DNA from: a phage | DNA length: 64,000 nt | Strand: one strand, 5' to 3' | Sequence record: PV730302.1 | In this document: piece after piece, positions 1-64,000 of the stretch | Numbering within the stretch: the stretch's first letter is position 1 | How the letters are laid out: each line of letters begins with the position of its first letter | Made by a program: the position numbers and the translations under genes | The notes under the pieces: model-generated | What the model saw: the letters and a program-made list of their open reading frames with translations, nothing else | The model's database searches: none | What the model was told of the DNA's origin: nothing

Positions 1-192
1 TGCACGTCCAGCATAAATCTTAGCCAAACCGATATCTTCAGTAAAGAACACACGATTTAGGTTTTTCTTACGACCGGTTTCAGACAAAACTCCTGTTTCC
101 TCAGGAGGACAAAGCATATTACCAATATTAGCAACACTACAACTTCCGTGATAATACACTTTATATTCTGCTTTACAGTCGATGGTTTTCAT
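1..192 (-). CDS. hypothetical protein, N-terminal part only (gene runs off the window start)
   Basis: ATG at 192-190 with GGAG SD 8 nt upstream; frame open to coordinate 1; N-terminus MKTIDCKAEYKVYYHGSCSV; not recognisable as T4 dmd or gene 61. Confidence 0.5.
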   Translation of the reverse strand, partial: MKTIDCKAEYKVYYHGSCSVANIGNMLCPPEETGVLSETGRKKNLNRVFFTEDIGLAKIYAGRA

Positions 193-209
193 TTTGTTCT
201 CCAAGTTGA

Positions 210-246
210 TAGGTCTATAGTATCACGCCTACAGGAGATGTAAACC
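210..246 (-). promoter_or_regulatory. early-promoter-like element (GTTTAC -35, 17-bp spacer, TACTAT -10, conserved CCTATCAAC leader)
   Basis: Minus-strand sense GTTTACATCTCCTGTAGGCGTGATACTATAGACCTATCAACTTGGAG immediately upstream of the ORF starting at 192. Confidence 0.55.
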
Positions 247-250
247 CTTA

Positions 251-277
251 AAACAAAAAAGGAGCCGAAGCTCCTTA
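251..277 (-). terminator. rho-independent terminator after gene 41
   Basis: Hairpin AAGGAGC-TTCG-GCTCCTT followed on the minus strand by a T-run (plus a-run 255-260); overlaps the gene 41 stop codon. Confidence 0.6.
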
Positions 278-1714
278 AAATTTGATAGATGCTGCTAAAT
301 CGTCCAAATCACTTCTATTAACACGTGTCTGTCGATTGACCTCGGCTTGACGATTCATCTCACCTGTAGCCTCACGAACAGTGTTCACTGGGCCTGGGTT
401 GGAATCATCTTCAACTTCGTACCAACGTTGATTTCCTTTCTTAACGCCAATCTTAAATTTGTTGTAGTAGCTCTTATCACCATAACGAGATTTAAGCTGC
501 TTAACCATCTGCATACCCATCTGAGCAAACTCTTCTGTCTCGACCACACCTAACATGAAGTCTGCAGTATGTGCAATACCAAAGGATTCAGCAATATCAG
601 CCATATCGATTTCGGCCGCAACGTTAGCACCACGAGTAGTCTGGGCTGCTGTCCACAACAATAATTTCTTCTCTACTGCAAGTCCACGTAGTTCTTCGGC
701 TACCATCTTAATCAATCCGTAACTGTTTTCAGAGAAAACTTTCGTACGAGAAGATGCACAGATGGCCAAGTAGTCGACGATAACGACCTGCGGGACAAAG
801 TTTTGTTTGAGCTTGTATTCGTTTAATAATGCACGGAAGGTATCGGCATTAGCACCACCGGTAGGATACTGTTTAATCTTTAATCGACCTAAAGTAGCAG
901 TTGAACGCCATTTATCCATCTTAGCTTTATATTCAGGCCAAGAGACGTGACCATCGTCAATATCGTCTAGTGATACATCCAGAAGGTTGGCATCGATACG
1001 CTTAGCACATACTTCCTCTGCCATCTCCATGGAGATATAAAGAACATCGTAACCAGATTGAAGGTAATCAGCAGCCAATGAACAAAGACCAAGAGACTTA
1101 CCTACGTTTGTTCCTGCCAACAATACGTTTTCAGTACCAAACTCAGCACCACCCTTGGTAATCTTATTCAGAATATTAAGACGGAATGGAACCTTACGTG
1201 CTTTATCGGAATAACTTTTGAATCGTTCTTCATAGTCATCCATCCAGTCATGACCTAATTCAGAATCGAAACAAATCGATAATGCATCACGCATGATATC
1301 CGGAATAGCACCAATACCTGGAAGTTTTCTATTTTGTTGCTCAACCGGAAGGTCGGCATTAGTTTGGATTTCAATGATTTTTGAAGTTGCATTATACATC
1401 GCTGCTTTCTGAACGTATTTCTCCGTCTCTTTAACCAACCATTCTTGGTCTTCAGGTCCGGCATTCAGCGAACTTAAAAGCTCTTTAGCGCCTTGATGTT
1501 CAACTTCTGAAAGCGTACTGTTATCTAATGCAATGCTCAGCGCGTTCTTAGAAGGCACTGCATTATATTCATTGACATGTTTTTTAATTTCTTTGAAAAG
1601 GGTCTTTGCCGGACCCTGGTCAAAATAAGAATCATTCATATAAGGCCAGACCTTAGTGAAATAATCACTATTGCCTAGCAGTTGAGCCAAAATAGTTTCT
1701 ACCACTTCCACCAC
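275..1714 (-). CDS. 41: replicative DNA helicase gp41 (DnaB family)
   Basis: 479 aa; N-terminus MVEVVETIL and Walker A GTNVGKS align with recalled T4 gp41 along the full length; GTG start codon at 1714-1712. Confidence 0.93.
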   Translation of the reverse strand: MVEVVETILAQLLGNSDYFTKVWPYMNDSYFDQGPAKTLFKEIKKHVNEYNAVPSKNALSIALDNSTLSEVEHQGAKELLSSLNAGPEDQEWLVKETEKYVQKAAMYNATSKIIEIQTNADLPVEQQNRKLPGIGAIPDIMRDALSICFDSELGHDWMDDYEERFKSYSDKARKVPFRLNILNKITKGGAEFGTENVLLAGTNVGKSLGLCSLAADYLQSGYDVLYISMEMAEEVCAKRIDANLLDVSLDDIDDGHVSWPEYKAKMDKWRSTATLGRLKIKQYPTGGANADTFRALLNEYKLKQNFVPQVVIVDYLAICASSRTKVFSENSYGLIKMVAEELRGLAVEKKLLLWTAAQTTRGANVAAEIDMADIAESFGIAHTADFMLGVVETEEFAQMGMQMVKQLKSRYGDKSYYNKFKIGVKKGNQRWYEVEDDSNPGPVNTVREATGEMNRQAEVNRQTRVNRSDLDDLAASIKF

Positions 1715-2034
1715 CTCTTAGATTTAATTTTATCCAGTTCTTCTTGTATTTGCATTGTAACACATTTTTCTACATGAAGCGCTAGCTCTTCTTTTCGGTC
1801 TTCGGAAGGTGTTCCGAAATCAACCGACACTTTTCCATCTTTCTCAATAACAATATTCATCACATAAACGATGTGAGCAGTGCCATCGGGTAAAGTAAGC
1901 ATAATTTCCTGCTTAACAGAACCCATTGACTTACGGATTATATCTAATGATTTCTCATAATAACGAGGGTCACTAGGACCCTCTTCGGTATCTTTAACAA
2001 AATTATCTAAATCAGATAAATCAGTCATGGTCAC
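1699..2034 (-). CDS. 40: small protein in the gene 40 position (gp40-like, head vertex assembly)
   Basis: 111-aa ORF between uvsX and 41 as in T4; assignment by synteny only; first ATG is at 2028, the track start at 2034 is GTG. Confidence 0.45.
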   Translation of the reverse strand: MTMTDLSDLDNFVKDTEEGPSDPRYYEKSLDIIRKSMGSVKQEIMLTLPDGTAHIVYVMNIVIEKDGKVSVDFGTPSEDRKEELALHVEKCVTMQIQEELDKIKSKRWWKW

Positions 2035-3202
2035 TCACAAAATTCATATTTTCTAAATCGTTTTCGATATCAGCAGCGCTTTGGGTATTTCCGCTTAATT
2101 TAACAGCAACGTTCTTAGAGACACGAGAGTTAATAAGGTCGTTCACTGCATCGTCAACTTCTTTAATAGAATTAATTGCACCAAGCTTATACTTATTCTC
2201 GATTGCTTCACGGAACGGAGCATGTTTAAACAGCGGTCCCCAGAACTCAACACAATCGGTAGCTTTAGCACGCCATGCTTTTTCTTCTTGAACCATTTCG
2301 CCTGTGGTTTCGTCAAGGAATGCACGATTATACCAACCAGCTTTAGGTTTCACAACAAAACCGATATCAGTAGCCATTTCAAGCAATCCACTGAATGGGT
2401 CAATGCCGCCTTCGAAGTTAACGGTGATAGGGAATGTTGATTTCTCTTTAACCGTACGAGATTTCTCTGCCTTCAGTGTGAAGTCGTAACCTGTGAGCTC
2501 GGTACCATCTTTAACCTGACGTTTAGAGATAAAGAACACGGTAGAAGCAGAGTACAGAATACCAGTACCACCACCCATAATCTCTTTAGGATACATTCCA
2601 CCAATTTCCATAGCCGTATGGTTGATTGCTACGCAAGGAATATCCTTGATGGTCAGATAAGGCGTTACGATACGGAACAGAGATTTCAGTGACTTAGCAC
2701 GAGTCATATCACCTACAACTTTCTCGTTCAAAGCATCTTCGGTTTCTTTCTTAGAAGCGGTGTTACCAATGGAGTCGATAAAGATAATAACCTTTTCGCC
2801 ACGAGTAATTTCTTCTAACTGGTTGGTCATATCAACCTTCAGCTGTTCGACTGACTGGATTGGTGTATGAACCACACGTTCCAAATCAACACCCATCGAA
2901 CGGAAATAAGATTCTGAAGCACCAAACTCAGAGTCATAGAACAAACAAATTGCGTCTGGATATTTCTTCATATATGCCGCAACCATGGTAAGTCCAAACA
3001 ACGTTTTAAAGTGTTTAGATGGAGCAGCAAAGATTGTCAAACCTGATTGTAAGCCTGCATTCAACGCACCACCTAATGCAATATTCAGCATAGGGATACG
3101 AGTAGGAACTTCGTCACGACCATTAAACAATTTAGATTTGGTCAGGTCGGCAGTCATTTTAGAAGTAGAAGCTTTAATCAAACGGGATTTTAAATCAGAC
3201 AT
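2021..3202 (-). CDS. uvsX: UvsX recombinase (RecA/Rad51 family)
   Basis: 393 aa; ATG at 3202; high similarity to recalled T4 UvsX over the whole length. Confidence 0.93.
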   Translation of the reverse strand: MSDLKSRLIKASTSKMTADLTKSKLFNGRDEVPTRIPMLNIALGGALNAGLQSGLTIFAAPSKHFKTLFGLTMVAAYMKKYPDAICLFYDSEFGASESYFRSMGVDLERVVHTPIQSVEQLKVDMTNQLEEITRGEKVIIFIDSIGNTASKKETEDALNEKVVGDMTRAKSLKSLFRIVTPYLTIKDIPCVAINHTAMEIGGMYPKEIMGGGTGILYSASTVFFISKRQVKDGTELTGYDFTLKAEKSRTVKEKSTFPITVNFEGGIDPFSGLLEMATDIGFVVKPKAGWYNRAFLDETTGEMVQEEKAWRAKATDCVEFWGPLFKHAPFREAIENKYKLGAINSIKEVDDAVNDLINSRVSKNVAVKLSGNTQSAADIENDLENMNFVSDHD

Positions 3203-3279
3203 TATATTTTTCCATAGGCATCATTATATTTTACTCACGTTTTAAGATAGGGTAATTATATCACTTCACATTTACAGCG

Positions 3280-3411
3280 TTATTTTATTCCTCGGTTGAT
3301 AGCCTTATCGACTATCTTCCGGACTTCTCGTTTCTCGAGCCAGCATAATAATAACAAGGCTCCGAAAGAGAATAATAACAAACCTATAAAAAGCAATAAA
3401 GGACCTAGCAT
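3280..3411 (-). CDS. small hydrophobic peptide (43 aa), putative
   Basis: ATG 3411-3409 with GAGGA SD 8 nt upstream; translation MLGPLLLFIGLLLFSFGALLLLCWLEKREVRKIVDKAINRGIK; below the ORF-track size cutoff. Confidence 0.3.
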   Translation of the reverse strand: MLGPLLLFIGLLLFSFGALLLLCWLEKREVRKIVDKAINRGIK

Positions 3412-4298
3412 ACTACGTCCTCATAACTTGGCATTTCGTGCTCAGAATGGATATGGGCGCCGAAATAAATGAATTCAGCTAGACCAGGATGGAATACTAA
3501 ACCTGGGTTCTCATGATAAATGATATGAGGTCTTGATTTCAGAATCTGATAATATTCAACCTTACTCGGTTTGAATTTAATAATCTCTACATCAGGACGA
3601 TAGTCTTCACGTTTAAACGAATCATTCGGGTCGGTTATATAAAGACGAGCACCTTCAGCCGCAGCTTGGTCTACAACTCTTTCGAATTGATAACACTTAT
3701 CCGAAATACGGAATGGGTGGAAAATACCATCAATTTTAATAGGCGCTAGGCCTTCAGAGTAACGCTCAATTACTGCCGGATTAATTACCTTTTGGTCTAC
3801 AAAAATCTTATCAGAGGACGCACCTCGTGACACCAGGACGTCTTTCTGACATTGATTCAGGACTGTGGTATAAATCGAACGTTCAACTGAGGACACGTCG
3901 GTATCAATAAACTCGTCGATATAATAACGAGGAACTTCAGGGTCCATTGTAATGTTAAAGTTGAATTGTACAGTCTGAGTGCCATCATAACCTGTGATAT
4001 CGGTTACCAATCCTGAGCAGTCATAGTATTCGATTAACGAATCAACAACGAACTCGTTTTCAGACCAAAAATGTTTACGAGTTTCATAAGCATTTTCTTT
4101 ATACCAAAGCGGTACAAAATTCAGTTCAGGAAATAATTCAATGCATTCTTTGATATCGCTCGAATTTCTAGGATAAGCCAGATAATCACCTGGGCAAGCA
4201 CGGTTTAAATGGAGTTGAAAATTACCGTCCTTAAGGACGGCATATTCACCTGTTTCGTAACTACGCATACTGAAAATAGGAACGATAAACAAACTCAT
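3405..4298 (-). CDS. hypothetical protein (297 aa) occupying the T4 beta-glucosyltransferase slot
   Basis: ATG 4298-4296 overlaps the gene 42 stop (ATGA coupling); no similarity to recalled T4 beta-gt; no obvious motifs. Confidence 0.6.
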   Translation of the reverse strand: MSLFIVPIFSMRSYETGEYAVLKDGNFQLHLNRACPGDYLAYPRNSSDIKECIELFPELNFVPLWYKENAYETRKHFWSENEFVVDSLIEYYDCSGLVTDITGYDGTQTVQFNFNITMDPEVPRYYIDEFIDTDVSSVERSIYTTVLNQCQKDVLVSRGASSDKIFVDQKVINPAVIERYSEGLAPIKIDGIFHPFRISDKCYQFERVVDQAAAEGARLYITDPNDSFKREDYRPDVEIIKFKPSKVEYYQILKSRPHIIYHENPGLVFHPGLAEFIYFGAHIHSEHEMPSYEDVVC

Positions 4299-4993
4299 TT
4301 CAGGAATCCTCGAACGTAGTCAAAATCACGTTCAAATACGTGTGCACTAACCATAGTATGGGAATACGTACCCAGACCAACACCACACTGTTCAGCAATA
4401 AAGGCCATCAGTTTACCCTGCAGATAGAAATCCAGCTGCATAACGATAGCACAGTTCTGTGAACGCATATGAGTATGTGCATACAGACGTCCATCACGAA
4501 TATAATATGTCACCGAATCGGTACATGGGTATTCTAAGGATTCGTCAGAATCAAGGAGGGCCTGGTCTTGTTCTTGGAGAATTTGGAACACAACTCGTCT
4601 TGAGTTAGGCTTCTCTTTAAGCTCTTTAAGTAGGGCCGGGAGTTGGGCCACAATTCGAGGTCCATAGAAAGTGTTGAAGTTTGCAGGCAATACGTCACTT
4701 TTCGGCTTATCAATGAACTTAGCAACATTAGGATATTCCTTAAATGCTTCAGCAGCGTCAGTACCACCAGAAATCATAAACTTCCAAAAGGATTCGGCAT
4801 AATCATAGTTGATACGATTAATACGAGGGTCGGTGAATTTATAGGTGCTTGCATCCAGTACTTCTACCGAAGCAGAACCAATTTCATAACAACGGCCGAT
4901 ACGAGAATCAACTGCAAACTGTGGAGCTTCCAGGATTTCTTCGTTCATTTGCTTAAACGCGTTTTCAAAACTAACAGCGGTAATGTGTTTCAT
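4295..4993 (-). CDS. 42: dCMP hydroxymethylase-like enzyme (thymidylate synthase superfamily, gp42 homolog)
   Basis: 232 aa; KPNSRRVVF, YPCTDSVTYYIRD and MRSQN...QLD align with T4 gp42 NPDSRRGIMIY, CTNTVQYLIRD and RSND...RND; the aspartate that T4 uses for cytosine specificity is conserved; SD AAGGTGA. Confidence 0.85.
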   Translation of the reverse strand: MKHITAVSFENAFKQMNEEILEAPQFAVDSRIGRCYEIGSASVEVLDASTYKFTDPRINRINYDYAESFWKFMISGGTDAAEAFKEYPNVAKFIDKPKSDVLPANFNTFYGPRIVAQLPALLKELKEKPNSRRVVFQILQEQDQALLDSDESLEYPCTDSVTYYIRDGRLYAHTHMRSQNCAIVMQLDFYLQGKLMAFIAEQCGVGLGTYSHTMVSAHVFERDFDYVRGFLK

Positions 4994-5526
4994 TTATTCA
5001 CCTTATTTTCAATATATTCATTCAGACGTTTTAATTCTACCATATCGACGTTAAGCAAGTTATTATGGCCGTCGTGATTTAAGATTTTAAACACGTTTTC
5101 AAAACATGTTTCATATTGCCGGATAGTTAGGTTGAACTCATCTTTGGTTAATTTAATAAGGTCATCTTCAAAGTCTTTATCTAATGGATTACGGGTTAAA
5201 ATAACCTCAATAATATTGAATTCTTTTTTGAAATCAATCCAATCTGCTAATTCTACATAAGGGTCCATTTCACCACGAAGGAATCCCGAGTAAACAATAT
5301 TACTAGGATACCCACGGTCTAAGATGTAGACAAAATTAGGGTCTAAAAACTTATACAACGTCTCGACTAAAGCCTTGTCATTATCAGTCCCTAATGAAAT
5401 GCATTTGCCGTTAATCTTTTTAGGGAAATCGATAAGACGATATTTCTTATCAGATAAAAGTGATTCAATTAAAGTAGACTTCCCGGAATTATCCGGGCCG
5501 TCGATAACAATGATTTTTGGTTTCAC
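4990..5526 (-). CDS. P-loop nucleotide kinase, thymidylate-kinase/deoxynucleoside-kinase-like
   Basis: 178 aa; Walker A IDGPDNSGKST and DRG(Y) motif; GTG start overlapping the HAD stop (GTGA); stop overlaps the gene 42 ATG (ATGA). Confidence 0.7.
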   Translation of the reverse strand: MKPKIIVIDGPDNSGKSTLIESLLSDKKYRLIDFPKKINGKCISLGTDNDKALVETLYKFLDPNFVYILDRGYPSNIVYSGFLRGEMDPYVELADWIDFKKEFNIIEVILTRNPLDKDFEDDLIKLTKDEFNLTIRQYETCFENVFKILNHDGHNNLLNVDMVELKRLNEYIENKVNK

Positions 5527-5882
5527 GGATGATATGCCTTATAGGTTTCAAGAGTTCCTTCACGAACCATTTCTTTAAAGTGGTCAGGACGGATTGCTCG
5601 GTCATCGATGATAAAAGTATAACTCGGCTTATGTGTAAGCAGATTGTGATATTTCAATCCAATCTTTTCAAGGTTCTTAACTAATGCAGGAACTACTTCA
5701 ACCAAGATTCGACCCGGGCCGCATGAAGTCATACCACGGGCAGTGAACAAGGTAATCTCGTACCCTTCATCATAAAGCTTATTAATCATGGACACCATTT
5801 CGGTGTCCGGTTTAAAGTTTTCGTAATCACGGTCATCTTGCCAGTGAGTAATGGTATTATCGATATCAAAACACAGATGCAT
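5523..5882 (-). CDS. HAD-superfamily phosphatase (small)
   Basis: Motif I DIDNT near the N-terminus; start taken at the ATG at 5882-5880 overlapping the upstream stop (TAATG) rather than the track start at 5897. Confidence 0.65.
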   Translation of the reverse strand: MHLCFDIDNTITHWQDDRDYENFKPDTEMVSMINKLYDEGYEITLFTARGMTSCGPGRILVEVVPALVKNLEKIGLKYHNLLTHKPSYTFIIDDRAIRPDHFKEMVREGTLETYKAYHP

Positions 5883-7555
5883 TAAATTTTCTTCCATTGT
5901 TTGTGGAGTTCGGTAGAACCTGTAGGTTTATATTTTACACCAGTTTCTTGGTCAAGCAAAACCCACTTATCAGGACAACGAGTGATAATTTGAGCCGTGA
6001 TAGGGTCACGAACTTCATCAACGAATTCACCTGTGATAAGCTTACGCTTACGAGGATGCCGCTTCAGCAGCACACTCAATTGATATAGACCGTTGTAATA
6101 AGCACCCAGAGCTTTCAGAGGGTTATTTTTAAAGTAACCTGCCAATGCCATCCAGATAACAGCAATCCAGAGCTTGTGCTTAAATGTACACATCGGAATA
6201 TCATCTAAAGGCATAACCTTTTCAATATCAACGAATACACGAGTTCCGTTACGAGTTAAGCCACCCCATAGAGGGTCAGAGTTAAATTTGTCATAACCAT
6301 CGATAGAATAAAGCACCTTAGCTTCATCATAAATCGCAGGGCCTTTAGAACTATTACCAAAATAACCACGTGGGTCGATGATTTTAATATTACCTTCGTC
6401 CGACAACATAATATTACTGTAGTGCGGGTCGCCATGAATAAGTTGGTACGGTTCTTTATGTTCAGACAGAATTTCTAAGGCGTGACGAAGAAGTTTTTCC
6501 GGGTCGCCTACCTTAAAGTCATTGACATGGGTAATGCCCTGTGGAGCAAAGCCTTCAATCAATCCAGCAATAGAAGCATTACGAATAAGGACCTTGTCCA
6601 ATACTTCTTTCTTAACATCAGAATACCATTGCTCATCAGATGGATTATCGATGGTTCCACCAAATGAACGTAATGCACTAATGACCTTATAAACCATGAG
6701 GACTTTAGTTTCTTTAGACATAAACCGGTAGGCATCTGCCATGGTGCGTCCAAAGATACGTTCCATTTTAATGAATTCACCTGGAGCAAAGTCTACAATG
6801 CTCGGAACGAATTCAGAATCAATAGAATTGTACCAATTGATTTCTTTAGATTGGATTTCTTTACCTAATTCGTTAGTTGGTACTTTAATAGCCAGATTCT
6901 CAGTGAACTCTAATTTATTAAATTCACGGTTAATTTCAGAATCTTCATGGGCCTTAGCCAGTTTCAATTTGTCACCGACATCAACCACAAAGTCCAGCTT
7001 ACGTTCAGTCAAATGGACCATCGAATCCAGGTTGTCGGCAAGGTCTTCGCCATAATACAGACCGTTAAAACCTGTCCAATTGGCTACTTGATACAAACCA
7101 ACCACACCGCCACCAGTACCAATTTCACGCAAGTATGGTTCTTCAAATGTAAAACGACAGTCAGTCCCATAGGTATAACAGTAGTCGTTATCCCACTCAA
7201 CCTTATAACCTTCAGGAATAATATCACACCAGTTAAACAAGACATTGTGCCCGATGATATCTTCAGCAATGCAATCGATAGCATGAGCTGAACCATTGGC
7301 CACATCTACGTTACGAATAGTGAATTTAGGCTTATCACTATTAATCATATTAATGGATTTAATATAGCCTTTAACGAGGTCGTTAAATTTGCTGTGAATA
7401 ACCAGAATAATTTCATCCGATTGGTTACTATACAAATCGTACAAATGTTTTAATACGGTATGTTGTTTGTAGTTAACCAGTACCTTCGGGATTTCGTTGG
7501 TAATTGGATACAACCGTGAGCCAAGACCCGCGCCTAAAATAACAACCTTTTTCAT
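5882..7555 (-). CDS. bifunctional sugar-1-phosphate nucleotidyltransferase (N-terminal, RmlA-like) / APH-choline-kinase-like phosphotransferase (C-terminal)
   Basis: N-terminal VVILGAGLGSRLYPITNEIPKVL is a classic NTP-transferase signature; C-terminal HGDPHYSN and IIDPRG resemble the APH/ChoK catalytic loop; start at ATG 7555 with GAGGAA SD. Confidence 0.75.
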   Translation of the reverse strand: MKKVVILGAGLGSRLYPITNEIPKVLVNYKQHTVLKHLYDLYSNQSDEIILVIHSKFNDLVKGYIKSINMINSDKPKFTIRNVDVANGSAHAIDCIAEDIIGHNVLFNWCDIIPEGYKVEWDNDYCYTYGTDCRFTFEEPYLREIGTGGGVVGLYQVANWTGFNGLYYGEDLADNLDSMVHLTERKLDFVVDVGDKLKLAKAHEDSEINREFNKLEFTENLAIKVPTNELGKEIQSKEINWYNSIDSEFVPSIVDFAPGEFIKMERIFGRTMADAYRFMSKETKVLMVYKVISALRSFGGTIDNPSDEQWYSDVKKEVLDKVLIRNASIAGLIEGFAPQGITHVNDFKVGDPEKLLRHALEILSEHKEPYQLIHGDPHYSNIMLSDEGNIKIIDPRGYFGNSSKGPAIYDEAKVLYSIDGYDKFNSDPLWGGLTRNGTRVFVDIEKVMPLDDIPMCTFKHKLWIAVIWMALAGYFKNNPLKALGAYYNGLYQLSVLLKRHPRKRKLITGEFVDEVRDPITAQIITRCPDKWVLLDQETGVKYKPTGSTELHKQWKKI

Positions 7556-7615
7556 TATCTGTTCCTCAAGTGAATGTAGGTACATTATACACTATTTTTA
7601 ATAAATTGGTATTGC

Positions 7616-8116
7616 TTAAATCTTATCTTTACCGATTTCAATACACTGTTCTATTGCCGCCGGTACTTTGGTCTTGAGCTTATCGATTTGTTTCTTATAA
7701 TCACGAGCTTTACCGAAGCTCTCAGTTTCGAGCATTTCGTAATAACGAGCTTCATGGATAGAAATCTGTAGATTGATATGGTTTACGCACATCGCATACA
7801 GTTTCTGCTTTTTGTACAAATCATCTTGGCGCTTCATTTCTGCCTGGTGTTTGGCTAGTACCGCTTCACGCTTGGACTCTTGTTCACGTTGGAATTCGAT
7901 TTCTCGTTGAGCATATTTTGCACAGTTATTACCACATTGATTATTAGCTCGGGTATACACAAGTCCAGAACCAGCACGGAATTTCATTTCGCCATCGAAT
8001 TGTTTCTGTTCAGCCGCGATACGAGCTTTACCAACTTCATCAGCCGAAACTGCATCACCATATTGGACCGCGCAACCTGATAGGAGCATACTCATTGCGA
8101 TAATTAACTTTTTCAT
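7616..8116 (-). CDS. putative lipoprotein (166 aa), function unknown
   Basis: Signal peptide with lipobox MLLSGC; ATG 8116 with GAGGA SD; charged coiled-coil-like body. Confidence 0.65.
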   Translation of the reverse strand: MKKLIIAMSMLLSGCAVQYGDAVSADEVGKARIAAEQKQFDGEMKFRAGSGLVYTRANNQCGNNCAKYAQREIEFQREQESKREAVLAKHQAEMKRQDDLYKKQKLYAMCVNHINLQISIHEARYYEMLETESFGKARDYKKQIDKLKTKVPAAIEQCIEIGKDKI

Positions 8117-8123
8117 AATATCC

Positions 8124-8261
8124 TCAATTAAAACAGTTATACTTAATTTGTGCTATAAGAATAATCCATCCGATGATTAGTGTCGGAATCATTGGCGGGA
8201 TTGCCACTGCCCAATAAATGGTAAAGGCAGCCATTATAAGAAATAAAACAATTATTTTCAT
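8124..8261 (-). CDS. small membrane peptide (45 aa), putative (imm.1 position)
   Basis: ATG 8261-8259 overlaps the imm stop (ATGA); translation MKIIVLFLIMAAFTIYWAVAIPPMIPTLIIGWIILIAQIKYNCFN. Confidence 0.4.
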   Translation of the reverse strand: MKIIVLFLIMAAFTIYWAVAIPPMIPTLIIGWIILIAQIKYNCFN

Positions 8262-8494
8262 TGTTTAACAATAATGATTTGTGCGTTTGATTTACGTTCA
8301 GCGACGATAGCCCAGATTAAAGCCACTACCCAACCAATCATCGTCCAGCCTAACAGGAGATTAAGGAAGAAAATTCCTACATTACTACGAGTGCCTCGCA
8401 GAAGAGCCAGAATCCATGGTAAAAAGTAACCGATGAACATAATAACCAGAGAACCGAATCCTAAAACACCAGCACTAACGATTAAAGCTTCCAT
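8258..8494 (-). CDS. imm: superinfection immunity protein Imm-like small membrane protein
   Basis: 78 aa with two predicted TM helices; position between 43 and 42 as in T4; SD GAGGAAA; early promoter upstream. Confidence 0.7.
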   Translation of the reverse strand: MEALIVSAGVLGFGSLVIMFIGYFLPWILALLRGTRSNVGIFFLNLLLGWTMIGWVVALIWAIVAERKSNAQIIIVKQ

Positions 8495-8497
8495 TGT

Positions 8498-8554
8498 AAT
8501 TTCCTCATGTAGTTGATAGGAAGGATACTACCACGTTCCTTGTGGTATGTAAAC
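8498..8554 (-). promoter_or_regulatory. early-promoter-like element upstream of imm
   Basis: Minus-strand GTTTACATACCACAAGGAACGTGGTAGTATCCTTCCTATCAACTAC; -35 GTTTAC, 17-bp spacer, -10 TAGTAT. Confidence 0.55.
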
Positions 8555-8556
8555 AC

Positions 8557-11268
8557 TTAAAAGTCGAACATGTCAAATAATGTTGCTTTTTTCTCGTAGT
8601 CGATTTTAGCAGACTCGGTAAAACCGGTCAGAGGTTTGATAAAGGTCTTTTGGAACAGTACGTTGTAGTCCATCCAACGGAGGACTTGGTCACGAATCTG
8701 AACCGGAAGTTCAATACCTGACGGCCATGCCATACAAGCTTCACCAAACGGGTTGCCTTCTTTAAGTGGCAGTACATATACCTTTTCACCATCAACGATA
8801 CGAGGCATAGTCAAATCACCTGCAGAAGCACGCATGTAAGCTAAGCAACCTTTGATGTGGTATGGACATTTAGAACCCGGGAATCCACCTTCATTATATT
8901 TCTCGATGTTGTTAGCACTGGATACTGCTGCAATGCTTACATAGTTTAGTTCGTTAAATTCCTTATTAAACTGTTTGAAATATTCTTGCAAAGAGGCCTC
9001 GCCTTCCTGAAGCATACGACGGATACATTCTTTCAGAGCTTTCTGAACTGCTTTAGGTGTACTTGATTTCTGGGTTTCGAGACCCATGATTTTCAAGTGC
9101 GGTTCGGCATAACGAGTACCTTCCATGTCCCAAACGTTCAGTGCATAACGTTTCTTGCCTGTCCAGAATCCACCAAGACCTTTAGAACCAAGTGGAGGAC
9201 CTGCGATAGCTTCTCGGTCCATGAACATCAAGTGTTGTTTGTTGTTCATGTACTCGCACATCTCACGGAAGCCTGCATCAATAGCTGGTTCCATACGTTC
9301 ACGTGCAAATTTATCTAAGAAGTCGACCCAATGGTTAGTATCACGGAATTTATCTTCGCCTACTTTATTGATGATTGCATCTGCCTTAACATAAATGGAG
9401 TCAGTATCACCATAGAGCACGAACTTCTGATTTTCAGTCTTACACACGCTATTCAGATATTCGTTAACCTTACGTTCAATCCATTGGAGGGCCATTTGAC
9501 CAAACAGTGTGATTGCAGTTGCGTTCCTGAGGTCGTAATAACGGAACCATACGTTACCAAGTGCACCATAAAGGGAGTTGATAAGCAACTTACGGTTAAT
9601 CTGAGCAGTCATACCTGCAACTTCGGTACGTTCAGCTCTGAACAACATTTCTCTTAAAGAAGGTGCTGACAGCGTTTTAATCTTGGCTTTGATTTCGTCA
9701 GAGAAGTCAAAACGATAATCGATATCCAGTGGACTATCAGCCGAGAGATTAGGATTTTCTAATGCTTCTTTAATTAACTCACCATTACGTTGAGCTGCAA
9801 GCATATAACCTTTATGTTCTTTACGTTGTAAGAACACCTTAGTGATTTCTGTAGGAATCACACCATCGCGGTCTTTATAGTACATCATGCCGTTAGGAGA
9901 GCAACTGTAGACGTCGCTAGGACGCGGAGCTGTTCCGGCAATATATTCATGTATCGGTGCGTTAGCGAATGTCCCTGCGATGGTCTCTGGGCTTATATTC
10001 ACTTGTCGAATGATACTCGGGTACAGAGATGTAAGGTCGAAACTCATTACGTATTTGTAAGCGTTAGGAATCGGTTCCTTAACGAAAGCGCCAGGATAAG
10101 GTTGGACCACGTGCGAACGAGCTTGTGGAATTACCTTGCCTTGCTCTTTAAGGCTATTAAAGATAATAGCGTCCCAAGTCTTAATTGGACTAAACACCGA
10201 CTGAATCTGCATCTTAGCATAATAACCCATGTCCAAACTCAGAAGAATGAACTGGCGTTTCATATCAATCTGCACTACACGATATACGTCGATAATGTTA
10301 TAGGAAATATATCGTTGGTGGTTCGTCTCACGTAACTTGGAGATTGGACCATCGTATTTCAACTTACCTACTTTCAATTCATATTCAGAAACATAATCCA
10401 GAGAATAAGAAGGCTGGTTGGTGAAGCTGAATTTTTTATAGAGGTCGATATAATCCAGAACAGAGATGCCGAACAAAGTAATGATTTCACGAGCACCGTA
10501 CATGTTCTCGATAACTTTAACACGAGTTTTACGATGTGGGCTTAATCGCTTAGCAGTGTTCTCACCGAACAGATTTTTCAGACGGTTATAAACGTACGGC
10601 ACGTCAAATGATTCAACGTTCCATCCAGTCAAAATCACAGGAGTTTTCTGTTGCCAGAAATTCAAGTACTCAAGCATCATTTCTTCTTCAGAATTAAATG
10701 GAAGATAAACGATTTTGTCAATGATTTCCTGTGGAACTTCGTCACCACCTTCGTCTTGGAGTTTCTCAGCGATTTTAATCGACCACTCTTCAACAGTACC
10801 ATAAGGCGAAACTAAAAGGTCGAATACATAGAATTTATCGTCAATCGAGTCGTAGTGGGTAATGGCATCGATAGGATGTTTAGCCTGAGCTGGTTCAGGG
10901 AATCCATCAGGAGATGTTACCTCGATGTCGAAGTTAGCAATACGAATCTTAGAAGAATCATATTTGATTTCTTTACGATAGGTATCAGACAAATAGGCTA
11001 ATTTATAGTCGTCCATACCCAGGGCTTCGAGGCCCATATCATCCATACGTTTCATCCATTGGGATGCATCACGCATAGAGTCGAATTCTTTCTTAACACA
11101 ACCCTTACCATAGATATCAATGTATTTTACGGCTTGCTCTGGATTAGCATGCATAAACATTGTAGGCTTGTATGGAACTTCACGACTACGTTCGTTACCA
11201 TTTTTATCGATGTAACGTTCGAGAATATTATCACCGATTTGTTCGACTGTCAAATAGAATTCTTGCAT
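8557..11268 (-). CDS. 43: DNA polymerase gp43 (family B)
   Basis: Near-colinear with recalled T4 and especially RB69 gp43; start taken at in-frame ATG 11268 (MQEFYLTVEQ, matching T4 MKEFYISIET) with AGGAAA SD, not the longer track ORF to 11328. Confidence 0.96.
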   Translation of the reverse strand: MQEFYLTVEQIGDNILERYIDKNGNERSREVPYKPTMFMHANPEQAVKYIDIYGKGCVKKEFDSMRDASQWMKRMDDMGLEALGMDDYKLAYLSDTYRKEIKYDSSKIRIANFDIEVTSPDGFPEPAQAKHPIDAITHYDSIDDKFYVFDLLVSPYGTVEEWSIKIAEKLQDEGGDEVPQEIIDKIVYLPFNSEEEMMLEYLNFWQQKTPVILTGWNVESFDVPYVYNRLKNLFGENTAKRLSPHRKTRVKVIENMYGAREIITLFGISVLDYIDLYKKFSFTNQPSYSLDYVSEYELKVGKLKYDGPISKLRETNHQRYISYNIIDVYRVVQIDMKRQFILLSLDMGYYAKMQIQSVFSPIKTWDAIIFNSLKEQGKVIPQARSHVVQPYPGAFVKEPIPNAYKYVMSFDLTSLYPSIIRQVNISPETIAGTFANAPIHEYIAGTAPRPSDVYSCSPNGMMYYKDRDGVIPTEITKVFLQRKEHKGYMLAAQRNGELIKEALENPNLSADSPLDIDYRFDFSDEIKAKIKTLSAPSLREMLFRAERTEVAGMTAQINRKLLINSLYGALGNVWFRYYDLRNATAITLFGQMALQWIERKVNEYLNSVCKTENQKFVLYGDTDSIYVKADAIINKVGEDKFRDTNHWVDFLDKFARERMEPAIDAGFREMCEYMNNKQHLMFMDREAIAGPPLGSKGLGGFWTGKKRYALNVWDMEGTRYAEPHLKIMGLETQKSSTPKAVQKALKECIRRMLQEGEASLQEYFKQFNKEFNELNYVSIAAVSSANNIEKYNEGGFPGSKCPYHIKGCLAYMRASAGDLTMPRIVDGEKVYVLPLKEGNPFGEACMAWPSGIELPVQIRDQVLRWMDYNVLFQKTFIKPLTGFTESAKIDYEKKATLFDMFDF

Positions 11269-11321
11269 TTCATTTCCTTTATAGACGAGTGATTGTCTTT
11301 TGTTTGTTGATGAATTATTAT

Positions 11322-11348
11322 ACTCCAAAAAGGGACCGAAGTCCCTTT
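11322..11348 (-). terminator. terminator-like hairpin upstream of gene 43
   Basis: AAAGGGAC-TTCG-GTCCCTTT followed by a 4-nt T-run on the minus strand. Confidence 0.45.
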
Positions 11349-11350
11349 GC

Positions 11351-11566
11351 TTAAATTTCTATTGTTTGACGTTTAATGGTTGAATTACCATCTTCGTCTT
11401 TAGTTTTAATCATAGCCTGGAAGACTTTCTGACCTGGATGTAGCAACTTATGGAGTTCTTTTTGAAATTCTATTTGGAGCTCTTCGGAAAGGTCAAAAAC
11501 AGTTTGAGTTGGGGAAAGTCCGTATACCTCTTTAAGACGTTCACACATTTCAATTTCAAGAATCAT
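11351..11566 (-). CDS. hypothetical small protein between regA and 43, doubtful
   Basis: Open frame ending just before the terminator; no convincing SD at any candidate ATG. Confidence 0.25.
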   Translation of the reverse strand: MILEIEMCERLKEVYGLSPTQTVFDLSEELQIEFQKELHKLLHPGQKVFQAMIKTKDEDGNSTIKRQTIEI

Positions 11567-11567
11567 A

Positions 11568-11930
11568 TTAATTACCGATGGTATACTTAGACAGTAGTTC
11601 CCAGTCATTTTTCTGCTTAAAGGAAATGACACGGAAATTATTAGTGATTTCGAACAGCTCAGAGTCGTCTACGATATCAATCAGTCCCCACTCCTTAAGA
11701 AGCTGGGCAATTGAATCTCGACGTTGATAGTCTTCACCATCGATATCAACTTGGCGGCCATCCATACGTAACATCTCTTTAAAGTGGACGATATAATATA
11801 GCCCTTGCTTTTGCAGAATGTGGCAGGATTGATATAGTTTCTTTTCTTTATTATTAGCGATACCCATACGAGTTAGGGTCTCTTTCACTTTCAAGAAGTC
11901 TTCAGGTTGTTTCAGAGTAATTTCAATCAT
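11568..11930 (-). CDS. regA: translational repressor RegA
   Basis: 120 aa; MIEITLKQPEDFLKVKETLTRMGIANNK nearly identical to recalled T4 RegA. Confidence 0.9.
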   Translation of the reverse strand: MIEITLKQPEDFLKVKETLTRMGIANNKEKKLYQSCHILQKQGLYYIVHFKEMLRMDGRQVDIDGEDYQRRDSIAQLLKEWGLIDIVDDSELFEITNNFRVISFKQKNDWELLSKYTIGN

Positions 11931-11936
11931 TTTAAT

Positions 11937-12509
11937 TTACCATTCCAATGCTTTCTTTTTCAAGTCTTTTTGTTCTTTAACATTTTTGGTTACGGATTTC
12001 AGGAACTCGTCAGTAACCAGCCCTTTCATCTTCTTAAGAACCGCTGGAAGATGTCCTTTAATTTTATAAGTCTCGAGATAACGATAAGCGTCATCATTAT
12101 TAATTGAATGGTATTTCATCAATAAACGAGTAATAAAAACTACACTAACTTCATCATCATGGGCCTTAGCCCATTTACCAAATCTCTTACCCTTAGGAAC
12201 TGCGTGTAAAAGATAGTTGAAATGACTTTGGTCATCAAGTTTCAAACAGTTAACCATTGCAGCTTGCATAATGCAATCCACATGTTGGCTCAAACTATTA
12301 TCGAGCCAAAATTGATTATAGTTTTCCGATTGAGCCAGGTTACGTTGGTTCTTACCATACGTGATATCGTTCATAATAGCGAACAGTTCGTTTTCAGCCT
12401 TTTCTTTAAATGAATCGGCCAAGGCTTGAATTGCAGCGTCATTACGTGATTTCCAAGCAACTTCATGTTCGTTCAGTTCGACGTCATCATCAAAAAGACT
12501 TATAGCCAT
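11937..12509 (-). CDS. 62: clamp-loader small subunit gp62
   Basis: 190 aa; synteny between 44 and regA; ATG overlaps the gp44 3' end. Confidence 0.8.
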   Translation of the reverse strand: MAISLFDDDVELNEHEVAWKSRNDAAIQALADSFKEKAENELFAIMNDITYGKNQRNLAQSENYNQFWLDNSLSQHVDCIMQAAMVNCLKLDDQSHFNYLLHAVPKGKRFGKWAKAHDDEVSVVFITRLLMKYHSINNDDAYRYLETYKIKGHLPAVLKKMKGLVTDEFLKSVTKNVKEQKDLKKKALEW

Positions 12510-13477
12510 TGGAGCTCCAGAGCAAGTTGGATGAACAGATAAGTCATGTGAATTTCTGGGTTAGCCGCAATACCATGGTATTGGTTATTTTCACCGACAA
12601 TTTCGTACATTCTAACAATGCTTGGCCCAGGCAATTTACCATAGAGTTCGTTAGCCAGCGACATAATAAAGTTGGAATAGTCATTGACATGGCGTGGAGC
12701 TAATGCACGGAGTTCTTTAAAGTTTTTATCTTTAAGTGCAGCCACTACTTCATCGATAGGCGAATTGGTATTCATTACAATACTCAAAATGCCTGTATCG
12801 ATTTTACCACTGGATGAATAACGGTCCAGTTGGTTAACTGTTTTACGGAAGTCAGGAAAGTTTTGCTTAACTAAGGCAGCAATAACTTTAAGGTCTTCGA
12901 CTTCGATATTTTCGTTTTTACAGATTGCTACAGCACGATGAATCATTTCTTTCATCATGGATGTTTGGTCAGCTGGAGTGGCTTCACCAAATTTAATAAC
13001 GCGACAACGGGATTGAAGTGGGCCGATAATACCATCAATATTGTTTGCTGTAATAATTACAGAACAGTTTGAGGAATAGGCTTCTAAGAACGAACGAAGG
13101 TGACGTTGAGCTTCAGCAACACCAGCACGGTCGAATTCGTCGATAACAATTACCTTACGTTTACCTTCGATAGATTTGGAAGATGCAAAACGAGTAAGTT
13201 CATTACGAACGAAATCAATACGGCAGTCGGAACCGTTAACAAAAAGCATATCTGAATTTGTATCAGCACACAATGCTTTAGCTACGGTAGTTTTACCTGT
13301 GCCTGGTGAAGCAGAGACTAGGATAATGTTAGGGATTAGACCCTTATTAACAATGGCTTGGAGGGTTTCTTTATCATGCGCCGGCAGAATACACTCAGAT
13401 AAAGTACCTGGACGATATTTCTGTTCCCACATGAAGTCATTTTCATTAATAGTTAAACCATTTACCACTTTACTCAT
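12500..13477 (-). CDS. 44: clamp-loader ATPase gp44 (AAA+)
   Basis: Walker A SPGTGKTT and DEFD box; start at ATG 13477 (MSKVVNG) with GAGGAAAA SD; track start 13507 is TTG. Confidence 0.92.
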   Translation of the reverse strand: MSKVVNGLTINENDFMWEQKYRPGTLSECILPAHDKETLQAIVNKGLIPNIILVSASPGTGKTTVAKALCADTNSDMLFVNGSDCRIDFVRNELTRFASSKSIEGKRKVIVIDEFDRAGVAEAQRHLRSFLEAYSSNCSVIITANNIDGIIGPLQSRCRVIKFGEATPADQTSMMKEMIHRAVAICKNENIEVEDLKVIAALVKQNFPDFRKTVNQLDRYSSSGKIDTGILSIVMNTNSPIDEVVAALKDKNFKELRALAPRHVNDYSNFIMSLANELYGKLPGPSIVRMYEIVGENNQYHGIAANPEIHMTYLFIQLALELQWL

Positions 13478-14036
13478 TATTATTTTCCTCATTAAAATGT
13501 TTAACAATTTTATTCAATTCGTTTGCAGAATAATTATATCCATAATTTTGTAAAAGCGTACTAAATCTACCCTTTTTAGGCATACCAAGTTCTATCCAAA
13601 TCTTATGGAGCTCTTCATAATTCTGCCATATTTCAGAGCGTTGCCATTTAGAGCAATTAAGCTTATGGCTTTCGGAAAATGTTCTTGATTTTCCGGTTCG
13701 GGTGATAGACATCTTACGTTTAGATTCAGCACTGTGGAAATCTACGCCACCCGGACCGCCGGGAGCTTTATTAACACAAAGTGAACCATACTTGGCAATA
13801 CCTTCTTTAACAAGGGCCTCTTCAATAAGTTTGGCTTCTTTAAATGTATCCGTTTTGTGGACAATCTCAATACTAAACTCCCAAACACCAGGAGTTATAG
13901 CATTTTCTCGTTTGCATTTCTTAACAAATTTACCAGTACCATAATATTCTTCAGGAGTAACACGGTGTCTACCGAAATAATGGTAGACATCCTTAGTTTT
14001 GGTATTTGTTATTGTATTATGATAGCAAATGTACAT
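13470..14036 (-). mobile_element. freestanding homing-endonuclease-like gene (GIY-YIG-like N-terminal module with C-terminal DNA-binding region)
   Basis: 188-aa ORF between 45 and 44 with no T4 counterpart at this position; YICYHNTITNTKTKDVYHYFGRH resembles the GIY-YIG core, followed by EEAL and a basic C-terminus. Confidence 0.5.
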
Positions 14037-14734
14037 TAGAACGAGTGGCTTGAGCCTGCTTCCATAGCCAATACATAAGAAGCTTGTGAACCTTCAAACT
14101 TGGCTGCGAAACGAGCATCCTGACCTTCACCACGAGCCCATAGCAATACATGGTAATCAGCAGGCATCATTTTCATATTGGTTTTGTTGATAATGAATTT
14201 GAATTCAGGGCCATCATGGTCTGCAACCACTAAGGAATACAATGGACGTGCCAGGTCCTTATCATCAACTTGTTTGTAGCCATTGATTACAATTTTACCG
14301 TTGTCTACAGTGATAGCAAATGTATCAATACTCAATCCAGAGGACACACGCATCAACTGTTGGTAATCTTCGGCTTTAAGGTCAAAAATAACTTCAGCCA
14401 CCGGGAATGGAATAGCTTTGCTTGGGAATGCAATTGTACTTGGGTCGGCAATAGGCCATTTAATAGTTGAACGTTGGTCTTTAATAATTAAGGTGGTTTG
14501 GTCTTCACTTACCGAAACTTCAGCACTATCAGATACCAATGACAGAATACTTAAGAAGCCGTTCAAATCATAGATTGCGGCTTCGATATCAAAGGTATCG
14601 CTTACAGTAGCTTCACCATAACTTGCACCCGTTACTGAACGAGTTAGAATAGTGTTACCAGGCTTAAGCATGATACCTGGGTTAATACTGGAGAAGTTTT
14701 TCAGAATGTTCAGAGTTTCTTTAGAGAATTTCAT
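14036..14734 (-). CDS. 45: sliding clamp gp45
   Basis: 232 aa; MKFSKETLNILKNFSSINPGIMLK aligns along the full length with T4 gp45. Confidence 0.95.
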   Translation of the reverse strand: MKFSKETLNILKNFSSINPGIMLKPGNTILTRSVTGASYGEATVSDTFDIEAAIYDLNGFLSILSLVSDSAEVSVSEDQTTLIIKDQRSTIKWPIADPSTIAFPSKAIPFPVAEVIFDLKAEDYQQLMRVSSGLSIDTFAITVDNGKIVINGYKQVDDKDLARPLYSLVVADHDGPEFKFIINKTNMKMMPADYHVLLWARGEGQDARFAAKFEGSQASYVLAMEAGSSHSF

Positions 14735-14758
14735 AATGTTTCCTTATCAAGTCAAAAA

Positions 14759-15172
14759 TTAAGCAATAACGATCATTTGTTTACGAATGGATTCAGGCAG
14801 AGATTCAATATACTCTGGAATCTGGGAAGCAACAATAGCACCGGCTTCAAGCAACTGTTCGTCAAAATCTACGCAATAATCATCTTCGAGACGTTCAGAA
14901 CCATCACGGTCGATAACCAGTTTAGCACCTGCGGCCAGCGAATCGTTATAATGACGACGCATGATTTCTACCCACTTATCAGATACGTCGTTATCAATGA
15001 TACCGTAGAGCATGAACTTAGTTTCTTGTGGAAGAGACTGCAGACGACGTGCAGAGTTGGTATCAATATTCAGTACCCATGATTTACGAATACGATTTTG
15101 ATTGTGCGGGTTGGAATCGGTACGAATGGTTTTAACTTGGATATCTTTAACAGTAATAGCGTTAGCAAACAT
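14759..15172 (-). CDS. rpbA: RNA polymerase-binding protein RpbA-like
   Basis: Synteny next to gene 45; start taken at ATG 15172 (MFANAITVKD); track start is TTG. Confidence 0.5.
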   Translation of the reverse strand: MFANAITVKDIQVKTIRTDSNPHNQNRIRKSWVLNIDTNSARRLQSLPQETKFMLYGIIDNDVSDKWVEIMRRHYNDSLAAGAKLVIDRDGSERLEDDYCVDFDEQLLEAGAIVASQIPEYIESLPESIRKQMIVIA

Positions 15173-15234
15173 AATATTTTCTCTCATTTGGTTGGTAGAT
15201 GTATTATAAATCAATATTTTAAAGCACTTAACGT

Positions 15235-15426
15235 TTAATCAAAGTATTCATAAACGAACCAGGCAGGGTTCCTGTTCGACATGATTTTATCATACTCTGA
15301 CGTAAAAGCATTTCGGAGATAATCTTCAGTAACAAGGTGTTCGTCACCGGAGAAGTTGTTAACTAAAACATATCTCTTTATTTCCGGAGCGGCCAACAAA
15401 TGCTGGCCTGTTATAAAATCACTCAT
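15235..15426 (-). CDS. hypothetical protein (63 aa; T4 45.2 position)
   Basis: Small ORF abutting gene 46. Confidence 0.45.
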   Translation of the reverse strand: MSDFITGQHLLAAPEIKRYVLVNNFSGDEHLVTEDYLRNAFTSEYDKIMSNRNPAWFVYEYFD

Positions 15427-17105
15427 TCCAACACCGTGAATCGTCCAACTTTCTTCATTTGAAGATGTTGGCCATATGCTTGTGGGTCATGGTCTCGGTG
15501 AGAGATAATGAACACGTTCGTATCCTCAAGGCTATTCAAGATGGTTGCAATGGTCTTAACGCCTTCAGCGTCAGTAGCACTGTCAAATACCTCATCAAGA
15601 ATTAACGTGCTGATATTAACACCTGATACCTTAGAAGCAATATCACGCCATGTAAAAAGTAGTGCGATATCAATACGTGCTTTCTCACCCTGTGAAAATG
15701 AAGCATAACTAAAGTCTTCACGTCCACGTGATTTAATCGTCTCATTGAATTCTTCGTCTAGGGTAAAGACGTAGTCGGCTTCCATAATCTTCAAATAAGA
15801 ATTTATCTGCTTATTAAAGATAGGAATGTATTTCTTAATAATGGAACCTTTAATACCTGTATCCTTCAACATTTCTGTCAGAATTCCACGATGGTATTTT
15901 TCCATTACCAAGGACGATTTGGTAGAGACGATTTTATCAAGCTCTGCTTGAAGCGCGGCAATCTCTTCGGCATTACTTACGAACTCAGCAGCGGCTTGGT
16001 CGATTAATACTTTAACCTTTTTAGCTTTCTCTACAGCAGTAATGGCTTGTTGCTTATGAGTAGCTATCTGAGATTTAATAGCCAGCGCTTTATTACGTTG
16101 TTCGGTTACTTGGTCCTTAATGAGCTTGAGTTCTTGGTACTGCTCATTAATCTTATCCAAAGATTTTTGAAGCTCAAAGTTCTTATCCTTAATTTTAGTA
16201 AGGATATTTCCATGCTCTTCCAGTCCTTGCATACATGTAGGACAACTACCACCGGTTTCGTATAATTTCACGACCTTAGTAAAGGTTGCCATATCATTCT
16301 TGATTGCAAATCCTTTATTGCTCAGGTCACTCATAGAGTTGCTAGGGTCATCGTCGACAATGACATTGAGTAATTCATCAGTTAGTTTTTCTATATGGCC
16401 CTTCGCAGTCCTGGCTTCTTTAACGAGCTCGTCATACATTACTTGTAGTCTTGCTGCGTTCTCGCCGGATAATTTACGTTGTCGTTCTTCGTTGTCATTA
16501 TAAATTTTAATCTGTTGGGTAATAGAATCCTGCTTAACGTCTATTACTTGGATTTGGCTATTAGTCTCGCGAATCAAAGATTTGTTCAACTTATCCATAT
16601 CCGCTAATACAGAAACCTCTAAGAGGTCTTCCACCAGCTTTCGACGCGCTGGGGTCGACAAACCCATGAAAGGGGTATACCCTGCTGTACCAAGTACGAC
16701 AATCTGTTTGAAGCTTGCATAGGACATTCCGATAAGCTGTTCAAATTCTGCTTGGAAGTCTTTACTGCTGGCAGATTCATCAAGACGTTCACCGCCACAA
16801 GAGATTTCAAAAACGTTCGGTTTTTGCCCACGTTTGATGTAGTATTCTTTGCCATCATATTCCATCCACAGTTCGACCAAAAGGTCTTTCTTGTTACTTG
16901 AATTAATCAACTGCCCTTTCTTAACATCGCGAAAAGGCTTACCAAACAGAGCAAATGTTACGGCTTCAAGGAATGTTGATTTCCCTGCACCATTTTTACC
17001 GGTGACTAAGGTCTTTTGGACCTTGTCGAGTTGGATTGTAATAGGCTGTTGGCCTACTGACATGATATTTTTATACGTTACTTTCTTTAACTTAAAAGTC
17101 TTCAT
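15423..17105 (-). CDS. 46: recombination endonuclease subunit gp46 (SbcC/Rad50-like ATPase)
   Basis: 560 aa; Walker A GKNGAGKST, coiled-coil middle, CPTC zinc hook, signature/D-loop region; ATG overlaps the upstream stop (ATGA). Confidence 0.93.
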   Translation of the reverse strand: MKTFKLKKVTYKNIMSVGQQPITIQLDKVQKTLVTGKNGAGKSTFLEAVTFALFGKPFRDVKKGQLINSSNKKDLLVELWMEYDGKEYYIKRGQKPNVFEISCGGERLDESASSKDFQAEFEQLIGMSYASFKQIVVLGTAGYTPFMGLSTPARRKLVEDLLEVSVLADMDKLNKSLIRETNSQIQVIDVKQDSITQQIKIYNDNEERQRKLSGENAARLQVMYDELVKEARTAKGHIEKLTDELLNVIVDDDPSNSMSDLSNKGFAIKNDMATFTKVVKLYETGGSCPTCMQGLEEHGNILTKIKDKNFELQKSLDKINEQYQELKLIKDQVTEQRNKALAIKSQIATHKQQAITAVEKAKKVKVLIDQAAAEFVSNAEEIAALQAELDKIVSTKSSLVMEKYHRGILTEMLKDTGIKGSIIKKYIPIFNKQINSYLKIMEADYVFTLDEEFNETIKSRGREDFSYASFSQGEKARIDIALLFTWRDIASKVSGVNISTLILDEVFDSATDAEGVKTIATILNSLEDTNVFIISHRDHDPQAYGQHLQMKKVGRFTVLE

Positions 17106-17326
17106 GTATTGTTCTCACGAATTGTTTGTTCAGCATATTCTAGCATTTCTTCGGAAGAAGCAAACACGTCGTCAAGTTCCATGGCCCATGAAACACCTTC
17201 AGAATATTCAGAAGTGACATACATAGTTCCGGTATACCAAGAACCATCCACGTCCCATTCTACATTACCGAACCAGCCATCGCCAATATGAAAATCATGT
17301 TTATACATTTTCATCATTATAAGCAT
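17102..17326 (-). CDS. hypothetical protein (74 aa; 46.1 position)
   Basis: Small acidic ORF coupled to gene 46 start. Confidence 0.45.
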   Translation of the reverse strand: MLIMMKMYKHDFHIGDGWFGNVEWDVDGSWYTGTMYVTSEYSEGVSWAMELDDVFASSEEMLEYAEQTIRENNT

Positions 17327-17564
17327 CCTTGATGCATGATTCAGCCATATGAATTAATGTTTCTGGAGTATCATCTACCATTACATTAAAGCTAAATTCC
17401 ACAGCCCAATCAGTAGCAACATAAACTTTAATAAGCTCGTTGGTATCGCGAGTGCTCACGGCTTCAAACCAGAACTTAATGATATTCGTTTGGTTATCGT
17501 CATCAATAACTGTACAGTCATGCTCCAGTTCAAGTCCTGATTTTTTGAATTCATCTAAAGTCAT
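17301..17564 (-). CDS. hypothetical protein (87 aa; 46.2 position)
   Basis: Small acidic ORF between 47 and 46. Confidence 0.45.
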   Translation of the reverse strand: MTLDEFKKSGLELEHDCTVIDDDNQTNIIKFWFEAVSTRDTNELIKVYVATDWAVEFSFNVMVDDTPETLIHMAESCIKDAYNDENV

Positions 17565-18583
17565 CGTGTAACCTCATTATAAAGTTGTGCGGCCATAGTC
17601 TTAAGGGCTTTAACATCGTCTTCAGTGTGGCCATCAGGGAGGGCATCGATATAATCATACATCATATCCAAGAGGGACTTAACTTCATCTTCCTCTTCAG
17701 AATCATCGATATCAACACTGTTATCTACCTTAGACACAATACGCAAAGAGTGGACAACCTTTTCAAGCTCTGATTCGAACTTGGTAAGGCCATCATCGAT
17801 TTTATCGACTATAACACGAACCGCAATATTTGTAAAATCTTTGTAATCGATAGTCGCGTTAGGATAATGAATCTTACGGTGCCAACAGGTTTCATTGATG
17901 ACAAAATCCATCTTATGAGTTTCTGTATCGAAAATCCAGAAGCCACGAGGGTCGTTCTCATCACCCGCAGTTAGGGTCCATGGCGTACCAATATACTTAA
18001 CGTTTGCCGCATCAGAAATGGTGTGGAAGTGGCCAGACCATACTTGCTTATACTTCTTAAGGAAATCAGGTTCTAAACCATGTGATTTCATTCCTTTATA
18101 GAAATAGAAACCATTTAATTCCCAGTGGCCAATACAGAAATCTGCTGTAGTATTTTTGATATGGTCCATGATATCGGTTGTGTTTTCTTCACACATCCAT
18201 GGAATCAAATCAATTTCTGTACCATCAAAATTAACCGTAGTAGGTTTCTCAATAACCTTGATATGGTCGTATTTACCCAGAACTTCAGAAGCAGCGTTCG
18301 GTGTCAAGGTATTTTTGTAGTGTGCATCATGGTTACCAACAACAGTATACATGGTAATGCCATTTTCTTTAAGCAAATCTGAAATATGTCTGGCAAATTC
18401 CATGCACTTATGAGTAATTGCTTTACGAACATCAAAAATATCACCATACTGAATCCAGACAGTGATACCATTTGCTTTAGAATAATTGATGGCGTCTTTA
18501 ATGCCTGCCAATTGAATATTTTGCACCCAAGGGTCGTCGTTCTTCACTCCAAGGTGCCAGTCACCTGTGTTTAATATTTTCAT
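17561..18583 (-). CDS. 47: recombination endonuclease subunit gp47 (SbcD/Mre11-like phosphoesterase)
   Basis: Start at ATG 18583 (MKILNTGDWHLG) matching the T4 gp47 N-terminus; metallophosphoesterase motifs GDIFD and GNHD. Confidence 0.93.
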   Translation of the reverse strand: MKILNTGDWHLGVKNDDPWVQNIQLAGIKDAINYSKANGITVWIQYGDIFDVRKAITHKCMEFARHISDLLKENGITMYTVVGNHDAHYKNTLTPNAASEVLGKYDHIKVIEKPTTVNFDGTEIDLIPWMCEENTTDIMDHIKNTTADFCIGHWELNGFYFYKGMKSHGLEPDFLKKYKQVWSGHFHTISDAANVKYIGTPWTLTAGDENDPRGFWIFDTETHKMDFVINETCWHRKIHYPNATIDYKDFTNIAVRVIVDKIDDGLTKFESELEKVVHSLRIVSKVDNSVDIDDSEEEDEVKSLLDMMYDYIDALPDGHTEDDVKALKTMAAQLYNEVTR

Positions 18584-18723
18584 AAGCCAAGCGCCGTTAT
18601 TGCAATGCAAAATAAAATTATTGAAATGAACCCGTCAGGAGTGGAAAAGAATCCTATCCAACAGGCTCGTGTGAATGTGTAGAATGCCATGAATAACACG
18701 ACATATCCTAAAAGTAGTTCCAT
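18580..18723 (-). CDS. small hydrophobic peptide (47 aa), putative
   Basis: ATG 18723 with GAGGAG SD 6 nt upstream; stop overlaps the gene 47 ATG (ATGA); translation MELLLGYVVLFMAFYTFTRACWIGFFSTPDGFISIILFCIAITALGL. Confidence 0.4.
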   Translation of the reverse strand: MELLLGYVVLFMAFYTFTRACWIGFFSTPDGFISIILFCIAITALGL

Positions 18724-18764
18724 ATGTTCTCCTCAGTTGGTTCATTTTATCATCCGAATATAAA

Positions 18765-18790
18765 GCAAAAAAGGAGCCTAAGCTCCTTTA
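18765..18790 (-). terminator. rho-independent terminator
   Basis: AAGGAGC-TTAG-GCTCCTT followed by T6 on the minus strand. Confidence 0.6.
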
Positions 18791-19009
18791 CCAACTAATA
18801 CACCGTACAGAGGTTCGTGATTAGACCTGAACTTGATAGGCTTATAGGTAATAGTACCTTCATTTTCTGCTTTAATACGAGCGGCTTCAAATTGAAGTAT
18901 CATCTCATTTTTGTCAGATTTAATCTTATCAAAATCCATCGAATTCGTCATTCATATAACCTCTTAAACTTTTTCGTATTCGTCATTCATTAGCCTGCAG
19001 TCCATGTTA

Positions 19010-19210
19010 TCATCTCTGCCACCACTTCTTAAGTTGATGAGAATCTACCCAAACCTTGGCTACGGGCTCAATCTGAAAAATACCATCAGAATATTGGCCC
19101 ATCATTTTGTATTCGGTTTCAGACTGCTTAATACAGATATTACCGTATGAGCGAAGTCTAAAGGCGGCTCCAATAAGAAGCCGTTTAAAGGGTTTATTTA
19201 CGAGAGCCAT
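19010..19210 (-). CDS. hypothetical protein (66 aa)
   Basis: ATG 19210 with GGGAAA-type SD. Confidence 0.35.
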   Translation of the reverse strand: MALVNKPFKRLLIGAAFRLRSYGNICIKQSETEYKMMGQYSDGIFQIEPVAKVWVDSHQLKKWWQR

Positions 19211-19505
19211 TGACGATTTCCCAAATTTGTTTGCGGGTAGATTCCCACATCAATTGAACAAGTTCATCAGTAACAGGTTGACGGTAAATACCGCGTAATT
19301 TAATTAAAGCGTACTTATATGCTTCAAAGTTGTTTTCAAGTACAGCGCCTTGGGCATGGAGATTTAAACGACGGATTTCACGAGCATTCTTCTTAAGAAT
19401 CTTAGCCGCTTGAGAATTAGCTTCTTTAATATTGTGCTCTTCTAAACGTTGCTGGGCTTCTTCAATTTGCTCATCGGTCAATTGAGAAATGTCATGGCTT
19501 TGCAT
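19194..19505 (-). CDS. hypothetical protein (103 aa)
   Basis: ORF immediately downstream of the gene 55 region. Confidence 0.5.
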   Translation of the reverse strand: MQSHDISQLTDEQIEEAQQRLEEHNIKEANSQAAKILKKNAREIRRLNLHAQGAVLENNFEAYKYALIKLRGIYRQPVTDELVQLMWESTRKQIWEIVNGSRK

Positions 19506-19506
19506 A

Positions 19507-19737
19507 TTAATCCTTTGGAGTCAATTCAATAGTGAAGTAGAAATTAGCGTTCTCAACATGATAACGATAATCTACGTTATTATCAGGAGAAGTGAATTCA
19601 ATATTCCTGACGTTAAGTGGGTCAATATCAATAGGAAGGCCTTTAACATCCCGTAATATCAATTTAATAAAATAAGGGAGTGCTTCGAAGTCTTCCATTC
19701 CATCTAAAAGTGGAGTGATATTAATCTGATGTTCCAT
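19507..19737 (-). CDS. hypothetical protein (start uncertain)
   Basis: ORF overlapping the gene 55 3' end; first ATG at 19737, track start is GTG; weak SD. Confidence 0.3.
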
Positions 19738-20278
19738 ATAAAAAATCCAATTCACCAACTTTAGGTTCGGCACTCTTATCAGACCCTGGTGCTTTAGTTA
19801 AAGAGGTTTCATACTGAGTCATTTTGTCGTAGATATCTTGGATAAAGGTTTCATCTGCAATACCTACCATATCGTCATCATTACTGTCATAGACATTATG
19901 GACGAAGTAGCTATATTTCTTTGCCATTTCTTTACGTTCTTTTTTGATACGCTGAACGAAGGCATTAAAACAAGCCATAGTGATATATGCATGTGGGTTG
20001 TCGTATTTTGTTTCGTCGAAATTGTGAAGACCTTTAATCGAAGCTTCGATTCCATCAGCAATCATTTCTTGCTTCCAGGATTGGGTATACCCTGAGAAGT
20101 TGAAACGTTTACTTAGTCCTTCAGCAATGAGCATAATAGCCAAGCCAATAACGTCGTTCTGGCGAACTATTTTATTAGGATCGGTATTTTCTCTGAGCTC
20201 TGTTTTCCATTGGGTAATAGCTTTCAGAAGCTCCTTATTATTTACATAGTTATTTTTAGTCAGTTTAATTTCGGTCAT
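19721..20278 (-). CDS. 55: late-transcription sigma factor gp55
   Basis: 185 aa, near-identical over long stretches to recalled T4 gp55 (NYVNNKELL..., [54 protein letters not shown]). Confidence 0.93.
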
Positions 20279-20344
20279 TGTTACCTCAGATAACTCAAAT
20301 CATAGGTCTATTATATCATGGTATTTGAAGACCCGTTTAAAGCA

Positions 20345-20608
20345 TCAACGGAGTAAGCAATAAGCCTGAAATACTGTTTCAAGGATTTTTTTGAACTCTT
20401 CAAAGGAAGGAGCTCCTTCAAACCCTTGGCTTTGAATGTAAAGACAGAATTGTTGGTAAAGGACCAAATATTCTGATTGGTTATATTTGGAAATATGAGA
20501 CTTCCATACTTCAGAAGTCTCTCCACAAATAAACTCAACATTCATATAACTATCTATTAAGAAAATTCCCAGTCCTTCGTACGCGAGGGTAGTGGATACA
20601 GGGGTCAT
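20345..20608 (-). CDS. hypothetical protein (87 aa)
   Basis: ORF in early-gene block. Confidence 0.45.
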   Translation of the reverse strand: MTPVSTTLAYEGLGIFLIDSYMNVEFICGETSEVWKSHISKYNQSEYLVLYQQFCLYIQSQGFEGAPSFEEFKKILETVFQAYCLLR

Positions 20609-20871
20609 TGTAGGAATCGAGCTCCTTCTAGTGCGTCATCAAGATTATCAAACTCATCGATATAATCAACACCGCCAACTTCGTCCTTCGCATAAAGCCA
20701 ATACTGTTTAAATTCGTATTCGATGATAAAGTGGTCGCCTTCAATTTGAAGAGTCCCATCACCGTTAAATTGAACTGCATAACCTGTAAAGCGGACATCA
20801 TTCAAGAGTTCTTCTTTCATAGCAATCATTTCCAAGTTTTTATCATAATTAGAGAGTTTTATTTTAATCAT
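20605..20871 (-). CDS. hypothetical protein (88 aa)
   Basis: ORF with overlapping stop/start. Confidence 0.45.
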   Translation of the reverse strand: MIKIKLSNYDKNLEMIAMKEELLNDVRFTGYAVQFNGDGTLQIEGDHFIIEYEFKQYWLYAKDEVGGVDYIDEFDNLDDALEGARFLQ

Positions 20872-21197
20872 TTCGCTGCCTTAACAATTTTCAGGTCAAC
20901 GAATTTTTTCTTACGTTGGTTTTTCATGCGGCGGATAGTTTTATCCGTAATTTCACCTGGGCACCAAGCTTTGGATTCAACACCAAAGGCAGCGACATCG
21001 AATTCATCAAGGATATATTGAACCAGGATTTCACGAATACCGTTCTTACCAATTTTCTGGTCTTTAGAGTGCATGATTGGCAGCAGTTCAGCAACCCATT
21101 GGTCAAGAATTTCAGGAGTCACAAAACCGGTATTCATCAGTTCGTTTACTTTATCGAAAGCGAAAGAGTTCAGTACGTTTTTAATAGCTTGTGACAT
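20868..21197 (-). CDS. hypothetical protein (109 aa)
   Basis: Start at ATG 21197 with GAGGAAA SD directly downstream of a promoter; track N-terminal extension rejected. Confidence 0.5.
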   Translation of the reverse strand: MSQAIKNVLNSFAFDKVNELMNTGFVTPEILDQWVAELLPIMHSKDQKIGKNGIREILVQYILDEFDVAAFGVESKAWCPGEITDKTIRRMKNQRKKKFVDLKIVKAAK

Positions 21198-21266
21198 AAT
21201 AATTTCCTCAGTTTTAAAGTTATAATCCGTGGGACCATTATACTCTGGTCCCAAGAGTTTGTAAAC
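21198..21266 (-). promoter_or_regulatory. early promoter, sigma70-like (TTTACA-17-TATAAT)
   Basis: Minus-strand GTTTACAAACTCTTGGGACCAGAGTATAATGG. Confidence 0.6.
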
Positions 21267-21466
21267 TATTTTTGACTCATTGCACCTTTCCAGCCTTCGT
21301 ACATAGATGCAGCTGAAATTAATAAAGCGCCTGAACAACTTGAATATTTGTGATTCCAAAACCAGTTCAGAAAAACTTCGTCATCAATACCTTGGGCTAT
21401 CATATTTTCAAAGAACTGACGACGAGCTTCAGCAATTCGCTGTGATAATTTAGATTCAGGATTCAT
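21266..21466 (-). CDS. hypothetical protein (66 aa)
   Basis: ORF ending at the promoter. Confidence 0.4.
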   Translation of the reverse strand: MNPESKLSQRIAEARRQFFENMIAQGIDDEVFLNWFWNHKYSSCSGALLISAASMYEGWKGAMSQK

Positions 21467-21598
21467 TTAAATTTTCCAGTTTCCGTGTTTATCAATGAAT
21501 TTAATCCAGTCATTTACTGACCACGTGGTTGTATCGCCCTTTGGACTAACATTTAAAGTGTATAGTCCTTGCTTAAAAAGCATTCGTTTGATATTCAT
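21467..21598 (-). CDS. hypothetical small protein (43 aa)
   Basis: ATG 21598 with GAGGAAAA SD overlapping the upstream stop. Confidence 0.35.
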   Translation of the reverse strand: MNIKRMLFKQGLYTLNVSPKGDTTTWSVNDWIKFIDKHGNWKI

Positions 21599-21605
21599 AT
21601 TTTCC

Positions 21606-21899
21606 TCAGCTATAACGATAACATTCGTTTGATTTACGTTTTGCAACTTGATGAGAAGTATTGTAATCAGGTTCATCGTCGTTGTAAACATCTTTTTTCA
21701 GCTTTCTCACTTCTTTACGAAGCTGGCGGTTCATTTCATTCTTAACTTCAGAATCAACGCCTCTCATACGTTTCCACTTGTCAGAACGGAAGATATTTTC
21801 TTCAACCAAATCCTGACTTACGCCTTCCGGTGCTTTACGACGTCCGGAATAATAAAAATCTTTTACAGACAATTCTTTACGACGAATAGTTTTACCCAT
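21606..21899 (-). CDS. hypothetical basic protein (97 aa)
   Basis: Lys/Arg-rich ORF. Confidence 0.45.
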   Translation of the reverse strand: MGKTIRRKELSVKDFYYSGRRKAPEGVSQDLVEENIFRSDKWKRMRGVDSEVKNEMNRQLRKEVRKLKKDVYNDDEPDYNTSHQVAKRKSNECYRYS

Positions 21900-21901
21900 A
21901 G

Positions 21902-22156
21902 TTACCTCAGCAGTTTGTATCCAATAAGATTTTTAATGTACTGGATATCTTTGATATCCAAATCCAACTTAATATCTTTCAGACGGTCGCACAGGGTCAA
22001 AAAAGTTACATGTTTCCAATTCTTCACTGGGCAACAATAAGTCTTAGGACCATTTGCAATTTCAATATTCTTATCAGTGACGGTGAGAAAAATCAGGCGC
22101 TCATCATCAAGATTAAGGGTGACGACATTTTTCATTGAATGTAATTTCAGACTCAT
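21902..22156 (-). CDS. hypothetical protein (84 aa)
   Basis: ORF. Confidence 0.45.
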   Translation of the reverse strand: MSLKLHSMKNVVTLNLDDERLIFLTVTDKNIEIANGPKTYCCPVKNWKHVTFLTLCDRLKDIKLDLDIKDIQYIKNLIGYKLLR

Positions 22157-22335
22157 GATTTAATTTCCTTTGCTACTGAACAAAATAAAGAACGGTCGCA
22201 CACCATCAATGGGGCATCAGGGTGAGTCAAAGGTTGATACCATACATCGAGATTTGTTACCTTTGTTACTTGAACAGGGTAGCCATTTACTGAATAATAC
22301 TGGTCGACTTTAATTTCTTTATCTTGGATAGTCAT
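22153..22335 (-). CDS. hypothetical protein (60 aa)
   Basis: ORF directly downstream of an early promoter; SD GAGGAG. Confidence 0.45.
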   Translation of the reverse strand: MTIQDKEIKVDQYYSVNGYPVQVTKVTNLDVWYQPLTHPDAPLMVCDRSLFCSVAKEIKS

Positions 22336-22393
22336 AATGTTCTCCTCATGTGTTGATAGGATAGACTATAACACGTGAGGAGAGGAAGTAAAC
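22336..22393 (-). promoter_or_regulatory. early promoter with SD-complementary spacer arm
   Basis: GTTTAC-TTCCTCTCCTCACGTGT-TATAGT; spacer CTCCTCACGTGT is complementary to leader ACACATGAGGAG. Confidence 0.55.
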
Positions 22394-22394
22394 A

Positions 22395-22712
22395 CTAATC
22401 TTCAATTAAATCTCGGTCATAACCAAGTTCAATCAAAAGCGATTTGAAGGCAGGAATATTTTCTATTTTCTTATTATCGACAAATATGACAGGATAGCGT
22501 ATCGCTAAGCTCTTGAAGCCTGCACGTTTGGCCAATGATACTATAAGAGGCTTGTCATATACTGCGCCTGTCGGCGTCTGATTAATCACAGGATAGAAAG
22601 TATGTGGGATAGAAAGGGAATTTAGGAGCGATAGAACAGCAATGCACCCTGGACAGCGCATGACTGTCTCAGGGATGCCGTAGATTTCGATTTTAGTTAA
22701 CTTTTGGTCCAC
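22395..22712 (-). CDS. glutaredoxin-like protein (NrdH/Grx fold)
   Basis: CPGC active-site motif, cis-Pro YPVIF motif, C-terminal GY; 105 aa. Confidence 0.6.
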   Translation of the reverse strand: MDQKLTKIEIYGIPETVMRCPGCIAVLSLLNSLSIPHTFYPVINQTPTGAVYDKPLIVSLAKRAGFKSLAIRYPVIFVDNKKIENIPAFKSLLIELGYDRDLIED

Positions 22713-22989
22713 AGGAAATAACTCCTTGGTAGTCCCAGGTTTTTAGAACTTCGTCCTCATTAGTTCCATACGGGACGTAAATCTGTACAAGGAAACCTGT
22801 GTCATCAAAAGAGAAATACACGGTAGGTTTAATACCATGAACCTCTGATAGAGCATAGATGTCTTTAAGGTCTTCTTCCTTACCTTTAAAGAATTCCGGG
22901 TTCAGGTCGCAGTCATGGAAGTACCAATCATCACCGAACTTGTCCCAAGCGGTCCAATTCAAAGCTACATACTCTTCAAAACGTTTCAT
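22693..22989 (-). CDS. hypothetical protein (98 aa)
   Basis: ORF. Confidence 0.45.
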   Translation of the reverse strand: MKRFEEYVALNWTAWDKFGDDWYFHDCDLNPEFFKGKEEDLKDIYALSEVHGIKPTVYFSFDDTGFLVQIYVPYGTNEDEVLKTWDYQGVISCGPKVN

Positions 22990-23201
22990 TCTTTCACCTT
23001 CATCATTTTAGAAATAACACTATGAACAGACTGGATTCGTTTTTCGAACTCAGACGCTTCAAGACCTTTTTCAGTACTCAGGGCGCCAATAATCACAAAC
23101 AGCAATCCAAACGGGATGACCAGGATTAAAAGGCACATGATAAACAGGGCAAATGTAATATTGGCCAGGATATCAGAAACAGCATTACGAAATTTGTTCA
23201 T
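22986..23201 (-). CDS. small membrane protein (71 aa)
   Basis: Start at ATG 23201 (MNKFRN); one long hydrophobic helix. Confidence 0.45.
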   Translation of the reverse strand: MNKFRNAVSDILANITFALFIMCLLILVIPFGLLFVIIGALSTEKGLEASEFEKRIQSVHSVISKMMKVKE

Positions 23202-23326
23202 TAAAGAACCCACATGTTAGTTACAACAAATAACCATTGAGCAGGATACTCAACACCCATAATACGAACCGCATCGTTCAGAGATTCGGCTAAAGCATAA
23301 AATGTGTAGCCATAAAAATTAATCAT
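23201..23326 (-). CDS. small peptide (41 aa), putative
   Basis: ATG overlaps the gene 49 stop (ATGA) and its stop overlaps the next ATG (TAATG). Confidence 0.3.
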   Translation of the reverse strand: MINFYGYTFYALAESLNDAVRIMGVEYPAQWLFVVTNMWVL

Positions 23327-23796
23327 TTAAGCGATTTCCTCAGTTGTTTTTTGAATGAATCCACCATTTGTTTCTTAGTGGCAGATTCATTATAAGTCAT
23401 TCCGTGTGAAAGCATTTCAGCAATCATTTCTTCCTTACCCAACCTGCTGAACTCTTTGGTTTTATCAGGAACGAAATTAGGATGAATATTGTTTTCAGTA
23501 TAATCAGCTTTCAGATAGACCAGCAAATTCTCTAACCATTCGAGGTAGTCAACGTTTTGACCTTTAAGACCAGAACGGTTGAACTTATGCTTCATTTGTC
23601 CTTCTGCAGCATTGCACAGGTTACATAGTAAACCACGAACCTTACCGGCTTTTGGCCCGTTTAACTCGTGGTCGTGGTCAAGGTGGTTACTTTGAACATC
23701 AGGGTTTAATTCACGTTTACAAATCAAACACTTACCACATTGTGCATCATAAAGTTTTTGTTTTTCTTCTTTGTATAATTTGCCGGTCAACAACAT
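23323..23796 (-). CDS. 49: endonuclease VII (Holliday-junction resolvase) gp49
   Basis: 157 aa, about 85-90 percent identical to recalled T4 gp49 including the zinc-binding CxxC motifs and HLDHDHELNGPKAGKVRGLLCNLCN. Confidence 0.95.
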   Translation of the reverse strand: MLLTGKLYKEEKQKLYDAQCGKCLICKRELNPDVQSNHLDHDHELNGPKAGKVRGLLCNLCNAAEGQMKHKFNRSGLKGQNVDYLEWLENLLVYLKADYTENNIHPNFVPDKTKEFSRLGKEEMIAEMLSHGMTYNESATKKQMVDSFKKQLRKSLK

Positions 23797-23801
23797 AATA
23801 A

Positions 23802-23833
23802 ACCCTTACCATTATTAGATAAGGGTATTTATT
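23802..23833 (-). promoter_or_regulatory. gene 49 translational-control hairpin (SD sequestered) with late-promoter-like AATAAATA
   Basis: Minus-strand ACCCTTA-TCTAATAATGG-TAAGGGT, perfect 7-bp stem, 3' arm containing the SD AAGGG 5 nt from the ATG; AATAAATA (7/8 of TATAAATA) just upstream. Confidence 0.5.
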
Positions 23834-23925
23834 AATATCCTAATAGTTTAGCAGTGCAACTTAGCACTAACAACAATCCGAATAAAACAACTCCTACCCA
23901 AAATACCGTAATAAGAGCCTCCATA

Positions 23926-24102
23926 TCAGACCCCATAGAATGAACGATGCAAACGTTTAAATTGACGAATCATCTTTTTAGTAGGACGGGTGTATAATCC
24001 TACACAAGTGGCCATAAACTGGTCAGTTGGACTTCCTTTGATAAGAAGTTTCCAGACCTTACCGCCATTTAATTTTTCGGTATAGACTAATACAGTTTTC
24101 AT
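23926..24102 (-). CDS. small hypothetical protein (58 aa)
   Basis: ATG 24102 overlaps the upstream stop (ATGA). Confidence 0.35.
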   Translation of the reverse strand: MKTVLVYTEKLNGGKVWKLLIKGSPTDQFMATCVGLYTRPTKKMIRQFKRLHRSFYGV

Positions 24103-24401
24103 GCGACCTCAAATTCATTATCATCGTTGGTCCAAAAACACCAGAATGAAGCTTTAGTATCTTCAAACATTTCTTTAGTGTATTCGTATACCTTACCATT
24201 GAATTCGATAGCAGTTACGCCGATGATTTCAGGGTCGCCCCATGGAGACATTTCCACCTTAAGGATTTTAACTTCAGCGCCTTCACAGAGCTCACCTGAC
24301 TCAAAACCACGATTACCATTTAATTCAGGCCAGTCAACATAATGGTCGACATCTTCTTCAGTAATACGAACAGTTTTACCTTCAAATTCAAATAAATTCA
24401 T
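24099..24401 (-). CDS. hypothetical acidic protein (100 aa)
   Basis: ORF. Confidence 0.5.
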   Translation of the reverse strand: MNLFEFEGKTVRITEEDVDHYVDWPELNGNRGFESGELCEGAEVKILKVEMSPWGDPEIIGVTAIEFNGKVYEYTKEMFEDTKASFWCFWTNDDNEFEVA

Positions 24402-24574
24402 CAGAACGCCTTATCAGCAAAGCGAAGTTGAGCTTCAAGCCAATGAATATAATCGGCTGCAGATTTAATCAAATCGGATTCTAGGTCAGGTAAAGAACCC
24501 GAATCCGACAATTCATAAAGTGAATGTTCAATCAGACGGCCTTTATGACGGCCAACTTCAATTTTGGTACTCAT
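24401..24574 (-). CDS. small hypothetical protein (57 aa)
   Basis: ATG 24574 with GGAG SD 9 nt upstream; stop overlaps the next ATG; below track size cutoff. Confidence 0.4.
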   Translation of the reverse strand: MSTKIEVGRHKGRLIEHSLYELSDSGSLPDLESDLIKSAADYIHWLEAQLRFADKAF

Positions 24575-24690
24575 ATCCAAACTCCATATCGATTAATTCA
24601 TTGTTTGAAGGTTCATTATACTCTATTTCGGAATCGTTGTAAACCGGTTCCTCTGGCTCGGTAGTTTCCCACCGAGCGACATACCATGGC

Positions 24691-24999
24691 TTAACGGTCA
24701 CACCACCAACTACTTACTTCAAAATCAGGTTCACCGTGTTCCCAGTACCAAGGGCCGACTGGATGCCAATCGCCATGTTCATCTTCTTCAAATTCTTCAG
24801 ATTCAAGCCCAACGTATTGCCATTGAACTTCATAAGCGGTGCCACCGATTACAACGGTGTTCTCGCCATACGGATGAGCTACAACAAAGTCAATACCTTC
24901 TGCTTTGGCTAACCAAACCATATATTCGTATAGTTTATATTCCAGGTCATCTTCGGTGCCATCACCTAGAAAAATGGTTTGTTCGTTTAATTCAATCAT
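24691..24999 (-). CDS. hypothetical acidic Trp-rich protein (102 aa)
   Basis: ORF. Confidence 0.45.
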   Translation of the reverse strand: MIELNEQTIFLGDGTEDDLEYKLYEYMVWLAKAEGIDFVVAHPYGENTVVIGGTAYEVQWQYVGLESEEFEEDEHGDWHPVGPWYWEHGEPDFEVSSWWCDR

Positions 25000-25184
25000 A
25001 ACTCCACCATAAATTCAAATAGCTGGTCACGTACACAGGTATCAGTCCAACCCCATTCGTTGGCTTCTTCTTTTAACCAATCCGGGAGATTTGCCAATAC
25101 GGTTTCTTTACTAGGCGCAGGAGTATTAAACTCACTTGCAAACTCTCTTGCGCAGGTTTCATAAGCTGTATCAAATTCGGTCAT
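24996..25184 (-). CDS. hypothetical protein (62 aa)
   Basis: ORF. Confidence 0.4.
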   Translation of the reverse strand: MTEFDTAYETCAREFASEFNTPAPSKETVLANLPDWLKEEANEWGWTDTCVRDQLFEFMVEL

Positions 25185-25338
25185 TTAAAGTTCCAGAATG
25201 AAGCACCAACCAGAAATAAAGGCCAACAAATCATAGACGTCAGCCACCAACAAAAATCACCGGAATCATCTAATTTAGCTAGGGTCTTAGCATAACCAAT
25301 ACCGATGATAAGATACAAAACAACCAACATTAATTCAA

Positions 25339-25602
25339 TCATTTGAAATACGCTCGCAGTTGGTCAAAGCCACCAATAGAAGTTCCGTCCGGAGCAAATA
25401 CCTGAGGCATAGTCAAACCTACCTGAGATTCACGTCCAAGAGCAGCCAGGAGTTCAGCAATCTTCTCATCATCAAACACACCTTTTTCCGGCATAACGTT
25501 AATGAATTCGTAAGGTTGTTTCTTAACGTCAAGCAGTCGTTTGGCGTTATCACAGAAAACACAACGGTGAATATTTGAATCGTAACCATAAACTTTAAAC
25601 AT
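25339..25602 (-). CDS. nrdC: thioredoxin NrdC
   Basis: 87 aa; MFKVYGYDSNIHRCVFCDNAKRLL near-identical to recalled T4 NrdC. Confidence 0.92.
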   Translation of the reverse strand: MFKVYGYDSNIHRCVFCDNAKRLLDVKKQPYEFINVMPEKGVFDDEKIAELLAALGRESQVGLTMPQVFAPDGTSIGGFDQLRAYFK

Positions 25603-25603
25603 T

Positions 25604-25840
25604 TTAAATTCCTAATATTTGTTTGAATGCTTCAGAACGGTCAAGTTCTGTTCCATATTTTTCCATATGCTCATATTTTAAATCATACACATCAGATAGT
25701 ATATTATTATACGAGCGAGTTAAAGCAGATTTCAATACTGAATAACTGTCCGGGAATTTACCATGCTCTTTATAATAAGCTACGGTGAGTTCGCGGACTG
25801 CCTTATCGGCAGCCTCTACATATTCTTTACGCTTTGCCAT
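25604..25840 (-). CDS. hypothetical protein (78 aa)
   Basis: Start at ATG 25840 overlapping the upstream gene end; weak SD. Confidence 0.35.
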
Positions 25841-26138
25841 TTTCGTCTCGCTCAAATTTGTGTTTACAATGGCGGCATTTGTAACGAAGATTACTAGTCT
25901 GCCAATGGACCAATTGAACCTGTTCTGTACCACACTCAGGACAGTTTGGTACATTCTTAGAAGCTTGTTCTCGTCGTGCGACCATAGCCATTACAGCATC
26001 CCAATTAACGGCATCACTATATTCATCACAGCCATGAATTTTACCAACCAATTCAACTTCAACATCCTCGGCTTTAATAAATTTCAATAAACCGGTATTG
26101 GTTGTTGAAGCAATATCTTCAGCTAAACGTTGTTTCAT
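25827..26138 (-). CDS. zinc-ribbon protein (103 aa)
   Basis: CPECG...C..C four-cysteine motif. Confidence 0.5.
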
Positions 26139-27145
26139 TTCAACAGCTCCAGAGCTTGTTCAAGACGGTCTAAACGATTGGTAGACTCTTCCCAAAGTTT
26201 CTTGGCAGCAGTATATTGCCCAGTCAGTTTTTTGTTAATAGCAAGGGCATCTTTATACGCTTTTTCTAAGGCAACGACTTCTGGTAACTTGGATTTAGTA
26301 ATTGGTGTAGGGGCCATGATAGGGTTGTTCAAGTCGTTAATCAAGTCTTCTAATGTAGCAGGCTCTTTATCAGTGTTCACAATTTCCTCACATTTTTCTT
26401 GGTAAATTTCAGCATCAGTTTTTGGAACAGGGCATTTGATTTCACGGACTGTTACTAAGACCTCGTATCCTTTCCAACCATAGAAATGTTTAACTTCTTG
26501 AGTCTCGTATTTCTCTACGGTATCCATCAGAGCTAAAGCTTGTTCGATAGTATTCAAGGTGTCGTAAGCAATATCTTGATACTTTACAACTTCCGCATCA
26601 TCTTTAGGTTTCCTATTAGGCGACCAAATAACAGAAATAATAGCTTTTCCTTTATAACTATTTGTTTTAATCATGCAATTAGCCATAGGGTGAATAGTAC
26701 GACAATCACCGGAAACTATAGTTTTAGAGGCCGCTTTGAGAATTAATGCAGAGTTAGCCTTGAATTCGCTAACCCAACGTTGCGGAAATAAACTACTAGG
26801 GTCCATACCTTTAATTTTGATATAACTTTTTATGGTATCACCAAACCATTTGTAGTTAACAACATGGCTGGAACCTGGATGTTTCTCTTTGCCAAACTCT
26901 GAAAGGATGTCCTTATTGACCAGTCGCGAAAGCAGTCGAGAACCTTTAAATGTTTTAATGATATCATGAATGCACAAACGGCCTGCAATCTTTTCGATTT
27001 CAGCTTTGAAACAGCGCGATAATGCATCATCAATTTGGTCGACCCATTTATTGATATTAGAAACTATTACCACATATGGGGTTAATGGAGGGGTGTTGGC
27101 AGTGATATACGTAGTAAAGGCATTAATGTATTCAGTACGAGTCAT
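26135..27145 (-). CDS. hypothetical protein (336 aa)
   Basis: ATG 27145 directly downstream of a TTTACA-18-TATAAT promoter. Confidence 0.6.
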   Translation of the reverse strand: MTRTEYINAFTTYITANTPPLTPYVVIVSNINKWVDQIDDALSRCFKAEIEKIAGRLCIHDIIKTFKGSRLLSRLVNKDILSEFGKEKHPGSSHVVNYKWFGDTIKSYIKIKGMDPSSLFPQRWVSEFKANSALILKAASKTIVSGDCRTIHPMANCMIKTNSYKGKAIISVIWSPNRKPKDDAEVVKYQDIAYDTLNTIEQALALMDTVEKYETQEVKHFYGWKGYEVLVTVREIKCPVPKTDAEIYQEKCEEIVNTDKEPATLEDLINDLNNPIMAPTPITKSKLPEVVALEKAYKDALAINKKLTGQYTAAKKLWEESTNRLDRLEQALELLK

Positions 27146-27201
27146 GATATTCTCCTCAAGTTGATAGAAAGATTATACTCCATCCATCCTTGGATGTAAA
27201 C
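27146..27201 (-). promoter_or_regulatory. early promoter (GTTTAC-18-TATAAT)
   Basis: Minus-strand GTTTACATCCAAGGATGGATGGAGTATAAT. Confidence 0.6.
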
Positions 27202-27202
27202 A

Positions 27203-28096
27203 TTATTTTAGAGCTAATACTGCCGCGCGGAGCTTGTCACGCTGGAGTTCCATGTTCTTGATGCGGATCAATACGTCTTGAATACTCTTTTTCTCATCTT
27301 CGATCTGACCATTTAAACGGTGGATTGATTCCTGGAGGTGGTCCTCATGATACTTCTCGATAGGTTTCATCGTAGGGTTAGTAACCACCAAAGAATTCTC
27401 GGGTTTAATTTTCCAATGATACGGTTCAGAATTGAATGGACTAGGCACGGCTGTGGTTTTGAATTTGTCATAGGCTGCATACTGGCCTACACTGTCACAT
27501 GATACTGAAGAGATACGACGTTCCATTTGTGGTTCCTTTTGTTGGGGTTGATAAGGGGCATAAGACAAAAGATATTCGCGAGTTAGTTTAATATTAAAAT
27601 AAACTGCATCAGCCCGCTCAAAACAATCAGCGTATTCATCGGTCGTAACCTTATATGATTCTACAGCCTTAATACGAGTCATTGCTTCTCTGAATAAGGT
27701 TTCAAATGCACCACGAAGGGCCTTATTGCCTTTTGAGGTGGGACGGAAACGAACTTGAATACCGTCAGGCAGAATATTAATGACTAGGTTACGAGCCGTA
27801 AAATTAATATTCTTGATATTGACAGGAACCGTAGAAATACGTCCTGCGGTAGCCAAGAGGTCTTTGATATTAGCTCGCAGTGTTGCACCAAATAAATGAG
27901 CAGGGCAACGGCAATAATCGTTCAAAGAACTAATATAAGTCCCTTTACGACCTACACCATAAGTATAATTACCATTACAAATATGGCCGAAGTCGGCCAG
28001 CCGATCGATAGCGATACGACGAGTCGTGTCATGGTCATAGATGGAATATTCTTTACGCGTTTTAATGTTCATATCAGAGTCCAAATAATTTTTCAT
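27203..28096 (-). CDS. hypothetical protein (297 aa)
   Basis: ORF. Confidence 0.6.
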   Translation of the reverse strand: MKNYLDSDMNIKTRKEYSIYDHDTTRRIAIDRLADFGHICNGNYTYGVGRKGTYISSLNDYCRCPAHLFGATLRANIKDLLATAGRISTVPVNIKNINFTARNLVINILPDGIQVRFRPTSKGNKALRGAFETLFREAMTRIKAVESYKVTTDEYADCFERADAVYFNIKLTREYLLSYAPYQPQQKEPQMERRISSVSCDSVGQYAAYDKFKTTAVPSPFNSEPYHWKIKPENSLVVTNPTMKPIEKYHEDHLQESIHRLNGQIEDEKKSIQDVLIRIKNMELQRDKLRAAVLALK

Positions 28097-28289
28097 AGAG
28101 TTTAGCGATAGGCCACAGAATTAGCATACATAACCAGGCAAAGCAAAATACTGGCCATACAAATGTAATGAATACTGCATCATAGCTTGATTCAATTTCA
28201 ACCGGGTTCCATGCACCGGACTTATGAACAAATAATGCAGTAATAAATCCTATCACAAGATATCCAATAATAAAACTGATAATTTCCAT
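28074..28289 (-). CDS. small membrane protein (71 aa)
   Basis: Two hydrophobic helices. Confidence 0.45.
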   Translation of the reverse strand: MEIISFIIGYLVIGFITALFVHKSGAWNPVEIESSYDAVFITFVWPVFCFAWLCMLILWPIAKLYEKLFGL

Positions 28290-28291
28290 AA

Positions 28292-29134
28292 TTAATCCTT
28301 AAGAAGATTTAGGATATCGATATATTTTTGACGTTCAGCCTTGGCTTTAGCATTCAGACCAGAGAGTCGGAAAATCTCATCATCTTGTTGTTGAATTGTA
28401 ACATTCAAGCAAGTAAGCAAATTACTAAAATATTCAATCTGGGCTTGATGCTTCTCATTGCTGCGCACTGGCACAGGTTCCGGTTTAGGAGCTTGTTCTG
28501 AATGCTCTTCAGCCAGGTCTTTAATTTTATAAAGTTTAATACGCTGACCCACTCCAGTTTCGGCATCACCAAAACTAAGAACACCGTGCTGTTCTAATTC
28601 AGACAAGGCCAATCGGAGATGGAACTTCCAGTTGTCATATTGACAACCACTGTAATGGGAAATGGTATACTCATTTTCATTTCCGGGGTGGTTAACAATA
28701 CTAAAGATAATCCAATCACCTGAGCCATTAGTCTTAAATGGCATTTGCTTATCAAGACCTTTTGCAAGGCGAGCGCCAAGAGCCAGTAGACGTCGTTGGT
28801 TGGCATGAAGGTCTTGAACAACTTCGTCAAATGACAACGCCGGGATTAAACGACCATAAAGGTCGTAGCCTTTGTTATAATTTTTAAGAATAATTTTGGC
28901 ATTAGCACGAGACAACATACCTGTTTTACGAAGAGTTTTCATGACCCGGTCTTCTAAGGTAAAAGACCTGGTCTTATCAAAGATTTTAGTGAAGTCATCT
29001 TTAACAGTACAAACATTGAACTTGTCCCACATCATATATAGAACCTTTTCAACCACTTCTTTAGAACTCGGAATACGACCAAATTTAATAACTTTTTTAA
29101 CTTCAGAACGAATTTGATTAATTGCCTGTGACAT
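28292..29134 (-). CDS. hypothetical protein (280 aa)
   Basis: ORF. Confidence 0.6.
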   Translation of the reverse strand: MSQAINQIRSEVKKVIKFGRIPSSKEVVEKVLYMMWDKFNVCTVKDDFTKIFDKTRSFTLEDRVMKTLRKTGMLSRANAKIILKNYNKGYDLYGRLIPALSFDEVVQDLHANQRRLLALGARLAKGLDKQMPFKTNGSGDWIIFSIVNHPGNENEYTISHYSGCQYDNWKFHLRLALSELEQHGVLSFGDAETGVGQRIKLYKIKDLAEEHSEQAPKPEPVPVRSNEKHQAQIEYFSNLLTCLNVTIQQQDDEIFRLSGLNAKAKAERQKYIDILNLLKD

Positions 29135-29197
29135 AATAATTTCCTCAGTAAGTAATTAAGAACCTAGAACCATTATACCATCCTTGGTATAAAGCGT
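29135..29197 (-). promoter_or_regulatory. promoter-like element with TATAAT -10 and MotA-box-like CGCTTTA 12 bp upstream (possible middle promoter)
   Basis: Minus-strand AAACGCTTTATACCAAGGATGGTATAATGG; no GTTTAC -35. Confidence 0.3.
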
Positions 29198-29722
29198 TTA
29201 TGCGAGAACCGTCTTTAAACGCTCTTCAAATTTCTGAAGCAGAGCTTGGCGTTCAGCTCGTTGTGATTTGTACTGCTCGATACGACCTGAAGTGAGGGCG
29301 TACTGTTCGTTTACTGATTCCCGCATAAATTCAGGAATCTCTTTACAAGCTTTGATTTCGTCAAACTTATCAATAACAGCTTGTTGTTCAGCAATCAGAT
29401 TATCGAAATAAGCGATATCAGATTTAACGTTTGCCAGGTCAGATTCGGTAGGCATTAAACGTTTGTTACGTTCAGCTTGATAAGCTTGATTGTTTTCACG
29501 ACTCCAGTGAAGAGTACGTTTTTTGTTAGTGTTTTTATAGAGCTCTACAATACCAACTGAATCGATGACTGCAATCCAGTTCCAACGGCTTTTGTAAATC
29601 TCTCCTCCAGATACGGTAATCTCATTACCACAAGCAACGTCGTTAAAGAACTTGCTTTGTTTTTCAGATTTGAAATTACCGTTGTTGAAATTAATCAGTG
29701 AAAAAATATCTTTAGCGTTCAT
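29198..29722 (-). CDS. hypothetical protein (174 aa)
   Basis: ATG 29722 downstream of an early promoter; SD GGAGG. Confidence 0.55.
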   Translation of the reverse strand: MNAKDIFSLINFNNGNFKSEKQSKFFNDVACGNEITVSGGEIYKSRWNWIAVIDSVGIVELYKNTNKKRTLHWSRENNQAYQAERNKRLMPTESDLANVKSDIAYFDNLIAEQQAVIDKFDEIKACKEIPEFMRESVNEQYALTSGRIEQYKSQRAERQALLQKFEERLKTVLA

Positions 29723-29777
29723 GATAACCTCCAGTAGTTGATAGGTCTATAGTATCATTTCTACTGGAGATGTAAAC
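29723..29777 (-). promoter_or_regulatory. early promoter with SD-complementary spacer arm
   Basis: GTTTAC-ATCTCCAGTAGAAATGA-TACTAT-AGACCTATCAACTACTGGAGG; CTCCAGTAG in the spacer pairs with CTACTGGAG in the leader. Confidence 0.6.
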
Positions 29778-29779
29778 AA

Positions 29780-30121
29780 CTAATAGAAACTTTTTTCACC
29801 TGCTTGTCCACTAAACCATGCGGATTGAGTGTTCTCTTTCCGTTGGTGTTCAATACGAATGCGATATTCATTCCTGATGGCGCAGAGTTCATCTCGGAAG
29901 TCGCCTGCCAACTTTACCTGCTTACGGTCTAGATTTATTAAGGCCTGGGTGTTAACGGCCAAGCGCAGTCTCCTGAAGTCTCCTCCACTACACGGATTTT
30001 TATAGAATTTCTCAGAAAACTTAGTACTACATTCATTAATATAGTCTTCAACAGACTGTTTCATAGCTTTGGAAAAAGTCTGACCTGCGTTATAAAGATT
30101 GTAAATAAATTGTTCGAACAT
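29780..30121 (-). CDS. hypothetical protein (113 aa)
   Basis: ORF. Confidence 0.5.
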   Translation of the reverse strand: MFEQFIYNLYNAGQTFSKAMKQSVEDYINECSTKFSEKFYKNPCSGGDFRRLRLAVNTQALINLDRKQVKLAGDFRDELCAIRNEYRIRIEHQRKENTQSAWFSGQAGEKSFY

Positions 30122-30131
30122 AATTTCACCT

Positions 30132-31112
30132 TTATTTCAGAAGTGTAACTTCAGCGATTTCGCTCCAGTCATTTTTATCGGTGGCAATGAAGTCCGCCAG
30201 ATAAAGAGCTGTACGTAATGATACGTTACGAAGACGAGATACATTAGCCTTCATCCAGGACAGTGCTTGATAAGTCTCGGCATCAGTCAGACCACGGTTT
30301 TGCATCATATCAGTGGACAGGATAACGTCTTCAACACGGACCATAATCTCTTCGTTAGAGTGAACTCCGAGGTCTAAGTAAACTGAACGAGATACTAAAG
30401 CCTGGAGGTGTGGAGCAAGTTTAGTTCCACGCTCTAATTCACGGTCAATATCAACGTTGGTGATGAACACGATGGTGCCTTCGTATTCGAATTCTTTATC
30501 GATATTTTTATCATCAAGGTAAGAACTTGAAGTGCTCCAGCACACCTTACGTTTTTCACCGGTATCCAATGCTGCTTTTAACAGGTTCAGGATATCCATA
30601 TCAGAGAATACATCAACATCATCAATAAGAAGAACACTATTAGGGCCGCGGTTATTCCAAAGCTGCTCGTAAAGACCGATTCCACTAATCTTTCCGTTGA
30701 TTGATTTATATTCGATAGTTTCATTTTCGTGGGCATTCTGTAATGCTTTATCTAAAGAATATGTTTTACCAATACCTGCGGCACCAGAGATGATAAGGGA
30801 ACGAATTTTACCATCGATGATTCCGTTGGTCATCATGTTCATTACTTTAAAACGTTTGTTGATGCGATGTTTCATTTCTTCAGCGGATTCAGTAACAACT
30901 GCAGGAGCTTCGGCACCTTCCATTTCAACGTCACATTTGAACACCCATACACCACGTTCAACACCATCAATCTGTACAAATACCTTACCATCACCGAGGT
31001 GAGCTTCAGATTCATGAATTTTATTAGGGAACCAGGTTTTACCTGAACTCATGAACGTACCAGAGATTTCATTACCGCGATAGATACCTTTGTTGATTTT
31101 GATAGTTAACAT
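30132..31112 (-). CDS. P-loop ATPase with about 110-aa N-terminal domain (AAA-like)
   Basis: Walker A SGAAGIGKT and Walker B VLLIDDVD; start at ATG 31112 with GGAG SD; track N-terminal extension rejected. Confidence 0.6.
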   Translation of the reverse strand: MLTIKINKGIYRGNEISGTFMSSGKTWFPNKIHESEAHLGDGKVFVQIDGVERGVWVFKCDVEMEGAEAPAVVTESAEEMKHRINKRFKVMNMMTNGIIDGKIRSLIISGAAGIGKTYSLDKALQNAHENETIEYKSINGKISGIGLYEQLWNNRGPNSVLLIDDVDVFSDMDILNLLKAALDTGEKRKVCWSTSSSYLDDKNIDKEFEYEGTIVFITNVDIDRELERGTKLAPHLQALVSRSVYLDLGVHSNEEIMVRVEDVILSTDMMQNRGLTDAETYQALSWMKANVSRLRNVSLRTALYLADFIATDKNDWSEIAEVTLLK

Positions 31113-31178
31113 TATATTCTCCATTTCACTCAGTAGATTTGATAGGTCCATAATAACATGCTCTACGAGGTTGTAAAC
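31113..31178 (-). promoter_or_regulatory. early promoter (GTTTAC-17-TATTAT)
   Basis: Minus-strand GTTTACAACCTCGTAGAGCATGTTATTATGGACCTATCAA. Confidence 0.55.
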
Positions 31179-31195
31179 ACTTTTTTGCACTAAAC

Positions 31196-31222
31196 CCAAA
31201 AAAGGAACCCGAAGGTTCCTAA
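31196..31222 (-). terminator. rho-independent terminator
   Basis: GGAACC-TTCG-GGTTCC followed by T6 on the minus strand. Confidence 0.55.
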
Positions 31223-31407
31223 ATCGCATTCCAATAATTATGGAAGCGGATATTATTAATGGCCCACTCAACAAATCGTCTTATCTGTTTAGGCGTTGGT
31301 TTACATACGTACTTGATATTGCCTCGGCGTCCAGTTTCTTTACATACTGCTTCAAGATACCATCGGCGGGTTTTATGAGGCCTTCCATATGATAAAAAGA
31401 CCTTCAT
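31219..31407 (-). CDS. hypothetical basic protein (start uncertain)
   Basis: ORF ending in the terminator hairpin; first ATG at 31407; track start is TTG. Confidence 0.35.
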   Translation of the reverse strand: MKVFLSYGRPHKTRRWYLEAVCKETGRRGNIKYVCKPTPKQIRRFVEWAINNIRFHNYWNAI

Positions 31408-31414
31408 TTCTTCG

Positions 31415-32425
31415 TTATCGATAATAAGAGTTGTGGTTGTCAAGGTATACCTCTTCGACGAACTTGTCCCGGAACTTCATGTCCACCTTATCAGGCATAC
31501 CGTTCTTGGCTGCCCAGATGGCATTGGTTTCGACTTCATCTACAATAGCTTCAAGTTCAGCCTGCACATCTTTAAAAGCATGTAATCCTTGTTTGATTTC
31601 AAGAATGAATGGAGCGGTACGTAAAGGGTATTTGAGATCGCCAGTTTGATAGATTTCCTTCAACTGGTATCCAGCACGATAAGCATGACTCAGCGCTTTC
31701 CAATCGATACCTTCATTGGCTTCAGCCTTACGAGCACGTTCACCATATTCAGCATCAAGCTTATTCAGAGATTGCTTGAGCTCGATTAAAGACAAAGTGG
31801 TTTGGTACTTACGTCCGAGAACAGTATAGAACGTTTGAGGACCTGTTTTCTCATGATTATGGAATACCCATTCACAGAACTCGTTTTCAGGGAGTCGATG
31901 TTTAATATCTTCTACCTTAGTACGACGTTGTTTAGTCGAACCATCTTCTTGGTAATCAATCCACTGTTCAGGAATCTGGTTGACTATTGCCAATACACCA
32001 CGCAGAGCAGCCAGACGAGAACCTTTAACACCATATTTAGAAGCTTGCTTACGGACGTACCCTAAATAGGCTTTCATGTTGGTTGTATAGAACCGAGAAC
32101 GATTGTCTTGGATAAATTTCCATACATCAGGTAAATCAGATTTAACCACCAGTTCAGGTGGAGTGTGGAGCATATCCAGAGCAACGGTTTCGCCTTCAGC
32201 CGCCAGTTTAAAGAAATATTTCAGGCTATAAAGCTCGTGGTCAACATCATCTTTAGTGTTTTTGGAAGCAGTGTTATTCGTATTCAGGTTGGTATGGTTC
32301 ATAGCCGTACCTAACAGAATATCACGCGGATGTGGAACAAAGATTTCTTTAAAATCAACATCAGATTCTGGAGTACTTGTTCCATAAAGGTGGCTACCGA
32401 AGTAGCCTTTCATAACTGTTCTCAT
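31415..32425 (-). CDS. Pol-beta-superfamily nucleotidyltransferase-like protein with long helical C-terminal domain
   Basis: GSHLYGTSTPESDVDF matches the GS-x(9-13)-DxD minimal-NTase motif; 336 aa; ATG overlaps the upstream stop (ATGA); SD GAGGA. Confidence 0.55.
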   Translation of the reverse strand: MRTVMKGYFGSHLYGTSTPESDVDFKEIFVPHPRDILLGTAMNHTNLNTNNTASKNTKDDVDHELYSLKYFFKLAAEGETVALDMLHTPPELVVKSDLPDVWKFIQDNRSRFYTTNMKAYLGYVRKQASKYGVKGSRLAALRGVLAIVNQIPEQWIDYQEDGSTKQRRTKVEDIKHRLPENEFCEWVFHNHEKTGPQTFYTVLGRKYQTTLSLIELKQSLNKLDAEYGERARKAEANEGIDWKALSHAYRAGYQLKEIYQTGDLKYPLRTAPFILEIKQGLHAFKDVQAELEAIVDEVETNAIWAAKNGMPDKVDMKFRDKFVEEVYLDNHNSYYR

Positions 32426-32880
32426 TCTTTGTCCTCGAAGTGGATTACCGGACAGACCTTAGATTTACGAGCTTTAATGTATTGAATAACGATATTTTCT
32501 TTAGTTTCTCGGCCTTCACGCTCAGCTTGAATACGTTGCCATTCCTTTTCTTCTCTACGGGCATCATACCATGCGTGTAAATTCATCGCACCGAATGCCA
32601 AACCAATGGATAGCGCAATAATAAGAGCTATTGCAACCAATCCTAAAACAAACCCTAGACTCAACAGAACAGGGGTACTTAATACAAAGAAATGCTCTAA
32701 TACACCAACACCTGCAACAGTTAATCCAAAAAGCGTACTACCTGCAACAACAGCACAAGCAAAACAAGCCCAAACCATTTTCCAGAAGTAAGCACATAAA
32801 GAGTGCGGTCGAGAATGACTGTCATAAAAACGGTCATGAAGTTTAGCGTGCCAAGAGTTTGCATTGATAATCATAATCAT
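32422..32880 (-). CDS. membrane protein (152 aa)
   Basis: Several hydrophobic helices. Confidence 0.5.
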   Translation of the reverse strand: MIMIINANSWHAKLHDRFYDSHSRPHSLCAYFWKMVWACFACAVVAGSTLFGLTVAGVGVLEHFFVLSTPVLLSLGFVLGLVAIALIIALSIGLAFGAMNLHAWYDARREEKEWQRIQAEREGRETKENIVIQYIKARKSKVCPVIHFEDKE

Positions 32881-32890
32881 AATATTTTCC

Positions 32891-33451
32891 TTAAGAGTTC
32901 ATAGTTGGGATAACAGAGTTCAGATAAGAGACTAAAACTTTTAGTTCGTCTTTAGTAAATACCACTTCACTTTCACCATCGTGTCTTTGGGTCAAGGATA
33001 ACAAATCACGGCCCTGATGTTGATACACGGTTAATTCAGTATCATAATTCAGTTCTTCTTCATCACCTTCAAAGGTTTCACTAGAACGAATCACGGCATC
33101 TTGGCCAGGGACTTTCCATTCAACTTCCGGCTTGCATTCTTCCTGGAACAGTTTGAAAATACAATCAAAGAATTTATCAGAATCGCTGATGCTCAGACAT
33201 TCCCCGTCTGTTTCCAAATTAAACCCGTTGTCATGGTTATAAATCTGGGCCCACATATCATCGTTAATATCAAATACACCTCTAAAACTACCATTAAGAT
33301 ATTCGTGTTTATCCAAAACCTTTAAATCGTAAAGTGGTTTGATATCTTGGATAGTCAGTACGATTTTATCGTCTTCTTGTGAAAGCACAATCGCATTATC
33401 AACTACTTCAGCGGTCAGGTCACCAAACAACCCAGATGTTTCAATAATCAT
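32891..33451 (-). CDS. hypothetical acidic protein (186 aa)
   Basis: ORF. Confidence 0.55.
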   Translation of the reverse strand: MIIETSGLFGDLTAEVVDNAIVLSQEDDKIVLTIQDIKPLYDLKVLDKHEYLNGSFRGVFDINDDMWAQIYNHDNGFNLETDGECLSISDSDKFFDCIFKLFQEECKPEVEWKVPGQDAVIRSSETFEGDEEELNYDTELTVYQHQGRDLLSLTQRHDGESEVVFTKDELKVLVSYLNSVIPTMNS

Positions 33452-33461
33452 TTTCCGTTCC

Positions 33462-33644
33462 TCATTTCACATTTTGTTTAATAAAATTTAACAACTCATT
33501 AAGAGCTTTATCTTCTTCTTTGGAAAGCCTAGTACAATCATCAACCGAGTAATGGTTGCAAAATGCTGTTTCGAATCTAGCAACTGTACCTGCATAGGCC
33601 TCGATAAGCTCTTCAAGCTTTAAGTGCTTTTCTTTAGTTTTCAT
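33462..33644 (-). CDS. hypothetical protein (60 aa)
   Basis: ORF. Confidence 0.4.
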   Translation of the reverse strand: MKTKEKHLKLEELIEAYAGTVARFETAFCNHYSVDDCTRLSKEEDKALNELLNFIKQNVK

Positions 33645-33647
33645 AAA

Positions 33648-33857
33648 TCACCGGTTATGTTTTAAAATACTATAAAGCTCTTCAACTTGGCTTGCATCCA
33701 GATAAATGACCTCGTCATCTTGTTCCAGAACAATCCCACCTTTAATGAGGTTCCATTCCACCACTTCAACAGTCATATCATCACCGGAACCGGCTAATGT
33801 TTCTGGTTCTAAAACGATAACGCCATTTTCGGAATTACCACTCGGGTCATATAACAT
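33648..33857 (-). CDS. hypothetical protein (69 aa)
   Basis: Start at ATG 33857 with GAGGAAA SD. Confidence 0.4.
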   Translation of the reverse strand: MLYDPSGNSENGVIVLEPETLAGSGDDMTVEVVEWNLIKGGIVLEQDDEVIYLDASQVEELYSILKHNR

Positions 33858-33977
33858 TACAGTTTCCTCGCTAACCGTGAAAAGAATAAACCAATTAAAA
33901 CAGGCCCTACAACCATTGTTAACCAAGCCCAAGGTTCAAGATAGTAAATCATCTTCATGCTCCTATGCCACCAGCCA

Positions 33978-34160
33978 TTAGGCTTTCAATTCTTCTAAAT
34001 AATCAACCAAAGCCTGTTTTGATTTAGCCAAATCTCGTTTACACCGTTCTATTCCGGAATATGAATAACCTTCACACATCTCAACCGCAAGGTCGTTAGA
34101 ATCTCTTTCAATTTCAATAGCTAATTTAAGAATTTTTGCACACTGTTCAGCAGTTAACAT
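33978..34160 (-). CDS. hypothetical protein (60 aa)
   Basis: ORF. Confidence 0.4.
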   Translation of the reverse strand: MLTAEQCAKILKLAIEIERDSNDLAVEMCEGYSYSGIERCKRDLAKSKQALVDYLEELKA

Positions 34161-34164
34161 ATCA

Positions 34165-34401
34165 TCACCAATATTTGTTAATGTTAGAAATCAATTCCTG
34201 GACCTGGGTAGTCTTCAGCTTACACCCACAACCCTTTAATGTATCTTTAAGGAGCCATGGCTCCTTGAGCTCGTCCTTTTCTAGACGAATTCTGTATCCT
34301 CGATAATCGGCGAAGATGCTTCGGTCGTCGAATATCTTAATCTCAAGGAGGCGGTTATTGATTTCATATTCTAATGAAACCGTAGTACTTGTAAGTTTCA
34401 T
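34165..34401 (-). CDS. hypothetical protein (78 aa)
   Basis: ATG 34401 directly downstream of an early promoter. Confidence 0.5.
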   Translation of the reverse strand: MKLTSTTVSLEYEINNRLLEIKIFDDRSIFADYRGYRIRLEKDELKEPWLLKDTLKGCGCKLKTTQVQELISNINKYW

Positions 34402-34458
34402 ACTGTTCTCCTCATTAGTTGATAAGTCTATAGTATCATGTTCCTAGAGGATGTAAAC
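34402..34458 (-). promoter_or_regulatory. early promoter (GTTTAC-17-TACTAT)
   Basis: Minus-strand GTTTACATCCTCTAGGAACATGATACTATAGACTTATCAACTAATGAGGAG. Confidence 0.55.
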
Positions 34459-34464
34459 ACCTAA

Positions 34465-34497
34465 ACGAAAAAAGGTCCCACCGAAGTGAGACCTTTG
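34465..34497 (-). terminator. rho-independent terminator
   Basis: GGTCTCAC-TTCG-GTGGGACC with T6 on the minus strand, right after the stop at 34499. Confidence 0.6.
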
Positions 34498-34498
34498 A

Positions 34499-34882
34499 TT
34501 ATTCTAACGTCAGCAAATACTTAGTCTGGTAAAAGACGCCAGTGATATCGTCCAAAGTCGACTGGATGGCCTTGGGAAGGGTATCATAGATTTTATCAGA
34601 TGCTTTAAGAAGCTCGTCAAGGAAATCTACAGGGTCCTTAGGCAAGTCTGAAGCAGACGGTAATGATGCTTTATATTCTTTGCCACTGAATCCAAGATAT
34701 TGCTCACTAAATTGGTCCAATGGGCCTTGAACTTCTACATAATAGAAGTCATACGCTTTGTGTCTTGCATAGCTTTTGGTTTCTAAATGGGCTGACTTAA
34801 AATAGGCTAAAGAAACCAGTAGCCAACCAATATAAGAATCCACTTCAGACCCTCGACCGGGTACGAAATCATTGAACTTCAT
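34499..34882 (-). CDS. hypothetical protein (127 aa)
   Basis: ORF. Confidence 0.5.
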   Translation of the reverse strand: MKFNDFVPGRGSEVDSYIGWLLVSLAYFKSAHLETKSYARHKAYDFYYVEVQGPLDQFSEQYLGFSGKEYKASLPSASDLPKDPVDFLDELLKASDKIYDTLPKAIQSTLDDITGVFYQTKYLLTLE

Positions 34883-35162
34883 CTTCCACCTTCATTAGTT
34901 TTACATAACGCTCTCCGATGGCACGACCTTCAATTGAGCACGCTTCTATAGTCCGACAACTTGACATCTTCCAAGAAGCCGTAACATAGGCCCAATAGTC
35001 TTCAGAGGCCTTTACGCTGGGTCTACTCATTTGTGCATAAACAGGCATCGCACTACTAGCAAATGCATCCATCAATTTATCGTTGGTGTTATTTGCTAGT
35101 GAAACTGTAGGGCTTAAACATCCCGCCATAAGGATACAAGCCGCTGTACGGAAAATATCCAT
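34869..35162 (-). CDS. rI: lysis-inhibition regulator RI-like periplasmic protein
   Basis: Signal-anchor N-terminus ending LSPT; C-terminal SSCRTIEACSIEGRAIGERYVKLM resembles recalled T4 RI CSSDFECIERGAEMAQSYARIM; next to tk as in T4. Confidence 0.5.
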   Translation of the reverse strand: MDIFRTAACILMAGCLSPTVSLANNTNDKLMDAFASSAMPVYAQMSRPSVKASEDYWAYVTASWKMSSCRTIEACSIEGRAIGERYVKLMKVEDEVQ

Positions 35163-35254
35163 ACAAAAGTCCTTTGTTGTTTTATACTATTTGCCTTTCG
35201 GCCTTAACCGATAGCGATTACCAAAAGCTAAAGCTCTACGGTTAGTATTATTAT

Positions 35255-35533
35255 TTATAGCTTTTTAAGCTTACGACAATAAGAATAGAACACGTCGTTA
35301 AAATTATGCTCAACCCAATTCCTCTGTATAGGCGAGGTAATGGAAAGCATATAATGAGCTTTAATTAAATCCATCCCATTTTTATTAGGACATTCTTTAT
35401 TATTAGCATTATACGTCGCTGCTACAACCTCTATCTCTCTTTTGTAAGCCACATCATCCATGATAGGCGAAAGAACAATATAAGAAATAGCCACAGCGAA
35501 CGCTAGAATTAAAATCTTTGAATTTAGGTCCAT
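35255..35533 (-). CDS. signal-anchored small protein (92 aa)
   Basis: N-terminal hydrophobic helix. Confidence 0.45.
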   Translation of the reverse strand: MDLNSKILILAFAVAISYIVLSPIMDDVAYKREIEVVAATYNANNKECPNKNGMDLIKAHYMLSITSPIQRNWVEHNFNDVFYSYCRKLKKL

Positions 35534-35540
35534 AGTACCC

Positions 35541-36113
35541 TCAACTCGTTATTTCTATCCAGTGCTTCCTGCACAATGACACGTAAGAATCGTTGCCACC
35601 TATAGAAACTTGGGCTCCGTCCTTAATTGCAATACCATCTTGGATACGAGCCGTCATAGTAGCTTTACGGCCGCAATGGCACACACCTTTGTACTCAACG
35701 AGTTTATCTGCTGTAGCGAGTAATTCAGCAGAGCCAGGAAACAGTTTACCCTGAAAATCAGTTCTTAGCCCATAGCACATAACTGGAACATTATAATTGT
35801 CTACTATCTTTGCCAGTTGTTTTATCTGTGCAGGTTCTAAGAACTGTGCTTCATCCACAAATACACAGTGGATATCTTTTTGAGATTCAGCCCAACGATA
35901 GAACTCGTATAGGTCCATATCCGGAGTCACGGCATTAGCCTCTTGACTAATCCCTATACGAGACGAAATGCTATGGCTTGATTCTCTATTGTCTATCGCA
36001 GGCTTTAAAAGGAGTACGCCCATACCGCGTTCTTTGTAGTTATGAGCCGCTGTTAGCAATGAAGCGGTCTTCCCAGAATTCATCGCCGCATAGTGAAAAT
36101 AAAGTTGAGCCAT
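35541..36113 (-). CDS. tk: thymidine kinase
   Basis: P-loop AAMNSGKT and C-terminal CxxC zinc ribbon; high similarity to recalled T4 Tk. Confidence 0.92.
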   Translation of the reverse strand: MAQLYFHYAAMNSGKTASLLTAAHNYKERGMGVLLLKPAIDNRESSHSISSRIGISQEANAVTPDMDLYEFYRWAESQKDIHCVFVDEAQFLEPAQIKQLAKIVDNYNVPVMCYGLRTDFQGKLFPGSAELLATADKLVEYKGVCHCGRKATMTARIQDGIAIKDGAQVSIGGNDSYVSLCRKHWIEITS

Positions 36114-36122
36114 ATTACCTTC

Positions 36123-36329
36123 TTAAAGACTATTTACATAAGCAATTAATTCATTTTCTTTCTCATCAAATCGATTAGCAAATTCTTCCAGATGGTCGGC
36201 ATCTATAGGGCCATATTCATCATAAAAAGAATTTGCTTCTGCATGCTCATCTAGAAGTTCATGGATAAGCTCAAACAATTTATCTTTCTGCTCTTTACTC
36301 AGACTCATAACCATTGTACCTTTAAGCAA
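36123..36329 (-). CDS. hypothetical acidic protein (68 aa)
   Basis: ORF. Confidence 0.4.
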   Translation of the reverse strand: MLKGTMVMSLSKEQKDKLFELIHELLDEHAEANSFYDEYGPIDADHLEEFANRFDEKENELIAYVNSL

Positions 36330-36517
36330 TATTCTTCAACATGCTGTTTGCGTTTATTTTTATCTATAAAAGTATATTCAACATATTCACCAATATACCA
36401 TTTATCGGTGTTATGTTGACTTTTTATAGGGCATTTAGTTACTCGGGTTTCGGACCAGTGTCGAATAATTTCCGCTTTATTTTTAGGGTCAAACGGATGC
36501 GGGTAATGGGCTTTCAT
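36305..36517 (-). CDS. hypothetical protein (70 aa)
   Basis: ORF. Confidence 0.4.
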   Translation of the reverse strand: MKAHYPHPFDPKNKAEIIRHWSETRVTKCPIKSQHNTDKWYIGEYVEYTFIDKNKRKQHVEEYCLKVQWL

Positions 36518-36956
36518 AATCTACCACCACTAAATTAATATCAGGAGTAAACAAATTAATCAATTGATAAACCTTGTCCCAATCACCACCAGCAATACCA
36601 CAACCGATGCGAGGGATATAAATTCTTGGTTTAAACAAAAGACCCTTTGCGGTACGGTTTAATTCTATCATACAGTTTACTAAAGCACCGTAATCAAGAT
36701 TAGGGCCCGGTTCGTATTGGGTGTATAAATTATAGCAAATTTGGCCCTTATTACCTGTGGCTTGAGTAAACGTGCCAAGTTTTTCCAAATGGCCTAAATA
36801 AGTGGTTTTATCGATAGCGAGAATAGGCGGATAAGCCTTAGCCAATTGCCCAGCTACACCTGAACCCATTGTATGGAAACAGTTACACCCGTGAGCAACA
36901 TTATTACCTTGAAGAAACAGGGCGACGATATCGCCCTTAATATAATCAATAATCAT
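36489..36956 (-). CDS. macrodomain protein (ADP-ribose-binding/processing fold)
   Basis: GDIVALF...NVAHGCNCFHTMGSGVAGQ and IYIPRIGCGIAGGDW match macrodomain signature blocks; ATG overlaps the upstream stop (ATGA). Confidence 0.7.
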   Translation of the reverse strand: MIIDYIKGDIVALFLQGNNVAHGCNCFHTMGSGVAGQLAKAYPPILAIDKTTYLGHLEKLGTFTQATGNKGQICYNLYTQYEPGPNLDYGALVNCMIELNRTAKGLLFKPRIYIPRIGCGIAGGDWDKVYQLINLFTPDINLVVVDYESPLPASV

Positions 36957-37309
36957 TTAGAGTTTAGTCCTCGGTTGTAAGAGTCAACGAGTCTGTCTAC
37001 CATAGACGCGCACATTTCTTTGTACTTTTTATCAGATGGAATACATTCAGTAACGTTTAGACGTTGCTCGTATCTTTTAGAAAGAGTTTTCTCTTTCATT
37101 CGGCGATGCTCTACGTCATTCTGGCCATCTTTAAAAGCAGCTGTGATTTTTGAACTGAATTCGATAATGCATTCAGTATTACTCGGATGACAATAATCTT
37201 TTGCTGTACGGGTAGCATACTCGACAATTGAATTATTACTATCATAAACTTGTGACGCTAATACTCCCGGAGCAATCAACATAAGCGCTATAGTCATCTG
37301 CTTAATCAT
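36953..37309 (-). CDS. secreted/periplasmic protein (118 aa)
   Basis: N-terminal signal peptide; four cysteines. Confidence 0.5.
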   Translation of the reverse strand: MIKQMTIALMLIAPGVLASQVYDSNNSIVEYATRTAKDYCHPSNTECIIEFSSKITAAFKDGQNDVEHRRMKEKTLSKRYEQRLNVTECIPSDKKYKEMCASMVDRLVDSYNRGLNSK

Positions 37310-37849
37310 TTAATATACCGCCTCAAACATCTTTTTAGATTTTAGATAATTGGCCTTTTCTAGAACTTCAGAAGCATATTTACTGCCTACTTTGACGTTC
37401 CAGCCCGCATTATAAGAAGCAATCGCTTTTCTCAGGTCACCTTTGTGAACATCAATCCAATAAGACAGTTCAATGTAGGCCCAAGAGGCACTGTTCTGTC
37501 GTTTTTGGACCATACGGATTATTTCTTTATCAGACATCTTCCAACCTACCTGTTGAACACGACTTCTTAACGTAGGCAAGTAATTTTGGAACATGCCATA
37601 AGCATGGTGCTTATCTTTATTTAAACCCTGATTAATTCCGGCGGATGATTCCTGCCATAGTAATCCGGCCATGATATATCCTAATCCTTTTTGATTAGGG
37701 TTTTCTTTGAACTTTCCCGACTTTTGGTATTGTTCACCGAAAGCATACGCATAATGTAAATTATCGAGTTGTTCATTACTGAAAGTAGGCTCTACGCTAT
37801 GGGCAGACATACTAACTGTCAATAGTAAAGTGGCTAATACTTTTTTCAT
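37310..37849 (-). CDS. secreted lytic-transglycosylase-like protein (SLT domain)
   Basis: Signal peptide; LLWQESSAG catalytic-Glu block and AYNAG motif. Confidence 0.5.
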   Translation of the reverse strand: MKKVLATLLLTVSMSAHSVEPTFSNEQLDNLHYAYAFGEQYQKSGKFKENPNQKGLGYIMAGLLWQESSAGINQGLNKDKHHAYGMFQNYLPTLRSRVQQVGWKMSDKEIIRMVQKRQNSASWAYIELSYWIDVHKGDLRKAIASYNAGWNVKVGSKYASEVLEKANYLKSKKMFEAVY

Positions 37850-37861
37850 GAGACCTCATTA

Positions 37862-38320
37862 TTAAAGATAGATTACTTTCGTGCTGGTTTTACCTTCTAA
37901 ACGTTTAGAGTTAACAAATGCCATACGACATTTAAGGGAATATCCTTTATCAGGATGCTTACGGTCTACTGTCATACCCAACCATAAGGTTTTATCGGTA
38001 ATTTCTAGACGCAATGGGCGATACACTTTACCAGGGACAATTTCGGATTCTACATCAGGCAGAGGTTCCTGGATTAAAAATTCATGGATTTCTTTAACAT
38101 GGTTATGGAGTTGCTTGAATAAAGCAAAAACGTATTTTTCGTCGATTTCACGTTGGATAGCACGGTCCAACAAGTGATTAGAGTACTTAATAAAGAAGGC
38201 TGGGACTCCGCTCTTGATGGCGGCTTTTTTGATGGACGTATTCAGTTCACGGAATTCGGTTTCGAACTGACGACGTAATTTATTGCGGCGGATGAATACT
38301 TCTGAATTAATTTCTGACAT
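37862..38320 (-). CDS. regB: endoribonuclease RegB
   Basis: 152 aa; EVFIRRNKLRR and HLLDRAIQREIDE blocks match recalled T4 RegB; leader carries GGAG SD. Confidence 0.8.
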   Translation of the reverse strand: MSEINSEVFIRRNKLRRQFETEFRELNTSIKKAAIKSGVPAFFIKYSNHLLDRAIQREIDEKYVFALFKQLHNHVKEIHEFLIQEPLPDVESEIVPGKVYRPLRLEITDKTLWLGMTVDRKHPDKGYSLKCRMAFVNSKRLEGKTSTKVIYL

Positions 38321-38377
38321 TTTGTAATCTCCTGTAGTTGATAGGTCTATAGTACCACGTCTACAGGAGATGTAAAC
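38321..38377 (-). promoter_or_regulatory. early promoter with SD-complementary spacer arm (regB)
   Basis: GTTTAC-ATCTCCTGTAGACGTGG-TACTAT-AGACCTATCAACTACAGGAGATT; TCTCCTGTAG pairs with CTACAGGAGA. Confidence 0.6.
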
Positions 38378-38381
38378 TGCT

Positions 38382-38591
38382 TTATTCTTGGAATGGGGTA
38401 AGTTTTCCAGCAGCTGAACAAATTTCTACCAGTACAGGGTAAAACTCTTTCACTTGTTCAAGGCGTTGGGCTGCATACTGTACTTCACCTTCTTCGAGAC
38501 AAGCCATTTGGTCGTCAAGCAAGTATTTGTGGTAGCCAGTACAGGCTTCACCGATGATACGCTGGAAATCTTGTAAACTTTCAATTTTCAT
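38382..38591 (-). CDS. hypothetical protein (69 aa)
   Basis: Start at ATG 38591 with GAGGAAAAA SD overlapping the upstream stop. Confidence 0.4.
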   Translation of the reverse strand: MKIESLQDFQRIIGEACTGYHKYLLDDQMACLEEGEVQYAAQRLEQVKEFYPVLVEICSAAGKLTPFQE

Positions 38592-38869
38592 CAGTATTTT
38601 TCCTCGGGTTGGAAAACGGAACGACACGCCCACATGCTTGCTTCTTTCAGACGGTCAATTGCATTACGAATCTGGGTGATGCGTTCATGAGCCTGGTCTA
38701 GTTCTTGTTCAGAAACCTCTTCGGTATCTAAGTTCATATAATGAGTAACATGTTCTTCTTCCAGAGCTTTAAACATTAACCCAAGACGAACTTCAGCATC
38801 TTTGATAGCGTTTACTTTACCGATTTTATCGTCGGTATGCGGCTTATAACCCTTGATATCTTCAATCAT
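38591..38869 (-). CDS. hypothetical protein (92 aa)
   Basis: ORF. Confidence 0.45.
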   Translation of the reverse strand: MIEDIKGYKPHTDDKIGKVNAIKDAEVRLGLMFKALEEEHVTHYMNLDTEEVSEQELDQAHERITQIRNAIDRLKEASMWACRSVFQPEEKY

Positions 38870-39084
38870 TTCACTTCCTCGCCAGTTGCGATATCATATT
38901 CTACCAAACGAAGGCCTTCAGTCCAACCTTGCACGGAGATATAGGTAGTCGGGTAAATCATTTCTTTACCATTCCACCGACCGCCATCCCAGACTTCCAG
39001 AAAGTCTTGTTCACCTGGTCCATTAAGCCATTCAACAAATCTTTTCAGAGCTTCTTCAGAACCTTCAATTGTCAATTTAGACAT
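38866..39084 (-). CDS. hypothetical protein (72 aa)
   Basis: ORF. Confidence 0.45.
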   Translation of the reverse strand: MSKLTIEGSEEALKRFVEWLNGPGEQDFLEVWDGGRWNGKEMIYPTTYISVQGWTEGLRLVEYDIATGEEVK

Positions 39085-39373
39085 ATTTTTTCCAATCAGA
39101 AATCATATGAATCTCTTGGTCATAAGTCAAGAGACTACGAGCAATAATACCCTTACAAGGCCCTGAGATGAACTCGAGAGTGAAGTAAGGAACCTGTTTC
39201 ATTAATCGGATACTAGGAGCATGACATCTAAAACGAGAGCCCTTAAAGGGCCCTGTCATGAATACATATTCCAATGGGTAGAAATAAGCATATTCGAAAT
39301 TTGCAGTAAGGTCCTCTCTTCGAACCTTACGTGAGAAATAACAGAACTCAAAAAGTTCTTCATCAGTCATCAT
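39077..39373 (-). CDS. hypothetical protein (98 aa)
   Basis: Start at ATG 39373 overlapping the upstream stop (ATGA); SD AGGAAT. Confidence 0.45.
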   Translation of the reverse strand: MMTDEELFEFCYFSRKVRREDLTANFEYAYFYPLEYVFMTGPFKGSRFRCHAPSIRLMKQVPYFTLEFISGPCKGIIARSLLTYDQEIHMISDWKKYV

Positions 39374-39897
39374 TGCATTCCTATCACAAAGAACAGAGGC
39401 AAAGGCTTGTCGCCTTGGCACATAAATTTATTAATCATTACCTGGTAAGCTTCATAGAACTTATCCATCGCTGGAAGGCGCATTGGCTCTTCGATAATAA
39501 TCAATAATCGAGTAACAGATAGTCCACGATACTTATGGAAATTGTCTTCATCAAGGAAACTGCGCACAGTATCATAGACAACAAAACCAGGACCTTCGAC
39601 TTGGAGATGTGGGTGTGCCTTAGAAACCTGTTTTATTACATTACAAATTTCTCGCGAGCGATGCGAAGAACTCGACATAACAATCACATCATTACCCTTG
39701 GAAACCCAATCAGCGGCGAACTGAGCAAGGGCACTTGTTTTACCTGTTTGGCGTCCGCCATCAAGTCGAAGAGTACCAAACTCTTGCATTCTTGAAGCAG
39801 GTTCATACCATGTGTATTGGTCTGAGTCTAAACGTTCAATGGCGCGTTCAGCGAAGGCGTGCATTAAGGTTAGATAAATGGGAGTTAAAAATTTCAT
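39370..39897 (-). CDS. small P-loop NTPase-like protein (175 aa)
   Basis: Walker A GGRQTGKTS and hydrophobic-acidic LLIIIEEP Walker-B-like strand. Confidence 0.5.
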   Translation of the reverse strand: MKFLTPIYLTLMHAFAERAIERLDSDQYTWYEPASRMQEFGTLRLDGGRQTGKTSALAQFAADWVSKGNDVIVMSSSSHRSREICNVIKQVSKAHPHLQVEGPGFVVYDTVRSFLDEDNFHKYRGLSVTRLLIIIEEPMRLPAMDKFYEAYQVMINKFMCQGDKPLPLFFVIGMQ

Positions 39898-40057
39898 AGT
39901 AGTCTCTTAGTGGTGGGGCCATTCCTTGGCACATAATTCGTCCATGTATCCGTATGTAAACCCTTTACCGCACTTGGGCTCGACCTTATTACAGGTAGGG
40001 AAAGGTCCATCACTCAGAGGACGCGACGTTCATGAGGAGAGGGCCGGCTTGCCTTTA

Positions 40058-40357
40058 TTAGAAAGAACCAGAACCTCTAATTGTGTTCTGGCGACCTTTA
40101 TTTTCTAATTCATAGTCGTCGATTTCGTAGGCTTGTGCTACACCAAAAGCCTTTTTAACTTTAGCTAAAGAGCCTTTAGACGTAACAATATTAAAAGTAT
40201 TACCTTTGGTAAAATCAACCAAATCCACTTGTACACCCTGTTTACCGAGGCTTGCTACAATAGCATCAACATATTCCTGGTCTAAATTGCCTTGAACTCC
40301 AATTTGAAATACTTTAGGAGCTTTGGCTTCTGTAATAAATTCTTGGTAAGTTTTCAT
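40058..40357 (-). CDS. internal-protein-like capsid cargo (CTS-tagged, 99 aa)
   Basis: N-terminus MKTYQEFITE matches the T4 internal-protein capsid targeting sequence; body unrelated to the other copies. Confidence 0.65.
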   Translation of the reverse strand: MKTYQEFITEAKAPKVFQIGVQGNLDQEYVDAIVASLGKQGVQVDLVDFTKGNTFNIVTSKGSLAKVKKAFGVAQAYEIDDYELENKGRQNTIRGSGSF

Positions 40358-40399
40358 ATTATTCCTTAAGTTGGTAGAAGTATTCTATCACGGATTTAA

Positions 40400-40816
40400 T
40401 TAAGCGTAAATCGCCTTACCATAATGTTTGTACCAGGTAGGGCGTTGTGCAATTTTTTCGTCCAAACGGGCTTGTGAAATGGCGATAGAAGCTTCGTGAG
40501 GAACATAATCATCACGGAATTCCTGAGGAATGTCACTAATGTCCTGGACAGTAGTATCCTTGATATTAAAACCACGTTTTAAACATTCGGCTATAAGCTC
40601 AATTTGTCGCTTACGTAAAAATTCAAGCTTATCGTAAAAGAATGTAACATGGCCTGTGCCAAGGATAAAAGTAGGACTGATTTTGAAATCACGGACACGT
40701 TTACCATTAGCAACATGCTTACGAACTGCACCGAAAACACGTGGTAATTCACGATATTCAGCCATTAAGTGTTGGTCAGCCAATTCAGATACTAAGGTAA
40801 GGTTGATACGAGTCAT
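40400..40816 (-). CDS. denV: endonuclease V (pyrimidine-dimer DNA glycosylase) DenV
   Basis: 138 aa; only a handful of differences from recalled T4 endonuclease V. Confidence 0.95.
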
Positions 40817-40872
40817 TTTTAATCTCCTGTAGTTGATAGGTCTATAGTATCATGACTACAGGAGATGTAAAC
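40817..40872 (-). promoter_or_regulatory. early promoter with SD-complementary spacer arm (denV)
   Basis: GTTTAC-ATCTCCTGTAGTCATGA-TACTAT-AGACCTATCAACTACAGGAGATTAAAAATG; 11-nt perfect inverted repeat TCTCCTGTAGT / ACTACAGGAGA. Confidence 0.6.
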
Positions 40873-40896
40873 AACTTTTATCAAGTATCGGCTTTA

Positions 40897-41493
40897 TTAA
40901 TTACCACGGGCTGCATTAGCAACGGCGTAAGCGTACTGAATATTAGCGTCTTTAAACGTACCTTTAGAGGTATCTATTTCTGCCTTAAAGCCGCCTTTAG
41001 CCATAACATCGGCAAATTCTTTACGGAAAGTCATTGCATCAAGACCTTTCCATGTTGATTTGTGCTTGGCAAATTCAAGACCAGCGAAGTTGACAGCCTT
41101 AGCCAATTTATTATCAATAGTCCATTTACCTGCTTTAGGTACAAACACCGGGCCTTTCTGTTTAGAGAACAGTTTTAAATTCCAGCGACGAAGGTCACCG
41201 TCAGCTTTAACAAAAGCTGCGTCCAAGTTACTAGCAACAACATCTTGGATATGGGCAAATTTAAGTCCATCAGCTTCAATATTTAGGTCGTTACGCCAGC
41301 GAAGTCCTTCCCAGGCGAAAGCTTTAAAGTCGGAAGCTTTTGTAGCCAAGTACCGTTCAATAGGAGCTGTTTTAGCGTCAAAACCGTTTCCTGGGTTGTC
41401 AACGCCGTTTCCTTTGTAAGTCCACTCATCTTTATTAATGCCTTGGACCTTTCCTACAGAAGCTTCGGCGATAAATTCTTTATACGTTTTCAT
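40897..41493 (-). CDS. internal-protein-like capsid cargo (CTS-tagged, 198 aa)
   Basis: N-terminus MKTYKEFIAE; Lys/Ala-rich body. Confidence 0.65.
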   Translation of the reverse strand: MKTYKEFIAEASVGKVQGINKDEWTYKGNGVDNPGNGFDAKTAPIERYLATKASDFKAFAWEGLRWRNDLNIEADGLKFAHIQDVVASNLDAAFVKADGDLRRWNLKLFSKQKGPVFVPKAGKWTIDNKLAKAVNFAGLEFAKHKSTWKGLDAMTFRKEFADVMAKGGFKAEIDTSKGTFKDANIQYAYAVANAARGN

Positions 41494-41575
41494 ACGGGTT
41501 CCTTAAAGGTAAATATTTTAATTGGTCTGTTCAAGTAACTGTAGATATACTATCACAATTCTAGGAGATGTAAAC
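41494..41575 (-). promoter_or_regulatory. early promoter (GTTTAC-17-TAGTAT)
   Basis: Minus-strand GTTTACATCTCCTAGAATTGTGATAGTAT. Confidence 0.5.
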
Positions 41576-41974
41576 TTATTTGTAGGTCTTCATCCAATTC
41601 TTGAACAAAGCCGCGACGTCTTTCTCTTTAACGTTCAGTTTAATGTCCAACATTTTACCACCGGCAGCACGTGTCTGACGAATCTTAGCAGTACCGGTTT
41701 CGCCATTCCACTCAACATAATACTGCCCAGTGTTCATTGCAATACCATCGCCGTAGTCTTCATTTTTAGAAGTTGTGAAGGCCAGCTTCATAGTCTTAGA
41801 TACACGAGCCTGCATGCCAGTCTGAAGGGCATTACGAACGCGAATAACTTGAGGAGTGGCCTGGGTCAGGTTCTCATTCAGTTCTTCAGTGAACTCTTCA
41901 GATTCAAACATCGCCAAAAGTTCTTTAGATGCAGGAATTACATTCTCTGCGATAAATTCATTATAAGTTTTCAT
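41576..41974 (-). CDS. internal-protein-like capsid cargo (CTS-tagged, 132 aa)
   Basis: N-terminus [10 protein letters not shown]. Confidence 0.65.
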
Positions 41975-42455
41975 ATGCTTTCCAAGTACCTGTTTTAAAT
42001 GTTGAAATCACGCGCTTAGCACGATTAGGAGTTTGTTTATACCAACGGGATTGAGCCAGGTTAACTGCCGCATCGTTCCAACGTTTCTGTTGGAGCATAC
42101 GTAAAGAGTTAGTGAACCCTGCTACGCCTGCTTCACCCATTTGGAAGACCATGTTAATTAAAGCACAACGACGAACTTCGTCCAGTACATCATAAACAGG
42201 TTTCAATTTAGGATTACGCAGAATAGCTCTACGAGCATTTTCAACCGATCGGTTAAAGAGTTGTTCAGCTTCAGCCATAGTAATACGACCATTACAAACT
42301 CGACCCATAAGCTTATCAAGTTCAGCACGAGCAACATCTTTAGAAGGGTTCTTAGTAATCAATTGGCCAATACCAATAGTCCAATAACCTTCAGTGTCTT
42401 TATAAAGATTTAAATCAAGACCTTCGTCTTGACGTAACATATCAAAAATATCCAT
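41961..42455 (-). CDS. e: lysozyme (endolysin) gene e
   Basis: 164 aa, about 80 percent identical to recalled T4 lysozyme; catalytic E11 and D20 conserved. Confidence 0.95.
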
Positions 42456-42480
42456 AATACCTCCTGAGTATAGGAGGTAT
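42456..42480 (-). promoter_or_regulatory. gene e translational-control hairpin sequestering the SD
   Basis: Minus-strand ATACCTCCT-ATACTC-AGGAGGTAT, perfect 9-bp stem, with AGGAGG 4 nt upstream of the ATG. Confidence 0.55.
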
Positions 42481-42485
42481 TTATA

Positions 42486-42935
42486 TCAAAAGAGCGAATC
42501 TAAAACCTTAAACATCGACGGGCCCATGACATATTCCCATTGCGGACGTTTAATCAAAGCGAACGCATCGAATTCAGGAATAGTACGACCATCAGGGAAC
42601 GTATGGTAAGCCGTACATTTGCAATCCTTGAACTGCTCGTGTTCCACAGGCACTGTATATAAGAACAGATGTAGATTCTTATTGCTTGAATATTTGAACT
42701 CACCCAGGTCTTTCAGGAATGCAGGATCGTATGCTGTGAATCCAATCTCTTCTTCGGTTTCGCGCATTGCCGCTTGAATAGGCTCTTCGCCTGGTTCGAC
42801 ATGGCCTTTAGGAATGTCCCATTTATGACGCATGTTCTCTGGATTACGAGAGCCTGTTACACGACCCATGACCAGTTCTTTATCAACGGTCATGAACAAA
42901 ATACCTGCCGATAATTCCTTAGCTTTCTTACCCAT
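42486..42935 (-). CDS. nudE: Nudix hydrolase NudE-like
   Basis: Nudix box GHVEPGEEPIQAAMRETEEEIG; start at ATG 42935; track N-terminal extension rejected. Confidence 0.8.
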   Translation of the reverse strand: MGKKAKELSAGILFMTVDKELVMGRVTGSRNPENMRHKWDIPKGHVEPGEEPIQAAMRETEEEIGFTAYDPAFLKDLGEFKYSSNKNLHLFLYTVPVEHEQFKDCKCTAYHTFPDGRTIPEFDAFALIKRPQWEYVMGPSMFKVLDSLF

Positions 42936-43164
42936 CGTCTCGTTCCCATGATTGTTTAAAAATATCTTGCATAATAATTTGAAGTCTATTTTCTGATGAT
43001 GGACTTTCACTATCAGACACTTGAAGCATATAGTCACCAATAGGACAGAACATATCCATATCGCTTTCTAAGTCTTCTTTAATTTTCTCTTCTGATGTTC
43101 CGGTATCATAGGAATACAGATAAGAATCACATGACTCAGATTTAATATAAATTGCAATACTCAT
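42928..43164 (-). CDS. hypothetical acidic protein (78 aa)
   Basis: ORF; ATG overlaps the upstream stop. Confidence 0.45.
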   Translation of the reverse strand: MSIAIYIKSESCDSYLYSYDTGTSEEKIKEDLESDMDMFCPIGDYMLQVSDSESPSSENRLQIIMQDIFKQSWERDDG

Positions 43165-43748
43165 TTACGGCATTCCTTAATAAAAGAGTTTAATGTATTT
43201 TTCTTAGTGATATCGTCATATACCTTTTTAACTTTAGAAATACGAAAAGGTACTTCGATAACAGAGGTCCATAAAAATGATGCGATAAGACCCAAGATAG
43301 CAGCAGACATCGCTGAAGCGAATACACAAATAGGCAGGTCATTATCTGTTGTCAGGAAAAACCATAGGAGTGGGAAAAATAATATACCCATCCAAACATA
43401 GAATCTAGAACTCACCAATTTGTCGTATTCATCACTCCATGCACGGAAGCCGTATTTTTTGCTATAACAAATCAATGGGTCTGGAGTCTGTTCTTTATGT
43501 GGTTCCGCTTGCCAGCCGTTTACGATATAGCCCATTTTATATTCCTCAATTAAAAGCTGTTTCATTTCGGCAGTACAACCTGACCAATCTATTGTACTGG
43601 CTGAAATTCCTTCATCACCGTCATCGATATTTCGCCAGGACTTTTTAATAATCATAGTCTCACCACTTGGGATAATAATTCCAGCATTTTCCGACCGACG
43701 GATGAAGTTTGTATCAATACCCATACAACCAGGTTCATAAAGGGCCAT
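43161..43748 (-). CDS. membrane protein (195 aa)
   Basis: Soluble N-terminal domain plus C-terminal TM helices; C-terminus FIKECRK. Confidence 0.5.
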   Translation of the reverse strand: MALYEPGCMGIDTNFIRRSENAGIIIPSGETMIIKKSWRNIDDGDEGISASTIDWSGCTAEMKQLLIEEYKMGYIVNGWQAEPHKEQTPDPLICYSKKYGFRAWSDEYDKLVSSRFYVWMGILFFPLLWFFLTTDNDLPICVFASAMSAAILGLIASFLWTSVIEVPFRISKVKKVYDDITKKNTLNSFIKECRK

Positions 43749-44437
43749 TACCAGCCCTCCATAGGGAATTCCAGATATACTTGAGCATTAACGCGGATTT
43801 CATTTGTAATCTTTTTAACACGGTCTGTATTACGAGACACACGACCAAACCAGCGCCACCCATTACTTACTGCACGAGAACCTGTATGCCATGTCTGCCA
43901 ATCAAACTGGAGCAACGTGCGGTCAGGAGCATCCCACTTGGTTAATTCATTGGACTCAATTTTTTCCAGAACTTCTTTATGCCACTGGCGATAGATAAGT
44001 TCGCCTTCAGGAATCTGACTGAACTGTGCAGTTCCGGTTGCAAAATGAGTAGGACACACATCAGCATTAACAAGACCAAGAATATGTTCAGAATGGTATC
44101 GAGGATTATCATAATCAGGTTGCCCTGCGGTAATAAAGTGTTGACCCACCGGAATATCCGGGCGTGGTACATCATCATGGTGGAAGCCTGGAATTGCAGG
44201 GTACCAGCCAGGCATTAACATGTGTACACGGGAATCAAATACAATATCAGGGCCACATTGCCAATCTTCAGGCAGGTTTTCAATAAAGCTACGAGTAATA
44301 GGACCACCGTGTTTATGAGCAAAATAAGCATCGCAATTAAAGAACATAGGCTCATTTTTAATCATATCATTACTGATATCTTGAGCAAAACCACCGACTG
44401 CACGAGCTTGAGAATTAAAAGTTTTCGGGCCGTTCAT
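43748..44437 (-). CDS. hypothetical His-rich protein (229 aa), possible metal-dependent enzyme
   Basis: HMLMPGWYPAIPGFHHDD and PTHFATG histidine clusters; no firm fold assignment. Confidence 0.5.
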   Translation of the reverse strand: MNGPKTFNSQARAVGGFAQDISNDMIKNEPMFFNCDAYFAHKHGGPITRSFIENLPEDWQCGPDIVFDSRVHMLMPGWYPAIPGFHHDDVPRPDIPVGQHFITAGQPDYDNPRYHSEHILGLVNADVCPTHFATGTAQFSQIPEGELIYRQWHKEVLEKIESNELTKWDAPDRTLLQFDWQTWHTGSRAVSNGWRWFGRVSRNTDRVKKITNEIRVNAQVYLEFPMEGW

Positions 44438-44451
44438 AATATTTTCCTCAC

Positions 44452-44664
44452 TTACTTTTTGTTGAAAAAGTACATTTTACCTTTAGGGGATAAGGATACA
44501 CGAAGTGCGTTACCAATACCAACTGAACATTTAACCAGGTCAGCAGATTTCAATTCACCAAATGCTTGACGAAGGTCACCGTCACGAGTGTTAACCATCA
44601 GGCATTTAGCACCAGCTGCACGAACTTCGTTTAACATGTTGATTGCTTGGTTAGAAAGTTTCAT
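44452..44664 (-). CDS. hypothetical protein (70 aa)
   Basis: Start at ATG 44664 with GGAG SD. Confidence 0.45.
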   Translation of the reverse strand: MKLSNQAINMLNEVRAAGAKCLMVNTRDGDLRQAFGELKSADLVKCSVGIGNALRVSLSPKGKMYFFNKK

Positions 44665-44729
44665 TTTATTCTCCATTTCACTCTGTTGTTTTGATAGGTC
44701 TATAGTATCACACCTATAGACCTTGTACA
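44665..44729 (-). promoter_or_regulatory. early-promoter-like element (GTGTAC -35 variant, TACTAT -10)
   Basis: Minus-strand GTGTACAAGGTCTATAGGTGTGATACTATAGACCTATCAA; inverted repeat AGGTCTATAG / CTATAGACCT spans the -10. Confidence 0.45.
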
Positions 44730-44742
44730 CTGTTTTGTGTAA

Positions 44743-45702
44743 TTATTTTTCGAAAGGACGAATTAAATGTTGGTTATCTTGGAAACGCTTGATGTAGTCG
44801 TTTTCACCTAAAGTCTTGTACATATTAACCACCGCTTGGTAGTTTTCCCAGGCGTACTCGCGGAACCAACCTGAAGTGATTGAGGTGCACACTTTCTCAA
44901 GAGCCATATAGAAACTTAATGATGGCGAAATATTAAAGTCATTAGGAACCTGTGAACGTTCTAGTGCCAGGACACAAGTTTCTTCATACACACCGGCCAA
45001 TTTAATAGCTTCAGGCAAAGCTTCAAACTTCTCACGAGAGGTCATGACTTCAGAACCATCCTTCATATAAAAGGTATATGCAGGGCGGCCTGCCAATGCT
45101 ACTGCTTCGTGGATGGAGTCATGGTCCAGCGTATAAATGGTATCATTAAAGAATGATGATTTGTTAACGTCTAATTTAGGGTGAGAATAGCTCAACGTTT
45201 CTTTTTGACGTTGCAGCATAATTTCCTGGAGTTCTTCGTTCAGGGTCACGCCTTTATTACGAAGGTATTTGATGTGGGACATAGTTTTCAAGAAGAACGG
45301 ATTATTCTTAAGGAAACGATGAGAGGTTTTGATAGCCAGACAGATATCAGGGGTTGCCCAATAGAAACCAGTAAGACGGTCCTTTTTAATATGATTTTCA
45401 GCATATTTCAGGAGACGATAGCTTGAAGTGAAATCTTCGTCTTGAAGCTCACCGGTAATTTCTCGTACGTTAGTCAGAGCACGAACGATATAAGCTTCAA
45501 AATAGGTTTCTTTACCATTATGCATACATTTGAAAGCCTGGACATCAGGATTGTCAACGTGTACATGGGCACCAAACATCCGAGCTTTAAAGTGATTCCA
45601 TGAGCCTTGGTCGGCAATGAAATCCCAATCAGAATTTTCGATATGCTTACTTTCAATCAGACCAGCGTGGTGCAGTGCACGAGAACCAATAACTAACATC
45701 AT
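44743..45702 (-). CDS. hypothetical protein (319 aa), possible nucleotidyltransferase-fold
   Basis: N-terminal IGSRALHHAGLIESKHIENSDWDF resembles a GS...DxD motif with a long spacer; weak. Confidence 0.5.
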   Translation of the reverse strand: MMLVIGSRALHHAGLIESKHIENSDWDFIADQGSWNHFKARMFGAHVHVDNPDVQAFKCMHNGKETYFEAYIVRALTNVREITGELQDEDFTSSYRLLKYAENHIKKDRLTGFYWATPDICLAIKTSHRFLKNNPFFLKTMSHIKYLRNKGVTLNEELQEIMLQRQKETLSYSHPKLDVNKSSFFNDTIYTLDHDSIHEAVALAGRPAYTFYMKDGSEVMTSREKFEALPEAIKLAGVYEETCVLALERSQVPNDFNISPSLSFYMALEKVCTSITSGWFREYAWENYQAVVNMYKTLGENDYIKRFQDNQHLIRPFEK

Positions 45703-45715
45703 AATATTTTCCTCA

Positions 45716-45883
45716 TTAGTAGAGACGAGTTACTTCATATTTACCTAGTTCAGATTTTTTTGCTTCAATACGCGTGGCGGCGAGATTAGCGGCCTCTAGT
45801 GAAGAAAATTGAACCACTTGTGAAGTATTCTGCCTTACGCCACCTTGTGGGTGAGTAACAAAAACAATAAGAACATTATACAT
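45716..45883 (-). CDS. small hypothetical protein (55 aa)
   Basis: Start at ATG 45883 with GAGGAAAA SD. Confidence 0.4.
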   Translation of the reverse strand: MYNVLIVFVTHPQGGVRQNTSQVVQFSSLEAANLAATRIEAKKSELGKYEVTRLY

Positions 45884-45902
45884 AATATTTTCCTCAGATA
45901 AC

Positions 45903-46142
45903 TTAAATTTCGGCAACGTAAGTGTTATGCAATTCCCACATATCATCAGAATTGCTCTTAATGATAGGGATTATCTCATTAGAGATTTCTTCAGCATAAG
46001 GGTCATTGATACAGTGGGCATCTTCAAAACGAACACCGTAATCAGACTTCTTATAGGCAAAGCCATAAATCTTTTTAAACTTGGCACGGGTAATGCGTAC
46101 CGGTTCATTAGACTTATCAGACAACGGAGAGTAATACCACAT
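45903..46142 (-). CDS. hypothetical protein (79 aa)
   Basis: ORF with SD GAGGAG. Confidence 0.45.
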   Translation of the reverse strand: MWYYSPLSDKSNEPVRITRAKFKKIYGFAYKKSDYGVRFEDAHCINDPYAEEISNEIIPIIKSNSDDMWELHNTYVAEI

Positions 46143-46185
46143 ATGTTCTCCTCATGTTTGTGTAGGGTAATAGTAACACGTATTT

Positions 46186-46515
46186 TTAGAGTTGTACATC
46201 ACTTCTGCAATATTCTAAAAATAATTTATCGTTGTCTACCGTATCCCAACGACGCCAAGATGGATTCCAGACCAAAGCGTTGTCACCACAATCATTGAGC
46301 TTAAAATGGTCGTAGTACATAGCTATACGTCTAGTTTCGTCACCAGAGAACCCCAGTATAGGCTCGCCGTGGGTGTGATACATATGATGGTGCATTGAGA
46401 GGTCGCATTTGTAAAACATCTCACGTTTACCACGAACGAACAAGAAGGCTTGCCCATTCATATAGAATTCTTTATCTGTTTTCAAAAGATATTTGAATAC
46501 TGAATCTTTATGCAT
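46186..46515 (-). CDS. hypothetical His-rich protein (109 aa)
   Basis: Start at ATG 46515 with AGGAGG SD. Confidence 0.5.
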   Translation of the reverse strand: MHKDSVFKYLLKTDKEFYMNGQAFLFVRGKREMFYKCDLSMHHHMYHTHGEPILGFSGDETRRIAMYYDHFKLNDCGDNALVWNPSWRRWDTVDNDKLFLEYCRSDVQL

Positions 46516-46545
46516 AAGTCCTCCTACCACATCCATGTGGTTAAA

Positions 46546-46773
46546 TTATTTTCCTAACGAAACACGAGTAGGTTTTTTACCAAAATAGTCTTCGTAAGAA
46601 CCATCTAAACGGCCTGCTTTAGACCGACAATACGAATCATACTTTTTGTAATAAGTCATCTCGGTATTATAACGTGGGTGTCTATCAGCCATAATAATAC
46701 TTAACGGCCAACCTTTGGCATAATCGCGAAGACCATTTATTTTACGAATGTATCTTTTCTTTAATTTTAGCAT
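46546..46773 (-). CDS. hypothetical basic protein (75 aa)
   Basis: ORF. Confidence 0.4.
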   Translation of the reverse strand: MLKLKKRYIRKINGLRDYAKGWPLSIIMADRHPRYNTEMTYYKKYDSYCRSKAGRLDGSYEDYFGKKPTRVSLGK

Positions 46774-46991
46774 GAGCTCGGATACCAGATTTTACCATCG
46801 GCCTGAGCAACGAAGGTGCGACCAGCTTCTTCACCATAACAAGAGCTATTCAGCCAATCTTCGAGACGAACTTCACCGTCATAATCATCGAGCTCAACAC
46901 CGAAATCCTGGGCAGAAGCCATATCTTTTACTTTCTTATACAGTGCAGCCAGTTCAAGAGCAGCTTTTTCTAATTCATTAATATCAGACAT
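46767..46991 (-). CDS. tandem-paralog family member 4 (74 aa, C-terminal ...WYPSSC)
   Basis: Start at ATG 46991 with AAGGAAAT SD; shares acidic helical N-terminus, Y-x-P block and terminal SS-x-C with the three upstream paralogs. Confidence 0.5.
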   Translation of the reverse strand: MSDINELEKAALELAALYKKVKDMASAQDFGVELDDYDGEVRLEDWLNSSCYGEEAGRTFVAQADGKIWYPSSC

Positions 46992-47001
46992 TTTTATTTC
47001 C

Positions 47002-47214
47002 TTAGCAAGACATAGAAGAAGTAAACCAGAAACCATCACCATCAGGAATGCCGTAATCATCACGGACCCATTCATAATCATCATATTCCGGGTTCTTTGG
47101 AGAAATGTATTGTCCACGACCAGAAACATGGAACTCTTCACCCGTTTCGTCAGCCACAGACTGGCCTTTACGTACTAATTCACGGATTTGGTTTTCAATT
47201 TCATCAATAGTCAT
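47002..47214 (-). CDS. tandem-paralog family member 3 (70 aa, C-terminal ...TSSMSC)
   Basis: Same architecture as neighbours. Confidence 0.5.
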   Translation of the reverse strand: MTIDEIENQIRELVRKGQSVADETGEEFHVSGRGQYISPKNPEYDDYEWVRDDYGIPDGDGFWFTSSMSC

Positions 47215-47223
47215 TTTATTTCC

Positions 47224-47505
47224 TTAACATTCAGAAGAAGAGGACACCCAACCACCATTTTCTAGGCTGGTAGTGTAATCATGTTGGTTTACAATAGCGT
47301 ACTGAGCTTCACCGTATTCTTCCCAGTGGGCAAGGTCGGCTTTCAAGGCGCCAGGAGAATAATAGTCACCGCCCATACCGCGAGCAGGGTATATATTAAA
47401 ATGAGTCTCATATTTGTTTGCAATTTCCTCGGCACGACGAATAGCTTTATGGATATCATTTACTGCTTCAGCCAATTCTTTATTTTTATGGTAATCATTC
47501 ATCAT
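47224..47505 (-). CDS. tandem-paralog family member 2 (93 aa, C-terminal ...WVSSSSEC)
   Basis: Same architecture as neighbours. Confidence 0.5.
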   Translation of the reverse strand: MMNDYHKNKELAEAVNDIHKAIRRAEEIANKYETHFNIYPARGMGGDYYSPGALKADLAHWEEYGEAQYAIVNQHDYTTSLENGGWVSSSSEC

Positions 47506-47514
47506 AGCGTTTCC

Positions 47515-47805
47515 TTAGCACATTGCCGAAGAGGAGATCCAAGCACCAACTGTAACGACGCCATTTTCAACTTCACCACCGTTGTTTTCAATTTCATCTT
47601 TAAACCACTGGGAGCATTCATAACCGACAGGATAATATGTACGGCCTGAACCATAATCACCGGTACCGAATTGGATACCATACTTATCGGCAATAGCTTC
47701 ACATTCATGTTCGATGGTATTCACTTTATTCAGAAGAGCATAGATAGCCTTTTCTGCAGATTTCTCGTCATTGTGTTCCGGGATTTCAATTTCAATTTTA
47801 TTCAT
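47515..47805 (-). CDS. tandem-paralog family member 1 (96 aa, C-terminal ...WISSSAMC)
   Basis: Same architecture as neighbours; ATG overlaps the upstream stop. Confidence 0.5.
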   Translation of the reverse strand: MNKIEIEIPEHNDEKSAEKAIYALLNKVNTIEHECEAIADKYGIQFGTGDYGSGRTYYPVGYECSQWFKDEIENNGGEVENGVVTVGAWISSSAMC

Positions 47806-48155
47806 GATTTACATTCCTTAATAAAGGTTTCAAGGTCATTACGTTTAGTTTGTTTTACATACTCATTATAATTAGCCATAGCTAAAGCATATCTCTTTTT
47901 ACGTGGCTTGTTTATTTTATTAGTTTGGGCAATATCAAAGACCCATGGGATAAAAAATCCTATTAAAGCCGGAACCCAAATCCATGCAAGGCTCATATCT
48001 TCAAACGGATGGCGAGGCATACCATTAATAATCCCACCGACAAGAAATCCAATTATCCCTGCAGTCATACTAGTAGCAATGCCGAGGAATAAGGAAATAG
48101 CTATATCATAATCTGCTAATGCGTAACCAGGGTCGGTTTTACTAGGCTTATGCAT
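47802..48155 (-). CDS. membrane protein (117 aa)
   Basis: Start at ATG 48155 with AGAGG SD; two TM helices; C-terminus FIKECKS. Confidence 0.5.
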   Translation of the reverse strand: MHKPSKTDPGYALADYDIAISLFLGIATSMTAGIIGFLVGGIINGMPRHPFEDMSLAWIWVPALIGFFIPWVFDIAQTNKINKPRKKRYALAMANYNEYVKQTKRNDLETFIKECKS

Positions 48156-48684
48156 TTTGAACCTCTTTAGCGTATTCGCGACATTCAGCAATAAAACGAT
48201 TAAGCTTACGTTGTTGTTTACGACTTTCTAATGTGTACTCATTAGCCAAAATAATAAGCTCATCTTTATCGTAATTTTTAATATCAGAGTAAGATGGGCG
48301 ACGGTCAACCATTCCAAATACATCACCATTTTCTAAAGCTACATAACATACTAAATGGTAATCATCGTCTGCCATATTAAGAAGCACACAATCAGCGCTC
48401 TCGTTTAAAGAATATACCGAATAACGTAGTCCAGCGAATTCCACTCGTTGAATAGCCAGATTTACGTCAATAATTTCCAAAGCATCTTCAAAAGAAAGGT
48501 CTTCAGCTAAAGCAAAAATAAAAGGTAATTTGGTAGTATCGCCACGGCTAGATGTTCTGCTTAAGAAATCGTTTGAATAGCCTAGGTCTTGGCGAATTCT
48601 ATAAAGAACTGAATTAGTTTCATGTGAAAGACCACTATGCTTAAACCAATCAATATTTGATATCAGGTCGTCATATAAACTCAT
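48148..48684 (-). CDS. hypothetical protein (178 aa)
   Basis: ORF; C-terminal region FIAECREY. Confidence 0.5.
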   Translation of the reverse strand: MSLYDDLISNIDWFKHSGLSHETNSVLYRIRQDLGYSNDFLSRTSSRGDTTKLPFIFALAEDLSFEDALEIIDVNLAIQRVEFAGLRYSVYSLNESADCVLLNMADDDYHLVCYVALENGDVFGMVDRRPSYSDIKNYDKDELIILANEYTLESRKQQRKLNRFIAECREYAKEVQNA

Positions 48685-48705
48685 AATATTCTCCTCTCCT
48701 CCAAA

Positions 48706-48727
48706 TAGGGAGACCGAAGTCTCCCAG
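48706..48727 (-). terminator. terminator-like hairpin (weak U-tract)
   Basis: GGGAGAC-TTCG-GTCTCCC downstream of the stop at 48733. Confidence 0.35.
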
Positions 48728-48732
48728 TAACA

Positions 48733-49326
48733 TTACTTAAGTGAATTAATGTAGTCTTCGATATCAGCAGAAGTCGTATCCATTCCAACTTGTGGGCCTT
48801 TAAACGTTTCTACACGAAGCAGGGTGTCTTCAATATCAATCTTAGTCAATGCAGCGATTTCAACAACATCATCGGCAGTAGCAATACCCAGGGCAGCCAT
48901 ATTACGAGTTTCACGAATGTACTCAAGCTTAACCGCTAGTTCCTGGCGAGAGTCATCAAGTTCCTTGACCTTAAGCTTAATTTCATTACGCATTTCAACA
49001 TAATCATCGGCTTTCTTACGAAGTTGAGTAGCCGTACGACGATAAAGGAGGCCGAGTTTAGCATGTACCTGGACATCGGCACCTTCTTTAATCAGTTTAC
49101 GAATTTCGCGTTCTTTGGAACTAGCCAGTTGGTCCTTTTCGTTAGCGAGTTCACGAATACGTTTTTCTTCATTCACAGACTTAACATGGGCAGTCTGGAG
49201 CTCAGTGATTTTATCAATCAGAGTAGAAGCAGCTTTGGTGTATTGGTCTTCGATTGACAGGTTCTGAGCCATTGCAGTACCCAATTTGGAACGGATGAAT
49301 TCAACGATTTTCTTTAAAGTGTTCAT
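48733..49326 (-). CDS. hypothetical coiled-coil protein (197 aa)
   Basis: Heptad-rich charged sequence. Confidence 0.55.
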
Positions 49327-49398
49327 AGTATTTCCTTCAGTTGGTTAAGATTTATAATCCATGAGGACATTATACCCTGTCCTCTGAGGGTTGTAAAC
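49327..49398 (-). promoter_or_regulatory. early promoter (GTTTAC-18-TATAAT)
   Basis: Minus-strand GTTTACAACCCTCAGAGGACAGGGTATAAT. Confidence 0.6.
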
Positions 49399-49402
49399 AT
49401 TT

Positions 49403-49801
49403 TTATTTCATTTTTGCGAGGCAAATTTCATTGGCTTCCCATTGAGCTTGCTTAATAATAGCTTTGGATACAGGAGCCCTTTGGCCATAAGTTTTTGACG
49501 TTGAGAGAACAATACATTTGTTTGCTTCATTATGCCAGCCCCATGATTTTTCGCCATGGGTACCTTTAATTACAGCAGACACCTCAACAGAGCAACCACC
49601 ATCAGAAATCTTGGTTTCGACAATCCATTCATTTCTCTCAGCAGCTTCAAGTTCTAATCTAGTTTTTTCTTCATACATCGCGGCCCAATCAGTTTTTGCC
49701 AAGTTGAAAGCAAGGGCTTTCTCTAATTCTTTGGCATATTTTTGTTGTTCAGGTGTTAATGAATTATACAACTCTTGCATTTCTTTATCTTCGATATTCA
49801 T
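49403..49801 (-). CDS. hypothetical protein (132 aa)
   Basis: ORF downstream of an early promoter. Confidence 0.5.
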   Translation of the reverse strand: MNIEDKEMQELYNSLTPEQQKYAKELEKALAFNLAKTDWAAMYEEKTRLELEAAERNEWIVETKISDGGCSVEVSAVIKGTHGEKSWGWHNEANKCIVLSTSKTYGQRAPVSKAIIKQAQWEANEICLAKMK

Positions 49802-49856
49802 TATGTTCTCCTCAAATTATGGGCTCATAATATCTTAATCATGAGCCCGTGTAAAC
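49802..49856 (-). promoter_or_regulatory. early promoter (GTTTAC-18-TATTAT) with inverted repeat flanking the -10
   Basis: Minus-strand GTTTACACGGGCTCATGATTAAGATATTATGAGCCCATAA. Confidence 0.55.
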
Positions 49857-49859
49857 ATT

Positions 49860-50123
49860 TTATTTCATATTATTGAAATAATCTTCCGCATCAAAATCGT
49901 TATCATGGTAAACTTTGGTAGACGATTTGGCGTAGCCTTCAGCTGAGAACATATTAATCACAACTTTAATTGTATACCACTGTCCATCTTCATTACCCAT
50001 TACTGCATAGGTTTCATACACTGGGTGTTCAGGACCGATAACTTTAATATCGTTAACTGTAGCACCAAATTCTTCCGGAACACATTTCATAAAGAAATTA
50101 AACACTTCACCATAATTATCCAT
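49860..50123 (-). CDS. hypothetical protein (87 aa)
   Basis: Start at ATG 50123 with AAGGAGAG SD; track start is GTG. Confidence 0.45.
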   Translation of the reverse strand: MDNYGEVFNFFMKCVPEEFGATVNDIKVIGPEHPVYETYAVMGNEDGQWYTIKVVINMFSAEGYAKSSTKVYHDNDFDAEDYFNNMK

Positions 50124-50138
50124 TTTACTCTCCTTCAC

Positions 50139-50187
50139 ACTGTTGTTTTGATAGGTCTATAGTATCATGTTCTACGAAAGAGTAAAC
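50139..50187 (-). promoter_or_regulatory. early promoter (GTTTAC-17-TACTAT)
   Basis: Minus-strand GTTTACTCTTTCGTAGAACATGATACTATAGACCTATCAAAAC. Confidence 0.55.
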
Positions 50188-50209
50188 ATCTTTTTTAAAC
50201 TTTTTAGAA

Positions 50210-50240
50210 ACAAAAAAGGCCCAACCTTTCGGAAGGGCCT
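50210..50240 (-). terminator. rho-independent terminator
   Basis: GGCCCTTCC-GAAA-GGTTGGGCC followed by T6 on the minus strand. Confidence 0.6.
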
Positions 50241-50244
50241 AGAA

Positions 50245-50799
50245 TCAGTTCTTGTAGAACCGGAACGGGTTTACATGGAAGGCTAACATGGCCTTAGGGA
50301 TTTTACGAGACAAAAGGCTCTTAAGCTTCCAACCACAGTACACGCGAAGGTAAAAGGTAATCCCACCAACCTTAAGATATGGAACTGAAGCAAATACACC
50401 CCAGGCGTCGTCATTCCACATCCATAACCACCCGTGATGAGCTTTATCAGGAGAACCGGATTCAACGTCAGGATTACCACGATAATGGAATTCTGAGCTA
50501 CAATCACGACCGAGTTTATGGTAAGCAAAGTTATAAGCTTTATTTCGCCATAGCCAAGCTACTCTCTGGAGATAAACACCACCTGGCATTTTCCTGATTT
50601 TAGCCCAACGTTTAATGTGACCTTTGTCACCGTCAATTGGATTATCGTATGTCATCATCCAATCAAAGCCATAAGGCAATTTACCGGTCTTTTTATTGTG
50701 GAAAGGAACTACAAAAGGCGCAAGGATAACAGCCAGAACCATAGAGATAAAATCCAGTGGAACCAACAGAACCCAACTCAAATATTTTAAAAGTTTCAT
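50245..50799 (-). CDS. membrane-anchored protein (184 aa)
   Basis: Start at first ATG 50799; N-terminal TM helices. Confidence 0.5.
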   Translation of the reverse strand: MKLLKYLSWVLLVPLDFISMVLAVILAPFVVPFHNKKTGKLPYGFDWMMTYDNPIDGDKGHIKRWAKIRKMPGGVYLQRVAWLWRNKAYNFAYHKLGRDCSSEFHYRGNPDVESGSPDKAHHGWLWMWNDDAWGVFASVPYLKVGGITFYLRVYCGWKLKSLLSRKIPKAMLAFHVNPFRFYKN

Positions 50800-50816
50800 A
50801 TATTTCTCTAATTTAA

Positions 50817-50842
50817 CCAAAAAAGCCCCAGATGGGGCTTTC
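50817..50842 (-). terminator. rho-independent terminator
   Basis: AAGCCCC-ATCT-GGGGCTT followed by T6 on the minus strand, just after the stop at 50844. Confidence 0.6.
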
Positions 50843-50843
50843 G

Positions 50844-51308
50844 TTATTTGATTTGTTTAGCAGACCAGATACGGTCTTTGATGATTTTCTGAATATCTTC
50901 AACATACTCTAAGTCGTGAGCATGCGGATTATCTTTGAAGCTATGTGCTCGTGCTAGTTTCTGGCCTTCTGTTTTGATTACTAAAAGCTCTTTAAGAATT
51001 GCTTCATACTTAGAAATAATTCCTTTGGCGATATTTTTTTCTTGAGCGGCTTTAGGGTCTGCTTTTGTAGCAGGTGCTTTACCTGTAGCTTTCTGGAACA
51101 ATTCACCTGATGCAGCTAGGCTTTTAAAAACTCGGCTAACAGTATTAGCATTAGTAAAACCTTCGGCTTTAAAATCTCTAATAAAACGGAAACGTTCTTC
51201 ATCAGAGGCGTCTTTGTAAGAATATTTACCTGCTTGAATTGCTGCAATCGCAGCGGCTTTTACATCTGAACTAGATTGTTCAGTCAAAAATTCATTGTAA
51301 GTTTTCAT
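50844..51308 (-). CDS. internal-protein-like capsid cargo (CTS-tagged, 154 aa)
   Basis: N-terminus MKTYNEFLTE; Lys/Ala-rich body. Confidence 0.6.
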   Translation of the reverse strand: MKTYNEFLTEQSSSDVKAAAIAAIQAGKYSYKDASDEERFRFIRDFKAEGFTNANTVSRVFKSLAASGELFQKATGKAPATKADPKAAQEKNIAKGIISKYEAILKELLVIKTEGQKLARAHSFKDNPHAHDLEYVEDIQKIIKDRIWSAKQIK

Positions 51309-51348
51309 TATTATTTCCTAAGTTAATTAACTTATCTATTTATTATGC

Positions 51349-51378
51349 CAAAAAGCCCCAACCTTTCGGAAGGGGCTA
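51349..51378 (-). terminator. rho-independent terminator downstream of the tRNA/sRNA region
   Basis: AGCCCCTTCC-GAAA-GGTTGGGGCT followed by T5 on the minus strand. Confidence 0.55.
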
Positions 51379-51420
51379 TGCCTTGCGGCAACCTTGTCGG
51401 GGTTCCACCTGCTAGGCAAG

Positions 51421-51757
51421 TGTTTGTACGAAACGCCGGGATTCGAACCCGGTTATTAAGTAGTTGACGCTACTCAATATTTTTAAAAGGCCATATCTCG
51501 ACCATATCCGAACGTTCCGTCAAAAACGCTACTCGGCTTACGGCAAAGATATTTCCTCGAATCGATAATTCGGTGCGCCGTTTCTGCTGTGATGTAAGGG
51601 GACGTTAACAGATCGTAAAGATTTGTTAATGTCAGTCCTTATTCAGGGAACATCAGTCCGACGACTTACCGGTAGCGACCCGGTTTCTTGTTTGGTGCGC
51701 CGGTGAATGCTGGTAATCAGTCTTCATACGACGGCTTGACTATATAATAGTCTTCAT
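51421..51757 (-). ncRNA. putative small stable RNA region (tRNA-like 3' element; possible species-1/species-2-type RNAs)
   Basis: ORF-free 340 bp next to the tRNAs; perfect T-arm CCGGG-TTCGAAT-CCCGG at 51436-51452 without a foldable canonical cloverleaf; CGGCGCACC repeated about 115 nt apart; 6-bp hairpin GACTAT-TAT-ATAGTC just 3' of tRNA-Arg. Confidence 0.3.
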
Positions 51758-51758
51758 T

Positions 51759-51833
51759 TGGTATCCCGCCCTGGGATCGAACCAGGACCGCAAACTTAGA
51801 AGGATCGTATGCTATCCATTACACCAGCGGGAC
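51759..51833 (-). tRNA. tRNA-Arg (anticodon TCT), CCA encoded
   Basis: Manual cloverleaf: acceptor GTCCCGC/GCGGGAT, D-arm GTGT-AATGGATA-GCAT, anticodon loop CTTCTAA, T-arm CCTGG-TTCGATC-CCAGG. Confidence 0.8.
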
Positions 51834-51838
51834 ATAGT

Positions 51839-51915
51839 TGGTGACCCGGACCAGATTTGAACTGGTAACCTTTCCCTTATGAGGGGACTGCTTCTAACCA
51901 TTGAGCTACAGGGCC
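51839..51915 (-). tRNA. tRNA with anticodon CAT (Ile2/Met type), CCA encoded
   Basis: Manual cloverleaf: acceptor GGCCCTG/CCGGGTC (one mismatch), anticodon loop CTCATAA, T-arm ACCAG-TTCAAAT-CTGGT; three stem mismatches in total. Confidence 0.65.
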
Positions 51916-51920
51916 TTAAT

Positions 51921-52187
51921 TTAAATTACAAATCCAGCAGGAGCATTATCATCTTTAGCCATGTGCTGAATTGTATGATAAGTCATTTCTTCAGGAGCAA
52001 CCAGATAAGCCGCAACGTTAACTAGTGGAATTATTTTTGGTTTAGCGAACGTGCTATCAGAAATTGCCATAAAGGGCTCGCCGTCTCGTTCAACTTCGCC
52101 AAATTGGCATTCATATGAAATAGAACAACGTTTGGTAGTTGTTGTCTTGGTTTTAGGGTCATAAAAAGCTAATTTTAATACTAACAT
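51921..52187 (-). CDS. hypothetical protein (88 aa)
   Basis: ORF ending 6 nt before the tRNA 5' end. Confidence 0.45.
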   Translation of the reverse strand: MLVLKLAFYDPKTKTTTTKRCSISYECQFGEVERDGEPFMAISDSTFAKPKIIPLVNVAAYLVAPEEMTYHTIQHMAKDDNAPAGFVI

Positions 52188-52315
52188 AACACCTCAAATA
52201 AAATTAAGTAAAGTAAGTTTAATTAATAGACCTTGTCTATTATGAAAGGTTCTTTGAGGGAAGAACCTTTGGTAATAGAGGGTATTAATGATAGAGTAAT
52301 AATATCACATAATTC

Positions 52316-52600
52316 TTAAAGCATATTAATGTAATCAAGTTTAATAGAAGCAATCTTCAAAGGATTTTTAAAGATGTCGTATTCGACCAATCCGTTTTCA
52401 GTTGCGGTATAAAAAGTAAAGTTAACAGAATTATAACGTTGGCTGTTAACTTTGAGTTTAACGTCGCTTGAACTACGGCCAATATTAACCTGTTGGACAT
52501 CAAGCACGGCATCTTTGCCAAAGTTGCGAATCAGTAGCTCTGCTGCAACCTGGTCTGAATTATATCCATTCTCTGGATTAGTAACCTTAACGTATAGCAT
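52316..52600 (-). CDS. hypothetical protein (94 aa)
   Basis: ORF. Confidence 0.45.
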   Translation of the reverse strand: MLYVKVTNPENGYNSDQVAAELLIRNFGKDAVLDVQQVNIGRSSSDVKLKVNSQRYNSVNFTFYTATENGLVEYDIFKNPLKIASIKLDYINML

Positions 52601-53002
52601 TTAACCCTCGTCTACAATAGTATGGGTATTAGCATTAACAATCTGCCACCAGTCAAAACGATCGGAGCCGTAAAGAAACTTATTCTCGTTTTCTTTAACA
52701 ATTTCACGTAGTTCATCTTCAGTGGCAGCTTTAGCGATTAAATCGGTATAGCCACCACGTGGATAGTAGTTATCACCCGCGAACAGAAGGAAATTTACTT
52801 TACCAGAAGGAACATATGCTTCCTTAGGATACTTGTTTCCTGCTTGGTCTACCACTTCAATATAACGGTAAGGAATATCGGTACTTTCAACCCATTGCCA
52901 AGCTGCAGCAGGGGATTCAAAAGCATCTACACCTAAACGGTTATCTTCATCTTTAGACGGATTATTTTCATAATCCGCATATGCATAATATTCAACGTTC
53001 AT
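52601..53002 (-). CDS. hypothetical protein (133 aa)
   Basis: ORF. Confidence 0.5.
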   Translation of the reverse strand: MNVEYYAYADYENNPSKDEDNRLGVDAFESPAAAWQWVESTDIPYRYIEVVDQAGNKYPKEAYVPSGKVNFLLFAGDNYYPRGGYTDLIAKAATEDELREIVKENENKFLYGSDRFDWWQIVNANTHTIVDEG

Positions 53003-53187
53003 TATTCACCTTTAGAGATTTTATCCATAACGATAGCGATTAAGCCGATTAGAAATGCTACTACCAATGAGATAGAATTTTCTGTTGTTGTCAGTAGTCC
53101 ACAAATGAATCCTACAAACATCGAAAAACTAAAAGCCATTGAAGCAATTACTACAGCAACATTACGAATCAGTTCAGCGCGTTTCAT
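53002..53187 (-). CDS. small membrane protein (61 aa)
   Basis: Two hydrophobic helices; downstream of an early promoter. Confidence 0.45.
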   Translation of the reverse strand: MKRAELIRNVAVVIASMAFSFSMFVGFICGLLTTTENSISLVVAFLIGLIAIVMDKISKGE

Positions 53188-53245
53188 TTTATTCTCCTCA
53201 GTAGTTGATAGGGTAATAGTATCACTACCCTATCTAAAAGTAAAC
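53188..53245 (-). promoter_or_regulatory. early promoter (GTTTAC-18-TACTAT)
   Basis: Minus-strand GTTTACTTTTAGATAGGGTAGTGATACTATTACCCTATCAACTAC. Confidence 0.55.
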
Positions 53246-53256
53246 GGTTTTATAAA

Positions 53257-53565
53257 CTATTTTATTCCGCGTGATGCAATCGTATTCTGCCGTTTAACGC
53301 CAGTTTGTTTAAAGTTATGATTGTCGAGTTGATCGGTACGAGCAACTCCGAATGATGATTTAATCTTAGCTTTAGATCCTTTAGTTATAGAAATAAACAT
53401 CTCGGGAGCCCCTTTCTTAAAGTCCGAAGCAATTACTTCAACACCGTTCTTAGCAAGTGACCTCAGAATTGCTTCCACATACTCATCATCAAGACCCGCT
53501 TGAGTATGAATAACGAATGTCTTTGGTGCAGCCGCTTCATTGATAAATTCTTTATAGGTTTTCAT
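53257..53565 (-). CDS. internal-protein-like capsid cargo (CTS-tagged, 102 aa)
   Basis: N-terminus MKTYKEFINE; ipI-locus position next to 57B. Confidence 0.6.
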   Translation of the reverse strand: MKTYKEFINEAAAPKTFVIHTQAGLDDEYVEAILRSLAKNGVEVIASDFKKGAPEMFISITKGSKAKIKSSFGVARTDQLDNHNFKQTGVKRQNTIASRGIK

Positions 53566-53625
53566 TTTATGTTCCTAATTAATTTTGATGAGATAATAGT
53601 ACCACAACCCTATTTAAAAGTAAAC
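53566..53625 (-). promoter_or_regulatory. early promoter (GTTTAC-18-TACTAT)
   Basis: Minus-strand GTTTACTTTTAAATAGGGTTGTGGTACTAT. Confidence 0.55.
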
Positions 53626-53898
53626 TCATTTTAAATAAATTGCATACTTTTTATAACCGGCCGTTTCGTGACGCAGCCCTTTTTCATTAGCAAAACGTTC
53701 AATATTGTTAATTTGATTCTGGTCGAGTTCTGAAGTATCAAATACAAAAAAGTTTCGCTTATTGCCTAAAGTTACGTGATTAGTCAAATCGATGTTATAG
53801 AGATGATTTATATCATCAATCATAGTCTTAACAGATTTGTTAATTTTTACTTCCTCATTAAGAATAGATTCAGCGATAAATTCTTGATAAGTTTTCAT
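53626..53898 (-). CDS. internal-protein-like capsid cargo (CTS-tagged, 90 aa)
   Basis: N-terminus MKTYQEFIAE identical to the T4 CTS. Confidence 0.6.
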   Translation of the reverse strand: MKTYQEFIAESILNEEVKINKSVKTMIDDINHLYNIDLTNHVTLGNKRNFFVFDTSELDQNQINNIERFANEKGLRHETAGYKKYAIYLK

Positions 53899-53964
53899 TT
53901 TGATTTCCGTGCGGTTAGTTTGTTTTGATAGGTCTATAGTATCATGCCTATAGACCTTGTAAAC
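53899..53964 (-). promoter_or_regulatory. early promoter (GTTTAC -35, TACTAT -10)
   Basis: Minus-strand GTTTACAAGGTCTATAGGCATGATACTATAGACCTATCAAAAC. Confidence 0.55.
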
Positions 53965-53975
53965 ACCTTTTTAAA

Positions 53976-54653
<678 letters not shown>

Positions 54654-54661
<8 letters not shown>

Positions 54662-55415
54662 TTTTATTTCCTAATAATTTATCAATAGTAGTGTATAGTT
54701 CAGAAAGAGTGCCGTTATTTTCAACAACAACGTCACCAGGTAAAATTGGTAGACCCGCTTCAGTGATGTGCGAGTCTTGTACTTGACCGGTTTCAGAGCG
54801 AACTACATGAATAATCGTAGCACCCATCGCTCTGAGCGAATCAATTTCGTGTGTTTGACGAACATCAGGTACGACATAGTATTTCGCGTCAGAGTATATT
54901 TTATCAAAATAGTCTAAAGCGAACAACTTAACCCAATACATCTTATCAAATTGGTTAACAATAATATCAGTCCCAAGGGTCTGCATGAGACGACGTACTG
55001 ACCAATTGTTATTTTTATTTATTACTTCAAACAGTTGGTCTTTTGTTTCTTCAGACAGATACTGGACTGGGGTAAGACCATAATGATATGCGGTACGAAC
55101 ATCCATTCCTGGAATAGGAAGGATATTATTCAGTTTGACAATAGCATTTTCAAAGATATCAATAACGTCATATGGTTTTAAAGGAATGATTTCTTCACGG
55201 TCGTAACCGATACCTTCAAAACAGTTGAAATCCAGTTTAGGCATATAACTACGGTCGAATACAGGGTCATCAGAGATGTATTCATAGGCTTCAGCCAGAT
55301 ACTTTTTAATAGGACCTGCGAGCTGAAATTTTACCGAATCCATATTTTCGATTACATAGTTAGCAACGGTATCCTTACCGCTACGTTTGATTCCTACAAT
55401 TGATATTAGTTTCAT
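54654..55415 (-). CDS. 1: deoxynucleoside monophosphate kinase gp1
   Basis: 253 aa; P-loop GIKRSGKDT and WSVRRLMQTLGTDIIVNQFDKMYWVKLFALDY blocks match recalled T4 gp1. Confidence 0.93.
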
Positions 55416-56005
55416 TATTTTCTCATAGATGGATGCATAGACATACGAGCCACACGTTGTTCGGCATACGAATCAATTTGTGGACGACCTGTAACTATTG
55501 TACCATCTATTTCTACAGCAAACGATTTGAAGTTGAATGTTGCTGTAGCGATTATCGCAGGGTCAGAATCCTCTTTATAAGAGTACTGGATTTCCGAGAG
55601 GTCGGATGGCCAACCACCGTAGTAATGAATGCTCATTACGATTTTCTGTTTGTTATTATCAAGGATGTGGAGCGTAATTGCTTCAGGTAAGCCTTTAGGA
55701 TGCCAGGCTTCTGAATCATGGGTTACGTAGTTGTTTAATGACAACATCCACTTATAAACGTCAAGCCATGATTTCAATTCTTTGTCCACAAGAAAGTTCA
55801 CGACCAATGGGTCGAATTCTACAGTAGAACCTGGCAGCTTAGCACGATGTATGCCCTGGGTCGATCCTGGGACGTCTGAGATCGGAATATGGATACCAGG
55901 TAGTGTTACATCTTGTACGTTCAATTTGAATGCCTGGGTCATTCCTGCGTCACTAACCTCTAAGATAAAGTTGGTGGTGTTAGTTTGGTTAAATAAACCG
56001 TTCAT
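55415..56005 (-). CDS. 3: tail completion / sheath stabiliser gp3-like
   Basis: 196 aa between 1 and 2 as in T4; assignment mainly by synteny. Confidence 0.65.
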   Translation of the reverse strand: MNGLFNQTNTTNFILEVSDAGMTQAFKLNVQDVTLPGIHIPISDVPGSTQGIHRAKLPGSTVEFDPLVVNFLVDKELKSWLDVYKWMLSLNNYVTHDSEAWHPKGLPEAITLHILDNNKQKIVMSIHYYGGWPSDLSEIQYSYKEDSDPAIIATATFNFKSFAVEIDGTIVTGRPQIDSYAEQRVARMSMHPSMRK

Positions 56006-56087
56006 AGGATTCCTATATTGCTTAAGTCCCAGACAGTGTATAATGGTCCTAGGTCTGTTCCATTCAATAACTGGCTGGGATAATAGA

Positions 56088-56915
56088 TTATGAATTCTTC
56101 CATACTTTCTGAGCTGAATAACGCTTGCCTTTAGACATGAACTGTTGGAGAGGCATCATGACCACATTAGCCCAATCAGCAGGTTTTATCTCTACTAAAG
56201 GGCCCTTGATATTTCCAGGGATATAAGCCTTAATCATAACGTCTGCGCCGGCGAATCCTTTTACCTTACTCCAATCGATTTTTAATTTAGTCGAGTTAGT
56301 AATGGTAGGCGTACTCGCGTATTGCTTCAGCAATTCTTCCAGAAATTGTTGACGTGCTTTAGGTGGGATATAGTGTAAGTTCAGCCCGTACATTAAATTA
56401 TGCTTACCTAACCCAAGATAAATGATTAAAGGATATTTGTCCCAATACGGTAGAGTATCCTTGTGCTTGGCGTCATAGATATAAGCATAAAGCTTACCAG
56501 GAGATGGTTTAGATACCTGGTGTCCACGAATTCCTTTCTTTAATGTTTCTGTAAACCATTTAGCTGATTTATTGTTTACAGCGGCGCCTTCGTTAGCAAT
56601 CTTATCACGAATACTCTTTCTAAAACTATTCACCAAAATTAATTGACGTTCGGCTTTGGTTAATTTATTGCCAGGTTTCTTCTGAAGTTTTTCAACCTGT
56701 ACAGCAGTTTTAATTCGACTCGAGTATCGAGACATCGCAGATGTAAAGCTAGAATACTTGATGCCTTTATCTTCAGCGAATTTCTTAGCCGAGACACCTT
56801 TAGCCTTGGCATTGGCATATTCAACGCCTAAAGTTATCCATTGTTGTTCTGAACGGGTGGGCTTGGAACCCTTTGTGGTTTCAGTAGCCTCATTGATGTA
56901 GGAAAATATACTCAT
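56088..56915 (-). CDS. 2: DNA end-protector protein gp2-like
   Basis: Basic 275-aa protein between 3 and 4; start at ATG 56915 overlapping the gene 4 stop (ATGA). Confidence 0.7.
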
Positions 56916-57361
56916 CCTTTCCATCCTAATTTTTTCAGTGAATGTTCGGTAATCAATCTAAAGGTGATACCCATTTTATCTGCTGTAGCTTTAGCTGCTT
57001 TCCACTTATCAGTATTAACAGACCAAGTATAGTGTTCGTTGATATATCTCTTTTTAGCAGCCGTAGTCATTTTAACAGGCACCGCAGGAGCATGGGTTTC
57101 TTTAAAAGGTTTGACTTCAAAAAAGAATTGTTGGCCCGTATCAAATTTAACCCAGAAGTCCATAAAATATCGTCTTTTCTTTCCTTCGGCATTGCAAAAG
57201 TAAGGAATGACCACCTCTTCTGAATTCCACTGGACTACATTAGGATGGTTGTCAAGCCAACGCATAAACCATGCTTCCCAAGAGGAACGATATTGGATTT
57301 TCTTCCAGTCACCTTTATATTTTTGTAAGTTTGTAGGTTTAAATTTCCCTGAGTAAGCCAT
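56912..57361 (-). CDS. 4: head completion protein gp4
   Basis: Start at ATG 57361 (MAYSGKF, matching T4 gp4) with AAGGAGG SD and an upstream late-promoter motif. Confidence 0.8.
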
Positions 57362-57372
57362 AGTTGCCTCCT

Positions 57373-57380
57373 TATAAATA
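57373..57380 (+). promoter_or_regulatory. late promoter TATAAATA for gene 53
   Basis: Exact TATAAATA on the plus strand 28 nt upstream of the gene 53 ATG; divergent from the gene 4 promoter. Confidence 0.65.
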
Positions 57381-57387
57381 TTAATAT

Positions 57388-57395
57388 TATTTATA
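57388..57395 (-). promoter_or_regulatory. late promoter TATAAATA for gene 4
   Basis: Exact TATAAATA on the minus strand 27 nt upstream of the gene 4 ATG. Confidence 0.65.
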
Positions 57396-57407
57396 CTCGG
57401 AGGCCCT

Positions 57408-58010
57408 ATGCTCTTCTCATTTTTCGATCCCATCGATTACGAATCAAAAACAGTCAAGCCGGATTCGGGCTCATTAACAAATGCCGATGTACTGAGCGTG
57501 CCGATGACTGATATATTTAGAAATTATAAAGAATATTTTGATAAAGTGGCTAAAAACTATACACTAAAGACTTATTATATCAACGGGGCCCCTCGTCCAG
57601 AAGAATTGGCCAATCAACTTTACGGTAACGTTCAGTTATACTGGGTTTTATTGATGTGCAATAACGTATATGACCCATATTACGGCTGGATTACAGGCCA
57701 AGAAGTCGCATATCAAGCAGCAATCCAAAGATATTCTACTGCAGGTGGCAATCAAGTTCTTTATCATGTTAATGAAAAGGGTGAGAAATTCTGGAATCTT
57801 GTTAATACTCCAGAAAACCCATATACTTGGTATGATAAAGGTGATACAGAAAAACGTTATCCTCAATATGAGGGCCCTTTGGCTGCAGTAGATATTTACG
57901 AGGATGCTATTCGTAAAAATGAATATAAGCGCGAAATAAAGATTGTAGACCCTAATGATATTGAGTCCTTTATTTCTGCCCTTATTCGCGAAATGGAGAA
58001 AGCCCTCTAA
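57408..58010 (+). CDS. 53: baseplate wedge protein gp53
   Basis: 200 aa; SD GGAGG; T4 gene order 4|53-5 with divergent late promoters. Confidence 0.85.
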   Translation: MLFSFFDPIDYESKTVKPDSGSLTNADVLSVPMTDIFRNYKEYFDKVAKNYTLKTYYINGAPRPEELANQLYGNVQLYWVLLMCNNVYDPYYGWITGQEVAYQAAIQRYSTAGGNQVLYHVNEKGEKFWNLVNTPENPYTWYDKGDTEKRYPQYEGPLAAVDIYEDAIRKNEYKREIKIVDPNDIESFISALIREMEKAL

Positions 58011-59797
58011 TGATTAACATGTCTGATAATGTAAGTTGGTTCGTCGGTGTAGTTGAAGACCGAATGGACCCGCTCAAACAAGGCCGAGTACGCGTGCGCG
58101 TATGGGGTATGCATCCCTATGAAAAGGTACAAGGCCCTGTAAAAGGTCTTCGTACAGAAGATTTACCATGGATGTCGGTATTAATGCCTACATCTTCGGC
58201 CTCTGTTTCAGGTATACAAACCGCTATGACAGGTATGGTCCCAGGTACACAAGTTTATGGCCACTTTCTTGATAAGTGGAAATTAAACGGACTTGTCCTT
58301 GGTACATACGGTTCCGCTTCAAGACAAAAGGCTAACCCTAATGAAGGTTTTAGCGACCCAACAGGCCAATACCCACTTTATTTAGGTAATGATGCCGCGG
58401 CTTTAAACCGAGGTGGTGAAGTTGGATATGATGCCACTTCTAACGTAATCCAGGATTCTAATCTAGATTTGGGTCTTAATCCTGATGGTTTAGATTTAAG
58501 TCAAGTCAAACCTGACGATAATCCTAATTTCACAATAGAAAACATGCTTCACCGTGATGAAGGGCTTAGACTGAAGGTATATTGGGACACCGAAGGATAC
58601 CCTACTATAGGTATAGGTCACCTTATTACGCCACAACCTATTAGAGATATGAACCAAATAAACAAAATATTGTCTAAACAAATAGGTCGAGAAGTTAAAG
58701 GTAACCCTGGTGCAATATCAATGGATGAGGCTTCTAAATTATTCCAAGAAGACCTTAAAAAAGTCCAAAGCGATATAGGTCGACATAGTGTTGTGGGTCC
58801 GGTTTACAATAAAGAAAACCGTTCAAGACAAATGGCTCTTGAAAACATGGCTTTCCAAATGGGATTGGGTGGACTGGCTAAATTTAGAACCATGCTCGCT
58901 GCAATGTTAGCCGGAGATTATAAGAAAGCATTTGATGCCGCTCGTGATTCTGTGTGGTTTAACCAAACTAAAGGTCGTGCATCAAGGGTATCAATGATTA
59001 TCCTTACAGGTAACATGGAATCATACGGTATTATGGCCCCTAAAGAAAGGTCATTTAAAGGGCGTTCGTATAGAATGATTCAAACTTTTGCCGCACCTGC
59101 AAATTCAGACCCAGCCGACCCATGGACCCCAGAAGATACAAGGATTCTGTTTAAAGAACCCGAATCAAGTTATAAGGGCGAATATCCTTATGTGCAGACA
59201 ATGCAAACTGAAGGTGGGCATATCCAAGAATTCGATAACACCCCAGGGCAAGAACGTTATCGTTTAATCCATCCTACAGGTAGTTATGAAGAAGTTGCTC
59301 CTGATGGACGTAAAACTTCTAAGACGGTAGCCGACGGATATTATATGACCCAAGGCGATTCTAATACTTATGTCGGCGGTAATAATAAAGTCAACATAGG
59401 CGGTGATGAAACCTATTATAATATGGCAAACGTGCGCCGTCAAACTGACGGGTCCGAAAGCATCCATATTCGTGGTAATGAAACCAAAACAGTAGAAGGT
59501 GATGGAACTCTGCTTGTTAAAGGAAATGTTAAAATAGTTATTATGGGTACTGCTGATATAACTGTTGAACAAGAAGCATATATTACGGTTGAAAAAGATA
59601 CAACAGTTAATGTCAACCAGAATGCAGATATAAGCGTTAAACAAAAGGCCACAATCAATGCTCAAAATATGGATGTAAATGTCGAACAAGATTTAAATTT
59701 TGCAGCGACGAACATTAATTTAAACGCATCAAATACTGTGCATATGGATGGCGGTTCATTAGCTAAAGTATCTGGTGGCAACGTACAGGTCGGTTAA
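58010..59797 (+). CDS. 5: baseplate hub/cell-puncturing protein gp5 with lysozyme domain
   Basis: 595 aa; N-terminal NVSWFVGVVEDRMDPLKQGRVRVRVWG, central T4-lysozyme-like domain, C-terminal V-x-G-x repeat beta-helix. Confidence 0.93.
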   Translation: MINMSDNVSWFVGVVEDRMDPLKQGRVRVRVWGMHPYEKVQGPVKGLRTEDLPWMSVLMPTSSASVSGIQTAMTGMVPGTQVYGHFLDKWKLNGLVLGTYGSASRQKANPNEGFSDPTGQYPLYLGNDAAALNRGGEVGYDATSNVIQDSNLDLGLNPDGLDLSQVKPDDNPNFTIENMLHRDEGLRLKVYWDTEGYPTIGIGHLITPQPIRDMNQINKILSKQIGREVKGNPGAISMDEASKLFQEDLKKVQSDIGRHSVVGPVYNKENRSRQMALENMAFQMGLGGLAKFRTMLAAMLAGDYKKAFDAARDSVWFNQTKGRASRVSMIILTGNMESYGIMAPKERSFKGRSYRMIQTFAAPANSDPADPWTPEDTRILFKEPESSYKGEYPYVQTMQTEGGHIQEFDNTPGQERYRLIHPTGSYEEVAPDGRKTSKTVADGYYMTQGDSNTYVGGNNKVNIGGDETYYNMANVRRQTDGSESIHIRGNETKTVEGDGTLLVKGNVKIVIMGTADITVEQEAYITVEKDTTVNVNQNADISVKQKATINAQNMDVNVEQDLNFAATNINLNASNTVHMDGGSLAKVSGGNVQVG

Positions 59798-59798
59798 T

Positions 59799-61862
59799 AT
59801 GAATTACTACGATAAAGTTGATGAAGTGGTAGGGACTGTAACAAGTCCCTGTGATGACGCAGTAGGACCTGGTGAATATCGCCGGGTTAAATGGGAATTA
59901 TATAACCCAACAGGTGCTTTTATTCAACCTGGGAATGGCGTTGAATGGGATACCGAGATTATTCCACTAGCTACACATTTATACACACAAAATCCATTTG
60001 GTAATAAGTCCGAAACTTTTCCTGCACCTCCCCCACCGGAAGATGGAACAAGTCAAGGTATCTGGTGTGCTAAACTCGGAATATTCTTTATTACGCAATT
60101 GGATTTAGAAAATTATGTAGAATCGATTGGTGCAACTCTTTTGCCCGGTAATGATTGGTACGGCGCTGATTTATCAAAATCTGTATTGTATAAAACATCT
60201 ATTGAATATGATATGTATCGCATCGAAAACTGTGGCGGTGTATGGACGTCACAGGGCCCCAGAATGGACCCCAGGACGATGATTGCAGTTACGGCTGATT
60301 ATCATATGTATGTCAACTTTAACGGCCTTGGTGACTCCCGCAGGGCTTATTTGAAGTACTATGAGACAAAACCTTGTACTTATGTTGGACTGGTATTAAA
60401 TCTAGATGTCGATATGAGTATCCCAGGAACTCCGATTCCGGGACCGGTATCCATCGGGTCTTTACCGCCAGAAATAACCGGGCGAGCCAGGACAATAAGC
60501 TGTGTTCCTTTTACAGCGGAATTCCCTTACAACGGATTGACTAATGCGATTATGGCTTCATGGAATACATCTAGGAATTCATTCAAATTATATTGGGATA
60601 TGCTCCCTGGATGGCCATCATCTGGTGGAACCGATTGGGAAAAATTCTTCGATTCCGGTTATAGTAAGCTATCGGTCGCAATGGAAGAGCTAGGCAACTC
60701 AGCTGTTGCTATGTGTCAATATGTTCAGCAAATGGCTTTTCTTGCATTTAAAGATGCCATATCACAGGTCTTGAATATTGTTGGCGGTGGGTGGGACTTA
60801 CTTAAAAGCTTTTTACCCTCGATTACTATTATGGGCATGACTATTGACCTGGAAGACCTCTGCACTTCAGGTGATGGTGTACAGAAATTAAAAGAAGCAT
60901 GGAAAAACTTTAATTTAGAAGAAACCATCCAATCGATTTATTCTGCCATTGGGTCGGCATACGATTATTCGGTTGAACGCGTCAAGATGTATTCGCGTGA
61001 CCTTATTGATGCAATTACAGACTTGTATGACTGGGCCTGGTCTCAATTGCTTATGGCTGGTGTTGCATTATCAAAACTGTGTGTAGACCTCGCTCAAATA
61101 TGGAGTATGCCTCCTATAGTTCCGAACCCAGTTTGGAGCGTTATTACTGCGGTCAAGGAAATGATGAAGCAAGTTAAACCACTGGACATGATAATGAGCG
61201 GTAACTTTCCAGGATTCACAGCATCAGATGTTTATCAAATGGTTATGGAAAAGGTAGACCAGAAAATAGACGAAGCTTATGCAATGATTGAGGCTCTTAA
61301 AACCCAGGCACTCAATCTGTGGAATGAGATTAAGCTCAAAAAGCAAGAAGTACAAAAACAAGCTATTGAATTTAAACAATATCTTTCAGGAATGTACGAA
61401 AAAGTTACAGACGAGCTAACTGCTCAGAAGGAAGCCGCATTAGCACAAGCTGAAGCTGCACTTGAACTTTTAAAGAATAAATATAATCAGATTAAGAACT
61501 CTATTACCGAAAGTCAAACCTCCGTTTCTGATGTATTAGATATGGCTTTAGAAGAATTCAAAAAACTTCCTATTGTGGCTCAAATGGAAGAACTTCTCGG
61601 TATGCTCGGAGCTACTGTAGATGATATCATGGTTATATACGAGAACTCAGTAACTAAAGCAAAATCTTTATATCACGAATTTACTGATGGTTCCAGGTCA
61701 ATGAAAGACTTGTGCAAATCAATGTATAACCAAATATCAACATTATCCTTAAGTAAGGTGGTACAATGGATTAATAAGATGCTGGGAATATTCGGTTTAA
61801 CGATTACATTTCCATCCCTTTCCATTTGCATACCTTGTTTAGAATCTCCTACTAGGAATTAA
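59799..61862 (+). CDS. hypothetical large protein (687 aa) between genes 5 and 6
   Basis: ATG 59799 two nt after the gene 5 stop; Pro-rich N-terminal region, long coiled-coil segment, hydrophobic C-terminus; track start 59775 is GTG. Confidence 0.6.
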   Translation: MNYYDKVDEVVGTVTSPCDDAVGPGEYRRVKWELYNPTGAFIQPGNGVEWDTEIIPLATHLYTQNPFGNKSETFPAPPPPEDGTSQGIWCAKLGIFFITQLDLENYVESIGATLLPGNDWYGADLSKSVLYKTSIEYDMYRIENCGGVWTSQGPRMDPRTMIAVTADYHMYVNFNGLGDSRRAYLKYYETKPCTYVGLVLNLDVDMSIPGTPIPGPVSIGSLPPEITGRARTISCVPFTAEFPYNGLTNAIMASWNTSRNSFKLYWDMLPGWPSSGGTDWEKFFDSGYSKLSVAMEELGNSAVAMCQYVQQMAFLAFKDAISQVLNIVGGGWDLLKSFLPSITIMGMTIDLEDLCTSGDGVQKLKEAWKNFNLEETIQSIYSAIGSAYDYSVERVKMYSRDLIDAITDLYDWAWSQLLMAGVALSKLCVDLAQIWSMPPIVPNPVWSVITAVKEMMKQVKPLDMIMSGNFPGFTASDVYQMVMEKVDQKIDEAYAMIEALKTQALNLWNEIKLKKQEVQKQAIEFKQYLSGMYEKVTDELTAQKEAALAQAEAALELLKNKYNQIKNSITESQTSVSDVLDMALEEFKKLPIVAQMEELLGMLGATVDDIMVIYENSVTKAKSLYHEFTDGSRSMKDLCKSMYNQISTLSLSKVVQWINKMLGIFGLTITFPSLSICIPCLESPTRN

Positions 61863-61863
61863 A

Positions 61864-63822
61864 ATGGCTACTCCTACGAATTACCAATTAACAAGAACCG
61901 TTAACGCTATCCCAAAAGTATTTGTGGGAGCTACGTTTGAAGAAATTAAAAAGAATATTATAGACTGGCTTTCTAGCCAGGACGAATTTAAGGATTATGA
62001 TTTCGTTGGTTCTCGAATGAATATCCTTATTGATATGCTTGCTTATAATACCCTTTATATGCAGCAATTTGCTAACACTGCTTTATACGAATCTTTTATA
62101 GGAACTGCAAACCTTCGTTCTTCGGTTGTCCAGGCTGCACAAGATAATGGATATCTTCCTAGTTCTAAATCCGCGGCAAAAACTACTGTAATGCTTACGT
62201 GTACTCAAGCCCTTAATGAAAAGAATATTCGTATTCCGAGAGGTACTAAATTCCTGGCTTATGCTCGTGATACTTCAGCCGATCCATATGCCTTTGTGAC
62301 CACTGATAACGTTATTGCAGTGCGTGACGTTAATAACCGGTATTGGCCTATTGTTTCTCTGGCTCAAGGACGTATTATTCGTACCGAACTTAAATACGAC
62401 CCTAAAACTCCTATTCTTATTCGTGACCCGGATATTGATAGACAAGAAGTTAAACTTTATGTTGATGGGGCAGAATGGATTAACTGGACCGATAAATCAA
62501 TGGTTCACGCTGGTAGCACCTCGACAATTTACTATATGCGCGAAACCGTAGATGGTAATACCGAATTCTTCTTTGGTGAAGGTGAAGCCGAGAAATCTGT
62601 TGCAGGTGGAGTATTAGAAGCTAATTATATCGGCGGTCTAAAACCTGTTAAAGATTCTACCATTGTTATAGAATACCTTCGTACAGACGGTGAAGTTGCA
62701 AACGGTGCTGTCGACTTCAGTTATGCCGACTCCTTGGCTTATATCACTGTAGAAAAAATTACTGAAAACTATAACGACGACCCTGATTATGTGGGTGCCG
62801 ATGGTGGTGGTGACCCTGAAGATATTGAACGTATTCGCGAATTGGCTGTAGTTAAGCGCGAAGCCCAGATGCGTGCTGTAACAGGAACCGACTACGATAC
62901 ATTCGTGTCCGAGCGTTTTGGTTCTATTGTACAAGCAGTACAAACCTTTACGGACCCAAATAAACCTGGTTATGCTTTTGTCACCATTAAACCCAAATCA
63001 GGGCTATATTTGACGGCAGTCCAACGTGAAGATATCCAAGGCTATCTAAAAGAATTTAACTTAGCCCCTATTACCGCTTCTGTTATTTCTCCTGATTATT
63101 TGTTCTTAAAGCATAAAATTAAGGTATCATATGCCTTGAATAAATTACAGGAATCTGAACAGTGGCTATCGGCTCAAATTCTTTCTCAGATAGACCGCTA
63201 TTATATTAACGAAGTAGAAATTTTTAACCACGGATTCGCTAAGTCAAAAATGCTGACTTATATTGATAATGCTGACCATAGTATTTTAGGCTCCTCTGCT
63301 ACCATAACAATGGTTCGTGAGGTATTGAACTTTTTCAAAACCCCTGAATCAGGTATTAAATACTATAATCAATACACTAACCGTTCTGTGGTTTCTAGTG
63401 AATTTGAGTTTGTCCCTACTATCGTTTCTGAAGACAGTCCGGCGTATAATGTCAGAATTGCCGCTACAGATAAAGACGGCCGTGGTGATGGTAAAATGGT
63501 TATTGGGCCTTTCCGTCCAGGAGATGTAATTGAAAACCAATACATTAAACCATATACAGGAAATGACTTTGACAAAATGCCTGCTCCTGCAGACCAATCC
63601 GTTTATTACGTTATAGGTGAAATTGATTATTATTCAGATTTCATTTTCTGGGACATTGCGGCTATCGGTTTAACGTCCGATCGTTTTGAAGTTCAATCTA
63701 TAGAACTTTATGCGGGACCTGACCAAGACAACATCTTTACAAAAGACGGTTCGTTAATCGTATTTGAAGATGACCTCCGCCCTCAATACACGACCATTGA
63801 ATTAGAACCTATTACAATATAA
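61864..63822 (+). CDS. 6: baseplate wedge protein gp6
   Basis: 652 aa; colinear with recalled T4 gp6 from the N-terminus (MATPTNYQLTRTVNAIP) to the C-terminus (RPQYTTIELEPI). Confidence 0.93.
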   Translation: MATPTNYQLTRTVNAIPKVFVGATFEEIKKNIIDWLSSQDEFKDYDFVGSRMNILIDMLAYNTLYMQQFANTALYESFIGTANLRSSVVQAAQDNGYLPSSKSAAKTTVMLTCTQALNEKNIRIPRGTKFLAYARDTSADPYAFVTTDNVIAVRDVNNRYWPIVSLAQGRIIRTELKYDPKTPILIRDPDIDRQEVKLYVDGAEWINWTDKSMVHAGSTSTIYYMRETVDGNTEFFFGEGEAEKSVAGGVLEANYIGGLKPVKDSTIVIEYLRTDGEVANGAVDFSYADSLAYITVEKITENYNDDPDYVGADGGGDPEDIERIRELAVVKREAQMRAVTGTDYDTFVSERFGSIVQAVQTFTDPNKPGYAFVTIKPKSGLYLTAVQREDIQGYLKEFNLAPITASVISPDYLFLKHKIKVSYALNKLQESEQWLSAQILSQIDRYYINEVEIFNHGFAKSKMLTYIDNADHSILGSSATITMVREVLNFFKTPESGIKYYNQYTNRSVVSSEFEFVPTIVSEDSPAYNVRIAATDKDGRGDGKMVIGPFRPGDVIENQYIKPYTGNDFDKMPAPADQSVYYVIGEIDYYSDFIFWDIAAIGLTSDRFEVQSIELYAGPDQDNIFTKDGSLIVFEDDLRPQYTTIELEPITI

Positions 63823-63850
63823 GCCTCTTAGGAGGCTTTGAGGAGATTTA

Positions 63851-64000
63851 ATGTCTGTGCAAGCGCCTTCCGTTACTAGTTTGAGAATTGATAAACTCTC
63901 GGCTAACCATGTAAGTATTCTTTGGGATGACGTAGGCGCCAATTTCTATTATTTCGTAGAACTGGCCCAAACCAAGGATGCGGGTGAATCTATACCCGAT
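63851..64000 (+). CDS. 7: baseplate wedge protein gp7, N-terminal 50 aa only (continues beyond window)
   Basis: MSVQAPSVTSLRIDKLSANHVSILWDDVGANFYYFVELAQTK matches the T4 gp7 N-terminus; SD GAGGAG. Confidence 0.85.
   Translation, partial: MSVQAPSVTSLRIDKLSANHVSILWDDVGANFYYFVELAQTKDAGESIPD

Follow-up and report, generated by a model that had tools for sequence, protein, structure and literature searches.

Among the murein-cleaving enzymes with which the locus described here can be compared, T4 e is released by a holin and T4 gp5 is borne on the virion. T7 gp16 and phiKZ gp144 are virion transglycosylases acting at entry, and EtgA, VirB1, IpgF and P19 are small lytic transglycosylases specialised for secretion and conjugation systems. 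The secreted Kayvirus Tgl is a further phage murein enzyme to be set beside them. The closest described system is T4 vs.1 (T4p112, UniProt P13311 / Y06E_BPT4) with its neighbor vs. A marginal SLT match of vs.1 in six T4-type genomes, which corroborated earlier PSI-BLAST matches for T4 vs.1, was reported by Nolan et al. (PMC1524935). The SLT prediction for vs.1 was already published by 2006, about twenty years ago, and a sequence-only reading of the present locus rediscovered it. In GenBank and UniRef, many entries already bear the name "transglycosylase SLT domain-containing protein", and some "lytic transglycosylase"; the searchable literature contains no report of enzymatic activity, localization or phenotype for any Vs.1. 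For Vs, the textbook binding or modification of host valyl-tRNA synthetase (ValRS) goes back only to biochemistry of the 1970s, cited in PMC8076793, and the HIDEN-SEQ preprint states that its "biological role is not known" (10.1101/2025.11.20.689424).

We analyzed a stretch of phage DNA of 64,000 nucleotides (sequence record PV730302.1), referred to below as the window. Two back-to-back minus-strand open reading frames fill positions 36953..37849 exactly, within the following arrangement:

38349..38376, minus strand: sigma-70-like site TTTACA-16-TACTAT with TG, upstream of regB; candidate early promoter (consensus scan only)
37862..38320, minus strand: regB (endoribonuclease), upstream in the vs.1-vs transcription unit (PF10715, E 6e-69)
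37854..37857, minus strand: GAGG ribosome-binding site of vs.1, read from the sequence, with 4-nt spacing to the ATG
37310..37849, minus strand: vs.1 orthologue of 179 aa, predicted to be exported as a single-domain lytic transglycosylase of the GH23 / family-1 type
36953..37309, minus strand: vs orthologue, 118 aa ("valyl-tRNA synthetase modifier"; phrog_1256, PF26829 homologues, identity to T4 Vs)
36489..36956, minus strand: tk.4 macro-domain gene, downstream in the vs.1-vs unit (Pfam Macro, E 1.3e-7)

In order of transcription, vs.1 comes first (37849 to 37310) and vs second (37309 to 36953). The sequence-only reading had located both genes to the nucleotide, but its order was that of the plus strand, and it is the SLT-like gene that leads. 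The genes are closely packed. The GAGG of vs.1 lies within the 12-nt gap downstream of the regB stop codon, the ATG of vs directly follows the TAA of vs.1, and the 3' end of vs, including its stop, overlaps the start of tk.4 by 4 nt. In T4, by contrast, the vs.1 and vs frames overlap by 8 nt; otherwise only ordinary sequence divergence separates T4 Vs.1 from the Vs.1 of the window, and the two share their regB/vs position, signal peptide and motifs. A promoter and terminator scan of the region yielded no more sites than shuffled sequence, and it was therefore not taken as evidence.

The surrounding 2-kb stretch shares 96-98% identity with phages of the JS98/IME08/QL01 group, and the window belongs to a T4-type myovirus of this group. 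The two frames are orthologues of T4 vs.1 and vs, because a tblastn search with T4 proteins finds the entire block, in the same order; the sequence-only reading had not identified the genes as such. Identity to the T4 proteins is 67% for Vs.1 (180 aa, full length) and 45% for Vs. The vs.1 product matches phrog_600 ("unknown function") with an E of 6e-67 over residues 1-177, which places it in the T4 vs.1 orthologous group, and the vs product gives a full-length match to phrog_1256, "valyl tRNA synthetase modifier" (E 3.8e-34). The order regB-vs.1-vs-tk.4 is common to the window and T4, and the genes from tk through e follow the T4 order. The tk.4 product of T4 has been named AdfM and is an anti-DarT2 protein (10.1101/2025.11.20.689424).

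Against Pfam SLT (PF01464), Vs.1 of the window scores 15.6 bits (E 0.012), short of the gathering cut-off of 21.3 bits. Within a family set of 42 diverse homologues (42-89% identity), an SLT match is found at E<=0.1 in 41 and at E<=1e-4 in 15, the best reaching 1.3e-7, and many Vs.1-family clusters carry a precomputed PF01464 match. The SLT profile search that the sequence-only reading had proposed as a check gives a clear signal for the family, with the window sequence taken singly under the cut-off. NCBIfam returned no match for Vs.1 or Vs of the window. Against PDB sequences, a single-sequence phmmer search with Vs.1 found no match and the family profile found no significant one. The best PDB match of the profile, a metacaspase (E 0.25), was judged spurious and set aside, and the g-type lysozymes in the same search (E 0.36-3) were used for residue correspondence only. 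Alignment of the family with the Slt70 catalytic domain by hhalign was weak (E 0.11 over 32 columns) and in the correct register. The AlphaFold model of Vs.1, built on 41 sequences (pLDDT 89.4, pTM 0.82), has the lysozyme-like alpha-helical catalytic fold of GH23. Its best Foldseek matches are MltD, Slt and GH23 enzymes with a probability of 0.99-1.0, at an E of only about 0.015 and a TM of about 0.5. On the predicted structure we make the SLT call for vs.1 with confidence, although the window sequence misses the Pfam threshold.

Motifs I, II, III and IV of the family-1 lytic transglycosylases are all present in Vs.1:

37637..37657, minus strand: motif I, W65-Q-E67-S-S-A-G71 (W65, E67 and S69 invariant in 42/42)
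37649..37651, minus strand: E67, predicted sole catalytic acid/base (invariant in 42/42)
37583..37600, minus strand: motif II, Y84-G-M-F-Q-N89, a variant of family-1 G-L-M-Q (G85, Q88 and N89 invariant)
37403..37417, minus strand: motif III, S145-Y-N-A-G149, family-1 A-Y-N-x-G (Y146, N147 and G149 invariant)
37376..37378, minus strand: Tyr158 in G-x-x-Y-A-x-x-V-L, motif IV position (invariant in 42/42)

The residues invariant among the 42 homologues are W65, E67, S69, G85, Q88, N89, Y146, N147, G149 and Y158. Motif I, the WQESSAG block correctly quoted in the sequence-only reading (residues 65-71), lies at the C-terminal end of helix 57-68 in the predicted model; E67 is present in 42 and S68 in 41 of the 42 sequences. 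In the family profile this motif aligns with the RES block of g-type lysozymes, whose Glu we take to be the catalytic Glu73, and in hhalign it aligns with the QES block of E. coli Slt70, whose Glu is presumably the catalytic E478. Motif II, in which the middle two residues vary among the homologues, aligns with SGLMQ of Slt70 (hhalign) and FGLMQ of g-type lysozyme (profile). Motif III aligns with AYNAG of g-type lysozyme by the profile. Its first position is Ser in 39 of the 42 homologues and Ala in two; the "AYNAG" previously quoted for this protein is a misreading of A-S-Y-N-A-G (residues 144-149), and the motif is SYNAG. Y158 aligns with the Tyr of "GGDYSNDVV" in g-type lysozyme (profile), and its correspondence to the "RGYVKNVL" segment of Slt70 was judged by eye only. 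Homologues in Felixounavirus and Kuttervirus, at about 30% identity, keep the four motif blocks and the signal peptide. Judged from these sequences, the motif pattern of Vs.1 is not due to chance.

Both proteins begin with a predicted export signal:

37796..37849, minus strand: predicted Sec signal peptide of Vs.1, residues 1-18, cleavage between AHS and VEP (rule-based scan)
37256..37309, minus strand: predicted signal peptide of Vs, residues 1-18, cleavage between VLA and SQV (rule-based scan)

The N-termini of Vs.1 (MKKVLATLLLTVSMSAHS, followed by VEP) and Vs (MIKQMTIALMLIAPGVLA, followed by SQV) are signal-peptide-like. The scan applied Sec/SPase I criteria, namely a positive n-region, a hydrophobic core of 7-15 residues and a small-x-small cleavage site without a lipobox. 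The pattern was found in 42/42 Vs.1-family and 28/28 Vs-family sequences, with a K/R n-region, a core of 10-15 residues and small-x-small at about residue 18-22. A lipoprotein reading was rejected, as a lipobox is absent from all of the 42 Vs.1 and 28 Vs sequences scanned. The export signal is conserved across the Vs.1 family, and signal-peptide cleavage of Vs.1 and Vs is predicted from the same pattern. Residues 1-20 of the Vs.1 model have low pLDDT (58-62). Mature Vs.1 would comprise about 161 aa (18.6 kDa, pI 9.4), and predicted cleavage of T4 Vs would reduce a 13.1 kDa precursor to a mature protein of about 11.0 kDa. The signal-peptide-like N-termini claimed for both proteins in the sequence-only reading are borne out by the scan, and its prediction of an exported SLT-type murein-cleaving enzyme gains in silico support from the family SLT matches, the invariant Glu and the conserved export signal. 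Taken on sequence and model, Vs.1 is very probably a small exported enzyme that cuts the cell wall. The SignalP supplement of Nolan et al. covers novel ORFs only (PMC1524935), and the searchable literature contains no paper noting a signal peptide on Vs.

Compared with Slt70/Slt, MltC, MltD, MltE (EmtA) and MltF, Vs.1 differs as a bare soluble domain of 161 residues. Its sequence similarity to these family-1 enzymes is marginal. It has no lipobox and no superhelical, LysM or ABC-type accessory domains, its motif II reads G-M-F-Q-N, and it carries an extra conserved N-terminal helix (residues 25-38). Vs.1 is closer to a small transglycosylase of the host housekeeping or "specialised" kind than to an endolysin; we know of no envelope-spanning machine that needs it. 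T7 gp16 and phiKZ gp144 are carried in the virion, whereas Vs.1 has its own signal peptide. The window encodes both GH24 enzymes of the T4 type:

41964..42455, minus strand: e (PF00959)
58535..59026, plus strand: lysozyme domain of gp5, gene 5 (PF00959)

As had been proposed from the sequence, Vs.1 differs from both e and the lysozyme domain of gp5. These two belong to a different family (GH24, PF00959), and the BLASTP comparison of e with Vs.1 is not significant (E 0.24).

By tblastn, a vs.1 homologue is present in 2,012 of 50,697 phage records, in at least three phage lineages, whereas vs is present in 796. Felixounavirus, Kuttervirus and Aeromonas phiAS4 have vs.1, but the gene downstream of it is neither Vs-like nor signal-bearing, and vs was accordingly rejected as an obligatory partner of vs.1. 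Since vs is the rarer gene and vs.1 is found without it, Vs is not needed for Vs.1 function in general. The Felixounavirus homologue of vs.1 adjoins rIIA/rIIB. Plasmids were searched because a specialised transglycosylase of the conjugation type would fit there, and of 72,556 plasmid records none gave a tblastn match to Vs.1. When the genomes of 185,579 bacterial and archaeal species were scanned with a pattern, a single locus came up, itself a T4-like phage contig with an rI homologue.

Published T4 data place vs.1 and vs in the early class by RNA and in the middle class by protein, and both proteins were detected by mass spectrometry (PMC9697503 supplement). The sequence-only description of the pair as lying among early genes can be set against these classes of the T4 orthologues. 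In HIDEN-SEQ, transposons were recovered at 46 of 52 TA sites of T4 vs.1, which was scored "Non-essential" (10.1101/2025.11.20.689424). In liquid LB, mean insertion counts were 22.6 for vs.1 and 26.6 for vs, compared to 178.6 for regB, 289.6 for tk.4 and 652 for vs.3 (10.1101/2025.11.20.689424). When these tables were re-read, vs.1 counts lay about 10-fold under those of neighboring genes. On transfer from LB to M9, vs showed a significant log2FC of -2.19, and vs.1 a log2FC of -0.87 (p 0.0055, adjusted p 0.155); the log2FC of vs.1 on CFE299, a uropathogenic isolate, was -1.20 (adjusted p 0.015) (10.1101/2025.11.20.689424). By these values, vs.1 and vs may have in common a modest fitness signature, dependent on medium and host, that is absent from their neighbors. 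Polarity on vs could be partly behind the reduced vs.1 counts; the effect is absent for insertions in regB, farther upstream (10.1101/2025.11.20.689424).

We consider it likely that Vs.1 is a Sec-exported, cleaved GH23 / family-1 lytic transglycosylase of the early/middle period that serves accessory murein remodeling rather than acting as a lysis endolysin. The two genes would be expressed from the minus strand in the tightly packed early/middle unit regB-vs.1-vs-tk.4. Vs.1 would be made with a Sec signal peptide, and cleavage after about residue 18 would free a basic, soluble, single-domain enzyme of 161 residues into the periplasm. There Glu67, with no other carboxylate conserved at the active-site position, would act as the single acid/base, first donating a proton to the MurNAc-beta-1,4-GlcNAc bond and afterwards activating the C6-OH of MurNAc, so that 1,6-anhydroMurNAc ends result. 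Vs.1 would thereby contribute to accessory peptidoglycan remodeling, with lysis left to the holin-dependent GH24 enzyme e. A part as lysis enzyme is argued against because Vs.1 would be at the wall long before lysis and is dispensable, and because the T4 holin t is essential in the HIDEN-SEQ dataset (10.1101/2025.11.20.689424). We infer that its likeliest physiological role would be limited murein turnover or loosening while host autolysins are not replenished. The effect would be modest and would depend on host and medium, and it may keep the wall expanding or turning over once the host is shut off, or aid infection of particular hosts.

The chemistry of the reaction bears on one alternative, in which the exported Vs.1 is no lytic transglycosylase but a GH23 muramidase that hydrolyzes its substrate as goose-type lysozyme does. 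Goose-type lysozymes have additional conserved acidic residues downstream of the catalytic Glu, at the Asp86/Asp97 positions. When the 42 Vs.1 homologues were tested for acidic positions conserved at >=80%, only E67 and E127 were found; counterparts of the goose-type residues are lacking, and non-hydrolytic chemistry is therefore predicted. Residues 72-84 are variable, the interval between E67 and G85 holds no conserved Asp or Glu, and D79 of the window protein is Lys, Pro, Gly or Asn in most homologues. Likewise, Vs.1 has no conserved counterpart of the second catalytic Asp of EtgA (D60N entry 4xp8). Lytic-transglycosylase chemistry is favored because nothing acidic is conserved in this interval, and the pattern ES...G-x-x-Q...YNAG...Y fits the family-1 lytic transglycosylases. 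A muramidase is thus an unlikely reading of Vs.1. The predicted location is the point at issue in another alternative, whereby the N-terminus is a membrane anchor or SAR segment, or no export signal, and Vs.1 is a backup endolysin, tethered or cytoplasmic, that depends on the holin or on membrane depolarization for access to the wall. The cleavage call for Vs.1 derives from heuristics only, and such calls are fallible: T4 RI was long called a SAR-type signal-anchor and was later found to be cleavable (PMC8385771). However, the hydrophobic core of Vs.1, at about 10-13 residues, is under membrane-span length, and in every homologue it precedes a small-x-small site and a mature N-terminus that is polar. 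The residues of the segment vary freely among homologues while its character is kept, as is expected of a Sec signal. We therefore regard an anchored or cytoplasmic Vs.1 as improbable.

It could also be proposed that Vs.1 is catalytically silent and binds murein as a decoy, a sensor or a blocker of the lysozyme of superinfecting phage. Envelope proteins that are not enzymes are already among the exports of T4; spackle, for example, is annotated as periplasmic and is non-enzymatic in function. The dispensability of T4 vs.1 (10.1101/2025.11.20.689424) and the silence of the searchable literature on any Vs.1 activity are in keeping with such a protein. Yet the catalytic Glu is invariant, as are all substrate-binding motifs, in 42 sequences and in three phage lineages, and this is the signature of selection on catalysis. 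A silent binder is accordingly very improbable, and an active lytic transglycosylase is the reading we retain.

The partner gene raises a separate question. PF26829 (ValRS_modifier) is found in 28/28 Vs homologues, and a Vs profile search of 1.84 billion representative proteins gave only eight matches. The family has four invariant cysteines (C40, C47, C89 and C100). The Vs model is a four-helix bundle (pLDDT 76.8) in which both cysteine pairs flank helix-helix turns, an arrangement suited to disulfide staples in the oxidizing periplasm. Foldseek of this model against the PDB gave only generic helical bundles (E > 0.8, probability < 0.25) and no informative match, so no fold was assigned to Vs. 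The two most remote relatives keep both cysteine pairs and an export signal, and both lie directly downstream of a vs.1 homologue with overlapping start and stop. In one of them, P0132, the export signal has become a lipobox (LSGC), the sole lipobox found. Because of the family-wide export signal and the four invariant cysteines, the predicted export of Vs appears hard to reconcile with a cytoplasmic ValRS target. A more far-reaching idea, to which we attach only a small probability, is that Vs is really an exported, disulfide-stapled four-helix periplasmic protein and a partner or regulator of Vs.1. The ValRS association would then be secondary or would stem from mixing of compartments at cell breakage, and the pair would form a two-component cell-wall module; phage that lost it would be less fit in minimal medium and on some natural hosts.

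We conclude that the feature is real and its interpretation supported, and that it is ordinary in kind. As genome annotation this is routine, the genes being vs.1 and vs. For T4-type phages it means three separate enzymes that cleave glycan strands, namely e, the gp5 domain and, as predicted here, Vs.1, and of the three only Vs.1 is predicted to export itself early in infection. For Vs, whose functional assignment is 50 years old, predicted export creates a concrete inconsistency. What interest remains attaches to the biology of a very widespread, self-exported, predicted phage transglycosylase and to Vs as a predicted periplasmic protein.

Besides vs.1, the predicted exported SLT/GH23-type lytic transglycosylase, the window encodes an endolysin and a gene 5 lysozyme domain, which brings this phage to three enzymes predicted to cleave glycan strands, all encoded within 22 kb. 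The two further enzymes are:

41964..42455, minus strand: endolysin e (PF00959)
58535..59026, plus strand: gene 5 lysozyme domain (PF00959)

Two features on the other side of vs.1 and vs were compared with T4:

36489..36956, minus strand: orthologue of T4 tk.4, encoding a protein with a macro domain (Pfam Macro, E 1.3e-7)
35255..35533, minus strand: ORF of 92 aa, hydrophobic near its N-terminus; matches phrog_6298 (unknown function) at E 4e-37

T4 tk.4 has recently been given the name AdfM, an anti-DarT2 factor thought to strip ADP-ribose off DNA (10.1101/2025.11.20.689424). The 92-aa ORF sits just downstream of tk, at the place of rI.1 and rI in T4. T4 rI and rI.1 gave no tblastn match to this ORF, whose product is possibly a protein of the lysis-inhibition region, membrane-bound or periplasmic, that has diverged. 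The block between regB and denV (38382..39897, minus strand) was also set against T4: it contains homologues of T4 vs.3, vs.4, vs.7, and vs.8, and gave no tblastn match to vs.5 or to vs.6, the glycyl-radical GrcA-like gene of T4.

In a collection of species genomes from bacteria and archaea (185,579 in all), the vs.1 family matched only CAVJPU010000002.1, a 167-kb contig labelled "bacterium isolate" that encodes both vs.1 and rI homologues. With a length in keeping with T4-like genomes, this contig probably represents the genome of a T4-like phage that was binned as bacterial.

Published tables of HIDEN-SEQ, a T4 transposon-insertion study, show that, in liquid LB, insertion counts in vs.1 and vs are each approximately 10-fold below those of neighbouring genes (10.1101/2025.11.20.689424). 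Insertions in vs were strongly depleted in M9, and those in vs.1 were significantly depleted on UPEC isolate CFE299 (log2FC -1.20, adjusted p 0.015). The main text of the preprint treats vs; vs.1 is absent from it.

Two remote Vs relatives, each paired with a vs.1 homologue, are encoded on metagenome contigs:

L007, 3453..4327: vs.1-vs pair
L008, 3..781: vs.1-vs pair

In both, the stop and start codons of the two genes overlap. Vs lies near the detection limit (profile E 7e-5 and 3e-4, respectively), while the upstream vs.1 homologue, compared by motif blocks rather than identity, retains the invariant blocks of the window Vs.1, indicating that Vs is evolving much faster than Vs.1.

The window Vs is annotated as follows:

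36953..37309, minus strand: Vs, modifier of cytoplasmic valyl-tRNA synthetase

A Sec-type signal peptide is nonetheless predicted throughout the Vs family, replaced by a lipobox in one remote relative, and in the four-helix bundle predicted for Vs, four invariant cysteines flank the two turns between helices. The accepted cytoplasmic function of Vs conflicts with its predicted export.

Follow-up and report, generated by a model that had tools for sequence, protein, structure and literature searches.

Tagged genes at the e–denV locus

The 64-kb stretch of phage DNA analysed here (the window) belongs to a Dhakavirus, a JS98-like T4-type coliphage, and its e–denV region is the ipII/ipIII locus. 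Along the minus strand, which carries all of the features described below, the genes run in the order e, a 132-aa open reading frame (ORF), a 198-aa ORF (ipIII), denV and a 99-aa ORF (ip7). Pfam bears out both of the neighbouring genes named in the initial annotation: gene e (41961..42455) encodes lysozyme (PF00959) and shares its final 14 nt with the beginning of the 132-aa gene, and denV (40400..40816) encodes endonuclease V (PF03013, E 1e-14; phrog_1183) and is a conserved locus anchor that lies outside the feature proper. The three ATG-initiated ORFs adjoining them are present as proposed at 41576..41974 (132 aa), 40897..41493 (198 aa) and 40058..40357 (99 aa), each beginning MKTYxEFI[TA]E. 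Their bodies had been described as unrelated past residue 10, and BLASTP of residues 11 onward aligned no pair among the three at E<=10; a Pfam search of the 99-, 198- and 132-aa proteins gave no domain match. The genes sit in an internal-protein (Ip) locus (the e–denV or 57B–tRNA hypervariable region), with the window order e-132-198-denV-99 matching T4 e-ipIII-ipII-denV.

All three tagged genes of the initial annotation are real, and the window total is six. Three further tagged ORFs lie 9–12 kb along the window at the ipI locus, in a cluster beside 57B: a 154-aa ORF at 50844..51308 (MKTYNEFLTE; phrog_2280, 'unknown function'), a 102-aa paralogue of the 99-aa protein at 53257..53565, and, immediately downstream of 57B, a 90-aa ORF at 53626..53898 (MKTYQEFIAE; phrog_7673, 'internal head protein'). 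A search of the six-frame translation of the window for MKTY.EF[IL].E gave 6 matches, against 0 in 200 shuffles and an analytic chance expectation of 2.9e-6, which excludes coincidence as the origin of the six tags. The phage has six tagged genes in five families, and we know of no target for four of these five.

The decapeptide had been read as the T4 internal-protein capsid-targeting sequence (CTS). Genetic analysis of the T4 IPIII CTS assigns targeting to Tyr4 and Phe7 and processing by gp21 to Ile/Leu8 and Glu10 (PMC9026906); every residue mapped as functional in T4 is present in these decapeptides, which supports the CTS interpretation. M1, K2, T3, Y4, E6, F7, I/L8 and E10 are kept in 6/6 window ORFs, so that all carry the M1-K2-T3-Y4-x-E6-F7 core with Tyr4 and Phe7, and positions 5 and 9 vary. 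The tag codons differ synonymously among the window copies (ACT/ACG/ACC, TAC/TAT, ATT/ATC and GAA/GAG). Residues 8–10 form putative gp21 sites (L/I-x-E) in the 99-aa (ITE), 198-aa (IAE) and 132-aa (IAE) proteins. The genes for gp21, gp22, gp67 and gp68 fall outside the 64-kb window; phage MX01, the nearest complete genome (98% nucleotide identity at the locus), encodes gp67, gp68, gp21, gp22 and gp23, with the first four genes at 101.8–104.0 kb, and the gp21 protease and the gp22/gp67/gp68 scaffold are core genes of T4-like phages (PMC9026906).

Families of the three proteins

The 198-aa ORF is, by sequence, the orthologue of T4 IPIII/Ip3: it aligns with T4 IPIII (NP_049735) over its full length at 87% identity (E 2e-129), matches phrog_5341 (E 3e-115) and has counterparts annotated ipIII in JS98 and JS10. 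It begins MKTYKEFIAE, and its predicted mature form has 188 aa (20.7 kDa, pI 9.5).

The 99-aa ORF belongs by sequence to the already named Ip7 family, with which it shares the CTS and a whole-length profile match (phrog_2667, 'internal head protein', E 2e-42, positions 1-99 of 101). Phages VR20 and VR25 carry homologues under the name ip7, and family members occur in 284 phage records. Repoila et al. reportedly named Ip7 in T-even phages in 1994; the name returned nothing usable in the literature searched, and no target of any Ip7 is known to us. The window holds two copies, this one beside denV at the ipII/ipIII locus and a 50%-identical second copy (53257-53565) at the classical ipI locus. 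The protein begins MKTYQEFITE and has a predicted mature form of 89 aa (9.6 kDa, pI 8.2). Its AF2 model (pLDDT 75.5) shows a ferredoxin-like beta-alpha-beta-beta-alpha-beta core, and searching the Ip7 profile against the PDB gave chance-level matches alone (for example, a DARPin at E 0.02). We had also considered that this ORF might be ipII, given the similar length and shared locus, and ruled this out on finding no body similarity to T4 IPII.

The 132-aa ORF, whose mature form is predicted at 13.8 kDa (pI 8.8), matches phrog_15461 ('unknown function', E 8e-92), a family of 50 phage records that are 'hypothetical protein' throughout among the matches listed. The CTS is retained in homologues with 39.7-57% body identity among the matches listed, and distant homologues (Serratia 4S, Erwinia Cronus and metagenomic) hold MK[TS][YF]..[FY][IL].E. 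The family forms 4 clusters among 1.8e9 representative proteins, with CTS-like starts in 4/4; no tag-less relative that would point to a captured cellular or phage protein was found among these 1.8 billion proteins. Across the 40 of 50 records listed, it is seen only outside the glucosyl-hmC T-evens, in Dhakavirus, Marfavirus, Serratia 4S-like and Erwinia Cronus-like lineages. Its AF2 model has low confidence (pLDDT 62) and shows a disordered N-terminus followed by a helix, five strands and a helix, and the family profile reached chance level only against the PDB (flagellin D3 region, E 0.011-0.02); neither the 99- nor the 132-aa protein has a solved relative by sequence, and their fold matches are generic. 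On a speculative reading, the protein may be cut twice by gp21, after Glu10 and then after a conserved L-N-E (residues 32-34), and the second cut may shed an acidic, disordered pro-segment. We regard this family as a candidate new internal-protein family, and the 132-aa protein as a likely internal protein not labelled so before.

Promoters, repeats and cassette variation

Each gene had been credited with its own early promoter, which holds for the 99- and 198-aa genes and fails for the 132-aa gene, whose start overlaps the e stop without an intergenic promoter. An early-type promoter-like site precedes the 99-aa gene and overlaps the denV stop codon (40382..40410; TTTACG, 17 nt, TAGAAT, with an extended TG), and an early-type element precedes ipIII (41546..41575; GTTTACA, 16 nt, TAGTAT, with an extended TG). 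Both sites, the second of which spans 41574..41547, are T4-early/sigma-70-like. Upstream of denV lies a PeSL-type promoter with a stem-loop (40817..40872; TTTACA, 16 nt, TACTAT), which sits inside a 17-nt inverted repeat (I3) and carries a direct repeat (D3) of which the ipIII element is the other 30-nt copy (80% identity). Its hexamers fit the T4/PST PeSL consensus TTTACW..N17..TAYWAT (PMC4122927), with a spacer of 16 rather than 17. The sole promoter-like match near the 132-aa gene, at 41681..41652, is within its own coding sequence, and the nearest motif upstream of that gene is the late-type TATAAATA before e (42478..42485), the only exact match to the T4 late-promoter motif in the locus. 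Late transcription through e and the Ip genes is likely to originate at this motif. The 99- and 198-aa genes are probably expressed early from PeSL-type promoters, and late expression of the Ip genes probably comes from read-through that begins at the e late promoter, the sole promoter close to the 132-aa gene.

Gene content at the locus differs among relatives. MX01 has the window order plus ipII, which lies between denV and ipIII there and in UGJNEcP3 and is missing from the window; JS98 has the order e-ipIII-132-denV-ip7. WG01 carries two other CTS ORFs in place of ip7, EcWhh-1 is without ipIII, Marfa differs in gene order, and 4S and Cronus have the 132-type gene only. The DNA coding for the CTS forms a 38-nt direct repeat (3 copies, 68-84% identity), and this repeat and the 30-nt promoter repeat flank the cassettes. 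The differing gene order and content of near-identical phages fits a shuffling of cassettes by way of the repeated sequences that encode the tag and those that hold the promoters.

This arrangement resembles the PeSL mobile promoter/stem-loop cassettes that Arbiol (2010) and Comeau (2014) are said to have described in T4-type phages. As in those cassettes, an early-type promoter lies in an inverted repeat, here upstream of denV, and a repeated promoter element stands beside variable ORFs; unlike them, the window has a repeated CTS-coding segment that may offer a second, in-frame homology for exchange.

Proposed function and comparison with known internal proteins

We propose that the three genes encode packaged, protease-trimmed, injected anti-defence internal proteins of a JS98-like phage, a reading to which we assign a probability of about 0.78. 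Through its first ten residues, each protein would bind as it is made to the scaffolding core (gp22) inside the prohead, and the prohead protease gp21 would cleave after Glu10 (motif I-x-E), leaving mature proteins of 9.6, 20.7 and 13.8 kDa in the head alongside the DNA. Ejected into the next host before or with the genome, they would neutralise defences that act ahead of any phage gene expression. Packaging, cleavage and injection are established for T4 and would carry over by homology; observed directly in this study are the tag and its protein-level conservation, the orthology and position of the genes, and the way in which close relatives gain, lose and reorder them like cassettes.

The initial annotation had nominated each protein as an injected anti-defence effector, and this gains support from the 87% identity of the 198-aa protein to IPIII, an injected GmrSD inhibitor. 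T4 IPIII is packaged and injected and inhibits the GmrSD of ECOR17 (PMC12373910; PMC9391042), ipIII is required on ECOR17 (PMC9391042), and inhibition of this two-gene system of E. coli ECOR17 has been demonstrated for T4 Ip3 only (PMC12373910). By homology with T4, the 198-aa orthologue would inhibit a GmrSD-family type IV restriction enzyme. We infer that the 99- and 132-aa proteins are likewise packaged, cleaved and active against host defences, acting as specific stoichiometric inhibitors of other early-acting defences; by analogy, the most likely targets would be additional variants among the modification-dependent (type IV) restriction enzymes. The literature searched held no virion proteomics for these two families or for JS98-like phages.

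Alternatively, the proteins could be mainly structural parts of the head interior, serving as basic DNA counter-ions or scaffold helpers. Such a role would agree with the small size and mostly basic character of the mature forms (pI 8.2, 9.5 and 8.8; 11-30 Lys+Arg), a character also in keeping with the proposed cargo role. T4 heads hold ~300 copies of each internal protein, which bind DNA at low salt, and in T4 the mutation of IPIII halves the head-assembly rate and gives a burst of 40% (PMC9026906). Even so, a T4 triple internal-protein mutant is viable (PMC9026906), gene sets differ among near-identical Dhakaviruses, which is unexpected for a needed structural part, and every one of the four T-even internal proteins whose function has been assigned is an inhibitor of type IV restriction, so we consider a mainly structural role unlikely. 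The two roles of IpIII are compatible rather than mutually exclusive, and anti-defence need not be the sole role of IPIII because the T4 protein affects the head-assembly rate.

Less probable again is that the proteins are injected host-takeover effectors, altering host transcription or metabolism like the T4 Alt ADP-ribosyltransferase rather than blocking immunity. We give least weight of all to the idea that a conserved sequence for translation initiation or recombination gave rise to the common N-terminus as a by-product and that the proteins, or at least the 132-aa one, go unpackaged. The tag-coding DNA is a direct repeat that could persist via gene conversion, and the 132-aa gene starts within the e 3' end; against this, third codon positions vary while the amino acids stay constant, and the only two positions that vary are those that proved unimportant in T4 genetics (PMC9026906). 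Furthermore, Serratia and Erwinia homologues at ~40% body identity hold the motif with other codons and conservative changes, and in JS98 the 132-aa gene is detached from e and still has its tag.

The window phage has an arabinosyl-cytosine modification cluster instead of glucosyl-hmC genes, so targets known from glucosylated T-even DNA may not transfer directly; arabinosyl-5-hydroxycytosine is the predicted product in both Dhakavirus and Marfavirus. Since the DNA of the window phage is probably arabinosylated, its cargo may report on defences against arabinosylation. It is a speculative and rather doubtful extension that phrog_15461 is an unrecognised injected internal-protein class aimed at defences acting on arabinosylated cytosine DNA and not on glucosyl-hmC DNA.

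That T4-type phages package and inject anti-defence cargo is established knowledge, with the concept dating from 1994-2010 and experimental confirmation from 2007-2025, and our findings leave the internal-protein concept as it stood. A diverse injected cargo with the CTS alone in common is the published view (PMC3012670); Ip1, Ip2 and Ip3 each block one GmrSD variant (PMC12373910), and the CTS protein Bas37_0260 blocks McrBC (10.1101/2025.11.20.689424). Because all four assigned proteins inhibit a specific modification-dependent restriction enzyme, further tagged proteins are good leads to new anti-restriction proteins and the host enzymes that they block, and the 132-aa family, 'hypothetical' in the records listed and of 'unknown function' in PHROGs, now merits the label of likely internal protein.

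Compared with these systems, the 99- and 132-aa proteins show no homology to Ip1, Ip2, Ip3 or Bas37_0260. T4 IPII/Ip2 (NP_049734) has the CTS in common, is close in length to the 99-aa ORF and sits at the corresponding locus of both T4 and MX01, whose gp113 is 94% identical to it; its body is unlike any window protein, with no alignment to the three ORFs at E<=10 and a single match, at chance level, to the 154-aa ORF (E 0.17). Bas37_0260 of the Tequatrovirus KarlGJung (MZ501089), experimentally shown to inhibit type IV restriction, has a CTS identical to one in the window (MKTYQEFIAE) and lies in an Ip locus, and differs in being a 77-aa member of phrog_8111; kinship was rejected, as none of the six window proteins is similar to it. 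The GmrSD inhibitor IPI* of T4, for which Rifat et al. reportedly determined an NMR structure in 2008, shares the delivery logic and a small alpha/beta body, and its mature body gave chance-level alignments only (E of at least 1.4) with the window proteins. Its 'beta sheets flanked by N- and C-terminal helices' (PMC3012670) resemble the low-confidence 132-aa model. T4 IPIII is like the 198-aa ORF in locus (e to denV), in size (193 versus 198 aa) and in its CTS, which differs from MKTYKEFIAE at position 5 alone; the window protein departs from it in a six-residue insertion near residues 28-33 and in coming from a phage with predicted arabinosylated cytosine DNA, whereas that of T4 is glucosylated.

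Tagged genes at two internal-protein loci

We confirmed that three genes carrying the ten-residue N-terminal capsid targeting sequence (CTS; MKTYxEFI[TA]E) lie around denV and e, as the initial annotation had proposed. All three are minus-strand ATG ORFs, encoding proteins of 99 aa (40058-40357; MKTYQEFITE), 198 aa (40897-41493; MKTYKEFIAE) and 132 aa (41576-41974; CTS start). Together with denV (40400-40816, minus strand; PF03013) and the lysozyme gene e (41961-42455, minus strand; PF00959), they are transcribed in the order e, 132, 198, denV, 99. BLASTP from residue 11 onward detected no similarity among the three proteins, in agreement with the claim of unrelated bodies. Megablast aligned the locus at 97-98% identity with MX01 and QL01 and at 93% with JS98 and JS10, and by this measure it belongs to the JS98-like T4-type coliphages, genus Dhakavirus. 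Because the T4 map has a matching neighbourhood (e, ipIII, ipII, denV, vs.8), this is the classical ipII/ipIII locus. A vs.8 homologue lies downstream (39370-39897, minus strand; phrog_1488, unknown function), with weak P-loop/AAA and terminase-N-like Pfam matches (E 0.01-0.06, all below cut-offs).

The count of three holds for the e-denV locus but missed three further tagged genes, which a scan of all ATG ORFs revealed at the second classical Ip locus (ipI), beside 57B. These minus-strand ORFs encode proteins of 154 aa (50844-51308; phrog_2280, unknown function), 102 aa (53257-53565; a paralogue of the 99-aa protein at 50% identity) and 90 aa (53626-53898; phrog_7673), thus giving six tagged proteins in five families. 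By sequence, the 198-aa protein is the orthologue of T4 internal protein IPIII (87% identical over its full length, E 2e-129; phrog_5341, E 3e-115). The 99-aa protein is Ip7: it falls within phrog_2667 ‘internal head protein’ (E 2e-42), the homologues encoded by VR20 and VR25 carry the ip7 annotation, and its family occurs in 284 phage records, T2 and RB69 among them. Similar length and locus had suggested IPII for this ORF, an assignment that sequence comparison rejects.

Six-frame translation of the window yields six matches to MKTY.EF[IL].E, against an analytic expectation of 2.9e-6 and none in any of 200 shuffles, so the shared tag is not due to chance. All six copies agree at positions 1-4, 6, 7 and 10; position 8 holds either Ile or Leu, and variation occurs at 5 and 9. 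This pattern matches exactly the residue map of T4 IPIII, in which residues 1-10 are enough for packaging, 4 and 7 hold the targeting information, 8 and 10 serve processing, and the prohead protease gp21 cleaves after L/I-x-E (PMC9026906). The decapeptide might instead be an artefact of the translation-initiation region, but this is very unlikely: third codon positions vary beneath the fixed residues (ACT/ACG/ACC, TAC/TAT, ATT/ATC, GAA/GAG), and diverged homologues of the 132-aa protein still begin with CTS-like peptides (MKSYNQFLDE and MKTYKEFLAE among them). As these starts are kept at only about 40-57% body identity, selection acts on the peptide. The proteins that receive tagged cargo (gp67, gp68, gp21, gp22 and gp23) are encoded outside the window; MX01, the nearest complete genome, has them.

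A rare family of 132-aa tagged proteins

The 132-aa protein belongs to phrog_15461 (‘unknown function’), and tblastn found its family in only 50 phage records; all 40 of the matches listed are annotated ‘hypothetical protein’. Its carriers infect Escherichia and Salmonella (Dhakavirus), Klebsiella (Marfavirus), Serratia (4S, WSPA) or Erwinia (Cronus). When 1.8 billion representative proteins were searched with a profile, only four real clusters emerged, every one with a CTS-like start; one of them is 194 aa long and carries an additional N-terminal domain. In this metagenomic relative, P0040 (MKSFDQYIME), the additional domain of ~90 residues precedes the conserved core, which is therefore a portable module of ~100 residues. 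Rare and unannotated, the family can reasonably join the internal proteins.

A second L-N-E motif occurs at residues 32-34 (41873-41881), read as I-N-E in phage 4S; residue 34 E and the following N are invariant in a 10-sequence alignment. The segment from Glu10 to this motif is acidic, variable, subject to insertions and deletions, and predicted to be disordered. On sequence grounds, gp21 may cut the protein twice, at Glu10 and at residues 32-34. Profile positions 30-101 gave weak repeated matches to the outer (D3) region of Salmonella flagellin (E 0.011-0.04), which are probably compositional; a fold search neither confirmed nor excluded the relation.

The gene start (41961-41974) is embedded in the final codons of e (AYENL*), and the C-terminus (41576-41593) reads WMKTYK*, repeating the first five tag residues. 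In the window and in JS98 alike, the stop codon lies directly against the -35 box (GTTTAC) of the promoter that follows, with different genes downstream of this junction. These end features may be scars of microhomology recombination.

Promoters and proposed cassette exchange

The initial annotation had given each tagged gene its own early promoter, which stood for the 99-aa and 198-aa genes but not for the 132-aa gene. T4-early-type sites with extended TG precede the 99-aa gene (40410..40382; TTTACG, 17 nt, TAGAAT), denV (40871..40844) and ipIII (41574..41547), all on the minus strand. Sigma-70-like matches are not enriched in the region (8 observed versus 8.8 in shuffles), so the case for these sites rests on position and repetition: the denV and ipIII elements form a 30-nt repeat, 80% identical. 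A 17-nt inverted repeat encloses the denV promoter, matching the PeSL promoter/stem-loop cassettes of T4-type phages (consensus TTTACW..N17..TAYWAT; PMC4122927). The promoter scan found no such site for the 132-aa gene, whose first 14 nt overlap the 3' end of e and whose sole nearby promoter-like match falls within the gene itself. The locus has a single exact late-promoter motif, TATAAATA (42478-42485); situated a short way upstream of e, it could allow the full gene string to be expressed late.

Gene content varies among relatives. The window reads e-132-ipIII-denV-ip7, JS98 e-ipIII-132-denV-ip7 and Klebsiella phage Marfa e-132-ip-denV-ipIII-ip; EcWhh-1 lacks ipIII, and Serratia 4S and Erwinia Cronus carry a 132-type gene alone between e and denV. 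MX01 and UGJNEcP3 have an additional T4-like ipII (100 aa, 94% identical to T4 IPII) between denV and ipIII, absent from window 40817-40896 (MX01 counterpart, L001 5293-5696), a clean presence/absence difference between ~98%-identical genomes. In WG01 (locus L008), two unannotated internal-protein candidates of 85 aa (1636-1893; MKTYQEFITE) and 119 aa (1902-2261; MKTYQQFITE; phrog_3966) replace the ip7 copy beside denV. The DNA encoding the CTS also forms a direct repeat, 38 nt long and in three copies; together with the repeated promoter element, short homologies thus bound each cassette at promoter and tag. The variation fits published polymorphic Ip loci and PeSL-mediated shuffling, a recombination route that we infer from these repeats.

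Proposed anti-defence function and probable DNA modification

PMC3012670 and PMC12373910 credit Bair, Rifat and Black (2007) with the finding that IPI* blocks the CT596 GmrSD enzyme. In ECOR17, ipIII is required and the tag-less protein is active from the cytoplasm (PMC9391042). Ip2 inhibits the ECOR21 GmrSD variant and Ip3 that of ECOR17, without cross-protection, and the same authors propose that all proteins of both Ip loci target GmrSD variants (PMC12373910); another tagged protein, Bas37_0260, inhibits McrBC (10.1101/2025.11.20.689424). Orthology to IPIII makes the 198-aa protein very likely a GmrSD-type inhibitor. Sequence comparison related the 99-aa and 132-aa proteins to none of Ip1, Ip2, Ip3 or Bas37_0260, and their folds suggest no enzyme domain and give no readable function; by analogy, our best estimate is that they would inhibit other early-acting nucleases stoichiometrically.

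A minus-strand cluster (3405-8116) flanked by uvsX and imm/gene 43, with a thymidylate-synthase homologue (4295-4993) and a nucleotidyl-transferase/kinase fusion (5882-7585; in 364 phage records), shares synteny with the cluster linked to cytosine arabinosylation in RB69-type phages. A 2026 study assigns that cluster to arabinosyl-5-hydroxycytosine, with Dhakaviruses and Marfaviruses among its carriers (PMC13326640), and the MX01 annotation shows no glucosyltransferase there. The DNA of the window phage is probably arabinosylated, not glucosylated. Among the matches listed (40 of 50 records), the 132-aa family appears only outside the glucosyl-hmC T-evens, which allows a role against defence aimed at the arabinosyl modification.

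The arabinosylation cluster qualifies the analogy with T-even internal proteins. The initial reading of the tagged proteins as injected anti-defence cargo is supported, and observation and interpretation alike describe a well-known system: according to PMC3012670, citing Repoila 1994, T-even internal proteins are diverse injected defence proteins with the CTS alone in common.

Follow-up and report, generated by a model that had tools for sequence, protein, structure and literature searches.

The 64,000-nt stretch of PV730302.1 analysed here (the window) belongs to a T4-like phage. Approximately 4 kb surrounding the denV promoter are 98.3% identical to Escherichia phage QL01 (Tevenvirinae, Dhakavirus), in which the matching segment is annotated as encoding internal head proteins, endonuclease V and the RegB endoribonuclease; the genes at this locus lie on the minus strand. 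Promoters were located by regular-expression and consensus scans, the early type having the form GTTTAC-N16/17-TAnnnT. On the minus strand, the region upstream of denV reads, in order, GTTTACA, TCTCCTGTAGT, CATGA, TACTAT, AGACCTATCA, ACTACAGGAGA and TTAAAAATG, with ACTACAGGAGA followed by TTAAAA and the ATG. The promoter is of the T4 early type (TTTACA, a 16-nt spacer, TG ahead of the -10 element, and TACTAT), and its features are the following.

40866..40871, minus strand: denV -35 element TTTACA, preceded by G at 40872 (sequence reading, regular-expression and consensus scans)
40855..40865, minus strand: denV 5′ arm TCTCCTGTAGT, the anti-Shine-Dalgarno (anti-SD) segment in the promoter spacer (inverted repeat; paired in the minimum free energy fold)
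40844..40849, minus strand: denV -10 element TACTAT, in the hairpin loop (regular-expression and consensus scans)
about 40837, minus strand: predicted denV +1, taken as the seventh nucleotide past the -10 element
40823..40833, minus strand: denV 3′ arm ACTACAGGAGA with the SD sequence GGAG at 40827..40824 (sequence reading, minimum free energy fold)
40816..40814, minus strand: denV start codon ATG; the translation is endonuclease V

The original prediction, that the denV spacer is a perfect 11-nt inverse complement of the leader segment containing the SD, was borne out by the sequence and by an independent repeat search of the window, which also found this inverted repeat. Spacer positions 40865..40855 pair perfectly with leader positions 40833..40823 over 11 bp, or 12 bp when a flanking A-T pair is counted. 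When RNA extending from the -35 element to the start codon was folded and compared with dinucleotide shuffles, the denV hairpin was predicted at -20.7 kcal/mol, with a z-score of -5.16.

The same design had been proposed to recur at regB, at 29723-29777 and at 22336-22393, and it does so at each of these sites, with z-scores from -3.26 to -5.73. The regB arms (ATCTCCTGTAG/CTACAGGAGAT) form 11 bp in a fold of -18.3 kcal/mol (z = -3.26). Upstream of a homologue of nrdC.8 (promoter 29776), CTCCAGTAG and CTACTGGAG form nine Watson-Crick pairs, extended to 11 pairs in the predicted fold, and the hairpin reaches -18.3 kcal/mol (z = -3.47). The fourth site precedes a 60-aa ORF (promoter 22392), where TCTCCTCACGTGTT and AACACATGAGGAGA form 14 bp, including one C.A mismatch, in a hairpin of -21.6 kcal/mol (z = -5.73) that the repeat search likewise detected.

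38361..38371, minus strand: regB 5′ arm ATCTCCTGTAG; -35 at 38376..38371, -10 at 38354..38349
38327..38337, minus strand: regB 3′ arm CTACAGGAGAT with SD; ATG at 38320..38318; the QL01 gene is annotated as endoribonuclease
29761..29770, minus strand: nrdC.8-homologue 5′ arm TCTCCAGTAG; -35 at 29776..29771, -10 at 29754..29749
29728..29737, minus strand: nrdC.8-homologue 3′ arm CTACTGGAGG with SD; ATG at 29722..29720; QL01 notes NrdC.8
22370..22383, minus strand: 60-aa ORF 5′ arm TCTCCTCACGTGTT, extending into the -10 element TATAGT (22370..22365); -35 TTTACT at 22392..22387
22341..22354, minus strand: 60-aa ORF 3′ arm AACACATGAGGAGA with SD; ATG at 22335..22333

Relative to the predicted start sites, transcripts initiated locally lack the 5′ arm, as had been proposed, because this arm lies between the -35 and -10 elements or ends near +1. 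The corollary that the SD is free on local RNA and buried on read-through RNA agrees with the predicted folds, which are -1.4 to -2.2 kcal/mol for the former and -18 to -22 kcal/mol for the latter.

The proposed weaker form of the design, at 210-246 and 34402-34458, did not stand: complementarity at these sites is limited to 5 bp, and their folds match those of shuffled sequences (z = -0.57 and -0.42, respectively). Both weak sites are located directly downstream of strong terminators with UUCG loops.

34396..34458, minus strand: weak site of the same promoter family; 5-bp TCCTC/GAGGA match, z = -0.42
187..245, minus strand: weak site with a denV-type 5′ arm, TCTCCTGTAG, and a leader that offers GGAGA only; z = -0.57
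34471-34496, 31203-31220 and about 250-280, minus strand: intrinsic terminators with a UUCG tetraloop and T run, just upstream of promoters 34457, 31177 and 244, respectively

These terminator-preceded promoters (34457, 31177 and 244) have weak or absent SD masks, and over all loci masks occurred at 2 of 25 promoters with an upstream terminator versus 30 of 158 others, a difference in the expected direction that is not significant (p = 0.26). A consensus scan for intrinsic terminators (GC-rich stem, short loop and U tract) found none at the four strong sites and none between the ipIII-like gene and denV.

Site 187..245, with promoter 244, looks like half of a cassette. From the -35 element to the SD, the regB (38315-38377) and denV (40811-40872) sequences are near-identical, differing at three spacer bases and, beyond, at one base between SD and AUG; site 244 shares only the 5′ half of this cassette, and the T4 regB and denV promoters differ from one another. 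This likeness suggests cassette transfer or gene conversion of the kind proposed for promoter early stem-loop (PeSL) elements. Elsewhere in the window, the -35 region of promoter 50186 (50120-50187, minus strand), UUUACUCU, complements AGAGUAAA at the 3′ edge of the SD (-10 kcal/mol; SD-upstream pairing probability 0.8), possibly a weak mask that uses the -35 element. A strong hairpin at 52236-52279 has 19-nt arms (TCTATTATGAAAGGTTCTT and AAGAACCTTTGGTAATAGA) that are 89% complementary and a 6-nt loop. A search of the whole window against Rfam at the gathering score matched only two tRNAs, Arg(TCT) and Met(CAT) at 51759-51915 (minus strand), and assigned no family to the promoter hairpins.

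A lone perfect 11-nt inverted repeat is not rare in 64 kb of AT-rich DNA, so the significance of the masks rests on their position and recurrence. Another such repeat, AGAATATTAAT/ATTAATATTCT at 27771-27813, is AT-rich, flanks a promoter-like TTTACG-N17-TAATAT, seems to lie in or near coding sequence, and may be a product of chance. A perfect Watson-Crick helix of at least 8 bp spans the SD at 4 of the window's 24 early promoter/gene pairs; when the promoter bases outside the hexamers were shuffled, the mean number of such helices was 0.05, and none of 1000 shuffles reached four. The survey was extended to 183 unique promoter/gene pairs drawn from the window, part of T4 and 34 T4-like IMG/VR contigs found via denV, with masking defined as a duplex of the segment preceding the start site with the leader that covers the SD, at cut-offs of -14 and -16 kcal/mol. 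At -16 kcal/mol or better, 13.1% of the pairs had such a duplex, compared to 2.2% of chimeras and 0.8% of dinucleotide shuffles; at -14 kcal/mol the corresponding values were 17.5%, 4.8% and 3.1%. The general form of the original prediction, that early promoters as a rule are built in this way, is thus too broad: only about 13-18% are, mostly those of regB, denV, nrdC.8 and a few others. SD masking is real, and it is a minority, gene-specific design.

Two other measures were discarded in favor of Watson-Crick-only helices, duplex-energy thresholds and energy measures. The mean probability of pairing between the SD and the pre-start-site segment was 0.48 for cognate pairs and 0.47 for chimeras, and is uninformative: in short folds, a promoter rich in U and C will find a partner in any SD. 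The longest helix with G.U pairs allowed was also dropped, since in purine-rich leaders both A and G are partners for T, and shuffled controls reached the real scores.

Masks are associated with promoters. In the clustered set, 27 of 134 promoter-preceded starts (20%) had an SD-covering duplex that reached -16 kcal/mol, versus 12 of 441 promoter-less starts (2.7%; p = 2.9e-10). This is the predicted distribution, because a mask should be tolerable only where a local promoter supplies unmasked mRNA.

In orthologues from other T4-like phages, the arms have changed together. The denV arm pairs in the spacer-borne geometry include TCTCCTGTAG/CTACAGGAGA, TTCCTCCAAG/CTTGGAGGAA, TCTCCGTTTG/CAAACGGAGA, TTCTCCTGTAGATG/CATCTACAGGAGAA and TCTCCTGTG/CACAGGAGA, sequences that vary by lineage with complementarity kept, and regB orthologues contain at least nine distinct arm pairs. 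Alignment-free permutation, in which cognate arms were compared with arms swapped in from other orthologues, gave mean energies of -18.0 versus -12.0 kcal/mol for regB (n = 23, p = 0.0002) and -16.5 versus -10.8 kcal/mol for denV (n = 30, p = 0.0002). This test replaced column-wise covariation in a MAFFT alignment of regB upstream regions, in which pair counting was unusable because the arms stand in different registers. A duplex of -13 kcal/mol or better was found in 83% of the regB and 87% of the denV orthologues, and nrdC.8, for which the window homologue and T4 use different arms, represents a third covarying family. None of 13 internal-protein (ip) genes, which served as negative controls, has a mask. 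These comparative data support selection for masking of the ribosome-binding site. Part of the covariation may nevertheless reflect cassette replacement, given that whole cassettes are common to unrelated genes. G.U mismatches show no excess over A.C mismatches in the stems (7 versus 9), and so give no separate proof that selection acted on sense-strand RNA.

In other lineages, denV has a second geometry, in which the 5′ arm consists of the tail of the -10 element plus the 6-7 nt ahead of the predicted +1, and its partner is the SD and often the AUG (e.g. ATGATGTCTTCC/GGAGGACATCAT and ATGTCCTCCTA/TAGGAGGACAT). Second-geometry masks, in which the 5′ arm pairs with SD and AUG, were found at the following places.

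about 9945-10000 in contigs L005, L012, L013, L020, L027, L029-31, L037 and L040
T4 13130: modB

Overall, the distance from the end of the 5′ arm to the predicted +1 takes two forms: 12-23 nt on the upstream side, or no more than 2 nt, in which case the design depends on the exact start site. In jumbo phages of approximately 350 kb that carry denV (L028, L032, L034 and L038, at about 9930-10000), the upstream element is of another kind: a terminator hairpin, AAAGGGTTGACTTCGGTCAGCCCTTTTT, contains the -35 element (TTGAC) of the promoter that follows, and the SD takes no part in pairing.

The same scan applied to T4 bases 1-77,000 identified masks at regB, nrdC.8, denV, motB.2 and modB, with energies from -18.0 to -23.7 kcal/mol. 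These early masks are more stable than the experimentally validated T4 hairpins of e (-14.9 kcal/mol), 49 (-16.3 kcal/mol) and soc (-8.6 kcal/mol), of which the e hairpin lowers lysozyme synthesis 100-fold (PMC3014915). As a positive control, the scan recovered the known T4 gene 49 hairpin. The window also contains the known RBS-sequestering hairpin of gene 49 (endonuclease VII) at about 23796-23860 (minus strand), AAUAAAUACCCUUAUC...GGUAAGGGUUUAUU-AUG, at about -17 kcal/mol, as in T4.

In a second type of promoter hairpin, here called class B, the partner of the spacer is the -10/+1 region, and the SD stays unpaired. Examples are AGGTCTATAG...CTATAGACCT at 53963 and 44729 and GGGCTCAT...ATGAGCCC at 49855, with z-scores of about -5.

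53893-53964, minus strand: class B hairpin
44660-44730, minus strand: class B hairpin
49796-49856, minus strand: class B hairpin
53180-53245, minus strand: class B hairpin
21192-21266, minus strand: class B hairpin

A core hairpin of -12 kcal/mol or better occurs at 27% of the 183 promoters versus 2% of shuffles, and is commoner than the SD mask. SD masking does not account for the function of class B hairpins, and the existence of this larger SD-sparing class means that both classes could have a function in common. T4 ipII and ipIII carry the class B dyad, and class B fits both the promoter with overlapping dyad symmetry of Repoila 1994, as described in the text that cites it, and the PeSL cassettes of Arbiol 2010 and Comeau 2014.

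From the observed arm sequences, predicted stabilities, covariation, gene specificity and promoter association, we infer the start sites, the read-through RNA and the translational block that together make up promoter-gated translation, i.e. translational insulation of a gene against read-through, and we lean towards this as the best explanation of the masks. The anti-SD arm would occupy positions that the promoter does not need, either the spacer following the -35 element or the stretch from the -10 tail to +1. Initiation at the local promoter would yield an mRNA that begins downstream of the arm, leaving the SD free, whereas in RNA initiated upstream both arms would be present and their pairing, at -18 to -24 kcal/mol, would close off the SD and, in some phages, the AUG as well, which would keep the gene from being translated from read-through RNA. 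Such RNA is to be expected at denV, since no terminator was seen between it and the ipIII-like gene. RegB, DenV and, in T4, ModB would then likely be made only while their own early promoters fire, and not from heavy transcription of neighbours, among them the internal-protein genes. As a secondary effect, read-through RNA that is not translated might become subject to Rho-dependent polarity. The broader statement that an immediate-early set comprising RegB, DenV, the ModB ADP-ribosyltransferase, nrdC.8 and motB.2 is translated only from its own early promoters across T4-like phages is plausible, if somewhat doubtful.

Several other explanations bear on the same observations. Chance complementarity between pyrimidine-rich spacers and purine-rich SDs might be suspected from the equal SD pairing probabilities of chimeras and cognate pairs (0.47 vs 0.48) and from the two weak sites, which are at chance level, yet neither shuffles nor chimeras come near the four strong sites or the families of regB and denV. 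As a general account chance is hardly credible; it is refuted for the four strong sites and is the best reading for 187-245 and 34396-34458. Both hairpin classes might act as a general read-through insulator that attenuates or terminates transcription or stabilises mRNA 3′ ends, with the SD included merely via short leaders, which tend to bring a large hairpin near the gene start into reach of the SD. The SD-sparing class B is commoner than the masking class and equally non-random, and one RB49/phi1 PeSL stem-loop cut downstream lacZ expression as much as the rrnB T1 terminator (Arbiol et al., PMC2839356). We consider this explanation unlikely, because the 3′ arm is followed by A-rich UUAAAAAUG rather than a U tract, the genuine terminators of the window, with their GC stems, UUCG loops and T runs, do not resemble the masks, and regB and denV retain SD pairing despite full turnover of the arms and even a change of geometry, with ip genes at 0/13.

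Translational coupling, in which ribosomes finishing the upstream ORF open the hairpin and downstream translation is proportional to upstream translation instead of being silenced, draws on the position of the upstream stop codon, a median of 6 nt ahead of the -35 element. Terminating ribosomes may at this distance partly open the stem, and at roughly half of the masked promoters pairing begins no more than 11 nt past the stop codon, within their reach. A terminating ribosome covers approximately 12 nt past the stop codon. In the main design, the SD partner TCTCC is about 13-17 nt past the stop codon and so would lie just beyond it, and the 5′ arm of the second design lies farther off still, at about 30 nt; masks are moreover rare (2.7%) at intercistronic junctions that lack a promoter, the very places at which coupling would bring the greatest benefit. 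Coupling is for these reasons rather improbable. The masks could also be a DNA-level by-product of mobile promoter cassettes, i.e. recombination linkers of the PeSL type, without any role in RNA. Recombination, however, requires that copies be homologous to one another, not that a copy be complementary to itself. In every case one of the two arms is the SD, and the genes concerned form a specific set; the masks also follow promoters instead of intergenic DNA generally. These points make a cassette by-product quite improbable, even with near-identical cassettes at the unrelated regB, denV and site 244 (the T4 regB and denV promoters being different), a half-cassette at site 244, no excess of G.U pairs, and a PeSL literature that ties such elements to indels (PMC2839356, PMC4122927).

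The GGAG leaders had also been connected with RegB, which cleaves at this motif. GGAG is the SD at denV; the connection itself is weak and at most incidental, since few SDs are commoner in T4 than GGAG, folded RNA is protected from RegB, and the T4 denV GGAG is RegB-resistant in vivo owing to its 3′ context (PMC1702504). On read-through RNA, the mask would in addition keep the GGAG out of reach of RegB. In the window, the regB leader, GGAGAUUACAA (38320-38332, minus strand), has C at position 9 of the RegB/S1 consensus GGAGRAYARAA, a base never found at that position in RegB-cleaved sites (Durand 2006, PMC1702504), so RegB autoregulation may differ in this phage.

T4 is the reference system for phage gene regulation, and promoter-gated translation, if true, would have several consequences for it. 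Shut-off of early promoters would be an off-switch for RegB, DenV, ModB, nrdC.8 and motB.2 regardless of middle or late read-through, adding a regulatory layer for potentially harmful early enzymes. In a 2022 omics study, RegB, ModB and MotB appear as early proteins by proteomics, and a mismatch between transcript and protein timing in T4 was left unexplained; promoter-gated translation would explain part of this mismatch. It would give a post-transcriptional role to the stem-loops that overlap promoters in T-even phages, and hence a function to part of the dyad-symmetry and PeSL elements, which until now have been seen mainly as recombination linkers and terminators. It would also offer a compact design rule for insulating tandem transcription units.

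Placement of a promoter inside an RBS-sequestering hairpin has precedents. In the fold-back inhibition of IS10 and IS50, a sigma70 promoter lies between the arms, and read-through RNA hides the transposase RBS, which RNA from the transposase promoter itself does not. That system belongs to insertion sequences, is unrelated in sequence to the masks, and guards against fortuitous external promoters instead of tandem phage promoters. Among T4 genes, the logic which the original prediction attributed to e and 49 is confirmed by a 2010 review of post-transcriptional control, whose examples all have late promoters (e, soc, 49, I-TevI and a number of homing endonucleases), with long transcripts translationally silent and promoter-proximal ones active, and which reports little progress on cis-acting RNA structures (PMC3014915); regB, denV, nrdC.8, motB.2 and modB are absent from its list of sequestered genes. 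At e, 49, soc and I-TevI the SD and/or AUG forms part of a helix, and a nearby promoter starts transcription downstream of the 5′ strand of that helix. The masks are alike in both respects: at the strong sites of the window the SD is paired in a stable local helix of -18 to -22 kcal/mol, and the promoters are placed so that transcripts from the predicted +1 lack the 5′ strand, which lies between the -35 and -10 elements or ends at -2..+2. They differ in the embedded promoter, which at the late genes is of the gp55 type, TATAAATA, and delays expression to late times. The promoters at the masks are not of this late type and have the early form GTTTAC-N16/17-TAnnnT; they are sigma70-type promoters in which the spacer or discriminator holds the arm, and they would limit expression to the early period.

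Closer in location are the elements of approximately 70 bp described by Repoila 1994 at the T-even IP locus, an early promoter with overlapping dyad symmetry (cited in PMC2839356). They share genome region and promoter family with the masks; judged from the citing text and the T4 sequence, their spacer has the -10/+1 region as its partner, and the SD is not involved. PeSL elements consist of an intergenic strong early promoter plus a stem-loop and end in the SD and start codon of the next gene (Arbiol 2010, Comeau 2014). The masks also comprise an intergenic, strong sigma70-like early promoter followed by the SD and ATG of the next gene. PeSL elements are repeated across hyperplastic regions, with copies common to unrelated genes; in the window, near-identical cassettes occur at regB, denV and site 244, but T4 has different ones. 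PeSL stem-loops, however, are wholly upstream of the start site, in five positional subclasses (in PST/T4 just upstream of the promoter), a positional feature that the class B hairpins of the window do have, and they have been read as terminators and recombination linkers, with no SD-pairing arm in their descriptions. The masks do not show a stem-loop wholly before the start site or a terminator/attenuator, as their 3′ arm is in the transcribed leader with the SD and lacks a U tract. In the literature consulted, SD masking by an arm inside an early promoter was not found stated, and older T4 papers might remark on single genes. The composite of promoter and stem-loop is thus already published, as is the promoter-inside-hairpin logic for late promoters; our analysis extends RBS masking by a promoter within a hairpin from the late genes of T4 to early genes such as regB and denV.

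Follow-up and report, generated by a model that had tools for sequence, protein, structure and literature searches.

A T4-type leader of the lysozyme gene e in a T-even phage genome, with a hairpin over the Shine-Dalgarno sequence and an embedded late promoter

In phage T4, transcripts that reach the lysozyme gene e from upstream form an inhibitory structure that lowers lysozyme synthesis about 100-fold, according to those parts of a review (PMC3014915) that summarize McPheeters et al. 1986. The same parts state that transcripts from the late promoter are without the 5' strand of the e hairpin (PMC3014915) and place the demonstrated effect at ribosome binding (McPheeters et al. 1986, NAR 14:5813, via PMC3014915). 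Similar e leaders, with a late promoter in the 5' strand, have been predicted in related phages (Uzan and Miller 2010 review, PMC3014915), and phages Aeh1, 44RR, 25, 31 and FelixO1 are reported without an e hairpin (PMC3014915). The leaders of T4 genes 49, soc and I-TevI likewise hide the Shine-Dalgarno sequence (SD) or AUG in read-through RNA and free it by means of an internal late promoter (PMC3014915), but they belong to other genes, have other sequences and are non-homologous to the e leader. A compact intergenic arrangement of promoter, stem-loop, SD and start codon, in which the stem often overlaps the promoter, is also shared with the PeSL elements (PMC2839356, PMC4122927); these carry sigma-70-type -35/-10 promoters and have been read as terminators and recombination sites, whereas the promoter of the e leader is a late one of the gp55 type, and a -35/-10 pair is lacking there. 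Riboswitches and RNA thermometers with SD-occluding platforms similarly control translation by pairing of an anti-SD with the SD, but the e leader senses neither ligand nor temperature, and its two states are two transcripts with alternative starts.

Here we compare with these systems the e leader found in a stretch of 64,000 nucleotides of phage DNA (PV730302.1), hereafter the window. The region shares 98.7% identity with Escherichia phages QL01 and E33 and 94-98% with WG01, Bp7 and IME08, of which IME08 is classified in the Tevenvirinae, genus Dhakavirus; the genome that hosts this e leader is that of a JS98/Bp7-like T-even phage. An earlier note made from the letters alone had called the gene a lysozyme gene e, and the call is borne out by agreement between Pfam (PF00959 Phage_lysozyme, E=1e-12), PHROG (endolysin) and the identity of the product to T4 e (75.6% by tblastn); identity to the product of phage WG01 is 100%. 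The order nudE-e is common to the window, T4, IME08 and other genera. Because the nudE stop codon (UGA, 42488-42486) is separated from the stem by only 4 nt and the nudE-e intergenic gap is 30 nt, the entire gap consists of promoter and hairpin (Table 1). A ribosome terminating at the nudE stop might partly melt the stem and permit some coupling.

Table 1. Features of the gene e leader, its neighbours and candidate regulators in the window
Feature	Coordinates	Strand	Basis or remark
gene e, T4-type lysozyme, 164 aa	41961..42455	-	Pfam, PHROG, tblastn
3' arm of hairpin, AGGAGGUAUU	42456..42465	-	adjoins AUG at 42455
Shine-Dalgarno AGGAGG(U), whole SD inside 3' arm	42465-42459	-	
loop, AUACUC	42466..42471	-	sequence
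5' arm of hairpin, AAUACCUCCU, holds anti-SD CCUCCU	42472..42481	-	sequence, folding, stem census
predicted late start +1, U42472 or, with 1 base of slack, A42471	42471..42472	-	extrapolated from T4 consensus
late promoter core TATAAATA, gp55-type	42478..42485	-	exact T4 late-promoter 8-mer consensus
nudE, NUDIX hydrolase, upstream early-region gene	42486..42935	-	Pfam NUDIX, PHROG nudix hydrolase E=3e-71
candidate early-type promoter GTGTACA-N16-TACTAT, in repeated GATACTATAGACCT motif	44702..44730	-	weak sigma-70 match, 8/12
candidate MotA-type middle promoter TGCTTTA-N12-TATAAT, nearest upstream of e on the same strand	47865..47889	-	motif
gene 55, late sigma factor recognising TATAAATA, in trans	19733..20278	-	PHROG_234 'late sigma transcription factor', E=1.1e-68

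Read from 42480 to 42453, the minus strand is ATACCTCCT-ATACTC-AGGAGGTAT-T-ATG, and the wider stretch from 42490 to 42450 is TTTGA-TATAAATA-CCTCCT-ATACTC-AGGAGGTATT-ATGGAT. The hairpin that the earlier note described is therefore present on the minus strand as given, with one refinement: the pair A42481-U42456 extends its 9-bp stem to 10 bp (42481-42456), all of them Watson-Crick and without a mismatch, closed by a loop of 6 nt. That AGGAGG lies wholly within the 3' arm, as had been claimed, agrees with the sequence. The distance of 4 nt to the ATG is right when taken as the spacing between AGGAGG and AUG (UAUU), and wrong as the distance between arm and AUG, which is 0-1 nt. An Rfam covariance-model search of 42200-42800 on both strands gave zero matches at E<=1. 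The locus was also considered as a PeSL cassette and rejected as such, since no -35/-10 pair was called in 42456-42520 (minus strand) and the PeSL-type motif GATACTATAG is absent there.

The hairpin and the late promoter are physically merged, in that the final 4 nt of TATAAATA are the opening 4 nt of the 5' arm. On this side of the hairpin the earlier note had placed a stretch containing TATAAT; the literal hexamer is absent, and the motif is instead TATAAATA, of the gp55 type, with no sigma-70 box. The T4 late consensus spans positions -13 to -6 relative to the start (PMC1524935). Placed in the same way, TATAAATA has its -6 position at 42478, so that +1 would fall at 42472, the last base of the 5' arm, or at 42471, the first base of the loop, and the late mRNA would therefore be without the 5' arm. 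The RNA predicted from these starts keeps 0-1 nt of the arm and has a 5' UTR of about 16-17 nt. As judged from the sequence, the late promoter thus appears to start transcription after the 5' arm, as it does in a T4-type e leader.

Since the raw number of TATAAATA copies in the 64-kb window is not enriched (4 observed against 6.6 expected), the promoter call rests on position, on depletion of the core elsewhere and on conservation. Across the window the ATAAATA core occurs about 3-fold less often than expected (8 copies, where 26 +/- 5 are expected, with 100 of 100 shuffles reaching at least 8), and the copy of TATAAATA at e is for this reason unlikely to be incidental; the depletion suggests selection against stray late promoters in a region that is mostly early or middle. 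None of the remaining late-promoter cores of the window is followed by CCUCC, and we conclude from this absence that the anti-SD CCUCC is not a part of the promoter. The sigma factor that would act on the promoter in trans is encoded in the same window by gene 55, whose open reading frame was found with a probe that we take to be the T4 gp55 sequence.

Direct alignment makes the T4 leader, TATAAATACCTTCTATAAATACTTAGGAGGTATTATG, visibly homologous to the window leader, TATAAATACCTCCTATACTCAGGAGGTATTATG. Common to the two are gene e itself, nudE/e.1 upstream, the identical 3' arm AGGAGGUAUU adjoining the AUG, and a copy of TATAAATA running into the base of the 5' arm, with the long RNA closed and the late RNA open. 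T4 reads TATAAATA-CCTTC-TATAAATA-CTT-AGGAGGTATT-ATG. The 5' arms differ by one base, where the window has a C-G pair and T4 a U.G pair, and the window stem is thus Watson-Crick throughout. The T4 loop has 10 nt and contains a second TATAAATA, whereas the window loop is 4 nt shorter; T4 therefore has two late promoters and the window one, the second having been lost. The nudE stop lies 4 nt from the stem in the window and 7 nt in T4. In a blastn search the 65-nt leader matched 711 phage records: it is 100% identical in IME08 and Bp7, 34 records reach at least 99% identity, T4T stands at about 80%, and more than 640 further T-even records lie at 80-90%. The suggestion that this is the regulatory design of T4 lysozyme has accordingly held up, as the T4 leader is homologous and the published account gives the same mechanism (PMC3014915). 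With all of the sequence-level features of that leader present, we identify the window element, on this evidence, as an orthologous copy of the T4 gene e translational-control leader; its differences from T4 are minor variations, and that it is functional in the window phage is something we infer strongly.

Folding calculations support a difference in access to the SD between read-through and late RNA. In read-through RNA the probability that the SD is unpaired is 0.013 with any of three lengths of upstream context (65, 145 or 245 nt), and it is 0.23-0.25 in the predicted late RNA, in which the SD remains partly paired because of weak pairing to the first codons. The energy needed to open the e SD is 10.8 kcal/mol in the read-through RNA versus 3.6 in the late RNA. 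For 70 plausible gene starts taken from the window the median cost is 2.9 kcal/mol, and the e leader belongs to a separate top class of 8 of these 70 starts, in which opening the SD costs more than 10.7 kcal/mol.

We consider it very probable that a T4-type e leader, with hiding of the SD decided by the transcription start site, explains the window element. Early and middle transcripts would originate well upstream of e and reach it by way of nudE. Such read-through RNA would have both arms of the hairpin, so that the SD would be buried, the 30S subunit would not bind and no lysozyme would be made prematurely. At late times, RNA polymerase with gp55 would initiate at TATAAATA, whose end lies in the base of the 5' arm, and transcription would begin at about U42472/A42471, past that arm. 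The resulting mRNA would be without the hairpin and its SD about as accessible as that of an average gene, permitting lysozyme to be translated. The switch would thus be set by the choice of transcription start, without ligand or protein. For the window phage we infer the 5' ends, the read-through transcripts and the size of the translational effect.

Candidate sources of upstream transcription can be named. The early-type promoter-like site at 44702..44730 is, from its sequence, a possible source of early read-through transcripts; sigma-70-like sites are no commoner in the window than in shuffles. A MotA-type middle promoter candidate lies further upstream (Table 1), and the MotA-box pattern is about 4-fold enriched in the window (13 copies, a number attained by none of 100 shuffles, where 3.1 +/- 1.9 are expected), with 10 of the 13 on the minus strand, which is that of e. 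A scan of the minus strand from the candidate upstream promoters to e predicted no terminator-like site.

The pairing of the SD could also bear on the fate of the RNA, for the nuclease RegB cleaves GGAG in early mRNAs (PMC3014915), the e SD contains GGAG, and regB is annotated in IME08 about 3 kb downstream of e. A hairpin that serves mainly in RNA stability or processing, either by shielding the GGAG from RegB or as a nuclease entry site, is nevertheless very unlikely in our estimation: the effect in T4 was demonstrated at ribosome binding, as far as the review's account of McPheeters et al. 1986 extends (PMC3014915). Such a role is moreover compatible with translational occlusion and does not exclude it, and RegB protection or RNA stability is possible as an additional role of the element.

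Termination offers another use for a stem at this place. PeSL stem-loops of T4-type phages have been shown to be terminators or attenuators (PMC2839356), and in a few GenBank records of related, Mosigvirus-like phages (ATK47, KT184309.1; KAW3E185, MK373782.1) the counterpart of the e hairpin is annotated as 'terminator'. By analogy, the hairpin might mainly end early transcription after nudE. An intrinsic terminator has a GC-rich stem followed by a U-tract, but here the bases after the stem are AUGGAUAU, with no such tract, and the terminator scan made no call; early transcripts of T4, moreover, reportedly run on into e (PMC3014915). What is constant across genera is also the pairing of the SD, not a GC-rich stem plus T-run. 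We therefore give a terminator or attenuator as the main function only a slight chance of being correct.

For a comparison among phages, e leaders were collected from 14 phages with annotation and from 35 IMG/VR contigs. The T-even phages among them (lysozyme identity 63-99%) yield 16 distinct leaders, and each of these forms a helix of 7-14 bp whose 3' arm includes the SD core; each also carries an [A/C/T]TAAATA core, either at the 5' arm or within it. Their sources are Tequatro-, Dhaka-, Gapriver-, Mosig-, Kanagawa-, Marfa-, Winkler- and Jiaodavirus, one Erwinia phage and Ci1-like phages, or about ten genera. The stem sequences differ, one group extending towards the AUG (AAUACC.../...GGUAUU) and another towards the loop (CUCCUAUC/GAUAGGAG or ACUCCUAUAU/GUAUAGGAGU). 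In SP18 both arms have changed in concert, CCCC/GGGG replacing CUCC/GGAG, and in the Ci1-like phages a 14-bp stem encloses CTAAATA. Differences between U.G and C-G pairs arose independently in two lineages, namely between T4 and the window and between CIP9 and L022. Each of the 16 leaders beats its shuffles, of which 2-81 in 2000 reach the observed helix.

Upstream of the AUG, a MAFFT alignment leaves only the ATAAATA core and GGAG as conserved blocks; of the 17 aligned T-even leaders, 15 have the core almost unchanged, and the sequence upstream of it is not conserved. In this alignment the 5' arms of the two groups of leaders are displaced by one column relative to each other. As the register of the helix truly differs between genera and one consensus structure for all would have given wrong counts, conservation was scored by finding the helix in each sequence separately, with shuffle controls, rather than by covariation in the alignment. 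Among the leaders extracted from e homologues of Stephanstirmvirinae and Aeromonas phages, the hairpin was not found, in agreement with what the review reports for Aeh1, 44RR and others (PMC3014915).

For the window leader taken singly, the 61-nt region folds into the e hairpin with a minimum free energy of -14.1 kcal/mol (z=-2.56; 5 of 200 shuffles are equally stable), shuffling the upstream bases produces a helix of equal length over the e SD 18 times in 2000, and by our census only 6 loci of the 64-kb window carry a perfect stem of at least 9 bp whose loop has 3-10 nt. The e hairpin is beyond chance. The notion that the inverted repeat is a functionless by-product of packing two AT-rich or purine-rich signals, a late promoter and an SD, into so short a gap, to which the 30 nt available and the moderate single-sequence z lend some colour, is the least credible of the alternatives and is excluded because the pairing is conserved through different sequences (in 16 of 16 leaders, across differing registers and loops and including the change from CUCC/GGAG to CCCC/GGGG), quite apart from the rarity of such stems and from an anti-SD CCUCCU that neither promoter nor SD needs and that the window's other late-promoter cores lack.

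More distant lysozyme homologues (40-46% identity) on three IMG/VR contigs of 17-35 kb, L047 and L048 (roughly -45 to -5, counted from an ATG at 601) as well as L049 (roughly -50 to -12), have CCTC-ATAAATA upstream and the complementary TATTTAT-AAGAGG or ATATTTAATGAGG right before the start codon. These contigs possibly hold an anti-SD together with a late-promoter-like core in a putative 5' arm.

Downstream of e on the minus strand lie two open reading frames, 41576-41974 and 40897-41493, that both start with MKTY(N/K)EFIAE, as do T4 internal head proteins. The second matches the PHROG 'internal virion protein' (E=3e-115), and the first shares a 14-nt overlap with the end of e. Because no exact TATAAATA intervenes between the e promoter and these two frames, the e late promoter may serve both of them too. 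An early-type promoter-like site, GTTTACA…GATAGTATAT, is located at 41574-41547, ahead of the frame at 40897-41493.

Besides e, the top class of starts with a costly SD holds gene 49, genes 4 and 53, denV, the ATGs at 38320 and 29722 and an e.2-like start at 43748; apart from the last, their hairpins are arranged on a principle like that of e. Gene 49, which encodes endonuclease VII (PHROG_423, E=3e-59) and has its ATG at 23796, is preceded by a leader (23796-23840, minus strand) in which opening the SD costs 11.3 kcal/mol; the core AATAAATA (23826-23832) lies in the 5' arm of an SD-covering hairpin, …AAUACCCUUA…UAAGGGUUUAUU-AUG, and gene 49 is a known T4 case of the late-promoter and hairpin design (PMC3014915). 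A palindromic gap of 46 nt (57361-57408, both strands) lies between two divergent genes, gene 4 for head closure on the minus strand and gene 53 for the baseplate wedge on the plus strand, and holds facing late promoters, TATAAATA at 57373-57380 (plus) and 57388-57395 (minus), and ATGs at 57361 and 57408. Each SD (GGAGG) there complements the anti-SD of the other gene, with opening energies of 13.2 and 13.6 kcal/mol, and over 900 phage records share this conserved region.

A third arrangement is found at denV (ATG 40816) and at the ATGs at 38320 and 29722, which begin frames of 152 and 174 aa other than denV. These three starts have in common a cassette of about 55 nt, GTTTACA-TCTCCTGTAG-N4-GATACTATAGACCTATCAA-CTACAGGAGA-N-ATG (40816-40876, 38320-38381 and 29722-29781, minus strand), in which the anti-SD 5' arm sits in the spacer of an early-type -35/-10 promoter and the 3' arm is the SD, with opening energies of 11.2-15.6 kcal/mol. 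An almost identical cassette stands upstream of denV in T4. The cassettes resemble the published PeSL elements, in which the stems are read as terminators and SD sequestration is unmentioned (PMC2839356, PMC4122927).

Still other hairpins in the window involve promoters or starts in different ways. A perfect 10-bp hairpin, AGGTCTATAG-N8-CTATAGACCT, occurs in two copies (44696-44723 and 53930-53957; also 53207-53234) and pairs the spacer of an early-type promoter with the promoter's own -10/start region (GATACTATAGACCT). The motif GATACTATAG is enriched, at 13 sites with at most one mismatch against 4.2 expected, and all 7 of its exact copies are on the minus strand; taken as a whole, perfect short hairpins number 10 in the window, more than the 3.2 +/- 2.0 obtained by Markov simulation. 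At the start of an e.2-like membrane protein (43748, minus strand), folding predicts that the gene's own first codons (GGAGGGCUGGUAAUGGCCCUUU) pair with the SD and the AUG, with an opening energy of 11.5 kcal/mol. This start overlaps the stop of the upstream frame (43748-44437), which suggests translational coupling and not promoter-dependent control.

It is tempting to see in the e leader one instance of a general design in this genome, in which most of the 8 starts with a costly SD have the anti-SD arm within their own promoter. We put this forward tentatively, as a generalization that is rather unlikely to hold. If it were true, PeSL-like stem-loops would also be translational insulators, each gene being translatable only from its own promoter.

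For gene e itself our finding is mostly confirmatory and raises no new question, as the mechanism is already known, with a literature that goes back to 1986 and conservation among T4-type phages noted in 2010. It does bear on annotation: public records label the homologous site inconsistently, as 'terminator' in some Mosigvirus-like records such as those named above and as 'promoter' in Yersinia phage fPS-2 (LR215722.1), and the proper label for the e hairpin is that of a translational control element containing a late promoter, rather than a terminator. The design has been kept in about ten genera whose stems differ, which argues that delayed lysozyme translation is under strong selection.
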